Source: Calcarisporiella thermophila CBS 279.70 (taxonomy: Eukaryota > Fungi > Calcarisporiellomycota). Taken from it: a stretch of 64,000 nt of DNA. The DNA is taken from the NCBI RefSeq assembly GCF_041956535.1, contig NW_027192205.1, positions 124,001 through 188,000 of the forward strand, in the 5' to 3' direction. Shown here one piece after another: positions 1 to 64,000 of the stretch (position 1 is the first letter of the stretch; each line of letters begins with the position of its first letter). The translations under genes and the position numbers were made by a program. The notes under the pieces are model-generated. The model saw only the letters and a list, made by a program, of their open reading frames with translations. It was not told the origin of the DNA and did not search any database.

Positions 1-452
1 AGATAATCAACAATGGAGAACTCGAAGCTGAAAATGTCTGAGTCGGTGCAAGGAAAAACTATACCTCTTTATATGTATTTTCAAGCAATTTACGGCGTAT
101 AGGAGGGCATTCAGGTTTTTCCCTGACGCGTTTAACACGATCTTCTTCACTATCGTCCGATAATCAACAAGTGGACACATTGTTTCNNNNNNNNNNNNNN
201 NNNNNNNNNNNNNNNNNNNNNNNNNNNNNNNNNNNNNNNNNNNNNNNNNNNNNNNNNNNNNNNNNNNNNNNNNNNNNNNNNNNNNNNNNNNNNNNNNNNN
301 NNNNNNNNNNNNNNNNNNNNNTAATTGAGCCTACCATTAACTCCTGGTTGAAGAACCTGCAAATGGGGAACAAGGATTCGGCTCTGAAAGTGGTCCTTGC
401 CAAGCCCATCTATGGCAATCACATCTTCAATTTTTATAAATTCAGCTTCCAT
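1..452 (-). CDS. TES1: Acyl-CoA thioesterase II (TesB/ACOT8 family), copy A; 5' part only, runs off the window and spans an N gap
   Basis: ATG at 452 gives MEAEFIKIEDVIAIDGLGKDHFQS. Near-identical to copy B (3258-3892), including the exon EEDRVKRVREKPECPPIRRKLLENTYKE and the following intron. Confidence 0.8.
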
Positions 453-1009
453 AAGTTTGACTCGCTTGGACAAGTAGCGCACAAGTTCTTTATAGATCAA
501 ACAAATTATTTTAGAAATAATAGGGGTCCTTTCCGATTTCTTACCGATATTTATACTTATGAAATGAATGAATAAACAGTTTCGGTACATTTCGGTAAAT
601 TTAGCTTGAGAATTCATTTCGCAATCTAATACCCAGCAAATGATAGCGAACATCAGCGCAGGGGTTAATAAGATCTCCGCATTATATTGGATATCCCAAT
701 ACCAGGAATCCTAAATATGACCATCATCTTTATAGTAAGATGCTGCATTTAGCCTTTGAATTAAATAATATCCAATTACACCTTACAAAGTGCTTTGTAT
801 TCCATCCATCTTTTCATAATATATTGGCAAATGTAGACCGGACACATTGCTTATTAGCAATGTTAAATTAGGTCGGCAATATGTTTGGCATACCTGGACA
901 AACAAGGATATTTGGGCGCAGATGGATCACTAAAGTTTTCATTTTCTACACGTGTCGGTAAAATTGCACTAATATTCGTGACGATAAAGTTAAATCCGAA
1001 GCTTAAACG

Positions 1010-2120
1010 TCATCCCTGTAAAAAGCCACCGAAAGGAAGCTCCGTGGAAACATTAAGGATCATATATACCATTGGCTCATGTGGATTTTCAATAAACGGA
1101 ATATGGAAACCGGAAAAGGCACACTATGGAATTTTATTCGTCTTGGCCCAAGCAAAAAAAATTTGGGCCGAAATAAATCTATGGAACTGAGTTTCAGCTG
1201 TGATTTTACGGCCAGGCAAAAGAGCTCCTTTAAAAATTCCCCAAGATTTCGGAGTAAATATGTTCAAACAAACAAGCTGTTATTAAGGCAAAAAGAGGAT
1301 ATACTAAGTGGTAGTCAGAGAGCACTTTATTTATACAAATTATTGAGTATTCATTATAATGCCCCTGAAAAGAAAGAGAATAAAAGGTTGGCACCATGTA
1401 AAATCTCTATATCTGGATTTAAGAAATTCTCCGAAATATATTAATATTTCACTTGAAGAGAGTTAGCAAAGGATATTCAGTTGTATATGTAATGATAACG
1501 GAGTAAGTGGGGTTTCCAAATAATTAATTGTATTTTATATGGACGTTGTTTGTAGAGAAATATTTAGGTAAAATTAAAAATTTTAAGGTGCCCAAAAACT
1601 TTCCGGAGATACTTTATATTCAGGAGAATTAAGATTAAAGGCGATATAACCATATATTTTTCTTTTAGTTTATATTCATCCTCAATCTTAATTACTTTTT
1701 CTATTTGTATTAGGTTTGCAGAACCGTCCGGTTGCAACAGCAGTTGCGAGCGCAGGAAAAAGGAAAGCCAAGGGAATCAGTTCCGTGGAAGAATTGGGCA
1801 ACGAGATAGAGAGGGTCAAGAAGCTTGCACGAACTTACAGAAATAAGAGAAAGTCGAATCACCAGGCAAGACAGGGCATAATGTAATTCCATGATTTGTA
1901 AATGCTAACGCAGCATTAAAAAATATATAGAATTTTTTACTGGATAAAAAATTCTATATATTAATGGCATGATATCGTTTATAAACCTGGTGTAATTGAG
2001 CAACAATTACCTTACAGATTTGTGATAACCAGCATAGAGAATTTCTCACACTCCGTATGTTTGTTTACGGCATTTTCCTGCAAGTGTTTCTGAGTTTATT
2101 CCTTACTCCGACTCCTTACT
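1010..2120 (+). mobile_element. About 1.1 kb insertion upstream of copy A; probable decayed Tc1/mariner-like DNA transposon
   Basis: Flanks 961-1010 and 2120-2330 align to a contiguous stretch in copy B (about 4420-4650). 1276-1314 encodes AVIKAKRGYTKW*, resembling the Tc1 transposase C-terminus (AVIxAKGGxTKY). No TIRs recognised. Confidence 0.35.
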
Positions 2121-2784
2121 AGGCGCGCATATCGCTTACTTACATACATTGGCCAGACTTGTTCTTCTGATTATCAACCTTAGCATTCTTAATATCATGG
2201 TAAACCCTTCCACTCATTAAAAAAAAACGAATTATAGAATACTTCGAGTGTGGGCCGTCATTTTGCGGTGATTTAAGTATTAAAATACTTAAATTTACAA
2301 AATGCTGGTCCCATTTCGTTGAATTTGGTTTTTTACTCCACGTTTATATGCTATTTAATTCCAATATTTCACGTTGAAAGTAGACCATATTTAGTCAATA
2401 TCTTGGGGGATGTTATGTCTGAAATGAAGGCGTGGGGGTCCCAAGTATCAAGACAAGAGAGAGTGAAAAAGTTTAACCTTGTCCTCCTTGATAAATAGTA
2501 CCTACTGGTCGTTTCCGAGCTGAAATGACCAACTCAGAAAACGACCAAGAAAGGGTTTTTTCAAAAGACTTTATACACTATAATATCCTGCTATCTTGTA
2601 TGAATAAAGCGCATTTTAATGAACTTAATAGAATCAACCGTAAATGTAAATGAGTAAATAGTATAAACATTTAGAAATGGCGCTATTAAAATAATTTTGC
2701 AACAGTCTCCCATGAAATACGAATGCTATACTTTGCGGTCCTACCATCGTTAAAAATAGTACTGAAACTCTATCGCGTTTACGT

Positions 2785-3892
2785 CTACAATTTGCTATTT
2801 TTCATAAAATCCTCTTCTAGACTCCCACGTTTAAACCTCACAACTCCTTCCTGCACTAAGCTCGCTACCAAAGTTCCGTCTTGTTTGTAGATTCTCCCAA
2901 GCACAAGTGCTCTAGTGTTTCTCAATATCGGTGCCTCTGTCTCAAAGAGTAGCCATTCATCTGCTCTAAAATTATCATGGAAATAGACGACGTGATCTAA
3001 ACTAGCCAGCGTGGTAATATAGGGATCGGTGATGTACCCAACTCCAAGTGGAAAGCATGCCGTAATGAGGAGCTCTAAGTCCGAAGCATAAGCTAGAGCA
3101 CATTCATGCACTACATGGTCATCCGAAAACTGTCCTCTCGTGCGGAACCACAAGTATCTATGGGTGGTTTTAGTTATGGGAGCCAATATACCCTCTTCAG
3201 GATTTGCATAAGTAGCTCGGAATTCTATTGGACTATAGGGCTACGAGAGTTAAGTCAGATAATCAACAATGGAGAACTCGAAGCTGAAAACGTTTTCAGG
3301 ATTGAAAGGGATAGAGATACCTCTTTATATGTATTTTCATACAACATACGGCGTATAGGAGGGCACTCAGGATTTTTTACGATGTGTTTAGCACGATCTT
3401 CTTCACTATCGTCCGATAATCAACAAGTGGACACATTATTTCNNNNNNNNNNNNNNNNNNNNNNNNNNNNNNNNNNNNNNNNNNNNNNNNNNNNNNNNNN
3501 NNNNNNNNNNNNNNNNNNNNNNNNNNNNNNNNNNNNNNNNNNNNNNNNNNNNNNNNNNNNNNNNNNNNNNNNNNNNNNNNNNNNNNNNNNNNNNNNNNNN
3601 NNNNNNNNNNNNNNNNNNNNNNNNNNNNNNNNNNNNNNNNNNNNNNNNNNNNNNNNNNNNNNNNNNNNNNNNNNNNNNNNNNNNNNNNNNNNNNNNNNNN
3701 NNNNNNNNNNNNNNNNNNNNNNNNNNNNNNNNNNNNNNNNNNNNNNNNNNNNNNNNNNNNNAAATTGAGCCTACCATTAACTCCTGGTTGAAGAACCTGC
3801 ACATGTGAAGTAAGGGTTTGGCTCTGAAAGCGGTCCTTGCCAAGCCCATCTATGGCAATCACATCTTCAATTTTTATAAATTCAGCTTCCAT
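2785..3892 (-). CDS. TES1: Peroxisomal acyl-CoA thioesterase II, copy B (spliced; middle lies in an N gap)
   Basis: C-terminal exon has HECALAYASD, ASLDHVVYFH, DEWLL, GRIYKQDGTLVASLVQEG, typical of TesB/ACOT8. Ends in PTS1 -SKL. ATG at 3892. Confidence 0.9.
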
Positions 3893-5235
3893 AAGTTTGA
3901 CTCGCTTGGACAAGTAGCGCACAAGTTCTTTATAGATCAAACAAATTATTTTAGAAATAATAGGGGTCCTTTCCGATTTCTTACCGATATTTATACTTAT
4001 GAAATGAATTAATACACTGTCTCGGAACCTTTTAGTATAATCTAGCTAAGATTTCATTTCATAACTTCATACCCAGCAAATCGGGTTCTTGTAAAGAGAG
4101 TCGGTGCGCCAAACATATTTAATAAATCACCATTAGCTTGACATTATATCCCAATACCAGGAATCCTAAATATGACCATCATCTTTATAGTAAGATGCTG
4201 CATTTAGTTATTTGCATCAAATTAAATCTAATGACACCTCACAAAGCGTTTTGCGATCCATCTCAGTCTTTAAACTAACTATTAGCAAGTATAGAACAGA
4301 TATTCTGCCTATTAGCAGTGTTAAATTGGATTGGTACTATGTTCGGAATAGTTGGACAAATGAGGAAATTTGGCGCAGATGGGTCATAGGGTTTTCTTTT
4401 ACCTTCACATGTTGGTAGAATTGCAATAGTACTGGTAACGATGAAATTAAATCTAAAGATGGAATATTATTGCGCATATTTACAAAAATCGGTCAAAATT
4501 GTTTTTCTTATTAGCAACAAGTTTATTAAAATCATGGTAAACCCTTCCACTCGGTAAAAAATATTCACATTATAGACCGTTTTAAATGTGGGCCGTCATT
4601 TGTGGAGATCCATAATTAAAAATACACGAGTTTACAAAAAAAAATGATGGAATATCGCAGGATAGAGATTTTTTTTTAATTTTCATATGTTAATTTTTTT
4701 CCAATAATTCACCATAATAACTTATATCTGAACCCTGTTCATTATTACCAGAATAATCTATAATCTACAGTGAATTCTGTAGTGTCCTACAAAAAATCGC
4801 AGCACTCACTATGCTTAGCATTAAGTTAAATCTTAATTTTTAATGAATAGGGCAAAGATTTTAGTAGAGCCCGAAAAATAACAAATTTATCCAGGGAATG
4901 AACCTAAACCTCTCGTGTAAAAGGAAATTTTAATATCAACGTCAATAGAACATACCTTGTAAGTTTAAAACACATAGCCCACGATTACCCCGAGCAATTA
5001 GTGTGGTGCCAACTCGTCAATAGGAGGTTCGAATTCGTCAGAACCGAGAAACACCATTGTATCTCAAAGAAATTTTAGAAATCTGAGAAACAGATGAAAC
5101 ACTTTAAGAAATTAAACAAAAAATAATTAATAATGCATTTAGTCATCGAGATTAGCCTGAATAATACCGAATACAAATATTCTTTTTTTTCCAACTAAAT
5201 AGTTTGAAAACGAAAATTTTTACTTTATCCTGAAA

Positions 5236-6358
5236 ATGGACTCGAGTCTGCAGGCTTCTCACCTTTTCGATCTGAGCAACAAGGTAGCTTTGGTGACCGG
5301 TGGAGGAACCGGGATTGGGTTCATGATTGCAAAGGCCCTTGAGGCAAACGGTGCCAAAGTGTACATTGTGGGACGCAGATTGGATGCGTTGAAGAAGGTG
5401 TCTGGTGGGAATATCATCGCACTGCAAGTGATGTGTCTAGTCGAGAGTCGGTTGACGAGCTAGTCAAAAGTTTTCCTGAAGATCGGCTCGATATTCTCGT
5501 GAACAATGCTGGTATAGGGTTCTGGGATGAGGGAAATGATCAGGAAAAATGGAGAAAAACCTTCCAGATCAATCTCAATAGTGTTTACAATATGGTCGCA
5601 GCTTTCCTTCCCTTGATAAAGGCCACTAAAGGGTACCCCGGAAAAATCATTAATATCGGATCCACCGTTACCAACATGATAAATAGCACTAACCAGTGGA
5701 GGACTTATGCATATCCTGTATCCAAAGAGGTCCGATATTAAAATCTTGAATGGATTTCTACAAGTCATGGAATATATTTCAAGCAAGGTAAAACATAACC
5801 AGATGATCAGACTAGAACGAACACAAGAAACACGAGCAATATTTGAAAGGTCAAGCGAACTTCCCAAATGTGATGAAAGTCGCCCTATTCTGTATATTCC
5901 GGTTTACAAATCTAGTTCACCCTTACACCTACATTCTTACCTTTTAATTACGACTTCTTCCTAATTCCTAGATTTAAACCTCACGTCTCTTCACTGCTCA
6001 ATGCATACTTTTCTGTTTGAATATTTCACCAAACACAAGTGCTCCCGTATTTCTAAATATCGGAGCCTCCCCAGCTATGTGTAGCCATTCATATGATCTA
6101 AAACTAGCAAAGAGATAAACTCTGTGATCTATACTTGTTAGCCTCGTGGGGTAAGGATCGGGGTTGACCGTTTCCTTCGGGGCTGACTATAAAACGCCTA
6201 GAAGAAGACTTAAATAATATCTTAAAGCATATTCCTTTCCGAAGGTTAGGGAGAAACATGGATATAGAAGAATTGTCACCATGGTTGGCTTCTGATGCGG
6301 GGATTTTATAACTGGCCAAATAATAACTGTTGATGGAGGATATTGGATATTAGAATAA
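5236..6358 (+). pseudogene. Short-chain dehydrogenase/reductase pseudogene, paralog of 7634-8395
   Basis: 1-nt deletion at about 5427 (CTGCAAGTGAT vs CTGCAAGGTGAT). About 430 bp of foreign sequence follows YPVSK (about 5735-6168). A degraded 3' part resumes at about 6171 (FPS...HIPFRRLG...DGG). Confidence 0.85.
5925..6168 (-). pseudogene. Captured 3' fragment of an acyl-CoA thioesterase gene inside the SDR pseudogene
   Basis: 5972-6168 aligns to 9022-9220 and 2831-3030 (TTTAAACCTCAC...ATATTTCACCAAA...GTAGCCAT...GATCTAAAACTA). 5741-5960 aligns to 8781-9000. Confidence 0.75.
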
Positions 6359-7633
6359 GAGAGGCAGAGAGGATTAAAGGTTTAAATCGCAGATTAGTCG
6401 GTATTCAAGACTGGTAGTAGTAGTTAGCCAGCAACTATTTACTGAAAAAAAAATTAGTATGCTTTTATATTTGAGAATCGATATCTAAATTCTACTTATT
6501 ACTACCCCGAATATTGGTATATGAACTTGATGCTTTTACTTGAAATATCGAGATATTTTCAACCAGTATGACATCCTTTTATCCTGTTTATATTGTTGGC
6601 ATAGAGTTAACGTGAGAGTATGAACAGAAAAAATCGTAAGGTGGACAGACTGTTTGGAATAGTGTTCTATTGATTTTTTTATAGCTAAATCAAAAGTATT
6701 CCCTAGAGCAAGTATATACTGCAGTTCTTGGGCATGGGAAGTCCAGTATTACACTGACATCGATTGTCAGTCGACTTTTTGATTTCAATGCCACTTTCTC
6801 TTAACATTATTAGCTGCGCCGCAATACTGTATGGATATTATGTATGAAATTGTTAAATGTAAATCAACATTGTTGTGGCATATCAGTTTATATCAGATTC
6901 CCTAGTAAAAGTACCCAAATGGTCAGTATGAATTTGTTTTTATTCTAAGCAGAGCTTGCTATAATAAATCATAACATTATTTGAATACATTTGTATTTGT
7001 CATGTAGAAAATCTAGTTTTAGGTTAATGTTCGATTTCAAGTAACAGTTTTATGGTCATTTATATGGTAAATAAAAGACTTCATTTCGCGTTCCAGTTTG
7101 GAGAGTACCAACTCAAACACGGTTACAGTATTCGTCATATATATTGAAATTTATACCAAGTTTGTTTGCAATTAATCCGGGGAAAAACTGCTCTGAAATT
7201 CAATAATTTTTTGAATTAGTAATCATCAGCCGCTGAGAGATAAGAGGAGAGATCAACGCAATCATGCTATTGAATCACATCACAAAATTTAAACAAGACG
7301 AATACAATTTCTAAAAAAAGTAATCGTAACAGTTAGTGGGGATCCAGACACAATCCATCAACGACGGATTCAAATTCCACGGAACTGAGTAACATCAGAA
7401 TTCCTGTGAGAAGTATTAGAAAATAGAGAGTAAAATGAAGCCCCTTTAGAAATAAAATTATTTAGTAATAAGTTTATTTAGAAATAATTTATAATCCTTT
7501 TAGTCATCGAGAAATACTTGAACAATGTCAAGCATAAGCATCATTATAATGATGCCAAGCTCAAATATCATTCTTTTTCACATAAATACGAGTCGTTTGA
7601 AGGCGATGGTTTTTAACATGAATTAATTTAAAC

Positions 7634-8395
7634 ATGAATTTGAGTCTGCAGGCTTCTCATCTTTTCGACCTGAGCAACAAGGTAGCTTTGGTGACCGGTG
7701 GAGGAACCGGGATTGGGCTCATGATTGCAAAGACCCTTGAGGCAAACGGTGCCAAAGTGTACATTGTGGGACGCAGATTGGATGTGTTGAAGAAGGTGTC
7801 TGGTGGGAATATCATCGCACTGCAAGGTGATGTGTCTAGTCGAGAGTCGGTTGACGAGCTAGTCAAAAGTTTTCCTGAAGATCGGCTCGATATTCTCGTG
7901 AATAATGCTGGTGTGGCGTACCCGGGCGAAGAATATGATCAAGAAAAATGGAGAAAAACTTTCCAGATCAATCTCGAGAGTATACACTTTATGGTCGCAG
8001 CTTTCCTTCCCTTGTTGAAGGCCACTAAAGGGCACCCCGGGAAAATCATTAATATCGGGTCCACCGTCACTAGCATAAAGAAACGCCCTAACGAATTTAG
8101 ACAATATGCATATCCCGTGTCCAAAGCGGGCGTAAATCATCTTTCTAAAATACTTGCTGCTGATCTAGCTAGTGAAAACATCACTGTGAATGTGATAGAA
8201 CCAGGAGCTTTTCCTTCGGAGATGTTCGACAAAGCTATTGAGCATTTGGATAATATAATGCAGTATATTCCTTTTCAAAGGCTAGGGAGTAATACGGATA
8301 TAGGAGGAGTGTCGCTATTGTTGGCTTCTGATGCGGGTGATTATATAACTGGTCAGATAATTGCTGTTGATGGAGGAACTTGGATATTAGGATAA
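7634..8395 (+). CDS. Classical short-chain dehydrogenase/reductase (FabG/RhlG-like), intronless, 253 aa
   Basis: TGGGTGIG cofactor motif, NNAG, catalytic S and YPVSK (YxxxK), VNVIEPG, YITGQIIAVDGG. Confidence 0.95.
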   Translation: MNLSLQASHLFDLSNKVALVTGGGTGIGLMIAKTLEANGAKVYIVGRRLDVLKKVSGGNIIALQGDVSSRESVDELVKSFPEDRLDILVNNAGVAYPGEEYDQEKWRKTFQINLESIHFMVAAFLPLLKATKGHPGKIINIGSTVTSIKKRPNEFRQYAYPVSKAGVNHLSKILAADLASENITVNVIEPGAFPSEMFDKAIEHLDNIMQYIPFQRLGSNTDIGGVSLLLASDAGDYITGQIIAVDGGTWILG

Positions 8396-8976
8396 AAGAG
8401 ATTATGGGGATTGTGGTTTAAATCGTAGATTAGTCAATATTTTAGTATTAGTAGTATAAATTAGTCGATCCTCATGTATAAGTTTGACCATTTTTATTGT
8501 TGATCTGTGCTTTATATTTTCATATCACTACTACCAAGATGGATATTCAGATTAAACAATTCTTATTAGTTGAGTGAAATATCGCGACATGTTCAACCTG
8601 TATATCATTCTTTATTGCTGGTAGATTAAGCAATCATGAAAATGTGCTAAGAAACGACAATACAATGAACAAGCTTGGAGTAGTATCTCGATTGATTTTT
8701 TGATTTGCCTAAACCAAAAGTATGCCAAAGAGGTGAATGTACGCTACCATTTTCGGTTGAGAAGTCACATATTGAATAGAGATCTTGAATGGATTTCTAA
8801 AATTTGTTGAATACAATTCAAGCAGGTAAAATATAACCAATTAATCAAAATAAAACGAAAACAAGAGTTCGAGTCAATTTGAAAGATCAAGCGAGCTTTC
8901 CATATGAAACGAAAGTCATCCTATTCTGTCATACCATCACTATATTCAGAATTGCAAAACTGGGTCACTTTTACTC

Positions 8977-9400
8977 CTAGATTCTGCAACTCTAACTAAG
9001 ACTTATTCCCAGTTTCTGGGCTTAAACCTCACGACTTTTTACTGCACTATGCTCACTGCCATCCTACTTATATATTTCACCAAATACATGCGCTCTCGTA
9101 TTTCTAATTATCAGAGTATCCGTATCTATGTGTAGCCATCCATTTGATCTAAAACTATCATGGATATAACCAATGCGATATATACTAGCCAGTCTTGTAG
9201 GGTAAGAATCGGTGTTGAACAAGACACCAAGTGGAAGGCATCCTGTGGATAGAGGTTCGACATCTGAAGCGTAAACTAGAGCACACTTGTGCACCATATG
9301 TTCATCTGGGAGCTTCCTTGTAATACGGAATCGCACTCTATGAGTCGCTTTAACAATGGAAATTAATATTCCTTTGGCGTATGGATAGGTAGCAAGATAA
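8977..9400 (-). pseudogene. Acyl-CoA thioesterase II pseudogene (3' half)
   Basis: HKCALVYASD...IRNTRAHVFGEIYK followed by a premature TAG at 9064-9066 where the intact copy has Q. ASLDH is decayed to ASIYR. No 5' half is visible. Confidence 0.85.
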
Positions 9401-9559
9401 CTCATTGGCTTATATATACGAAAATCTCAGAAAGTTAGCAGCATGAGAACCATTTCACGTCACAGTGTGTACCCTATAAAAATAGAGCTGAACCTATTTA
9501 TAAACTTTAAACTACATTGAGTTTATATCACCTATCCAGCAGGCTAAGGCCTCGAGATG

Positions 9560-10068
9560 ATTGATTCTGCTGTCGAGGAAATCAAGGAGTATATACGGTT
9601 GCTAATGGCATCCAATTGCGGATTGACGTTAGCGGCGAAAATGTCGGCCATTATAAGGGCATTTCTCGGGAGGAACGACTACACTATGAACAAGTATAAA
9701 GGTGGAGGTTCACAATGGCCCGAAATAATGAACATCTGGGAAAGATCCAAATGCTGGGAAAAGATGATTGCTTTAGATGATTGCTTGCACACCCGCGTGA
9801 GTATGGGAAAAATAAAGATACTGACAACCTTAAAGATCCGAGGTGCATCAAAAGCCAAGAGAACTTGGAACATAGTAGGCGTCCAGTGCAGAGACCGCCA
9901 CGATCTAGCAATGCGAGCCCGATTGAATGGCGCCAGCTGCCAAAGAGAGTGGGAGAGAATGTGTGGCGGGTGCTAGTCAAGTATGGAATCAGGATGGCGT
10001 CTAGTGACGGTCGTGCCGTCTCTTTGGAAGCTGGCCTTTCGGGCCAGAAGGCTGTGGGCGAAGCTCAT
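9560..10068 (-). pseudogene. Possible F-box(-LRR) gene remnant
   Basis: Reading through a stop gives SILD*HPPHILSHSLWQL...ARIARSWRSL, which resembles an F-box motif; a later HLDLS is LRR-like. Weak resemblance only. Confidence 0.25.
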
Positions 10069-10530
10069 TGGAGCGAGCAACTCGATTTGGGTCTGGACCA
10101 AACATATCCACAAAAAAGGGCCATGTGAGCAGTGGTGCACTGTGTTAATGGGACAAGGCTGGGCAGCACGGGAAAGGGTGGGAAATGTCAGTCGCCCAGA
10201 GCAACGGGCGCTTTCTATTCGTGCCAAGTGTTCTATTTTGGGCGCGGCTTCCCTCTTGGAACTCAGCGCGTGCGATAATTTTAGCCGGCCGCCGCTATCC
10301 TCGCGGTGAGTGGGAGACGGGCAGGCCGGCTCCGCTGAGTTGCTGGATTGCTAACCCAAACTTGGGGGACGAGGATGCACACCTTCTGCGGGGGAGAAGA
10401 TCTGCCCGCGTGTTTAAAACCGACGTCCAAATCCAAACAATCAAAATCGCTTGCTCTTTTTCTTTTTTCCACGCCCTCCGGCCTATTTCTCGCCCCCTCT
10501 CATCCGCCCTCTCGCCCCCTTTTTCTGCGC

Positions 10531-10842
10531 CCTCTCTCTCTCTCTCTCTCTCTCTTCACCGCCCNNNNNNNNNNNNNNNNNNNNNNNNNNNNNNNNNNNN
10601 NNNNNNNNNNNNNNNNNNNNNNNNNNNNNNNNNNNNNNNNNNNNNNNNNNNNNNNNNNNNNNNNNNNNNNNNNNNNNNNNNNNNNNNNNNNNNNNNNNNN
10701 NNNNNNNNNNNNNNNNNNNNNNNNNNNNNNNNNNNNNNNNNNNNNNNNNNNNNNNNNNNNNNNNNNNNNNNNNNNNNNNNNNNNNNNNNNNNNNNNNNNN
10801 NNNNNNNNNTTCTGCGCCTCCTCTCTCTCTCTCTCTCTCTCT
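10531..10842. repeat. (CT)n microsatellite on both sides of an assembly gap
   Basis: TTCTGCGCC-(CT)n-TTCA(A)CCGCCC occurs on both sides of the N run. Confidence 0.85.
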
Positions 10843-10915
10843 TCAACCGCCCGCTGCTTCTCAGTCTCTCTTTCTCTCCTCTAACTCATTCCATCCTCGC
10901 TCTATTTATCCCACA

Positions 10916-12173
10916 ATGGCATCCTATCCAATCGACAGCGGCGTAGAAACCTCCCCCTCCATGTCGCCCGAATGCAAGGCGAGAAACCTGTCTGCCGTGC
11001 TAGTGAAGCCGGGCCAAATCCAAATGGTGAGATGCTGGATCTTGCGGCGGGGCAAGTGCGGAATCATTGACTAACTTGCGCTCTAATCTAGCAATACCGC
11101 GAGGTGCCTGAGCCAAAACCCGATGAAGTACAGGTGCAAGTCAAGGTCACCGGCATTTGCGGATCGGATGTCCACTACTGGGTAAGCGATTTCCTCAGAG
11201 GCCTCCTCTCCAATGGCTGTGTCTAACCCATCTCATTGCGCTTAATTAGCTCCATGGCCGTATTGCCGATTTTGTGGTGCAGGCCCCGATGGTGCTTGGG
11301 CACGAGAGCTCGGGCATCGTCACCGCGGTTGGCTCAGAGGTACATGATCTCAAGGTTGGCGACAATGTCGCCATCGAGCCCGGAGTGACCTGCCGCCGCT
11401 GCGAGTTCTGCAAAAAGGGGCGCTACAATCTCTGTCCGGACATCGTCTTCGCGGCCACGCCCCCGTACGATGGCACGCTGTGCAACTATATCACTTATCC
11501 AAGCGACTTCTGTTTCCGGGTGCCGGACAATGTGTCTCTGGAGGAGGCTGCGCTTGTCGAGCCACTAAGCGTGGCGGTCCATGCTGTGCAGCGCGCCGAG
11601 CTGGACTCTGGCCGGCACGTAATGGTGTTCGGGAGCGGCCCCATCGGGCTCCTGGTGAGCGCGGTTGCGCGCGCAGCCGGGTCGACCCGAGTGACGGTCG
11701 CAGACATCATCCCCTCTCGCCTCGAGTTTGCCAAGGAGTACGCCGCAACGGAGACTGTCTTGCTGCAGCGCCCGGCCGAGGGCGAGTCGAACCTCGAGTT
11801 TTCGCGCCGCACGGTCAAACACATCCGCGAGGAGCTTAACATTCCCCGCGCCGATGTGGTCTTTGACTGTACCGGTGCCGAGCCCTGTGTCCAGATGGCC
11901 ATTGGCATGGCCAAGAATGGTGGCAAGGTTCTTCTGGTGGGCATGGGAAATCGGGATCAGCAGCTGCCCATCATGGATGCGGCAATTCGCGAGGTGGATA
12001 TCAAGGGGACATTCCGCTACTGCAACACTTACCCGCGTGCGCTGCAAATGATCTCCTCCGGCTTGGTGGACGTAAAACCCTTAATCACACACCGCTTCAG
12101 TCTGGCGGATGCCCCGCGTGCGTTCGAAGCAGTTAAGAACGGCCAGGGAATCAAGGTGCAAATCTTGGGTTAA
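10916..12173 (+). CDS. XYL2: Zn-dependent sorbitol/xylitol dehydrogenase (exons 10916-11026, 11092-11181, 11250-12173)
   Basis: GICGSDVH, GHES, structural Zn site CRRCEFCKKGRYNLC, FAATPPYDGTL, GSGPIG, GTFRY; canonical introns keep the frame. Confidence 0.93.
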
Positions 12174-12844
12174 AAATTCCTTTCTGGACAGCGTGTTGTA
12201 TAGCTTTCGCCTCTCTCCCCCTATTGCGTACCTGTTTTGTTCTCTATTTCTTTCTCCTCTTTCATGTTTGGAAAATTGGATATACAAGGATTTTTTTTTT
12301 CTCCCCTTTTGTTTTTAAGAATACCCTCTATACAATTTCCCCGCCTACATGGATTCAACCTTTTTTTTCCCCCTTTTGGATCCTCTTCTCTTTTGTACTG
12401 TGTAGTACTCCGCCTCATGATGGACGCTTTCTCTTTGATTACTTTCTATGTTATATTTCCCATTCGGCCTTCAACTATAAATTTTAGTTCTAATAAATGG
12501 GTTTCCCCCGCAAAAATAAAATAAAGTTTCCTCGAGTAAACTCAATTTTTGGCACGATTGATTTAATATACTCTGTTCCCATAGCAGGAAGGTGGATAGG
12601 CATGACAGTGACGTGAGTTAATAAAGAGGGGGAATGTATTTGGGTTAACCTTAGGAATGGCCGACACCTATGTATCGGCATCTTGCTGTTTCCTCACTAT
12701 TAATGGGAGATGTTTTCTCTTTCTGTCAAAGACTTTACGTATATATTACAACCATGAATAAGAAAATGTGACTGCGTATAAATTTTGGAAAGCTTTGCCC
12801 GCCTCTACTAAAGGGGTTTAGTCACTAGACACACACTCGTGGTA

Positions 12845-12900
12845 TCTATCTATGCCAACCCATCTCTGCCGACGACTCCTCGGCGTCGGTACAGTTCTAG
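12845..12900 (+). mobile_element. Possible minimal Helitron-like element or Helitron 3' end
   Basis: A|TCTATCTAT...GCCGACG-(9 nt)-CGTCGGT hairpin...CTAG|T matches Helitron terminal hallmarks. Single copy in the window. Confidence 0.25.
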
Positions 12901-14031
12901 TTTCTATTTGAGGATAACTTCTTCAGGTGGTTTATCGCCTAATCTCTCTTATCTCCTAAAGGCAAAGATGCATGATGCCTATGGGCTTGATTCAAAATTA
13001 ATATGTGCTATGGATTAGGAAAGTCCGCCGTCGAAAAAGAGAGGGAAAAGGTAAGTAAGATGACGGGTTGTGGTTAGACGGGAGAAAATATAAGATAAAT
13101 GAAAAATAGGAGGGAGAAAAAAATTTAATTAACCGTCTATTTTTTATCATTTCATCATAATTTGGCCGAATTGCAAATTCAGCCAGAACACTTGCTTTCT
13201 ACAGTTATCTCGGTTTGAAGGTCGCCTTGAAAGCTCGTTAAGCAAAAGGATTATATCATGTATTGGTGTTAAAATATTGGCAAAGAATAATTCTATTGTA
13301 GAGGATCTATTTTTTTGGCATCCTTCTTAGCAATTTTTGCATCGGTCTCTGTAGCCGAACTTGGAGGGGGAGAGGATGCTACACGCTAGCTCTGCTCCCT
13401 GTATTCCGAACCTAAATGGCCACCTGACCGGATCCGAGGGATCTGAACGAGCCTAAAAGCCAATGCATTGAATATATCCTATGACCAGGGACATCAAGGA
13501 GAACGAGGCGTTACTGAATAAAGAAGAATAATTTCCGCATGCGGGTCAAGGCTCCCATCTACGGGATTGGCAGTCACTCTTAAACGGAGGTTAATTTTGA
13601 TCTACTAACTGCCTACCTTTTCATTCCCATCCCCTTATAAAGGATGCAGTTGGAATCGCAGGACCTTTTTAACAAAACTTTTTTTTGCGATTTTACATCG
13701 ACTATTTTACTTGATTTGATTCGATCTGATTTGAGTTTTCTTATACAGCCGCTTGGGATCTCGTCCGGTTTTCTTTTTTGGTTTTTATCTACTTCAAGAT
13801 CGGTCACAGGAGGACGCGCGTAGTCTTGACTCTTCTGTATTTATATTTTAATGTAAGTGGGAGGGGAAAAAAAAATATATATATATATATCTCTGGAGGG
13901 AACAGATTCCCTTGTTTTCTTTTGCCACAGTGTTGTTTCTAAAAGCCCGCCTGTTGCGCGGTTTCGGCTTCTCCCCACACTCGATGATGCTAGCGTGTAG
14001 TGTTGATAACCGTTTTTTCTAACTAGTAACT

Positions 14032-15471
14032 ATGAGATTCTTAATTGCGATTACCGCCTTGTTCTTGTTCCACTTGGCAACGGTGGCGTCCGAACCCGTG
14101 GCGGCGAGTCCTGCCAACATGACCAAGGGCTCTCTACGGTAAGCTCAACCCCTGACAAGACCGTCAACTAGGGGAGCCATGTTAACTCTGGGTTTTCCGT
14201 TGGCTAGATTGCCTATCAGGAGGAGAAACGCAAACCGTAAAAGCACGCCAGTGCATGCACTGGCAGCCGCGAAAAGACTTGGTTTGAAGACTCCGTTGAT
14301 GAGACGGGGAGGACATGGAGGACATGGAGGAACCGCAAGTGAACAGCTAACCGATTACTTGTTGGATGTTGAGGTGAGCCGCCCAGTCCATCCTCAATAG
14401 CGTCACTGCACTAGCTTAGAATTGAAACTGTTTTCTTTTATTCTTCCCTGGGGCACCAGTACTATGCAGAAGTGGAGGTTGGCACTCCGGGACAGAAGTT
14501 CAAAGTCGATATCGATACAGGCAGCGCCGATTTCTGGATCTACTCGACCGGGTGCAAAGCCGCAGCGTGTCTCAATCACGTCCGATTCAAATCCTCGTCC
14601 TCAAAGACCTTTGCTGCAGTGAACGCCACATGGCAAATCGCGTACGTAGACGGCTCCTTCGTGTCGGGAGATCAAGCGCACGACTCGGTCACGATTGGAG
14701 GCATTGTGGTTCGAGACCAATCGATTGGGCTGGCGACGGCAGCCAGCAACGAGTTCAAGAATGATGTGATCGATGGTCTGTTTGGGTTGTCGTTCCCGGC
14801 GATTGCGCGTTTGCAGGGTAAGTCGGATCAGGAGGCCGCCAGTCTTTGACCCGATTCCATCCTATTGCTTTCTTATTTTTTCAGGGCCTCCTGTGTTCCA
14901 GAACATGATCAAGCAAAAGCTCATCAAAGAACCGGTGTTCAGTGTTTGGTTGGGCAAGCAAGCCGAGGGAGGGGGTGGCGAAATAGTGTTTGGCGAGGCG
15001 GACTCTGGGCATCACGTCGGCGAGATCCTCTACGTGCCGGTGACGGAGCAGCGCTACTGGTCCGTGAAGGCCGACGGGGTGAGTTTCCTCGGGGCTGATC
15101 TCGACGAGTCCGGGCCTGCCATCATCGATACCGGCTCAACCGTATTGATTCTCCCGGTGTCCCTCACCGGCAGTATCCACGCAAAGATTCCCGGGGCTGT
15201 CAACGACCGATATTGGGGATGGCTGGTGCCCTGTGACACCCCCAAGAAAATCCCTAAAGCGGCGCTGACCTTCTATTTCGGGGGCAAAGGGTTCAATATA
15301 CCCATTGAGGATTTGGTGCGCGAGCAATCGCCCGTCTCGGGAATGTGCTTTTCCGCCATGATTGGTAGCTATTCGGGGCCATGGCTGCTGGGTGCTGTTT
15401 TTATCAAGAACAATTATTGCGTGTTTGATGCAGGTCGGTCACGAGTAGGTTTTGCGCCAGTGAAGAAATAG
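14032..15471 (+). CDS. Secreted pepsin-like (A1) aspartic protease (exons 14032-14138, 14208-14373, 14460-14817, 14885-15471)
   Basis: Hydrophobic signal MRFLIAITALFLFHLATVA, basic propeptide, VGTPGQKFKVDIDTGSADFW, second AIIDTGS, WLLGAVFIKNNYCVFD. Confidence 0.95.
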
Positions 15472-16034
15472 AGATCATTCCAACCTTATCCGTTAGAGGA
15501 CTAGACACTAAATTTTGCTTTCTCGCTCTTTTTTTTCTTGATATTTTTTTCTTTACTTGCTATCTTTTTTTTTGGATTTTATATATTGACATTTAAAATG
15601 TAGATATTTCTATATATATAGTAATATAGAAAACAAAAATGAAACACTCAGATTGGATGGGTAGCCTAGGAGGACAATGTTTCCTTAAAAATGTTGTGCA
15701 GAAAACAACTATGTGTATAAAATTAGTGAAGAGTTGTGAATAGGTGGTGCTCAATGTGAACATCGGCGGATAGCAATCCATCGTATTATTGAAATAGATC
15801 GCACTCGAGAGTACGGTAAAGCTCACATAGGTTGATAAACAGCCAAGAATCATTTAATACAATAATAACCTTGTGGGGAAAAGGCTAAAACGATAATGTA
15901 GACAAGTTTTCGACGATATTCTCAAACATATACGTTATAAGGCTAGAATAAAATATCATATAAACAATACAGATGCGAATCAAAATATATACGCTTAATT
16001 TAAATGTCAAGGGAGCTGAAGAATCTTGAGCGGG

Positions 16035-16841
16035 CTAGTGGCAGGCCATGGACCTGCCCACACGCCGGCGCATTTGGATGGCGTCTGCCGTGAAGAAGCC
16101 CGTTCCGGCACCGAGGACAACGCTGAGCATCAAAAATCCATTGTACGTCATAAACCTAACCAATGCCATCAAAAAATTAACCATAGTTACAGCTTTAGAT
16201 GCACAGGAGGATCATTACACCAGCATGAGCCAAAATGCTCCACCTACAAGGATAGCGTAGAGAAATGAACGGTACAATTGCTGTGAATAACTGATGCTCA
16301 AGTAACATCAAAAGTGAATGGGAGAGTAACTCGATAATTTAAACTATGGATGTGCATACCTTATATAATTGCCATCACCTAATAGAGGTTGCGAAGCAGA
16401 TAGCTCCTCTTGCGCTCCGGAATTCACATTCTACAAGACACAACAGTTAATGCATGTACTAAACCATGCACAAGAATATATATGGGCGACCTTGAACAGT
16501 TTCTCATCGTATCTAGATGCATAGAAACGAAGCCATTCATATAGGACGGATATAAGAAACACTGCAGCACACGAGACAACCAAACTGACGATGCTGTTAA
16601 TTTGCCACCATTTGAATACAATGCACACATGTTCTATGTCCCAGTTGAAATACATCTGATGGAATGAAGACAAGGAACCATGGAAATTTGAGTGGCAGTA
16701 ACGGTTGGAAAAGCAGGAGTTAGAAATTATAATTCATAGCCCCAAAACCTGCGTCTGTGATAATATTGTATGGTTGTAATTCTGAAGACTCACCTTCATT
16801 GAACAGGACATGTCCATATCTCCATGGCCACCGTGATCCAT
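16035..16841 (-). CDS. CTR2: Ctr-family copper transporter (Ctr2-like), multi-exon
   Basis: His/Met-rich N-terminus MDHGGHGDMDMSCSMK, MYFNW, spliced MLVFMTYN (MxxxM), GAGTG, C-terminal ACH. Confidence 0.9.
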
Positions 16842-17000
16842 GATTATATATAGAATCAAGACAAATTTGAAAATTCAAAAAGGGAGTAATGAGGATTAAG
16901 AACAATGATAAGAGGACTTGACATTACTCCAAAGATCCACGCATTGATGCTCCGATATCCACCTCATCACTTGTGACTGCCTTGCACATTCCGTTTGAAA

Positions 17001-17038
17001 ACGCGTTTTACGCGTTGCTCCTTGGAAATATTTCGCGC
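17001..17038. promoter_or_regulatory. Two MCB boxes (ACGCGT) and an E2F/SCB-type site (TTTCGCGC) in the CTR/NIMA divergent promoter
   Basis: ACGCGT at 17001-17006 and 17010-17015; TTTCGCGC at 17031-17038; all within 85 nt of the kinase ATG. Confidence 0.5.
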
Positions 17039-17083
17039 CTGAAAGCCTATAGCGATTCTTAGTTCCTCAATCTCTTTATTATC

Positions 17084-18970
17084 ATGTCCAGCATAGAGGA
17101 TATGAACCTGCAATATGAACCTCTCGAGGTGATAGGTTCTGGTTCTTTCGGTCTCATACGCAAAATACGACGAAAATCGGATGGAAAGGTATGTTTCTTT
17201 GACTAGATATAGGGAGCTTTGGCCTTGACTAACCATCGTCCATAATCTTTTGGATCTTGAAAAAAAAAAAACACATGTATTTATTTCAATAGATACTTGC
17301 GCGTAAAGAACTCAATTTTCATCAAATGTCGGAAAAGGAAAGACAGCAGCTTGTTGCGGAAGTGAATATTCTACGTGGCCTTCGTCACCCTAATATAGTG
17401 CGTTATTACGAGAGGTTTGTGGATAAGGAGCGGGGAATTCTGAACATCATCATGGAATGGTGTGGGGGCGGGGATCTGGGCACACTTATCCGACGATGTA
17501 AAAAAGAAGGGTGGGTGCATTAGAGAAGTTTTGAATTAACTTGGACCTAATCCACTTTGCGCATTTAGGAAATACATTGGGGAGGACATAATTTGGAACT
17601 TCTTTACGCAGATAGTCATGGCATTGCACGAATGCCATATACCAAAAGGCGAGAGGAATGTTGTTCTTCATCGTGATATAAAACCGGATAATGGCAAGAT
17701 TGGATTGGATTATTATGCGGGTACAGTAGGCTAATTGGATAAGCTACCATGTAGTGTTTCTGGATTCAAATGGCAACGTGAAGTTGGGTGATTTTGGGTT
17801 ATCGCGCGTGCTAGATCCCGAGAAGAGTTTTGCGATGACGTTTGTCGGGGTAAGTTTGTCACTGCATTCATATCTCTGCTCGATCCCGTAGTGGATACAT
17901 TCTCCTCATCTCATCTTGCACTGCTCCTCTAGACTCCATACTACATGTCTCCAGTAAATTCGCTCTGCCTTTGAAGTTTTCCAAAAATAGATTCGATAAA
18001 AAACAAATTTCATTTAGGAACTGATGAGTGAATCCACGTACAATACCAAGTCGGATATCTGGGCCTTAGGCTGTCTTCTCTTTGAGATGTGCTCCCTTGA
18101 GTAATATTGCCTTTTATTTTTAGCCCTCTCTCCACCTCGTTGTGGTTAAATATTGTCTTCTACTTAGACCTCCATTCAAAGCAAAAACACATGCTCAACT
18201 GGCTGCCAGAATAAAGCAGGGTATCATTCCTCCATTGCCCGCGCAATACTCCCAGGAGGTTGGCCGCGTTATCAAATCCATGCTTCAGCTGAATCCTGCC
18301 AAGCGGCCCTCAACAGGTGATTTCTTCAAACTGGACCGTATGCGGCTGTGTCATAAAGAGCGCGAAATCTATGCATAGTAAGTGGGTGAATCCAATTTGG
18401 TGGCAGCTGAGTGGTGACATTCTATGTTCGATGATAGTCACCAAGAGTTGAAACGAAGGGAAGAGGAGCTGAAAAAACGTGAAGTTGCGTTTGAGGCAAG
18501 AGAGAAGGAGATATTGGAGAGAGAGGCTGCGGTAGCAAAAAAGGAGGAGGAGCTGAGGCAGAAGGAGGCTAGACTTATGGATATCGACAAGAGGCCAGGT
18601 AATTTTGAAGGTCTAGTTTAGGAAGAAATATGAGCTGGATGCTTTTCTGGTAACTTTTAGGGCGTATTTCCGTTGAAGAACGGTCCACCACCAAGTATGT
18701 AGAGACTTTGTAGTCTTCGTAGAGTGTTTGGGCGACTTACATTTTATATTTGTCTACAGCGTCATAAAATCCACGCTACACGCTACACGCACACCCCAAC
18801 GAAGAAAATCCTTTATAAGCGCCTACGGGGCACGCCCGCCTATCCCCTCAGCCTTTAGCGACAACAAGAATCTGTGTGACGTTTACCCGACTGCTGAGAC
18901 ACTCTACGGAGAGGATGAGGAGATGCCGAGTCCGTTCATTAGACGACAGAGATCCATGACGAAAGTGTAA
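17084..18970 (+). CDS. nimA: NIMA/Nek2-family Ser/Thr kinase with coiled-coil tail, multi-exon
   Basis: IGSGSFGLIRKIRRKSDGK, MSEKERQQLVAEVNIL, HRDIKPDN-VFLD, KLGDFGLSR, 21-nt exon TPYYMSP, KSDIWALGC, E/K-rich coil, MPSPF tail. Confidence 0.93.
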
Positions 18971-19598
18971 AATATATACAGACTTTATTATACCTCCCGT
19001 TTTTTTTATAATTTTTTGTTATTGTTGCTGCTATTTTTGCTTTTTTTCTTCTATTCTTTAATTAAAACCTTACCCTACCGTCGAGTTTGGGGATAGACTT
19101 AGAAGTGGGTATAGGACCGCACCCATTCCTCTGTTCAATCAGAGAGGGATCCGAATTATGCAGATGGAAGGCTGAAAATAATCCCTCATATTATATCATG
19201 TACACCTAGGATTGTTTGGGGTTTATATCCAGCTTACTTGGCGGAATCGTGCAGACACGGAACTTTATGTCTTAGTCATAAGCCACAGAGAAGTTTGATA
19301 TTTGCTCAATAGCCATAATTAGACTTCACTCTTGTTGCATACTCATCAACGAGTTCTCGCGCTCTCTCTGTACCTACCCTATCACCTTATCAACGCTCCA
19401 CTGCACCTGAATTTCATGTGCCTATTATTACGAACAAAGTCCGGAGTCGATTTTTTGGTAGAGCGATCTAATTCGCTAATTTAAAATAGAGTTGCGTTCA
19501 GAACACTAAATCCATGCTTAAAGAAAAATAAAGAAGACGGTTAGCATCTCCGGTCACTCTTCATCTGCGGAATCTATCATTAGCAAGGGAGATTGAAT

Positions 19599-21353
19599 AT
19601 GGCTCCATCTGAGTATTCAGCCCATGGAATCGGCATTGGGAATCTCCCGGATCAGCGACACAAGATTGTGGCTAGAAGAGGGGCCAATTTTACCATCATG
19701 GTGGCAGGTAGATCCTTTAGGATTAAGAATTCGATGAATTAGTCCAGGTAGAAGCGATGTTTGAACACCTGCTTTTGTTCATCTGCACTCTTTAGGTGAA
19801 AGTGGACTTGGAAAGAGCACCTTTATCAATACTCTCTTTACAACAACCATTAAAGATTATAAGGATCCCAAACAGCGTCAGCAGAAGCAGCTTGATCGTA
19901 CTGTCGAAATTGACATCACCCGGGCTGGTAATTTTCAGTACCTCTAGGCTGTCGTACTCCCACTCAAAAGATAACCCCGCTTTCTGTCGTCCTTTTTGGA
20001 TACTAAAAATGCAGAACTCGAAGAGAAGAATTTCAGAGTTAAGCTTACCGTCATTGACACCCCCGGCTTTGGAGACTATGTGAACAACAAAAATAGTTGG
20101 GTTTCTATTGTCGATTTCATAGACGACCAACACGAGAACTACATGCGCCAGGAGCAGCAACCCGTGCGGCAGGAGCTAACCGATATGCGGGTCCATGTCT
20201 GGTGAGTCATGGAGGCATTCGATTGAGTCTTGTCTACGATAGAAACGCTCATTCTTTTTGAATGTATTCTAGCCTCTATTTCATTCGACCCACAGGGCAC
20301 AGGTAGCAACATGCTAGTTCCTTGAGCTCTTTTCCTTGTCTTCTAACTATTTCCATTGGTCAGTTTGAAGCCCTTGGACATCGAGGTGATGAAGCGTTTG
20401 GGATCTCGTGTGAACTTGATACCTGTCATCGCCAAAGTAGATACCTTGACGAAGCCTGATCTTGAGAAGTTTAAACGCAATGTAACCAGTCCGGAATCCA
20501 AACTTTTTCCCACGGCCTGCATCTAACAACTTATTTTGCAAATAGATTCGTGATGTGATCGAGGCCCAGAACATATGCGTTTACTCGTGCCCCATTGAGT
20601 CGGAGGATGAGTCAGTGACCCAACGTAACCATGAGATTATGGTAATTTTGCTTCTTCATCGAAACCTAAGATGGATGGCACGCTAAGTCCCTTTATTCTT
20701 TGATAAATCGGTCGCTAGGCTGCCATGCCGTTTGGAATTATTGGATCGGATCAAGATGTGACCACCTCGGATGGGCGTGTTGTTAAGGGCCGTCAGTATA
20801 CATGGGGAGTTGCCGAAGGTAGCCAATGGCTTGCTTTTTGCCTCGGAGAAGAATTTCGAACTAAACTCTACTTCTTTGTCAGTGGAAAATGAGAATCACT
20901 GCGATTTCAAGAAGCTGCGTAGCCTCTTGATCCGCACTCATATGCTCGATCTCATCCATACCACCGAGGAGATCCACTACGAAAAGTACCGCCAGCAGCA
21001 AATGGAGACACGCAAGTTCGGAGAGCCCAAGGTGCGCAAATATGACAGCCCCAAGTTCCGTGAAGAGGAAGAGGCCCTCCGCCGGCGTTTCACGGAGCAG
21101 GTGAAAATTGAAGAAGCCCGGTTCCGCAAGTGGGAGCAACAGGTAAATTGGCTTGGTCCCAAGAGAAAAAGGTTAAAGCTATCTCTAAGATTCCTTCCCC
21201 CCCCCCCCCCCTCTTCAATCCCCTACACTCCAGCTTATTGCGGAACGTGATCGTCTCAACAAGGATCTGGAGCAGAGTCACGCGAAGATAAAGGCCCTGG
21301 AGGCCGAATTAGAGCAACTTGGGTTGCACTCTGGAAAATCACTGAGGAGATAA
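19599..21353 (+). CDS. CDC12: Septin, Cdc12/AspC group, multi-exon
   Basis: [61 protein letters not shown]-terminal [20 protein letters not shown]. Confidence 0.93.
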
Positions 21354-21900
21354 CGACGGTGATTTTTCCTTATTTTTTTATAATTTAACCAGGCTTCCCC
21401 TATCCCTTCCACATCTAGCCTTGAGCTGATGGACGTGTCTGTTGTACTGAATGTTTATTTGTGAAATGAGTTTGTTAGCTCTTCAACTCTCTTTAAGTTT
21501 TGTCACTTGTGATAGTTCTGGCGTAACAGAATATAGGTAGAGGTTCCCCTTAATCGAAAAAATGTATCAATCAGCCGACTTACACAGCCGAAATTGGGCC
21601 ATTGCGTCCCCCCCGCCCTAATGCTCATGTTAAAAAAAGAAAGACGCTATATTTTCCCTGCCGCATGTTACTATAAATACATTAACAACCTCGGATTGTA
21701 CCCATATAAAAGAGAAGCAAAAGAAAACTTTCAAGGATAAGCGAATATTTCAAATCTCCCCGGGGGGGGGGGGGGAGGAGTAACACGATGCCGCCTCAAA
21801 ATCTGCCCAGATATTAGAAAAACAGAACAGTATACCGTGGGAATTGATGATATGAGAGAGAAGTGATATATAGAGAAGGATTATATACAGATTGAATAGT

Positions 21901-24770
21901 CTAACAAGTGTATTTCCAACCCTCTGGGCTAACCAGCCCCCTTAGTTCTTTCACCCGCCCCATTAGCACCGCACGTTCTTGTGGCGGTAATGGGGGCGCT
22001 TTATTCTCCTTCGCAGGACTTCTTCCCCCTGGCTCCACCTCTATAGTGTCCTCACTTCCCCTCACCTTTTCCGGGTGGAAGCAAAGTGGTTTCCTCCCAT
22101 AAGTCGACACAATGGGCAGGAAATTTCGGTGAACCTTCAGCTCTCTTCCTATTTCCTGCTCTAGTTTGTCATATTCCTCCGTGGCTATGTACATGATTTT
22201 GGTAAGATAGGGTCGTAAGGAATGTAAGAACTGCATCCAGTTGTCGCGGCCCAGCTGACCAATATTCCCAGCAAACTCGCCAATTGGAAACGGCACCGTT
22301 ATGGATTGAATGTCTTCGAGACCTAGCAGACTAAAGTGTAGGTGAATCTTGTTTGCCCAGCTGGGGTCAATATCGCGGGCTCGCATCGCATTATATACTA
22401 GACAATGGGCCTAGAGTGGTTAGAGGAGAAAAAAAAAAGGCAAAAACTTATAAAAATACACTTACACCCATCTGCAAGTTTCCTGAATGCCTTGCCACCC
22501 CGACGAAGATCGTAATCTGTAAAATAAAACAAAATAAAATAAAATGCTCTCAGTTGGTCTCTGTGGCCAGCCCTCGAGCACAGTAGATCCCGTGTCAAGC
22601 TTACCCGCTTCGACAATCTCCAAATAGCCTCCAGGCTTCAGGATCCTCAGAGCTTCTTGAATGACGCTTGGCCATTCACTCTTCACCAGGCCAAAATGCA
22701 TACACCTTTGGAACACTACATCAAAGGTATTATCCGCAAATGGAAGAGCTTGGGCCACATTTCCGAGCATAAAGCTGCAGTTTTCTGGCATAATATGCTG
22801 CGGGAACATGGGACTAGCATCGATGCCGATAAAGCGGCTATTGGGGTACTCGGTGGCCATCTCCATGCACCATGTACCAGGACCGCATCTACCAAGTTAA
22901 TAATGGAGGTAAGCTTCCTAGATAGAGCGGAAAGAAGAATCGTCCTGAATATAGACCCAATGTCCACCACCATGGCTCCCTCCTCTAAAATTCCATGAAC
23001 AGGTGCAAGGAAATTATTATCAGCAAATAGGTAGCTATGGGATAATATACATACGAAGGGGGGGGGGGGGGAGGAAGCAAAGGAGAGGGGGTGAGCATTC
23101 GAATGTTTTCAAAGTAAAGGCCATTGTGCGTGGATAAATTACCGAAAAGAATAGTGTTGTATAATAAGGCGATCTATCTCCCCCTGGTCATTAGGCAGAA
23201 TGTAGTGTACACCTATTTGTATTCTCACAGATGAGCGGATCAAGCTGGACATTCATGGGAAAGTGGGGCTAACTCTACCTGGTTCATCGAGGAACCGCCG
23301 CCCCTCCAACCATTTGTATCGCACCTGGTCTGAAGCAGGGGCTTGTGCCTGGTTTTCACCCAACTTGTGCGAAGCTTCGCCCACCTCCAGCCCAGGGTTG
23401 GCGATGGCCCGAAGCTGCATTCCTGCAGTTTCGTCCCACTCCTCCTCCTCATTTATCCTCTCCCTCCTCACCTCAAAGTTGGAGCCATGTTGCAGCGAGA
23501 CGAATTCCTCGCCCAGGTCCTTGCTCGGGAGGTCGGCCGATTTCATCCACCACCGCGAATCCAGCCCCGTCCGAGACTCGCCGCCTCCGGCGGCGCCGGT
23601 GCTCTCCATTTTCCCATCGGTCCTGGTGCCCCTGCCGGACGCCCACCGATTCTGCATTAGCGCCGTGTTTCCAAGCGCTGACGCGACGGCGGGGTTGAGG
23701 AGGAACACGATCAGATTCAGGATGCCCTGGATTCCGGTGGTGATGGCCACCACCTTGAACGTTTGGGAGTAGATGGCGAAGTCCACGCTGTTCGTGGCCT
23801 GCAGCCACCCCAGGACCGAGGACGCCGGCTGGCAAATGATCAGCACCAGCGGATAGAGCGAGATTCGCAGCACATGGAAAATAAGCCGCCGCTCTTGGAA
23901 CCGCGCCTCGGGGCGGATGATGTGCCGGTTTTTTTTGAGGTCGATGAGGTCGCGCAGCACGCGCACCATCACCGTGATAATGATCGCGATGGAGTACGCA
24001 ATAGCAAGGCACATCCACAGGTTATTGGCCAGGATATTGAACAGGAACTCCGAGCCCATGCCCCAGTTGGTATAGAAGCGGTGCTATAGAGAAAGAGAGC
24101 GTGAGTTTTGGCTCTTCGCCCACCATAGGTGGGGGAGAGGCAGGCAGCCCTTGGAGTCGGGCCAGAACCGACCTGCTTCGTGTCCCAGTACACGTCCCCG
24201 ATGACCAGAGCGGGGAAGGGGATAATGACGGAGAGGGCGGTGGATATGGGGAAATACCACCGCTGGAACTTGAGCATGTCGCCGCGCCGGTGCAGGAAGG
24301 AGAGGTGCAGGTCGAACGAGATGGCGGTGGTTAGGAAGGCGAACCTATCCAAGGGGAGAGCGCATTAGCTAAGGAGGGGGGGGGGCCTAACACAAACATT
24401 ATTCAACAAGCTCGAGTGTTTAGATAATAACCAAAGGGGGAAGAAGATGATGGTCCAAAAGAGGAAGCGGCAGAGGATGTGATTCGTCGGGAGCACCTTG
24501 TCCATCAAGCCAAAATTGGTGCGCAGCAGGAAGAAGCCCTGTTTATAGGATGGATGTGAGAACGATAAGGTGCGACGTCACGTTAAACTTTAAGATGTTT
24601 ACGCGATAGAGGAAATCGGCCAAGCCAATCCAGAATGAGAGCTTAAAGGATATTGTGTTGACGACATCGGGCTGAGTCAGTCGAAGCCAGACCACCGTGG
24701 CCATGATGACGCCCCCGCTCACGATGGAGACGATGTTGATGGCCTGCTCTCCTGTGGTCACCTCGACCAT
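21901..24770 (-). CDS. Fusion of a cAMP-receptor/Git3-like 7TM GPCR and a LaeA-like class I SAM methyltransferase, about 743 aa (exons 24770-24603, 24538-24432, 24344-24173, 24083-23279, 23212-23143, 23034-22957, 22888-22605, 22516-22466, 22397-21901)
   Basis: Exons total 2232 nt, all introns GT-AG and frame-preserving. The N half has seven hydrophobic segments with LYPLVLIICQP and QGILNLIVFLLNP. Exon 4 continues without a stop into YKWLEGRRF, spliced to YILPNDQGEIDRL..QH, VDIGCGPGTW, LPFADNTFD and LKPGGYLEIVE. Confidence 0.85.
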
Positions 24771-26162
24771 GGCTGTGGAAGTTTGCGGGCAAGGCTAGGC
24801 GAGAGAGCGGGGCGACCGTGTACCATTCACTGAGGAGAAAAGCCCAAACAGCACGGAACCACTCAGCAAGCGTTTTTCTATTTTACGTGTTTGGCGCCGG
24901 CAAGCCTTCGGGGTTCAGGTAAGGCGGCGGGGCAAACGGGAAAAGCCATTTATTTATATGTTGGGGGCCTTTGGCGGTGGGCTTTTGGGGACTGCGAAAT
25001 CCGTTTATAACCATGGATATCTGGCCCTATCTCGCCCTCTCTGCAACCGCCACTTTTTTTAGAGTAAACTTAGGATTACACCATTTTTTCAGGAAACAAG
25101 GTTGTCCCTTTCGGAACAAACTAAGAGATGCATACTAGTGCGGTATTATTTCTTCTAGATGTAACGGTGGCGGCGGGTTCCCCGCACACGCCCTCCCCCC
25201 GGCAACCGCCTGACTCTTGCAAACCGCCTGATGTGCTGGTGGTTTGGGAGACTCTATCGCGGAGGGCTGGCTGAGAGGCGAGCTTCCAGACCCCCCCTGT
25301 CGCAAAGAAGGCTTCCTCCGCGATTATCGCGGTGGGAATAAACCTACTCGCTAATCTCTGTGAAAAAAAAAAAATCTCGGGAGATGAACTCTAACTACCG
25401 CTTCAGCATGAACGAATATTGGGTCTGAGATTAAGGTTCCTAAGCATACCAATCCAGCACGGCTAGTGAGTTGAGGGCGGGCAGCTTCCGCCTGATCAAG
25501 GCTGCTCGTCACCCGTCGGCCGCAAGGCAGGCCCGGCTCAGAGTTGGATGCCTGATCAGCCTACCGTGTGAAATGGGTGTCTGCAGCAGCGGTTTACCCA
25601 GTTTGATCTCAGACTCCTGCAGGTCACTAGGGGGCATCGAGTTGGTGAGCGGGAAGAGTGGAAGAGCGGTGCTCTGATATCATGGCCCAAATTCGGACTT
25701 CTTTGGCCGAATACAAACAAAGCCTAACCTCGCTCGCGCCAGGAGCTCGAGGTACAAGCGCAGGAGTGTGTTTTCATTTATCCAGCATCTGCCTCCTTCC
25801 TCCATGGAAAACCGCGGTCTAATTAGGAGCCTGCAGCGCGATTGGTGTGTGGGGATGTATAGAAGCTTGCGAATTCATGAGCGCATCCGCGCATGCATCT
25901 AAGGGGGAAACCACAGAAAAAATCGTACCACTTCTACCCATTGGATCGGTCATGCTATGGTTGCAGCACTCGCCACGGCTGCTCCATCGTCGGCTTATGC
26001 CAAGGCTTCTCAGTGGTGGCCCTCGTATCCCCTCTCCCCCCCCCCCTTCCCCTCCAATTTAAACCCCGATATACGTCATAGTGTCCTATTTTGCAACCTC
26101 CGAGAGCAAAAGAGCTCGTGTGTGCATGTGCTAATTGTCCGAGCAAGACCCATCCACCAGGT

Positions 26163-28539
26163 ATGATGGTCGACCACAAGACTCAGAAATACGATCGGCA
26201 ATTGCGGTACGTATACCACGCGTGTTTATGATCTGATCTGCTCTTCACACGATGCTGATCACTCTTGGATTCAAGCCTCTGGGCGGCCAATGGCCAAGCA
26301 ATGCTCGAGCAGTCGAAGGTCTGCTTGATCAACGGGACAGCCACAGGGGCCGAGGCATTGAAGAATCTCATCCTACCCGGTAGGATCCCCACAATCCTTG
26401 GATCTCTATCTTCCCCGGCTAGAATGATTAATTCTTTGGCGTCGATAGGGATTGGCTCTTTTACCGTCGTCGACGGCAAGCGCGTGTCAGGGGAGGACGT
26501 GGGTAACAACTTTTTCCTAGATGTAGATAGCATCGGTACATCGCGTGCAAAACGCGTCATGGAGCTACTTTACGAACTCAATGACGATGTGGAGGGATTT
26601 TATCTTGACGAGGCAAGCTGTCGACTCTAAAGATAACATCCGAAGATGAGCGCTAATTTGTGTCCCGATCCTATAATCACAGGATGCAGAGAGGCTGCTG
26701 GAGACAAAGCCTGAATTCTTTCGCCAATTTTCCTTGGTGATTGCTACGGCATTGCCGGAGAGCTCGGTGCTGAGACTTGCTGAAATATGTTGGAGCGCCG
26801 CCATTCCTCTCATCGTCGCACACGTTGTAGGGTTTGTGGGCTACTTCCGAATCGCAGTCCCTGAACATACCGGTAGGACATCGCGTCTTCAAACGCTTGG
26901 CTGTATTAATATCTCTTTTCATTTGTTTGTAACCAATTGTATATAACCCTTTTTTTTTTCCCACCTCTCCTGCCTAGTGGTGGAGAGCCATCCGGAAAGT
27001 ATTGTGGATTTGCGGCTGGATTGCCCGTTCCCAGCTCTACGCGAATACGCTGAATCTCTCAATTTTGCGGAAATGGACTCGCTGGAGCATGGCCATATAC
27101 CCTACGTGGCCATCCTATTAAAATTCATGAAGCTATACAAGGAAAAGGTCCGTACGGATGGCTCTGGAAATTGGAAGCCACAACAAGCTTTAACCATTGC
27201 CTAACTCTTAGCATGGGCGGGCCCCTAGCACGTCGGATGAGAAGAGCGAGTTCAAGGCGATGATTCGCAGTGAGATGAGGAGCTCTGACGAGGAAAATTT
27301 CGATGAGGCGATTAATGCGGTCTGGCGGGCTTGCACCGTGAGTAAGATACCAGAAGTGGTCCAGAAAATTTTTCGGGACGCAGCATGTGATAGTTTGAAC
27401 GCCCAGGTAGACACACTACCCCCCCCCTCCCCTTTCTTCCTTTCCGATTCATGCTGATTTTTCTATCACATTTACCCACGTGCATGTCTCGACAGTCGCC
27501 CAATTTTTGGGTCATTGCTAGGGCCGTGAGAGATTTCACAGCAAACGAAGGCGGGGGGCTCCTGCCACTAGCCGGCACTCTGCCCGATATGAAGGCGGAT
27601 ACTGAACGCTATGTGCTATTGCAAAACATGTACAGAACCTTGCTTTGTTTTCTCTAGCCGGGGATGCGGCTCTTCCATTTATTAAGCAAACCCTCTTCCT
27701 CCTCTCCCCATAGCTACCGGGCCAAAGCAAAGCAGGACATCTTGTCTGTCACCCAACGAGTCCACCAGCTCCTTGGTTCGTTGGGACGACCGGCGGACTC
27801 AATCCCCAGCGAGGAAATCGAGACCTTCTGCAAGCATGCGGGCTATATCCGAGTCTTACGCTACCGCTCCATTGGCGAGGAAGTTGCTCGCCCCAACCTA
27901 TCCGAAATCGGTATGTGAGATAGGAGGGCTTACCCGTGATGGCTGCGGATGGAAGAGTAATGCGAATTCTATTTTGCTCGTTTAGGTTCGAACCTTAAAG
28001 ATCCGGAGAGCACCTTGGTGTGGTATGTGATGCTACGGGCGGCTGAGCTCTTCCGCGAGGCCTATGGGAGATATCCTGGCAAGTATTGAGACGTTGGTCG
28101 AGGCTAAGAATAGCAGTGGAATGCTAATATTTGCCGGCACACACACTCTCTCCCCCTCTCCTCCCCCTCCAGGTGTCGATGATGAAACTTTAAATGATGA
28201 CGTAAGAGCCATGCGCAAAGTGGTGAACGAGATGCTAGAAAAGTGGGGGCTCGATGCCTCCTTGATAGCTGATGACTATGTGCAAGAAATGTAAGTTGGC
28301 TGGAGATGGCTTGCTGTTTTCCCCCTCCTCTTCCCCCTCCTCTTCGTCTGCCCCCTCATACGATTCAATGGCCTGATAGGTGCCGGTACGGTAATGCGGA
28401 AATGCCACACCTAGCGGCGGTGCTTGGAGGCATGGTTTCACAAGAGGCAATCAAACTCATTACACATCAGTACGTTCCGCTCGATAACACGTGTGTTTTC
28501 GATGGGGGTCGGGCAATATCGTGTCAATTTTGTTTGTAG
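26163..28539 (+). CDS. ULA1: NEDD8-activating enzyme E1 regulatory subunit (NAE1/APPBP1), multi-exon
   Basis: [71 protein letters not shown]. Confidence 0.95.
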
Positions 28540-29062
28540 CAGCAGAGGTGGAGGGGGTCGAGCCAGGCCCTATCCCCCCCCCCCCCCCGCCATCCACGCA
28601 TCCATCATCACCGACAGCCCGTGCTTCTATTCGTTTTCCGTCTTGCCTGCATTGCTTTTCCAATACACTTACACATATATGTACACCTATATATACTCCC
28701 TTTTTCCTCCTCTAACTCTGCATGGAATGATGTATGTGGCACAGCGGTTGAACCAAACGGCACGGCTCTATGCATGTGCTCCATGATTATTAAAAAAACG
28801 CGGCGATTCCATGGATGATGACTTGCATCGTCCATGCCTATCATCGCTGCAAGAAAACACAACAAACTATGCCTCTTATGTAAGATGGTGGGAGCGACCA
28901 CTCATATTCGGCAGGGTAAAACTGTGTATCAAAGGGTCCAGCGGTCTAAACCTATTTTCAGACAATTTTCAGGTTTATCTTTTTTTTTCCCCGCATCCAC
29001 AAAACACAGCCCAGTTCCCACTACGACAGACTCTAGAATAAAGCTTCCTCCCTTGAATCATT

Positions 29063-31186
29063 ATGGCATTACCAAGTGACGACGGGGATGCACGCACTCT
29101 AGGCTACAGCGATGGGGAAAAGGAGGGCCACTGCGAAACCTTGAAGGTTGGGAAAGAGTTGGCGGTACAAGAGTTAAACCGTGTACCTTGTGGACTGGAG
29201 CTAAAGCGGAGCCAGCTCCTGGTGATATTCATAGGGTAAGTCGGAAAACCAATTCCATAACAGAGTCCTGTCAAGGAAATGACATGGGAGGGGGGTGGAC
29301 GGTTAGGCTCTCACTGGCGCTCTTCCTAGTGGCCGTGGATGTAACCATTACAAGCACTGCAATGGGCAAAATCGGTAGCGAATTCAAAGTTCTTGATCAG
29401 GTCGCGTGGATTGGTAACCATTCCCACCGCTTTCCCCAAGCAAGCTCTTCCTAAATCTCATGCCCACTTGCATGTTGTAGCGACCGCATATATTCTGACC
29501 TACAATTCATTTCAGCCACTGTTTGGGAAGTTCAGCGACATCTTCGGTCGGAAACTAACGTAAGCTCTTCGATTTCGGCTGTTGCCAACGATAGGAAAGG
29601 GCTCTGGGCTTCGTGTACTAATACCCCACATGCCAAAAAAAAAAAAACAATAGCATCTTGTTTAGTTCGATCGTCTTCCTTGTCGCCTCCATTATGTGCG
29701 GCATTGCGCCCAATATCACCTTTCTCGTCGTATTTCGAGCAGTACAAGGATTGGGCGGATCCGGAGTCTATGCAATGGTGTTGATTATCATTGCGGATTT
29801 GACAACCCTACGAGACCGAGCAAAGTACAACTCGTAAGTATGGCGCCTATATGCGTCGGCAACATGACAGGTGACCGAGTCTCGTTTGTGCTCCTAAAAT
29901 AGGTTAATGAACGTCACGTATGCATTTGCGGCGGTGGGTGGCCCTGTGCTGGGGGGTGTTTTTACCGACAAGGCGACTTGGCGCTGGGCCTTCTACATAA
30001 AGTATTGCGCGCTGGACTTAGGTGTATCTATGGAAACGTGTAACCTATGTATTCCTCTTGCTTTAGCGTTCCCATCGGCGCAGTTGCCATCCTCATCCTC
30101 TTCTTCTCGGTGCAACTGCCGAAGCCTAAGGGCTCTCTTCGGCAAAAGCTCTTTCGCATCGACCTTCTCGGCACCTTTCTCATCGTGAGCGGGACCACCC
30201 TGCTCCTACTCGCCATGACGTGGGGCGGCGTCAAGTTTCCCTGGTCTCACCCCGCAGTCATCAGCTGCTTTATCCTGTCCGCCCTAAGCTTCGCCGCCCT
30301 GATATACGTGGAGTCTCGGGTTGCCAAAGAGCCGCTTCTGCCCTTGCGCTTGTTCCAGAACCTCGTGGTATGCGCCGTTTTTATCAGCAACTGGTTCCAA
30401 GGAGTAGGGTTTTTCACCATGATGTACTACGTGCCGCTCTTCTTTCAAGTTGTATTGAACGAGCCGGCCATGCTGAGCGGCGTGAAACTTATCCCCATGT
30501 AAGTGAACTTGCTGCGTCTCTCCCACGCCAGCATAGAGCGGAGGAGAGGACTGATCTCCATGCTGATGGGTTTATTTCATCACTATAGGCAAATTGCACT
30601 CACCATCGTGGCCACGTCCATGGGCTGGCTTTTTGCACGGTACCCTGCCTCTCCGCGCTACTGCACCGTGATTGGGCTGGGCATCTTCACGGTTGGAGTA
30701 GGGCTCATGAGTACCTGGGATGCGAGCTCCCCACTTGCAGCTCAATACGGCTACATGGCCATCAACGGGATTGCGATGGGGCTCAACATGCCAGGCAATA
30801 TCATCACGCTTCAGTCGGTAGTGCAGGTGGAGGACTTGGCCGTCGCAACGGGGCTCGGGTCCTTTTTCCAGATGCTGGGGGGTGCGGTGGGGGTCGCGAT
30901 AGGGTCTGTAGTGATGAATGCGAAGCTGTGGAACGACCTCCCCTTGGTCCTCCCGGAACCGCTCGTGCACGAGGTGGTGGCCTCGGTCTCGAACATCCGG
31001 GGAAGCCATTTCTCTCCCGAGCAGTCGGCGTACATCTTAGAGGTGTATACTCATGCGCTGCAGAAGGTGTTCAGAGTGACCACACCATTGGTCGGCGTGG
31101 GATTTGTGGTGAGCTTCGGCGTCTTGCTGTTTTGGCGGAGGGTGGTGGATGGCGGGCTGCACATGGATGAGGTTGTAGAGGGATGA
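29063..31186 (+). CDS. MFS drug:H+ antiporter (DHA2/EmrB-like, 14-TM type), multi-exon
   Basis: [71 protein letters not shown]. Confidence 0.92.
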
Positions 31187-31640
31187 GCTGGGGATCGGCG
31201 GGGCATCAGTGCTTGTCCCCTACTCCTCCTAGCCTCCTATTGTTTTCCTTCTCCTCCCTGGTGTCATGTGATTTTTCTTCGAAACTTACTCTTCCACTGT
31301 GTATATCGCTGTTATTTTCCCGGGTCTACTTTACCTCTTCTACTTTGTCATTTTCTTCTCGTGTAAGCATCCCTTGCTCTCCCCCCTCCCCCCCTTTTGT
31401 TTTGCTGGATCTCCTTCTTTCGCTTGTGCCTTTTGTGTCTATTTCCGTTGTAACTGAATGCAAAAAGCAATTCATTATTTATATATATGTTGACATATTT
31501 CTTTCACGTTCCACCCTCTTCAATTTCTTTGTATTGTAATATCCTTGATCACCGCTATGATATTATTTAACAGCTTGAAATACAAAATAAATACTAAGAT
31601 AGGATCGAATCTTAGGATGGACTCAGGAGGGGCGAGATGC

Positions 31641-33250
31641 TTATAGCTTTGCCCCAGCATGATTCGGTTGGCTCGACTCCGCAGTCCATCCGGCGAGCAT
31701 GTCCATCACAATATTGTATCGGTCGTGGCCCCACACCACGGGGCCATGGTTGACCTGGTAGCTGGGGACGCCGCACAGCCCCGTCTTCAGCGCACGCTCG
31801 TTGCACCGCTTAAGCTGCTCCTTCACGTCGTTCTTGTTCTCCTCCACCGCCTGCACAAGCGCTTCGCCGGGAAACCCGTTCTCATTCAACACCTGGGTGA
31901 GGACGGCAGGGTTGCCGATGTTACGGTCGTGCACCCATCCCGCCTTGAAAATCGCCTCGAGCGTCTCCGGCTGCAGCAGGAACACCCTCAGCGGAAGCGG
32001 CGTTCGCAGTGGGAAGTCCGAGGGATAGTTCAGCTCCAGGTTTGCCAGCTCAGGCTCACGCGTTTGATGGCCAATGGCGCGCCACCAGTCGACCCATCGA
32101 TACATATCCCGGGAGCCAAGCGCCCTTTGCGCCTCTGACGCCACTTCCATCGGGACAATCGGGGTCCCGATGTCACGAAACAAGCCGCCAACCAGCACTG
32201 GCACATATTCCACCTCGACAAGGGGACCGGCCAGCTTCAAGAGATGATGGCGCAACGACATCAGGCCCAGATAGGACCAGGGGCTCGAGAAATCAAAGTA
32301 AAACGTCAAGTGGGTTTTTTGCTTAACTTGCCACGAGGGCACGCTGCGAGGAATCAGGCTCACCAGGTCATCCACCTCCTTCCAAGCACCACACGACCCA
32401 TTGCCCCCTTTGGCGATGGACCGGAGAGTTGCCTCTACAAAATGCATCCTGTCCTGACCCCAGAAGAGCTCTCCTTCTCCGTCCTCACCGGCACCAGGGA
32501 TGAAGAAAGTTGGGACCCCAATAGCGCCGCGACTGACGGCTTCTGTCGTCACACGCTGGAGGGATTCTTTGACTTCTGGCCGCGAAAACGTATTCTTATC
32601 CACTCCAGGAATGGCCAGCTCGTCGGCAATCTTGATGAGGGTATCGGCGTTCGAGATGTCGCCATTCTCCACCCAATAGAGCCTAAAAAGCCTGTGCATT
32701 AATCGTATCCTATACTGGTCGGGAATTGCGTGGAACAGTCTCATGGCTAAATGGAAATGGCATTGTTACAAACAAATCGAATTCAGTATGCATACCCACA
32801 TACTCAAATTCAAGAATATGACGATTACCATCAACGCTCCGAACAGGATGCTGGTCGTTCCACATGAAGGGAATCTTGTATTTTGCAATGTGCCGGAAGA
32901 GATCTTCCGAGTGCAGAATCTTTTTCGCCGGCGCCATCGCGTCAGTCGCGCTTCCTTTGCCATGCGGAGCGCGCGTGTCGCTGTATATTCCACCGAGAAG
33001 CACTGGCTTCACTATGAGATAAACTCGGGGTTAGAGTTTCTGCACAATAGCAGAAAAGAGTAGAGGAAAACTCACAAACGAGCTTGGAGCCCGAGCGCTG
33101 CACCAAGGATTCAATCCGCGTCGATGCAATGTAGGCATAGGGACACTGATTCCGACATACCCGCGGTTAGCGTGCATATAATGCCTCGACAGGTAATGGG
33201 GGCATTCTTACCTGAATGTCAAAGTAAAATTCGAGGATTGGCTCTGACAT
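31641..33250 (-). CDS. Tandem two-domain DsbA-like / GST-kappa (HCCA isomerase family) protein with PTS1
   Basis: Domain 1: EFYFDIQ-CPYAY...PVLLGG...GAIGVPTF...FWGQDRMHF. Domain 2: FYFDFSSPWSY...PVLVGG...GLCGVPSY...WGHDR. Ends in -AKL. Confidence 0.88.
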
Positions 33251-33669
33251 CGATTCCTGGTCAAATTGATCAAAAACACGTTACGAAAAGTAGAGAGCAC
33301 TTTCCCCCTCTCCCCCATCATTTTCTGCCGCCGCCAATAAAATCCAATTTTGCGAGATGCCCAAATTTATATTCACATGCTAATGATAAATGGCGGAATT
33401 CCTATGTTCCGAATCTTGGAAAACGAATAGTGTTGAAAATGGAGATATCTTCTACCAGTTTGGCAATACTCGTGTTCCATTATTCATTAAGCTGAAATCT
33501 TTATACAAAGGCGGTCCATATGAATAATATTTAACAGGAAAAAAAAAGGTATGAGACAAATGGACAATAGCTCGTTCCTCTAAGTTAATGTTATTTGCAG
33601 CATAAGAACAAAAATCTAGTCCTTGTTCCTCCATGCTTTTCTATATATTTTATGGGGAGTGACAGGCGA

Positions 33670-34722
33670 TCAGCGCCTGTGCTTTTCGCACCTTTCCCGG
33701 TTCACCTTCATATGCCTTCCGAGGGCATCCATTCTTGCAAAACTTCTCCCACACATGTTACATTTATATGGTTTTAAACCAGTGTGCAGCTTCGAGTGGC
33801 GATCACAATCATGTCGCCGCAAGAAAGCTTTGTCGCAACTCTTATTTGGGCACTTGAACGGGCGCTCGGAACTGTGGCTACGCATGTGGGATTTGAGATT
33901 GTATAATTTCGAGAAAACTTTGGGACAAAATAGACAGCGAAGTTGAGGACACGACGATTCCGAGGGAGAGTCTGTGGGGGTAGTCTGAACTATTCCGTTG
34001 AGAGGTGGAGTAGGCATGGAAGAGTGAGGCTCAGGATTCGACCAAGCAAGAGAAAAGCCAGGAATGCGTACGTCTGTGGAATATAACATGTCATGTCTGG
34101 GAGCCGACAAGAGACTGTCGTCCAACTCGGGAGCAAAGTCTAAGGATAAGGGTGGAGATGCGTAATGGCTTGTGAAATTATCATCTTGCTCCGGACAATA
34201 TAATACAGAGGATTTTGAAGCTTTCTGGTGAGCGGGATTATTCATTGCCGTTTGCTGGATTGCTTGAGATGAGTTGGAAGACGGTCCACTAGAGTCAGCA
34301 AACAATGCTGGCTTCGTCATTGAGTCGCCAGGAATCGTCAGATAATCCTGATCTTGCCTTTGACCCAGCTCTTCTTTCTTTATCCGCTTGTCGGCTTCTA
34401 AATTCAAGTGTAGCTCAGAGGGAAAGATCTTGTTAATATTTTCTTTCTGTAAAAGAAGGTTGGACGCAATTGAAGGGAAAGTAGAAAGGTTAGTATGGCC
34501 GATAGGAATCGGTGTGAGGGTTGGTTGAAAATATGAGCTCTGTAAGGCGTGACATGTTTGTAAACTTGGGCGATATCCTGAGACATCAGTATTAGTAGCA
34601 CGTTCGGTGTGGTCTGTCGATGCTTGTTCCGAACCGGGTTGAGCATACGGAGCAGAAGAAAGCTTCAGGATGGATTGCTGATCCAGACTTTGTGAAATGG
34701 AAACAAAGGTGAAGGGATGCAT
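33670..34722 (-). CDS. C2H2 zinc-finger transcription factor with Crz1-type fingers, intronless, 350 aa
   Basis: CLFCPKVFSKLYNLKSHMRSH-SSERPFKC, KAFLRRHDCDRHSKLH-TGLKPYKC, GRSFARMDALGRH. Confidence 0.88.
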   Translation of the reverse strand: MHPFTFVSISQSLDQQSILKLSSAPYAQPGSEQASTDHTERATNTDVSGYRPSLQTCHALQSSYFQPTLTPIPIGHTNLSTFPSIASNLLLQKENINKIFPSELHLNLEADKRIKKEELGQRQDQDYLTIPGDSMTKPALFADSSGPSSNSSQAIQQTAMNNPAHQKASKSSVLYCPEQDDNFTSHYASPPLSLDFAPELDDSLLSAPRHDMLYSTDVRIPGFSLAWSNPEPHSSMPTPPLNGIVQTTPTDSPSESSCPQLRCLFCPKVFSKLYNLKSHMRSHSSERPFKCPNKSCDKAFLRRHDCDRHSKLHTGLKPYKCNMCGRSFARMDALGRHMKVNRERCEKHRR

Positions 34723-35944
34723 GGCTTGGTTTAAGGCTAAAATTGACTAGCCACAGCTGGGTACCAATTCCTGAACAAGGAAGCCTTTTATAGGGTAATC
34801 TTAGAGCATTGCTTATAAGATTTGCTTCCTAGTGTCAAAGCCCTGTCAACACTGTTACAAATGATAGCCTTATCCCTCTTTGGATTGAGCTCGGTCAAAG
34901 GCGCGCTTTCACTTCAAATCTTAATATATTAAAATCAGGTGTCGCTGCGTTCACGATTCCAATCATTGAGCGTGAGTATGCTGTCATCACTGATACAGTG
35001 CAGTTCGGCCAAATATTCCACCAATGGTACCAGAATATACTTTTGCAAACTTGCCTCTTCGGAGCTCTTGAAATTTTTGGGAGTTCAATTTAATGGCAAG
35101 TTTGGCTCGGATTTTTGCGATTTGCAAAATCCAAAGCCCAATTTCGGATATCTGTGGAAAGTGGGGTGGTTTATTTAACGAATTAAGGCGGCGTGTCCTC
35201 AGCATGGGCTTCGAGAAGCTTCAGTGTGAATGAGTACTTAGGGAATACCGCAGTATTATCGTGAGGTACTTCACACCTATAACTACTTGATATCCAGTGA
35301 TTGGTTTTAGTTATCTTTTCGGCATATTCTCCGTTCAGACCTATATGTACAAGCTAATACTCTATTAATGCGACAATGGCTGATATATCTTCCAAGCCAC
35401 ACTTGCTACTTTGCTACTCTGGAGGATGCTGGCCAAAAATTGATCAATATGGGAACAATACATAAAAATAAACGTAGGTTACAAGTACCTCTAAAAATTA
35501 TTGAGTGATTTCGAGCGGTTTTCTCTTCTGAGCCGCCTCTCATATCTCTAAGCATCCGCTTGGACCATTATTTATGCACATTTATAAAAGGTCCGATTAA
35601 AAGGCTAGATCCTATCTTACCAGGCCGAGGCTTTTCCACCGCGATTCTGGGCCTGTCAGGCTGATATTCAAACTTTGTTTAACTTTTTCACTTTTCCAGC
35701 AATCAATACAGTTCTTAACGTATCGAGAGCGACTTCGATTCCATACTTGCATTTGAGATGGTTTTGTATAGAGTTGTTTCTGAAAGATTATTTGGGATGA
35801 ATATAGAACACAAGGTGTTAAGAAACTTTTGAGAGCCACTCTATTTGTAATGATAATCTTGCCGGAAATAAGATCCATTTTAATAAAAAGAAGAGATATC
35901 TCTAAACTTCTAGGAAATACTTTAATATATTAACATCCTTATAT

Positions 35945-37560
35945 TTCTTTCTGAGATTAACTTGAAATTTAAATTTTTTCAACAAACTTTCTGGTATATC
36001 TGTTTTCGCCATAGCATTGGCCAAATCTTTGAATGGTCGTTTCATGATGATACGCTCTGCGTAGGAATATCCAACTCCATCAATTCGGAGTATGTCTTTT
36101 CGTTTAGCATTATCCAAAGGACCAACAACAGCAAACAGATACGCTCTGCCCGCAGATGGACCAAAATATTTGAGCCAATTTGTTTTATCAACAATTTCTG
36201 ACCGCTCTGGAAGCTCAAATATTTCAGCATCACCAGTCGTATAAAGGATGAAAATATCTCTATGCGATGCGGTTTTATCTCGTTCTCTTTGATATAGCTC
36301 TTTACTAAGTCGTGACAAACTAAAATGTTTATGAACTTCGTTCAGACATTCATCCTTAGATCCGAGGTCTAATCCCATGAAAGAGTCTCCGAATGGTGCG
36401 GAGGATCCGTTAAGTATACAATGTCAGCCTTCCCTGATATTAACAGTTTCAAATTTGCATTTAGCACTCCATTTATCAGGTAGGTGATCACAGGTCTAAG
36501 TGATTTCCCGTTGAGTAACGCATTCTAAACTCAAATGGTGATTTATAACTTTTATCCTTGCATTTAAACGTGCTCCCGTATGAATTTTTGAAATATCTCT
36601 AAGTTCTCCTTCATCAAATGCCCGTGATTTCAGACAGCGAAATGATGCCACAAGTACTCAAAAGCTTGCCAAAGCTGAACTCCTGGAGGCGATCTTGGGT
36701 CTATTACCGATCTCAATTCACTGTAATCACAAAATTTCCTATTCCATAGAATTAGATCATCCTCTGAGGGAGGGGGGTTATTCGTGCCAAAACCCATATC
36801 CATATATATGGCATATTGAGGTATCCTTCAGTGGAATCATCGTATAAATCGAACCGAATCAGCCCGGGCTGTGCTAATTGCTCTGGGGTTCTATTAGTGC
36901 CTGGGACAATCTCATCTACAATTAAGCGATGATGCGAGAGTATTGCTCGTACAACAGCATTGGCGTCGCTAGCAGAAATTTTAATTGCCTGACTATACCG
37001 TGCCTTGAAATATAAAAGAGCTCATGCATTAAATCTTCAATATTGTCTTCCTCTAGTTAGACATTATTTAATGCCTCGTAAAGTGCCTCAAGCCCATGCC
37101 CTGCACAATCACTTACTAGAACGCTCAAGACATAATCATCTTCTCGGAAAGCATGTATTCGGGGATCCCCAAGTCGGATTATTGGAGGAGACAGAGATAC
37201 AACTAATCCGTAGGCACAGAGACGACTCAAATGAAATACTTTATTAGCACCCTCTAATCATCTATCTTGGGCCGGTTGAAAAGTAAGTGCATGGCGAAGT
37301 AGATTCGGAGGAAATTGTGACAGCGTTTTGATCGAAATTGATGCTATGTAGCTGATTAGCATGGTGCCTGAACGGTATCTTGACGTCGTGATAGCCAAGA
37401 GAGGATACCATAGATGTCAGCTGAGGGCGTACTTGGGAGCAAAATCTCAACTCTTAATTACCAGGTTTCTATTGAAAAGGAGGGAAGAGTATCAAGATCG
37501 ACCTAAAACCTCGCTCGGCAAATTATCCATATACCTGGATTGAATGAATGTCATTCCCAG
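35945..37560 (-). pseudogene. Crinkler (CRN)-like gene remnant with C-terminal helix-hairpin-helix region
   Basis: Colinear peptides across stops and frameshifts: SDCAGHG, PGTNRTPEQLAQPGLIRF, GYLNMPYIWIWV, WQAFE/VASFRCLKS...IHTGARLN...FINHHL, NGSSAPFGDSF, FILYTT, NWLKYFGPSAGRAY, IDGVG...AERIIMKRPF. These match my recollection of fungal CRN C-termini. The 5' limit is approximate. Confidence 0.6.
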
Positions 37561-37950
37561 AATAGCTATTAGTAGGTATCCTATTGAACTTACATAAAAA
37601 TGGTACAGCTGCGCTTGTAAAATACACATATACACATATATTCACCTTGCACTTGTATGCGAGATAATTCAAATTTAATTAGAATTTTTTCTCAATTCTT
37701 AAGTAAACGTATATATATTGCGACGGTTTATTTTTCGATTTCTACCATTCGGCGTTGAAGTTCCTTTTTTTATCACGGCTGGAATGAGCTACCAAAAATA
37801 GCTTGGGTACAGCATATCTTTTTCAATGACATCCTATTTTCTATTCTACAGGGGATTTCGTGATCTTGAGTATATAAGGATGGTATACAATTCCTGAGAT
37901 ACTCTCCTGTAACGGCTCCATCTCCATTTTAACGGATCAATATTATCAAC

Positions 37951-38238
37951 ATGAGGCTTCCAAGTTGCATTCGAGTATTCCTCTTTATTCAAATGATCGA
38001 AACTCTCCTGCTGATCACGGCCACTCGTATCACTATTTCCTGTGATTACAGGAGCGATGCAGAAAACTGTTTTTCTAATATAGATATGACAGAGGGTTTA
38101 GAGAAATGTGTACTTAGAGGACGTGATATAGAATGCGTACACAGCGATTATGAGTGTGAAGGTGGATTTAACCTAGAGGATTTTATCAGTCCGAGGCTTT
38201 GTAAACATTGTGAACTTTCTGACTGTTATGATCGTTGA
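37951..38238 (+). CDS. Small cysteine-rich putative secreted protein, 95 aa
   Basis: Hydrophobic N-terminus, 8 Cys in the mature part, TATATAAG about 80 nt upstream, CAACATG start context, AATAAA downstream. Confidence 0.65.
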   Translation: MRLPSCIRVFLFIQMIETLLLITATRITISCDYRSDAENCFSNIDMTEGLEKCVLRGRDIECVHSDYECEGGFNLEDFISPRLCKHCELSDCYDR

Positions 38239-38684
38239 AAATAAAATAGCGAAGTGACATATAGTACAAATTATTTTCGAAATCCATAGCACAAATAAAT
38301 AGGCACCGTGGAGATATATTGCTTGTGATTACGAAACAAACTTTAGATGAACCTTGAGACGATCATAACGCTACGACGCTTGCAGCGCACAAAGGCAAAC
38401 AAGTTATCGATTAACTCAGATCGAACGCCTGGTGACATCTATACATATAAGAGAATGCTAGTGGCTCAGGTGTTTTTCCATTCTTCGTTCTGCAATACGC
38501 TCACAGAAATGGTCCATTCACGAAGTGATTATTTTTTCATTTTTTTCTATTGTATTTTAGTGCGATTATGGAGTGAAAAAAGAAAAAAATGTATATAGAA
38601 TAAAATATCTCTCTCCTAAAGAAATGGTGTATAATACAAAAAAATAAAAGACTGTGCACCACAAACGAAAAAAACCTGTCCACC

Positions 38685-41580
38685 TTAAAGATGCACTCCT
38701 CCCAGATCAATAGGGTTCGCAATATTAGGCGTCTCATGGTCGTGGCGGCACTCCTCCACCATGCTAAGCTTGTAGAGAGTCGCAAGCACCAATCCATGGA
38801 GCAACAGCGAATAGAGAATGAAAAAGTTGCGAGACCAGCGGTTTGAGAGTACCATTCGGGTAAGCGAGAGAATGGCTTTTTCTGCGGGATTGAGTGCATT
38901 GTATCGGCGAGTCTCCTCCTGAGAAAAGATAAGAGTGAGAAAAGAAGCAGCAGCAATGCACGAAGGATTTACTTACACGGCGATGGAAGAGTTCAAAGGG
39001 ATTCATACTCTCCTCATACAAGTTGCGATACTTGTCGGTGACTAAGTCACCATCGCGTCTGCGATTCATTGATGAAGAGGCGGACGAAGTAGCTGTATTC
39101 ATTCTTCCTGGCTCACTTTCAATATTCACATAGGTGGATCGATTCTATATTTTCCCCGCCCCCCGCACACGAAATAGATATGTCCCTAGGGGATTAGCTG
39201 TTTTCAGAGGAAACAAAAAAAAACCAGCTTACCGCTGACTCCTCTCTGTACAGTTGCACATACTTCAATCGCTCGTACAATTTAACATTGTCCGCTTTGA
39301 GCGAAGAGATTTCATTCCTTAAATCCGAAATAATTTCACTCTGTTTTCGTAACTCCTCTTCCAGCTCAGCGTTCCGTTGTCTAAAGCGATCACGCTGACT
39401 GGTAATGATGGGCAAAATACTAGCGTCAGCGCGCGGCACATCCGAGCTAGCTCGCGGGGTATTAGGCAATAATGGAGGCATCTGGGACTGGAAGTTCGCA
39501 TCCTGTAGAATATAAAAAGTTCAATAAAACTAATTCTTAATATTTAGTAGAATAGTGGGTTGTACCATATTCGCTACACCCAACTGATCCAACCCGGTAA
39601 CAATCCCGCCGGGGGCACCGGTGTTGCTATTCTGATTGATTCGGAGGAGATCCTCCTCCAGCTTTTGAATCAAGCCCTGTTGCTCCTTAATCTGTGCTTT
39701 CGCGGTTTCCAGCTCATCGGATGATGTGCTCAAAGTTTTTTGGGTGTCGGCATATATATTCTATGGTGGAAGAGTGAGTGAGCAAGTGGAAAAGGATGGG
39801 ACGTGCTATGTTAGTCATTAAATTGTGAGTGGTGAAAAATACCCTTAGAGATGTTAGCTCATTCTCCAGCTTTTTATTTTTTTCGATCAGCAATTTCTCG
39901 AGGGTCTGCTTTCCGTTTGTCTCAGCGTGAGCATTGTCAGGGTTGTCGGCAAGCACACCTTCGGCATCAAAAGGCGTATCTTCTTCATCTCCCGTAGAAA
40001 ATTCGACATACTGATAGTAAAAAAAAGTTATTTTAGATATTGAACGAAAATAAGAACTCTGGATTTGGCTGTTTTCTACCCTCATGATCGCAAGCTCCCG
40101 TTTGATCTCATTGTAGTCATCAAATTGTTTCAGCTTTTCCTTGAGCGCCTCTGACTCTTCCGTTTTGCTAGTCAAGTCTCTCTGCAGTTGCGAAACTCGT
40201 CCGGAAAGCCGACTCTCCGTAGTGGTGACTAAAGTCTTGTAATGTTCCACGTCTCGCATCAACTTTGCAATCTCCGCGTCCTGCTCGGCGCGCTGATGTT
40301 CATAATTCAACTGCTCTTCCGACTCAACTCCCTTACGTAGTTGGTTTAAATCTGCAGTCAAAATTTCATTACGGCGTTCAAGCTCCACGATTTTCCCATT
40401 CGCGCGCTCAAGATCCATTAGCACAATGTCTAGTTCTGCAAGTTTAGCGATAACCTCCTCTTCGTATTTTTGGCTGTGGTCAATAAGCTTCGCTTGCGTA
40501 TCATCATGGGTATGTTGAAGACGGGAAAGCTCGTCCCGAGCAAGGTTCAGCTGGCGTTGAAGTTCATGCTCGCTATTATATCCCATTCAGTGAATCATCG
40601 CGTCAGTATGCTAATACTGCAATGATGAAGCTCATTTATTACCGTTCTTTGTAATTTCGAATCTTTTCGTCCATGGCGTTCTTCATTTCTGTCTCTTTTT
40701 GTGAAATTCGCTCCGTAATAAGATCCTCCATCTAATACCACAAAGCCATTACAGAGAGCAATCTAGAGGACTAGACCTTGATTCAGCTTACCCTTGATTC
40801 ATACTGCTTCAACTGTTGTTGGAATTTGTTGGCTCGGCTTTCTTGAGAACGCAGGGCAGAAACTTGCCGATTAGCTTCAGCAAGCTCGGCCCGCAGTCGC
40901 TCATTATCTGCCTCTAGTGTTGTAGTTTCGGCAACTTTGTCGACTTGATCCTATTCAGAATGGAAATAGAGGTCAGTTAGAATTAAAAGTGCCATCGACT
41001 TGATGCATGAAAGAAAATCGTCTTGAGATGCTTACAAGGGCAACTTCTAGTAAAGGGGCAGGGTCAGGCGCCTCGGCCAGTTTTTTATACACATTCAAAA
41101 ATGAGTTCTCTGCGAATTTCATTTTCTTGGTGATGTTATCGATTTCTCCCTGGTAAGCTGCCGAGAAGATGTGTTCAATATCTTCATGCGAGATTCTTTG
41201 TTTACGATTGAGGCTAACGATGCTTACCTTTCAGGAGAACCTTGAATTCGGTGAGCTTCTCTTCATCAGGGACTTTTTTGAATTCTAGATTAAGCACTCA
41301 TGAGTGAGAAAAAGCCTTGGCAGATGGCAGTGCCGCCTAAAATATAAGTCTCAACTTGCCTCGTGTTTTTTCTGCAAGCTTTTTTCGCGATGAGATGCTA
41401 TCCTTTTGATTCTCCACGATCTCAAGGCCCTGTTTGTCGAGCTCGCGCTGAAAAGATGAAAAATTCACACCTGCAAATAAAAAGGTCAAGATCAGCATAC
41501 GTGCAGTGCCGCGACATCCTTAACATGGGCTCACCCTTCCAATGCTGTAGAGCTGTGGTGAAGCCTTCGGCGATGGCCAT
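38685..41580 (-). CDS. COY1: CASP/Coy1 golgin, multi-exon
   Basis: SRKKLAEKTR-EFKK, AYQGEID, LAEAPDPAPLL, DYNEIKREL, SILPIITSQRDRFRQRNAELEEE, ADNVKLYERLKY, YEESMNPF, C-terminal TM with His. Confidence 0.93.
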
Positions 41581-41825
41581 TATTATTATTTAATTGGAGA
41601 GGGAAGACGAAAATGAGATTCTCGCAACTATTGAAAGGAAGGGGAAGCGCGACTTCTAATCCATTTTGAGGCTCCGCAACCCAAGAGAATCGTCACAACT
41701 CTATCTCTATTTCTCCAAGATAGTAAGGAATGATCGCAATTGAGCCTTAGCGCACCACCTCTGATTTCATCTTAGACTTTACGCTACGGTGCATCATTTC
41801 ATAAAGGAAGAAACTCGCGGTAGAC

Positions 41826-43136
41826 ATGATCTCTAGTGTTTGGAATAAACTCTCCTCCAAACCCCCTGAATATCAATCGCAATCCACGTTACAAGAGCAG
41901 TATGATCACAACATGTCCATTCCAGCTTGCCCTACTTTAACCCTTTTTGTTTTTGTCTTTTATTTCTACCAGAAAACGCAAGCAGATCGCATCACTCTAT
42001 TCCTATAATTCAGGCGTCAAGGAGCTGACCGCTCAGACTCAATACGAAATTCCATGCCCACTCCCCAAGCTTAACATATACCTCATCCTAAATCTCCCCG
42101 CCCAATTCCCCGAACAACCCCCTATCATCACCGTTTCGCCGAGTGTTACCCATCCATGGGTGGACCATACCGGCGCCGTAATTGGTCATGAGAAATTGCG
42201 TAACTGGAGTGGTCATGGAGTATTGATAGGACGAGTTGTCAAGGAAATTATTCAAGAATTTGGAGCACGACCACCGGTGAAGGGCTATTCGGCCGCAGTG
42301 AAGGAGGCACAGGCACAATTTCAGGAAGGTAGTGAAGGAAGAAACGGGCAGCCAATATCAGAAGAAAACAATAGCGCGCAAGCAGCTGATATTGGGGGAA
42401 CCATTAACAATGCCTCACATAACTTTTATTTATCATTAATACAGTCGAAGAGGTACGTACGATTATCTTCCTAGCCGCTTGACCCGACTCTCTTACAGGA
42501 TGCCTATTTTTTCTGACTTTTAACTAGCCCAGAGGAGCTTAGAGTATTACTGGAGAATGAGGCGGCATTCGATGAATTTTTCCAGGAATTAGAGCCAGTA
42601 AAGAATGCACTTGTTTTCCAGCAAGAAATGACTAATGGGAACGAGTCGTTAGCAAGTAAGTCCTGGTCTGGCTCCCGAGTAAACGGATCGATCCGTGCTC
42701 ACCTCCATTCTGTTTGCGTTGATAGAGAAAAATCTCTCGCGGAAGCCTGAGCTTGAAGAGCTGCAAAGGAAACTAGACGAAAAGCACCAGACATACATGG
42801 ATTTACGAAACCAATTCAACGAACATATTAGGATGCAGGCTGATGCGCTTCAGGTGAACATTTTATTTTTACACTCCTGCATAAGAAAGTAGAAGCTCAC
42901 TTTATTTTTCTTTTGAGTAGCGCTTTTCTTCTGACACTCTAATCACACGACTAAAAGCTGCAGCCCTTGAATCCGATGAGCTTTCCGAGTCAGTCGCAAA
43001 AAGTTTTCTAGATGGAAATTTAGAACACGACGTTTTTATACGAGAATTTCGGGAGCTACGTAAAGTATATCACTTGCGTGCACTCCGTGCAGAACGCGTA
43101 CAACGTGACCCTGGAATATTGCATTCAATGGGATGA
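41826..43136 (+). CDS. VPS37: ESCRT-I subunit Vps37 with N-terminal UEV-like domain (VPS37A architecture), multi-exon
   Basis: N-terminal LPAQFPEQPP...VTHPWVD; C-terminal Mod(r)-type ESDELSESVAKSFLDG...FIREFRELRKVYHLR. Confidence 0.85.
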
Positions 43137-43838
43137 AATCCTTGTTATTGTGTTATTGCGTGTATTTACCGTTATATTATTGAAACTTTTGGGACGCCAA
43201 TGCCGGTTCTTTCCATGTTCGAAATACCATAACCTTTCTTTGAGTTTTTTTTCATCTTTTTTTTTTGCCGTTGACGACAATTCGCAGAATAAAATAATCT
43301 ACGTTCATACACAACCTGAATAGAGGATACCTAGGATCTTTTGTATGCTCATATCATTCGCTGTCTAAGAGTTCGAAGTTCTGGTGCAACTTAGTTAATA
43401 CTAGTTTAACAAGGATGACCATTCTGTTTTCCGATAGTGAAATGGCAAAATTCGAGGTGAAATTGACGTTGAATAAAGACTGAATTGTGACAAGAAACCT
43501 TGTTTCACAAGCTTCTCTTATTGAAATGATGACCTAGCCTTTAATGAAGTTCTAATTACAGTCTGAAGCATCGTTACAGAGCCGATTAAATAGAAGTTGC
43601 AAAAATCAAAGAAAACTTAGAGTCTAAAACAAAGGTATGCCTTTTTACACGAAATAGTATAACCAAAATTCATAAATAGGGTAAATAACCTTAGATAGAG
43701 TTGAATCACCAAATAAATAGAGAACTTCTAGTGGTTTTTTTTTTCGTTAAAGAGGGGTATTCTCATATATCCTCTGATTAGTATATATGCCCACTTCCTC
43801 TATATGAGACGGATGGATACAGGAACGAGGATTCACGC

Positions 43839-44901
43839 TCACTGTTTCTCATCCTCGCCCCTCCTCCGAAATAAATTGTGCAGTCCGATGGTCCGAACAA
43901 CGGCAGGGTTGAGTAAAAACACCACGAAATTCAACAAGCCTTGCATCCCATTCAGTACCGCTTCGGCTTCAAACATTCGGTAGCCGAGAGGAGAAAAAGC
44001 CATGCCCGTGAAGAAAAGCCAATTGACAACGATGGTCACCGGCTGGCAGATCACCAGCACGACGGGGTAAAGGAGTATACGCAGGACAGACTGGATCAGG
44101 GGTCGATCGTGTACGATGGGACTCCTCACTGAATTCGGGGAGCAGCTCTGTTGAATGATCTTGAGGTCGGATCGGACTCGGACTAGGACCGAGATAATGA
44201 CCACAAAAGAGTAGAGTATGGTGATTCCCAGCCAGAGATCCTGACAAAAGATCTCGAGCATGGAGCCAGTGGGCAAGTCCCAGTTGTAAAGAACCGCGTG
44301 CTATTGAGTTAGAAGAGAATTAGGGCGAAGAAAACATAAAAAGACTTTACAGCAGTTGCCCTCTTGAATTCACCTTCTCTAAATCCCAGTGTAAATTACC
44401 CACAATCAATATTGGGATGGTGATTATCACAGAGCTAATGGTGGAGAGAGGAAAGTACCATACTTGAAATTTAGTAACGTCCGTTCTCCGGTATATGAAT
44501 GTGAGGTGAAGGTCAAAGGCTATGGCGGTGGTAAGAAAAGCAAACCTAAAACAAGACCCTTCCCACAGCGTCAATTTCAAATCTAGGAGCTTGCAGTCAG
44601 GAAGAAAGGTTAGTACTGTCACGTACCAGAGCGGAAATACATAGATAGTCCATAAGATAATGCGTGCCGCCCACACATTAGTTGGAAGGAACGGGTCTAA
44701 TAAATCGTAGGATTTACGGAGGAGGTAGGAGCCTCGATATAGGACATCCACCAGTCCTATCCAGAAACTGAGCCGGAAGGAGATGGTGTTGGCGACTTCG
44801 GGACGAGTGAATCGCAGCCAAACCACCATGGCCATCATGACCCCTGCCCCAACCAATGACAGAATGTTGAGAATGAGAATTGCAGTAGGGACATTGACCA
44901 T
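43839..44901 (-). CDS. Stand-alone cAMP-receptor-like 7TM GPCR, about 302 aa (exons 44901-44627, 44545-44374, 44300-43839)
   Basis: Clear paralog of the N half of 21901-24770: NTISFRLSFWIGLVD, FPLW-FAFLTTAIAFDLHL, LYPVVLVICQP, QGLLNFVVFLLNPAV. Confidence 0.85.
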
Positions 44902-46372
44902 TATAGTGTCATACTTGCACGGGGGGAGACGAATGAAGACAGTGTAGTTTATATTCCCGGAGTAAGCCCAAACCTCTGGAACAAAATTTTCATTTGGTAA
45001 TCGCGATTCTGCACAGAGAGTATCTAACCGAAGTTTCAGTCCTTTTCCCAGTTTGACCGAGATAGATGCTAAGATTTCTTTCACACAACCGTCGAGTAGG
45101 GTTAAATTGAACCCTATTCAAATTGGGCAACAATATTCCACAAAAGCAAATAAGATCACCAGGCGCTTTCCGAGTGGGAAGACAGGAGGGTGAAAGGGGA
45201 AGAAGATAAGTCAAACAAGGAAAAGCCATAAGTAATATCATAGCTTTAGAAATTCCCATGATGATTTGAGCCAAAGCATATGTCCAACTAGCTCACGCTC
45301 TACGCACCCTTTGGGCAAGCAAGTATCGGTCAAATGATGCAATTGCCTTCTGGGTGAGCGCCCTGAGTTTCCTGTCGGCCATGATAGGTACAGAGCGGGC
45401 CGGAACGTTTCTCCTAGTGGATTAGCCGAAACGCTGTCAACGCGTATTGATTAAACTAAGGCACGAGCCGAAGTCGTCTTACAAAATACGGATTGAGTCT
45501 ATGGTCTAGCCCATAGTCCCATTGCTGAAAAAGCGCCATACGGCCACAGTTTGAGATGGCCTTTCGGCACAGAGATCGAAGATTTTGGCCCAAGCTGCTC
45601 CTTAGTATTACAAATTGCCTCTTGAAACCTATCGCTCCGATTAACAAATAGTCGACCTTCTGGCACAGACCCAATCTCCACACAGGTGGGGATATAAATT
45701 AAGAGATATCAGAGGGGATATTGGAGAGTGGTGGAGAAGAGCCAGTTAGGGCACAATAATTTGCCTTCTTAAGTTTCAGTTAAATCTAGGTTGAAAAGCC
45801 GAATGCTAAGTGCGAGACGGTGAGGATTATATATGGGGGATAATCGTTGGCATTTTTCTAGAACTCAGTGGAGGGAATTGGGGGATTATCGGGCGATTGA
45901 ACTCTACATAAGCTGAAATAACAAAGAAACATATTGAGAGAGGTGCTCATTTTCAATTGGCCTTACCAATACACCCTTGATTTATCGCTTTGATCTCACT
46001 CGGCCAGGGTAGACCGAGTAAAAGGAAGGGAAAGTGTGTCCATTGGCCGGCTAAATGGATCAGCTTCATACATTTTTGTTGAGTGTGTGGCGATAAGATA
46101 TGGAGTATAAAGTAGGATCTATTCCCAAAATGATCAGGTGAATCGGAGATAAGTGATCACAGCGCCTATATGCTCGAGACCAAGCAGCTTGCAAGTCTCA
46201 GATTTATGGTTAAAGACGCGAGCGATCAGAAAATTAAACAGTTGAAGGACCATTGCAAATATATATATATATAAATACATGTGAAAGATATCGACACAAA
46301 CCATATCTATATACAGTCAGATAAGGAAAATGGTAACTGTGTACAGACATTTTGAGCACAAGCTGATTTGGA

Positions 46373-47637
46373 TCATGGCTCGACCTTGCTCACAAAACCC
46401 CCACCACTCCACCTTTGAGTCTCGGGCACAAAGAGAGTTTGGGGCAAGCCAGATTTTGCGGTTGGCTCCTGGCCAGTGGCCGAGAGATCGAAGCCTACCA
46501 CCACTCTATTCTTGGGCACGAAGCAGTTGTCCATGACCTCGTGTGACGGCTCTCTTCTTAAGAGAGATATTGCGGAGAAGGCGCGTGCCACTGCGGGGTT
46601 CAGAAGGAATACGCCTAAGTTGAGGATCCCTTGAGCCCCACTCAGAATTGCCTCTGCGTACCAGGCGGAGATTCCTAAGGGAGAGTTGAGCAGCCCCTTG
46701 ATGATCAGCCAGTTCTTCACTATGGTGGGCGGCATGCAGATGGCAAGGACGACGGGATAAAGGAGGACACGCACCACCGAATGGAGCACGTTGTTGTCTT
46801 TTGCCTCGGCCGGCTCGTTTGGATACGACTGACTCTCCGTGAGGATGCGTAGCTCGCTTCTCAGTCGAACCAGAACCCATATGGTGGCGAGGAAGGAGTA
46901 GGCAATGGCGAGGCCCACCCAGATATCCAGACAGAAGAGCTCGATCCATATTTTCTGATCAAGCTCCCAGTCATTGATAAGCCGGTGCTAATACAATGGA
47001 CGGGCGTTAGCGTTAGAAGGAGCGGGGTGGCAATGTGGAAGAGCACCCAAACGCGTTAACTCGCTCGCTCCCCTCGACAACTTACCTCTTCACGATCCCA
47101 CCAGACGTTTCCCACCACGGCGGCTGGAATTGGCAGCACCGCGGCAGCTACAGAGGAGACAGGCAGGTAGAGCCTCTTGAGTCTGGAGCTGTTGCACAGG
47201 CGAAATACGAAGGACAGATGCAGATCAAAGGTCACCGACATGGTGAGGAACGCAAACCTACAGTAAGGAGCAATTTGGAGAAATCCAGGATATGGTTCGT
47301 GAAATTAGTAACGAGACCAATCGCTAAAGTGCCCAGGCTCACAAAGACACGGTGATCGTTACCATAATGGAAACGCGTAGAGAGACCAATATAGCACGCG
47401 GGCAATGTTACCATGTTCACTGACAAATTCGTCCAAGACATCCCACGTCCGCCGCAGAAGGAAGTTTGCACGATAGAAAATGTCCGCGAGCCCTATCCAA
47501 AACGAGAGCTTGAAGGAGAGGGTGTTGGCGATGTTGGGCTGCACATAGCGCAGCCAAAGCACCATACTCATCATGGCTCCTCCACAAACGATGGACGCTA
47601 TGTTCAAGATGAGCACGAGCACAGGCACGAATATCAT
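46373..47637 (-). CDS. Stand-alone cAMP-receptor-like 7TM GPCR, about 353 aa (exons 47637-47363, 47257-47086, 46987-46373)
   Basis: NTLSFKLSFWIGLAD, FDLHLSF, LYPVVLAICMP, QGILNLGVFLLNPAV; same intron positions as the 44 kb paralog; TATA-like TATATA about 210 nt upstream. Confidence 0.85.
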
Positions 47638-50156
47638 GGCTGCAGATGGCTTGCAATGCGGGGCAAGTGAGAGTGTTCCAAGCGTTGTAGGCCGCTAGCG
47701 AGAGCATACTCCAAGAGGAGGTCGAGAGGGTGGAGGAGAGGAGGGAGTAGAAGGTAGGGGCGGGTAGGACAGGTGCTTCACTGGCAAAAAGGAAGGGGAA
47801 AGCCTCTGGGAGTGAGGTGCTGATTTGGGTGGAGGATCTGTCTATATAAACTCGGTGGTTACTGCTCGAAGCTCCCACAAGACTCCCTATTGGTTTCAGG
47901 TGCACAAGCGCTCAACAAGAAGAGTTTCTGTCGAATTCAAACCAAGGGATACAAGGCGTAGAGGATTCGAATGATTGACGAATGCCATGGCTGTGTGTTT
48001 CAGTTTTGTTTAGGGTAACCCAAAACCTAGGTAAATGTTTCTTTAATACAACCTCCACTTTTCCCTTCAGTTGAGCAGTTTTGACCACGTCAATTGCAAG
48101 TAATAAGCTCTCGGACCAGCTCTTTCTCGCAACAGCGCAAGCCGTCATTATCAATCTAAAACACCCCTGTTTTCTCTACCTCGACCATCTTTAAACGTGG
48201 ATCTGGGAGCAAGATACCCACGGGTGAGAGTAGCAACCCCTCTCCCCTCTTCTCCTAAGCCTCCAGCTCCTGCTTATTTTATACGATTAGATGACCATTA
48301 GCTAAACCTAGCATATGAAATGGTCGAGGGGGAGTAGAGCCAGCATCTCAGCGTTGTATTCGGACTATTTTTCTTCTTGGGTGTAACAAAAAAGCATGAA
48401 CCAAGGTTGATTTTCATATGTATTATCCAAGACATTTTGTCTTCATTTAATACTACGTCTGAATGAAATGTATGGTTTGAACTCCACCAGATCTGACTCT
48501 TGAAAATAAAGAGCTCGCTTAGATAAGGCACAGACAGCCTAGGACGACATCGCCAAGAAAGAGGGGGAAGGAATAAAATTAATGCAGTGCTCTCGCCACA
48601 AGGCTGAAGTGCCCAAATCTGCAAGCCTGAAGACTTACTTCCTCAAAAAACAACGGTGAAAAGAAAAATTCTGGACATAATTACCGGCCACCTTGTTTTG
48701 ATTGAGCTGACAAAAAAAAAATTCGAGACATCATCACATTTGGGCCATAAGCGCGACCTTGTCTCTCTTCGAATGAGCGGAGCTCTATTCATATTTGTTT
48801 GGAAAAAATGATACTGTACCACATCCCTGGGATCCCTTTATTGCAAGCTCCTCACCAATTTATGCGTAGAATCCGCAGCTGGTTCCCCTGACCTGGGTCG
48901 CGCTAACGAGAGTGATTAGCTCAGCCCTTGGCTGTTTAGCTGGTTGGACGGGACCGAGAGGAGAGGGAACCAGCCGAGAAAACCTCCTTACCTTTGAAAG
49001 AATCCCAAAGTCATGTCTGATATGAAATGGCTGCGTTAAACGTAGTCGAATAGTAGTACTTCCTGTTGCTTCAGCTCACTATGAGGTTGGGAACCGGTCA
49101 ACGGCATGTTGGACAAGTGTTTCTAGAAAGGAGATCGTGTGATACAGATCCTATTCAAGGAATAAATCGAAATGGTGCTAGTTGGGGAGGAGGATGAGTT
49201 GGAGGGAAGGTTTCACTCTTAGCAGCAAGAATAAGACGGGTGTTCCGAACGCGATACTATTTCAGATATTTTACGCGCAAAATAAGCGATGGGCCCTGAT
49301 TCTGCGTTCTCTTTAGCAAAAACAACGCTCAAAAGCAGCTTGCCGTGAGCTAGACACGAGGCCGAGACACTCCAACAATAGCTTGACCATTGGTTTGGGT
49401 TGGGGCCAGAGCGAGGATTCTTGATTACAGTCATGAAGCACATAAGAGTATGAACGGGCCGGAGGGGTGGGGTGCACGTACAAAAGTGCTCCTGGCGTGT
49501 GAACCTACCCTCGGACCCAGCCTGTGTGTGAAGCTATCAATTTGATTTAATCCGTGTAGCCTAAAATGTAGATGGTGTTTCTCCTCTTTCCAAATAAGGA
49601 GAGTAGTATCTAGTCTGAGAATCATATCTCAGATCCCAACCGACTTTATCTATTGCCGTTGTCGCGGTTCGGCTGAAAATGAGATGGGGTGGCTCCGTTG
49701 GGAAGGAGGGAGAAGAGTAAAGCAAAGGGAGAAAATTATTATATTCTGAATAATGTTTCCAAAATATATGAGAAGTATAACAATAGTATAAGGGGTGAGA
49801 ACGGGAGATAACGGGGGAAACAGATAAGGAAGAGGAGGTAAAAAATAAATTATTGATTGTAATTGCCAACATCAATAAGGAGGAAAAAAAAAAAAGCGAA
49901 ATAAAAAATGCCAAAAAAGATAAAAGGAAAATCAAGAAACTATTAAACAATCTCTTTAAACCCTATTCAGATGAGAATAAAAAGAAATGAAGGGGGGGCC
50001 GAGCGCAGCGAATTAAATGAAGGGGGAGAAATAGAAAAGAAAGGGCTTCCACCTCGAGAGCACACACAATCTAGCTAAATGAAGTGTAGAATATATATAT
50101 ATATATATATATGTTTATATATATTATAGATAATAGATAAGAAAAGCAAAAATGTG

Positions 50157-53100
50157 TCATAGCTTCAGCTCGGTCAAGATTCTGCTGCACACGTTCTTGT
50201 ACTGCCAGATGGGCCCGCCAACTCGTCGGAATTGCACGCCATGCATCCCAAGCAACCACGGCACTCGCACGACGAACACCTCAAACCGCACGACCCCCGA
50301 GTCCGAATTGGAGAAGGAGGGGGGCGTGTCGGCTTGGGGGACCGGGTGGGTGGGCTGGTTTCCGGACCAGACGGACGAGCCCCGGCTCCCCTTGTGGAGA
50401 TGGTCCAGACGGGAGAGATCAACGCTGGGGGCGTGGATGCACTCGAGCCCGCCGTCCGACTCGCGGAACTCGATTCCCAGCCGGTTGAGCACTCCCACCA
50501 GGGTTTCGCGAATTTCATTGGGGGGCCGCGTGGAGGTGGTGGCCACGGAGAAGAGCCCCTTGAGGTATACGGTGCGAACCTCGGGCGAGCCCGAGCCGGA
50601 GGCGGGAGGTGGGTGGTGGTGGTGCTGAGGTGAGGACGAGGCCGAGCTGCGGGAGACGTGGCGTTCGAGCTGCTGGCGCTGGTCCTCGTTCCACGAGCCG
50701 CCCTCTACCTCTTCGTTTTCCTCGGGGGGAGACGGGGTTCGCTCTCCAGCCTCAACATTGCTACCAATGTCATCGCCCTCCTCTCCTATCGATAGTGGGG
50801 AGGCACGTAGATTCGTGGGGGCGGGCGCACTTGCCGTCGACAGGGTGCGCCTATGTCTTCGCTTTAGGGCGGAGAGAGGGGTCTTTCGACTTGTCGTCGT
50901 CGACGACCGATGCAGCCCCGGAGCCTCCTTTGCGGGAACGAAGGATCGTGGGTGGGCGATCTTGTTCCCCAACTTGCGAATGCTATTCCCGATGTTGGAG
51001 AGACGTTTGGATTTACTCCGAGCCCCGGGTCGATCCCCCTCGCCGTCTTCCGCCTGGTCCGGGGAGCCAGTTTCCAAGAACTGGAAGGGCTTGCCGCGTA
51101 GCGAAAATGGGAGCAAAAGGGTGTGCCGCCGCGTACTCTTATCCGAGAGGGCAGGGGTATTTTCAGGTGACGCCAGTAGCGAGAACCGTTTTGAAGGAGG
51201 GGAGGCGTGGTCGTTGCCAACCACGCCTCGATTGGCGGCGGGCTTCCTTAGAGACAGCGAGAAATGTCTTGTGTGTTTGCTAAGCTCGGGGGGCGATGTT
51301 GCCTCTATCCCACTGTTGTCGAGGGAGTGCCGGCTTCTCGCGAAAGTTTTGCTTAATCGGCGGAGCATCTTGTTGGCAAACAGCGCATCGGCGTAGGCCG
51401 ACTTGTTGGTCGTCCGCTTCTCGCTTCGAGGCGCCTGCCGCTCCGAGAGGGCGGGTCGTTCTCCCGACAGGGCAGCCTCGGCAGCGGCGATCGCCTCACT
51501 CTTGCGCACATCCTCGTGCAGGTTGGGTGTGGGGATTGAGACCAGCCCATCCCACTTGCCTAGTGGAGTTGGTTTGTTAGCGCCGTCGCGCCCCATACCC
51601 GGCGTCCCCTGCGCGGCCGAAGGATATTCTGCAAAAGGTATGCTGTTCACGGTGGATGTGGACGCTCGCTGCTCGGGAAGTCTTTCACGCTCCAGCTTCT
51701 CTTGCACCAGATGGTAGATGGAGACGAGAGGGTGATAGGCGTCGGGCAACGACGCGGGGTCGTCTGGGGGCGGGGGAGGAGCGATGTGTGAGGCGGGCTT
51801 CCAGCTGAATTTCGTGAGGGAAGAGGTGGTGGAGGAGCCAATCTTTCGCTGTACTTCTGCGGAAACACGGCGCCGGTAGGCGAGGCCCTGCGCCAGCTGT
51901 CGTGCCGCACGCTGATAGCTCTCGTTTTGTGTGATGGACTCGAGTCGACGCTGAATATCGTGCTCAGCTCCAAGGCCAAACCCGCTCATGCCCGTGATCA
52001 CCTCCGGATCAAGAGGCAGTGTGATGGGCGCGCGATAAGGCATGTGGCTGTCGATGGGCGAGTCGAAGCCTTTGTTCATCCAGGGGTGTTGCATCACCTC
52101 GGCAAGGGTTGCCCTCTGGATCGGATTGGTGACCAGCATACGCGAGAGAAGGTTTTTGCAATCTAAAGAGAACAGTCAAAAAGGGAGGGAGGATGGCATT
52201 AGGCTAGGGAGCGTCAAAACCCGCGCCACGACAAGACGTACCATTCGATAGCCAGTTAGGGTATTCGACCAGTCCTCGCTTGATTTTAGCATGCAAGGCG
52301 GGCATGCTCTGGTCGTCAAACGGCACCTTGCCGCACACCAACACGTAGAGAACAATCCCGAAGCTCCACACATCCACCTCAGGACCCGTGTACAATTTTG
52401 CGTTCAATAGCTCGGGGGCGGCGAAATACAGAGAGCCACAGAACGTGGAGAGCTGCGAAGTAGGAGAGTAGATATTCGACAGCCCGAAATCGATGATTTT
52501 GATGTCGCCCGTCTGGGATATGAGGATATTCTCGATCTTCAAATCTAAAAGAATTAAGGTTTTCAAATAGGATTCAGCAACTCATCCATGCCAAGGAGGA
52601 AAGAAATCAAAGCAAATAGCAGTCGATGTGAATATAAAAATACCTCGGTGCACGATAGAGTTTCGATGACAATAATCTAGTTCAAATGAAAGTGAGGAGC
52701 GGAAGGTTAGACATCTCCGGTGGATGGCTGGCAAAGACACAAGAGGAGGAATGCAAATTACCTAGCGCACTAGCAATCTGCCTTGCGAACTTCCGTGCCT
52801 GCTTCTCCTTCAGCCGCCCGTGGCTGATGATGTAATCAAGCAATTGTCCGCCATTGACGAGCTCAAATATCATGTAGTGGTGATAAGTATGCACAAACAC
52901 CTCGTGTAGCTCCACGATGTAAGGATGGTGCAGTAAACGAGTAATGGCAGCTTCGCGGACGACACGAGCCTCGTCGCTCTCATCTTTTTCGGAGGACCGC
53001 CGCCCATCCGATTGAGCCCTTCCGCGTGGGATAATTTTCACGGCAACCTTTGGTTTGCAGAGATTCCCAACAGAAACAAAAAGGCAAAGACAAAACAAAT

Positions 53101-53703
53101 TAGTTCTTGGAGGTTTCGTGCAGCGATGGTGTATATCACCTTTTCTCCAGTAATATTGTGGATACCAAGCTTCACTTTTCCCATGCTCCCCGCCCCCAAG
53201 GTCTTAGCTAGCGTATACTGCCCCACCACTTTCCTCGACCTCGGGCGTACTGGTTGTGATGAGTGATAGTGCTCCGCTCGATCCTCATGGCCACGACGTA
53301 TTGCATCAGAAGGGCGATAGGCCTGCGAGTAGCGCTGCGATTGCTGGTGGGTTTGTGGCGGAGGGGCGTTGTCCGAGAGGCGGGGCGGCGCTAGGTCGAG
53401 TGCGGGGGAGTTGGCGGAAGAGTAGTGTGGGAGGTCGGAGGTGTCCGGCGTATGGTAGGCCGGACGTCGAGGGGCTATGTGGACTTGTCTAGGCGGTCCG
53501 GATATGTGGGGAATTGGAAGGCCTTCAGCATCCCGGGATGTGCGTGGGCTTGAACGGGGATTAGTGGTAAGGAGGGCGTCGGCATCGATGCCTGCTTGAA
53601 ATGATTGCGGAGGGGCAGCATGAAGTCCGTGATCTCGTAACGAGGTGGCTGTTGTAGGCAGTTCCTTTCCCTCACGATTAGATGGAACCTCTGCCCCAAG
53701 CAT
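50157..53703 (-). CDS. KIN1: Kin1/MARK/PAR-1 Ser/Thr kinase with C-terminal KA1 domain, multi-exon
   Basis: [96 protein letters not shown]. Start codon approximate. Confidence 0.95.
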
Positions 53704-56003
53704 TGAAGATTGAACTAGGATGGGAACAGACAAAAATTGTAATGGATTGCTGTGTGGTGGATATTAGTGAATCAAGGATGCAGAGCTCGGCGGCAAAGAG
53801 AGCGGAAAGTGGGAAATAAAGAGAGAGGGGGTATATATCAAGTGATTGGGAAACAAAAAATATAGTGAATTCTAGATTGGAAGGGATACAAGATTAGTCC
53901 ACAGAAGAAGAGCAGAAACAATGGCCAAACATCATCGAGGATGAAGCCGCACATCGCGGGCCAAGATCTCATGTGTGCATCGGAAATCTGATTGCACAGA
54001 TGATTGCCGGCGGCCATGGCCCACGAGAGCTTACCTGAAGATCACAAATGGCGGGGATCAAAGCATCACCTAGCTTCCACAACACAACAAAGCAAGAGGG
54101 CTTGAGCACAAGGGCTTCTGGGGAGGAATCTTCGAGAGATGTGGCAGAGCCAGTGATGAGAAAAGATGGAAAGAAGATGGCTACTCTATTTTCTTTGCTT
54201 GTGTGGGGCCAGAAGTTTAAGCTAACCAATGCTGCGCCCTCTCCTGCAAAGGGCCACTGAGACTTGGAGGGTTTTGCGAGCTGTGATTGGGCGCAGAGCC
54301 ACCAAGGTTTTCAATAACCTTCAGACTCGGTGAAAAAAAGGCACCGAAAGGGTTCACTCATCCGCGAATGGCAGTTGCCATCTATTGATTGGGGTGAGCG
54401 TGCCGCATCCGCCTTACATCGCCCAGGAATCCGCCGACCGCGAAAGCTTGGCGCTCCAGAGCAATGGGATGCCCCATGGCGAGGATTCAATTACTGAGAT
54501 AATGTTTAACAGCTTTCCTTAAAGGTGTCACAGGGAATGGATATTGGCATCTCCTCCATATGTCTGTTATCTTATAATTTCTTTTGCCATCAAAGTGTCA
54601 GCCGTTACTCAGGCAGCTAGTCTATTTCCTTGAGACCTAGCTCAACTACAATTCAATCATAAACATCTTCAATACCTATTCTCACCTTGATTTTTATCAT
54701 GACAATTCCAAATTCCCCGGCCGTCTCGTATTTAGTTGTAGAGAGCCTTTTTTTGCTGCTACCTCTAAGTGCTAAAGTGAACCGATTCAGCAGTCTTCAA
54801 TAACGCTCAACTTTGCACTATTGGACTTTGTCTCTGTATGTTCACCTCAACTATACACTTAGTCCACTTGTTGTCCATTGTATCCTTTAATGCTATCCAA
54901 AGTGCGATATCGAACATTTGGTTCTCTCTTTCGTCTTATGATAATGGGCATATTGAATTTTAATGTGACAATCTTTGACACATTTGTAAAATAGAGACTG
55001 CAGGTTTCCCCTACTCATTCTATCCTCCCGGAAGGCCAACTGACTAAGAATAGGTTGCGCCGAAAGTACAATGGGCAAAGGCAACAAGCAGTTCGAGCTG
55101 GCTATTTCCTGATAATTTACCAAGCAAAATGCCTTTTGATGGAAAATACACCTATTCTTCAACCCGACGCAGTTGGGGGAGGAACCCCTGTTGTTTCATG
55201 AGCCAGGAAGCTATCCAAACTTAATTAGAAGCAATCCGTTTATTATTAGCATTCTTTTCGCGCTAGGAGTACAGTGGTCAAGTGAATGGAAAAACGTTTT
55301 CACCTCCCCCCAAATGGGAAAAATGCATTCCTTTTTTTCTTTAGAGCTCATATTGGAAAAGAAAAATCCTATAATATCCTAAGATAGTCGAGAATATCCT
55401 CTAATGATCGTAACTTATACCCAGCCTACTAATCAACAAAGAACACATGGCCCGCTGCTTTTTTCGACTCACTCACTCTCCTGTTTATAAGAACTTCATC
55501 TCAAAGCTCAAGCATATCACAGTTGTCCTCCGTAACTTAACAGTCCACTAACTTTTCTTGGCAATCCGAATACGGATCACGAATGCTTCTTGCGGGTTTA
55601 GGCTTTGGTCCCCGAAATGATCAATAGGGGGGCAATTCTTCTGGGATGAAACAGCGACACGAGACTCAATATCAATCTATGCATTTAGTAATAACTCAAT
55701 ACTAGTATTCGATGCTATCTTGCAGATGGGATACTGTATTCAAAAAATCAAGTTATTCAAGAAGCATCTCTAGGGACAAGAGAACTGGTAAATGAAACAA
55801 AGTAGGAAAGCACCCGGCAACTCTCTTGAATTCTATATATCCTATTCTTATATTCCAACTCCATGGACGGATTGGACTTATTTGGAACAAATTCGTGGCC
55901 GAGAAATTTAACCGAACGGAAGATGCGTCATGGGAAATTTCAAATGTCGGGAGGGGTATATAAAACGCCCATTTTCAGCCGGTCTCCATCCTGCATCTCT
56001 AAA

Positions 56004-56456
56004 ATGGACATTATCGGGAAACACGTTATTTATGAATATGGACAATTAGGCAGGTACGAAGCATATTTTCAATCCGAAAACATTATCGTCTATGCCATCT
56101 ATGGGGGACCGATGCAAGGAAGGTATGCCTATCAAAAGGCGTACTATCAAAAAATCAGAGACGATATATATAATGTGTCGTGGGTGGAGGAGACGGGTTC
56201 GGTCGTGACGATTACGTATGACTTTGGCCAGAAGCTCGTCCACGGATTTATAGCGTTCAGTGAGGGACACTGGAAATATAACGAGGAAGCGCATGGTGAC
56301 AAGCGCAATATAGAGGACTTGGAACGCTGGAGACGGCTCTCCAAACACGGCGACCATACGACAAGAAAAATCCACTTGGATGTGGCCCGAATTGTAGAAG
56401 TTTTCGACGGACCCGGCGACCTGAAAGAGGTAACCCCTGATATGCCCTTCTTTTAA
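56004..56456 (+). CDS. pad: Phenolic acid decarboxylase (PadC-type), intronless, 150 aa
   Basis: GKHVIYEY, YEAYF, YAIYGGPMQGR, SWVEETG, FSEGHW, AHGDKRN. TATATAAAA about 45 nt upstream argues for ATG 56004 rather than 55863. Confidence 0.85.
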   Translation: MDIIGKHVIYEYGQLGRYEAYFQSENIIVYAIYGGPMQGRYAYQKAYYQKIRDDIYNVSWVEETGSVVTITYDFGQKLVHGFIAFSEGHWKYNEEAHGDKRNIEDLERWRRLSKHGDHTTRKIHLDVARIVEVFDGPGDLKEVTPDMPFF

Positions 56457-58037
56457 ACAGGATCAGAGGCGAATGGACGCTAGGTGCACTAGGTTAACCG
56501 GGAGAAAAGTAAATATAAATATGTAAAAAGCACGTAAATAAATACCGTTAAGTTGCATATGCATCAATCAAATTTGTCGAAATTTGTCTTGAGGAAATCT
56601 CACGCTTGCTCTCAATATTCATGTTTAAACAAGCTTTGTTTTAATGAGCTAGGAAGTAGTGAAACAGGCGTAGAAGTAGGGTGGCTGATGCCTAAGGTCT
56701 GGTAATAGCTCTAGTTGTATCTACCATTGCTAGCTACGTGAATCCTGCTTATTACATCCATGCTAGAAAGATTCAAGTGACTTTGAAAAGGAATTAAACC
56801 ATGCAGCTCGTCTCCTTTCCATTCCCTGAACATACCGTACATAATTAAAATTAATATTCCAAGAGATTTTATACAATGTCAGGACTGATGGTCGACCATA
56901 CCAATCCTAGTACGACCTTTGAAATAACCAAGCAAAAGTTTAGCATGGCTTTCGAGTTAGAATGATTCATGCGAGAGAGGCACCAGTTATTCACGGTCAG
57001 ATAGCATTGTATATGTTGTTTTGCCCATTGAAAAGAGTTTGTTTATTTTCAATCAAACTTGTGACATTAATACAGCCATTTCCTCTGTAAGGCCATTCGG
57101 GAGAACTGGTCTGTCACTAAGTCCAACTTGGTATCATGCACAACCTTTGTGCCTGACACTGACACTTGAAACAATACTACTTGCTGCCCTAAGTATCCAC
57201 AATAGAAAATAGTGGACAGGATAAGCTGTATACATTTTGACTATGTGCCTCCAGAAGAGTATTGGCTTGCCGCGAGAGTAGAGATCACACACGTATTATG
57301 GAAGTTGCCCGAGATTTTAACCAAGGATGGTAGCTGCTCTAAATGGGAATTTCACTGGGGGAGTCTGTTTTTCAAACTGAGCTAAGCCGATTTATCAGTA
57401 CTTCTTACGGCCATTTCTCTTAAATCGCCTAATATTACCATATTTGAGGACACTTGTGTAAAATGAATGATTAAGCGGGAATTTGGATTGACAGGTGCAA
57501 GTAGATGAGAGTCAAAGGGAAAAAGAATTGCAAAGAGAAATAAGAATCAAACCCAATACTGGTATGGCTCATGAAAGGGCGCGTAGGGTCAAACAGCCTC
57601 TTCATCGCAGCGCTTTTGCAATTAGAAGACTAGGCTGTCAAGCTAGGGTTGCAGATAATGTAAGCGGGCTAAAATAGACTCAGCAAAATGAACCAATTCT
57701 TTGCACCGTTCCTTTTCACGATTCCAAGCCGAGACGAGTCGCCAACTATATCCTCACAATTCCTCGCTACTCAACTCTTCGTAGACTCTAGAGAGCTCCT
57801 AAGCGCTGGAGAGATCGTTTAATTTGATCTTTGAGCTGTAATTTGCCATAATGCGGTTTTGTATTTCGCGTAGGCCAACCGAGGACCGAATCCATGTGTC
57901 GTGTTTATATTACCTTCCACTTTTGAAGTTCATAAAATCCTGTATATATTAGGAGCGCGCGCAAAAGTTTGCTTTGCTCTATCTATTTTATGGCTTTCTC
58001 CTCCCTATCTTGCCCTTTTATCTTTTTCTAATTGCGC

Positions 58038-60669
58038 ATGCAAAATTCCGCTGATCACGACCGGCCCAAGAGCCAAAAGACGCCGATTGAAAAGAAACGT
58101 CGAGCTCGAAGAGCATGCTGTGGATGCCGAGCAAAGAAGCAAAAGTGTGACGGTGTACTCGAAGGTTGTTCGCGTTGTAAATTATTAGGCATTCAATGCA
58201 TATACCCCGTTTCTCTAACTCGGAGGGGTCGCCCAAGCATGCTCTTTCAAGAGCAGATCGAGGGTAGATTTGTGAATGTTGCCTCCGCCTCTGGGCAGAC
58301 CTATGGAAGCCTACTACAAACTCTGATCCCAGATCTTGACCGAGAACTCTTCGGTCCTAATGTAGATAAGCTCTTCCTTAATAGATTCTTAATTCGCTTC
58401 TTTTTAACCTTTCTAATCCCTTCCCTCCTCCTCCCCAAAGGCTGGCATCGCTTCGCCAAGCATCACACGGCCCGTATGGAATCGGAAATGGGCACAACTA
58501 ATCCATTTTAATCGATTTCCTGGCTGCAATTTTGTCACCAATGATATGTTCAGCCTTCTGATTGAGAAAATGAGCTCTCTTAGTATGGATGAGTGCGTTG
58601 CAAAAACATTTCCTCGCTATAACGTTAAAAACCTGGAAATCGAGAAAGCATCTCGACTCTTTTGTCACAGAGATCCGCTCAAATCCATCACCCTTCCCCA
58701 AGGGATCATGCTTATCAATGGCTGGTTCTTTAAACACATCAACCCTCATCCATTGATTCTCAATCGCAGCATCATGATTAAAAACTTTTGCGAGCAACAG
58801 ATCGATCCTTTCTTATATGCTACGCTTTTCGGGAAGGTGATGGTGATGTGCAACGATGAGACCGCTCGATTCAACGGAGAAATGCTCATCGATTATGCCT
58901 TGACGTTGTTGGAGAATGAGCCATACAATGCCACTCTACCTAGAATGCAGGGATTATATATCATGGCGGGCCATATGAATTATCTTGGGGATTCTAAAAA
59001 GTGCTCCGCACTCTACCGATTAGCCCTGAGAATAGGCAAGGAGCTCCGTATACCAGAGCAAGACATGGAGCATTTCGATATGCAGCTGGATCCAGTCGAG
59101 CGCGAGTTGCGAAATAATGTCTGGTGGGGACTTCGGATTGCGCTTACATGGGAAGCCTTCCATTTAGGGAACAGGCTTGAGCCTGACGTGGCGGCAGCCC
59201 CCATCAAACTTCCCGTCAAAGACGAGCATGAGTCGGCTCTGTTCGCGCTCGACGAGCAAAATGGGTTTTCCATTCACCATAAAGAGCACATCCACCTGAT
59301 TCGCTCGTTCTACAACTGCGCTTGTTTGTCGGTGTTCTTGACGGAGATCTGGCAACGTGTGATAGCCCCTCCTGAATCCTCCCCTTCTACTGAGTTCCGG
59401 GACGCATCCTCCGCTGTCTCCTCGATGGAGCGGCTTTTGCTTGATTTCACGAACAACCTCGATCCAGTGTACGCCGCAGAGCAGCTTCTTTACCTTAAAA
59501 TCCTCAGGATTCACTCTCATTTTTCGAAAGCACGGATTCCCCTTCCTCTATCGCTCAGGATTGGCGTTATCATGGAGTGCGTGACTTCCGCCAACATGAT
59601 TGTTCAGCTGGCCGAAACCGTACTGAAGGATGTGGATAGTCTGCCAATGCACCCTGTGGTGGTTTTTGGGCTCAATACGAGCGCATTTGTGTACTCTCTC
59701 CTGTTGGCACTGGGAACGCCCCAACAACGGGAGGAAGCCCTCCGGAGAATGCGACGAGTGTTACAACTGGTTAAAACAAAGGGCCTAGCTTGTTGCGACG
59801 TGGAACTGATACACACGATTGAAGGCTTATTGGCAAACACTGAAAAACATCAGACGTCCTCAGTCGCCACAGACCCGTCGCAATCTCTTATACCAGTTGA
59901 AGCCCCTCTTGTAAGCCTTAGATCATTATCGAATACGGACAGAATAAATGGGGAAACATCATCTCATCGGACTTTGTCGATGCTTTTAATGCCTAATCCA
60001 AATAAGTCAACGTCGGCTCTCACTCTCCCTTTTACTCCCACTGCTACTACTCCCAACGCCACCTCTGCCCCTCCTCCCACCATCGATCCCTCCTTATCAT
60101 CGCCATCTCCCCTCGCTTCTCTCCCCTCTTTACCCACCCAGTTCCAATGTACATCCAATGAGATGCAGACATCGGTAGCTCCTCTACTTTGCCCCTCCTC
60201 CCAATGGTTATCCCCATCTTGTAGCTCTTTCTCTGCCGGCTTGCCTGCTGCAAGTCTGGGCCAACTGGCGGGCCTTTCCAATATAGAGACCTCATCTCTC
60301 CCAACTCTTTCAGTCTCTGTCCGGCCCAGTGGCCTGTCCACGGCTCAGCATCCACCCATTGTCGAGAACGTGAGCTGCGATCAGGGAGACCCGGTCGTCA
60401 CTGATTTTTCTAGTGCACTCGAAATAGATTCTGCTCGGTATTATGCAAGTCTTAACCTCCCTTCCGCCTTACCGACCTACATAGATTTCAGTAACGCACC
60501 TTCGGTAATGGACGAAAGCCACCAGGTCACAAACCCTGTGCAGGCAAGTAGTCGTGGTGGCACTACCATGGATATAAAGAACAGCGGTACACTCCAGGGA
60601 GAAAGAAGTGATAATAGGGGTGGGTTCAGTACCTCCGCTCGCTCAATTCTTGATCCGCCTAGGGGATGA
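58038..60669 (+). CDS. Zn(II)2Cys6 transcription factor with fungal TF middle domain (exons 58038-58361, 58441-60669)
   Basis: ACCGCRAKKQKCDGVLEGCSRCKLLGIQC, VERELRNNVWW, S/P-rich tail. One GT-AG intron (58362-58440) joins the two ORFs in frame. Confidence 0.9.
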
Positions 60670-62178
60670 CCCTTTCTTACCTATTTATTAATATCACAGA
60701 AGGCGGATGCCTATGGGACCAGGAATAATCGGGCACTTATGGGAGCAATTGATCTACGGCTCTCGCGTTTATTGCAGTTGCCGATACCGGTATTTTACAC
60801 AAATGTAGTGAACAGATCTTCCGTTGTGTAGAGGAAAACGAACAAACAAAGCGACGAGTGATGTTCTCTGCGGTCTTCTGCTGCTGAATTTCATGTTGCA
60901 ATTTTGTATTATTACATGTTACTCCTATTTAATCTAGACATTCTATGATTTTCTGCCTGCAAGAGAAAATATATAAAAAGCAAGCCTAGTTTTTGTATAT
61001 AACAGCCAGGTGTGTCCACTCTAAAGGAACTTCTCCTACCCCCGACCAAAAGCATCGGGACGTGGGGAAGCAAACTGCCATGCTCCCAATTTCTCGACAA
61101 CCCACTTCATTAATCGGATTGAGACGCGGAGCTCCTTCTTTTTTGGTTAGGCATTGATTGGCCCTCAGTACACCAGATCCACGGCAGTACTACAGGTGTA
61201 CGCAATCTTAAGTACTGCGGCGTATATCTAATTATAGCGCACTGTATATTTTTAAACAAATATATATATATAGCAAATAAACTCGGTGGCCGGGTGGCCA
61301 CCAATGCGCTAGAAAAATGTGAGAGCCGCGTCAAATTATCGCTTAGTAACGGGCAACCGCAGAGGGAGTGGCGAACGTGTAGATATCATCCGATCCACCG
61401 CCCCAGTGTAAGACTTGCAACTGCGATTTTCCCGGGTCTCTTCACCATTCGCACCTCATTAGTTAACGTGGGGCAGCTCTGGCAGCCTGTTGGAATTTGA
61501 CCCGGCTGGTTCCTTCATCGAAGCCTAACGTCGTGCAGAAGCAGAGATCCGGATGGCCAGGGTGGCCTGCTGCTAGCTCCCAGAGACATTGCCGGTGACA
61601 GGATGACGCGATCCCCAGTCCCGCATGCTCGTTACAAGTGTGGGGTGGGGGATAAGTGAGGCAGAATCCGTCTCATTTGTAAGCGCATTAGGCTCGCGGC
61701 CACCCGAGCACCCGGGAGAGTAATAGCGCAATGTTTTCATGCCTGACCCACTTTCCTTTTCAGGCCGATCCTGCTAACCAAGGTTGTTTCCCATTTTTCC
61801 CAATTTCTGGCCGCCTTTCCCAAATGGAGTGTGACGCTTTGAGAAAGCCGGCAATCAAGACAGGCCTGAGTCGGCCTGGGGAGGTGCGATTGGGGGGACT
61901 GCGGTTGGACAAAACCCCTTTGATTTATTAACCCGAACACTGTGATCGAAGTGCGTCGAGCCTTGCATTATTTTGTCCCACCGGCATTTCAATAAAAACG
62001 AAAACCAAGAGCACCGTTCGGCGGCCCTCATTCCTCTGCACCGAATTGCTCCCCTCCCTTCCCTCTCTGCTTTGCCCTTGTTTGCGCTTCTGCCGCTTCT
62101 CTCCTTTCTTCCTTCCTTCCTTCGTGAGAGGCAATGCGCTGTGTCCCGGCTAATTGAACCCCCACATGTGATTCCATC

Positions 62179-63460
62179 ATGCGAAACCTACCCCTCATTC
62201 TGATTTTCCTCGCTGCATTGGCAGTGTACACTAATGCGATGGCCTCGCGCCCTATGGGCGCAAGCGTTGCCAGGCTGCAACCACGAAATATGATGAAAAG
62301 CAAAGACGATACAATGAAGCATAAACCCAAGCACTCCATGAGACCAAAACGAAGAAAAACTCGGCCCATGTGTAAGTTCTCTTCTGCAGTCCCCCCTCTT
62401 TGCCTAGTGTCTCTAGTCCATCCCAACTGACCTACCGCTTTTGGTTGCTCTTATTTTCTTCTCCTTTCCCTTGTGGCTATTAGCGAACCACCATAAGATG
62501 ACCCCCAAAGCTACACATGTGATGGGGACAAGCTCCCCTTCGAGTATGGGGGGCAAAAATGTGATGCGGACCCCTTCCTCTTCGATGAACCACATGAGCA
62601 CAAGGGCCGCTGTTCCCCCCTCTGTCCCCTCCTCCAGGATTCTTCCGTCTGCCTCCTCGAACAAAACAATAGCAGCCCAACCAACCCTGACTCCCAGCAC
62701 CCAGCAGCGTGAGACAAGCGACTTCATCATTAATGATAACAGCTCACGCGGGTCAGCAAACCCGCAGCAGGGAGCGAACAATAATCAGCGTGAAACAAGT
62801 GAATTCATCACTAACAGCGAGGACCCCAAATCTCCAGGGAACTCCAACGCTGCTCCAAAGTCTAGCGTCTCGGATAAGCACAGCGCCCCCTCCGGAGAGG
62901 CTGTCGCGGTGGAGACCGACAAGTCCAACGACCCACCCGCCTCAGGCTCCTCCGGATCAGCTCCCTTGGTCGCCGGACTAACTGTAGTTGGCAGCATCGT
63001 CGTCCTTGCAGTCGGTGTGCTTTCCTTCCGTCAGTACCGCCGCAAAGGCACTCCAGATGCCTCCGACAAAGAGCAACGCCTCATCACCCCGCAAATGATC
63101 TCCGCCCCCATCCACAACCTCACTCCGCCCCCGCAAGTAGAACCCGCCCCGCTCCCTATCCGTGCCCTCGAAAGAGATAGCCTCCCTCATCTGAGAACCC
63201 CTCAGTCGTCACTGGCAGATTATCAACTTAGAGCCTCTCTGGGCCCGAACATTCCAAGGGGGCCTTTTCCCGTCATCGCCACATTCATGCCCACCCTCTC
63301 CGATGAGTTGGATGTACAGGTTGGGGACGAGGTGCTCTTAATACACGAGTACGACGACGGCTGGAGTCAGTGTGTGAATTTGACACGCGGTTGTACGCAG
63401 GGCGTGGTCCCTACCAAGTGTATTGGTATACCACAGGAGAGATTAGATCGAAACTACTAA
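62179..63460 (+). CDS. Type I membrane protein: signal peptide, S/T/P-rich ectodomain, one TM, C-terminal SH3 (exons 62179-62371, 62484-63460)
   Basis: MRNLPLILIFLAALAVYTNA; LVAGLTVVGSIVVLAVGVLSF-RQYRRK; VIATFMPTLSDELDVQVGDEV...YDDGW...GVVPTKC. Confidence 0.88.
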
Positions 63461-64000
63461 CTTCCCCCCTATAATCTACAAGTTCCAATATGTATACACC
63501 TCTCTATTTTCTTCCATTTACCCTCCTTTTTTTTTTGCTAAATTTCGTTTTTATCCTACCTCTCAATGCACCCCTCCGTTCTTTTCCCCCTCCCCTAGCC
63601 TCAACTTAATCGCTAATGTTTTTGCTCTCTTTCGCTCCTTCGAGAGATACAACATTCTCCCGATCTAGTCTCCTGAAAGTTGCTTCAATTCGACTTAATA
63701 TTTATAGCATTCTCGTCAATTCTTGTATATTTCTTCTCTCCTGTAGCAGGAGGAATGCGACTTTTTTTTTCACTTTTCTCCCTTATTCCAGTTTCATTTT
63801 TTGTTATTGGAAATAAATACACCTTGCTCAACCATAGGTGATAAATGGCCCTCATCATTATTCGGAATAAATAAATATGGTAATGTAGCGAGTTTAGTTG
63901 GAATAGAGGAAAAATGAAAAAAAGAACTTCCTATATCCACACAGAGGAAACAGAGAGGCGATATCTGGAACAGACGAAGAGAGGGAAATAACTTATAACT

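Follow-up and report, generated by a model that had tools for sequence, protein, structure and literature searches.

[quoted passage not shown] The catalytic types described for bigrams are PIPK, INPP, AC, PDE, TKL and aspartic protease (PMC6033456). The gene that we describe here in Calcarisporiella thermophila has the same layout and, like the bigrams, belongs to a multi-copy family that exists alongside unfused enzymes; domain loss is known among bigrams too (GPRch1). Unlike theirs, its catalytic domain is a SAM methyltransferase, a type absent from those in PMC6033456 and from the main text of PMC12716839 and not a classical G-protein effector, and the arrangement has been found in one fungus.

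The enzyme resembles LaeA and LlmA-J of Aspergillus (PMC3547832, PMC4299510), members of a group of methyltransferases whose substrates are largely unknown (PMC4299510), in its class I fold, in motifs I, post-I, II and III, and in a YxLPND..E.DRL..QH motif before motif I. LaeA, however, is nuclear and soluble, whereas the C. thermophila enzyme has a predicted membrane tether and, to judge by their starts, its stand-alone sisters are likely to be myristoylated; the tether argues against a constitutive nuclear location. In the VapA-VipC-VapB system of Aspergillus nidulans (PMC4299510), a LaeA-like methyltransferase is likewise retained at the plasma membrane and linked to an external signal, but VapA is a separate, non-covalent tether of the FYVE zinc-finger type, while the C. 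thermophila tether would be a GPCR in the same chain. The receptor itself shares the GPCR fold and Dicty_CAR-bearing feature neighbours with the cAMP-receptor-like/Git3-like GPCRs of early-diverging fungi, from which it differs in passing no Pfam GPCR cut-off and in having outside relatives that lack the enzyme. Judged from sequence and structural models, we consider this a real receptor-enzyme fusion, apparently undescribed and so far seen in one species. A preliminary description of the locus had named no earlier GPCR-methyltransferase fusion, and our search of the literature, which covered few subscription papers, found none either.

Receptor and enzyme share one reading frame

Within the window, that is, the whole stretch of 64,000 nucleotides analyzed, the gene occupies positions 24770-21901 of the minus strand. 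It has nine exons (Table 1), its introns are all GT-AG (64-108 nt), and it contains no N. The joined translation of 743 aa is identical to the public model VTP21DRAFT_2653 (P0001), which is named "uncharacterized". The neighbours of the gene, judged from their open reading frames, appear to encode a septin and a NEDD8 E1 subunit. Elsewhere in the window, at 43839-45084 and 46373-47900 on the minus strand, are two stand-alone receptor paralogues (P0006, P0014) whose tails are short and carry no enzyme.

Table 1. Exons and linker of the fusion gene VTP21DRAFT_2653 (coordinates within the window)
Feature	Position	Strand	Content
Exon 1	24603..24770	-	Start codon, TM1, most of TM2; without a signal peptide-like or long extracellular N-terminus
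Exon 2	24432..24538	-	End of TM2, ECL1, first half of TM3
Exon 3	24173..24344	-	End of TM3 with conserved D103-L104, ICL2, TM4, start of ECL2
Exon 4 (junction exon)	23279..24083	-	805 nt; TM5-TM7 (about 24059-23700), NP motif, helix 8, linker, first enzyme motif
Predicted cytosolic linker, residues 294-403	23322..23651	-	Weak similarity to the linkers of other fusions
Exon 5	23143..23212	-	Methyltransferase YxLPND..E.DRL..QH motif
Exon 6	22957..23034	-	Leads up to SAM-binding motif I
Exon 7	22605..22888	-	Methyltransferase core: remaining motif I, post-I, II, III; Methyltransf_25 E 1e-15
Exon 8	22466..22516	-	Methyltransferase
Exon 9	21901..22397	-	End of methyltransferase fold, low-confidence spacer, C-terminal helix 717-734, stop codon

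As the preliminary description had it, TM5-TM7, the linker and the enzyme motif YKWLEGRRF lie in one frame of a single uninterrupted exon (exon 4), which has no stop in this frame versus 8 and 5 in the other two, and five further GT-AG exons complete an intact enzyme with every motif then listed. The linker is indeed roughly 110 aa long, but its supposed richness in Gly and Glu is only mild (14 G and 14 E per 113 aa). The chance of a stop-free linker is about 0.08 at this GC-rich locus alone, and 0.003-0.04 at each of the 10 other loci that have one.

Separate transcripts, early polyadenylation, alternative splicing or a misjoin would each mean that receptor and enzyme are not produced as a single protein. 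Consistent with such a view are a donor-like GTGAG at 23471 in the linker, whose use would shift the frame and yield a receptor without enzyme, the fall in GC3 along the gene from about 0.85 (receptor) to about 0.5 (enzyme), and the presence of four broken fusion copies in the genome. We consider it very improbable, given that no stop occurs 3' of TM7 and no AATAAA-type signal within exon 4, that linker dN/dS is below 1, and that the arrangement is repeated at 12 loci on 7 contigs. A drop in GC3 similar to that of VTP21DRAFT_2653 is seen in the C17 copy, and none in the fusions of the large clade (see below). An assembly misjoin was rejected because the same arrangement recurs on 7 contigs. 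Gene model and structural prediction together show one gene for one predicted membrane protein, with a GPCR domain and, on its cytosolic tail, a methyltransferase joined by the linker of ~110 aa.

The receptor half has a GPCR fold

Residues 1-295 are predicted by AlphaFold (AF2) to form seven helices and a helix 8 in GPCR topology (pLDDT 89.9). All of the top 50 Foldseek matches to this model were GPCRs, and VIA-align, an independent aligner, placed it on GPCRs with Z of 20-22 (up to 22.2) and an rmsd of 3.3 over 260 residues; the matches of both programs span residues 1-294. Its language-model neighbours are Dicty_CAR-bearing clusters at 0.95, the first of them mostly from Zoopagomycota. No Pfam GPCR model (Dicty_CAR, Git3, 7tm_1/2) scored above cut-off on the VTP21DRAFT_2653 receptor, which was left unclassified by Pfam, NCBIfam and PDB sequence searches; GPR_Gpa2_C matched 3 of 22 relatives weakly (best E 0.0015). 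The HMMER check proposed earlier thus succeeded for the enzyme (Methyltransf_25, E 1.7e-17) and failed for the receptor, whose identity as a GPCR rests on structure, since the Git3 and Dicty_CAR models do not match it. By its predicted fold, it is a cAMP-receptor/Git3-like GPCR, and the original proposal of a GPCR fused in frame to a methyltransferase agrees with the seven-TM model, the intact class I enzyme and the single reading frame.

The receptor has kept D52 (the 2.50-like aspartate) and the TM7 NP. Of the class A features, those without a match are the DRY arginine (TM3 has D103 followed by L104), the NPxxY tyrosine and the ECL2 cysteine of the TM3-ECL2 disulphide. From GPCR topology, we infer an extracellular N-terminus and a cytosolic enzyme. 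Relatives of the receptor outside C. thermophila occur in Dimargaris, Tieghemiomyces and Neoconidiobolus, and at 356-423 aa all of them are too short to carry the enzyme. P0023 of Dimargaris xerosporica, with 38% identity, is about as near to the receptor as many C. thermophila paralogues are; an old shared family and a transfer are both candidate readings of this closeness.

The enzyme half is an intact class I methyltransferase

Residues 404-686, which give the Methyltransf_25 match, keep the invariant SAM-binding columns, and their predicted fold is that of a class I SAM methyltransferase: Rossmann-like, with motifs I (DxGxG), post-I, II and III intact. Motif I is interrupted by intron 6. 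The C-terminal helix (717-734) is common to VTP21DRAFT_2653, P0005 and the stand-alone enzyme P0029. The closest predicted structures belong to Methyltransf_23/25 clusters of Mucoromycota and other fungi, and the best PDB match reaches a TM score of 0.79 by target. Solved structures match at 13-20% identity and point to no substrate; among those of known activity, the best are mostly N-, S- and O-methyltransferases of small molecules. The YxLPND..E.DRL..QH ahead of motif I we take as a resemblance to the LaeA-like family. The earlier label "LaeA-like" holds as such a broad family resemblance; the myristoylation-like starts of the stand-alone sister enzymes point to a role at membranes, unlike that of nuclear LaeA.

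The fusion forms a family within one genome

Searches of the C. thermophila genome gave at least 47 receptor matches and at least 36 enzyme matches, with a receptor directly upstream of an enzyme at the 12 loci; this count omits up to three candidates, two with the junction in N runs and one at C1:134168. Two "open frames" of 731 and 1351 aa on C10 were considered as intronless fusions and rejected, the frames being N runs. All 12 fusions have a phase-1 intron at the same codon past the GRRF-type motif, their exons 5-8 are equal in length apart from the absence of a single base in one of the broken copies, and in 11 of them TM7 and the GRRF-type motif lie in one stop-free frame. Eight look intact (read from TM2 onward for most). 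The other four (L019, L022, L025, L028) carry stops, frameshifts or a deletion; they may be pseudogenes or contain sequence errors, which suggests either turnover of the family or faults in the sequence. The public annotation includes at least four full-length fusion models (P0001, P0005, P0017, P0032), and its models P0030 and P0031 are shortened versions of two further fusions. The genome, of 28 Mb, also has about 15 G-alpha loci, about 19 velvet-domain loci and at least 40 members of the family of the fused receptor.

The dN/dS comparison of both halves and linker that had been suggested gave values below 1 throughout for intact pairs of the large clade: 0.08-0.13 (enzyme), 0.16-0.20 (receptor TM5-7) and 0.30-0.45 (linker). 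Judged by these substitution ratios, receptor, linker and enzyme show purifying selection in sister pairs. Pairs with VTP21DRAFT_2653 are mostly saturated in dS, so that selection on this copy rests on its intact frame and motifs. Orthologous fusions in related fungi, which the preliminary description had thought worth seeking, did not appear: word-limited or cluster-limited searches, and a metagenome scan with one short pattern, found no GPCR-methyltransferase fusion outside C. thermophila.

Linkers and the possible coupling of the two halves

The linker of VTP21DRAFT_2653 is 22-27% identical to those of other fusions. It matches the C17 linker (z 3.7), which in turn matches the profile of large-clade linkers (E 3e-4). 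The NP motif of TM7 and the enzyme motif lie 115-127 aa apart in 11 of the 12 fusions. The linker was also compared with the N-terminus of stand-alone P0029, and a correspondence is unsupported (z 0.1-0.4); P0029 has an extra intron there.

These properties bear on direct one-component signalling, where the ligand would move TM5-TM7 and an enzyme docked on the cytosolic face would be activated or shut down with no G protein involved. The same model was proposed for the oomycete bigrams (PMC6033456), and the maintenance of linker length over three receptor lineages and the missing DRY arginine would fit it. Against it stand the length and divergence of the linker, a whole-chain Atlas model with a pTM of 0.52, which suggests no fixed contact between the domains, and the description of direct transfer as unprecedented in PMC6033456. 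Given a linker of ~110 aa that is poorly conserved, we think direct ligand control improbable and do not favour it.

All nine readable linkers of the large clade (L019-L028; C1, C4, C10, C25, C32) contain an RVxF-type motif, about 62-66 aa past the TM7 NP and behind a Ser/Thr cluster, where 4-19% per shuffled linker would be expected by chance. The linkers of VTP21DRAFT_2653 and of the C17 copy have no such motif. Its place after a Ser/Thr-rich stretch suggests docking of a phosphatase (PP1) on large-clade linkers.

A signal could instead trigger cleavage of the linker and free the enzyme for velvet proteins or chromatin, much as a VapA-VipC-VapB system in one chain. In A. nidulans, VapA retains the methyltransferases VapB and VipC (LlmB) at the plasma membrane, and a signal sets them free (PMC4299510); the velvet-domain loci of C. 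thermophila would offer partners. Yet no conserved cleavage site was seen across the fusion linkers compared, and the stand-alone sister enzymes look permanently lipid-anchored; such a release has, to our minds, a low probability.

Origin of the fusion

In the enzyme tree, all 12 fused enzymes and the stand-alone P0029 form one clade (99/99), where P0029 is sister to the C17 fusion (96/93); a clade of fused enzymes only is not rejected (p 0.17). The fused receptors, on the other hand, fall in three places of the receptor tree: that of VTP21DRAFT_2653 adjoins the stand-alone P0002 (99/95), that of the C17 copy sits among other stand-alone receptors, and the large clade also includes stand-alone ones. 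Grouping the fused receptors in a single clade is rejected, also with nested stand-alone ones admitted (p 2e-8 and 4e-5), and is not rejected when the C17 copy is left out (p 0.29), the constrained groups having been picked after inspection of the tree, in the lenient direction. According to these trees, at least two lineages contributed the receptor halves, while the enzyme is of one source across the fusions and the linker probably so. The shared source of enzyme and, probably, linker implies either many losses of an early fusion or a second receptor lineage in which the module was gained or to which it moved.

An MG..S-type start precedes the enzyme in about 8-10 of 14 stand-alone methyltransferase paralogues (a set that includes L017 and L029-L039); in eight it is the first Met of the open frame. 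We take this start to be the N-myristoylation consensus, which two of these eight fit loosely. It was also found in 3 of 8 full-length homologues from other Mucoromycota and Glomeromycota (Rhizopus, Spinellus, Ambispora); our literature search found nothing that links LaeA-like enzymes to myristoylation. L017 (C9:268472), the stand-alone enzyme nearest to the fusions, carries an additional intron within its N-terminal extension and lies in tandem behind the more distant stand-alone L031 (C9:270495). From these starts, we infer that the enzyme family works at membranes. Since most stand-alone sisters have an N-myristoylation-like start, the receptor probably replaced the lipid anchor on an already membrane-bound enzyme.

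Such an ancestry would also suit an enzyme that is constitutive, with the receptor merely positioning it, or with the enzyme methylating, and so inactivating or making, a small molecule or lipid related to the ligand of the receptor. The small-molecule activities among its solved matches favour this, but those matches are distant and reveal no substrate, and attachment to the membrane was already provided by a lipid anchor, which leaves the retention of a whole receptor by purifying selection to be explained in some other way. We regard a constitutive enzyme as rather unlikely.

Discussion

The reading that we prefer, tentatively and at somewhat less than an even chance, is that a receptor working with G proteins controls its tethered methyltransferase indirectly. 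The ancestral enzyme would derive from methyltransferases that were probably N-myristoylated and membrane-attached, with the receptor taking over from the lipid anchor. We think it most likely that the receptor has retained both the binding of an external ligand and its cooperation with G proteins; once activated, it would change, by way of G-protein subunits or linker phosphorylation, the access of the enzyme to a membrane-proximal substrate, resulting in a local methylation output or feedback. We count in favour of indirect control the RVxF motifs of large-clade linkers and the G-alpha loci, and against it the absence of that motif from the VTP21DRAFT_2653 linker, L104 in place of the TM3 DRY arginine, the lack of the ECL2 cysteine, and the occurrence in one species.

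A methyltransferase brings a chemistry that is not usual as the output of a GPCR, the known fusions involving kinases, phosphatases, cyclases, phosphodiesterases and a protease. Because the enzyme is tied to a receptor, the location of its substrate is restricted, which bears on the long-standing question of what LaeA-like methyltransferases act on (PMC4299510). C. thermophila is a heat-loving, early-diverging fungus, and the proteins of a thermophile are suited to purification and cryo-EM. Both halves occur in its genome as fused and as unfused sisters, which makes the family a clear example of domain gain and loss. The boldest possibility, which we think unlikely, is a ligand-gated methyltransferase: a GPCR with methylation as its direct output, in about a dozen receptor-enzyme pairs, the enzyme module having moved between receptor lineages. 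If true, GPCRs would have an output of a new kind. More generally, the fusion could connect sensing at the cell surface with methylation.
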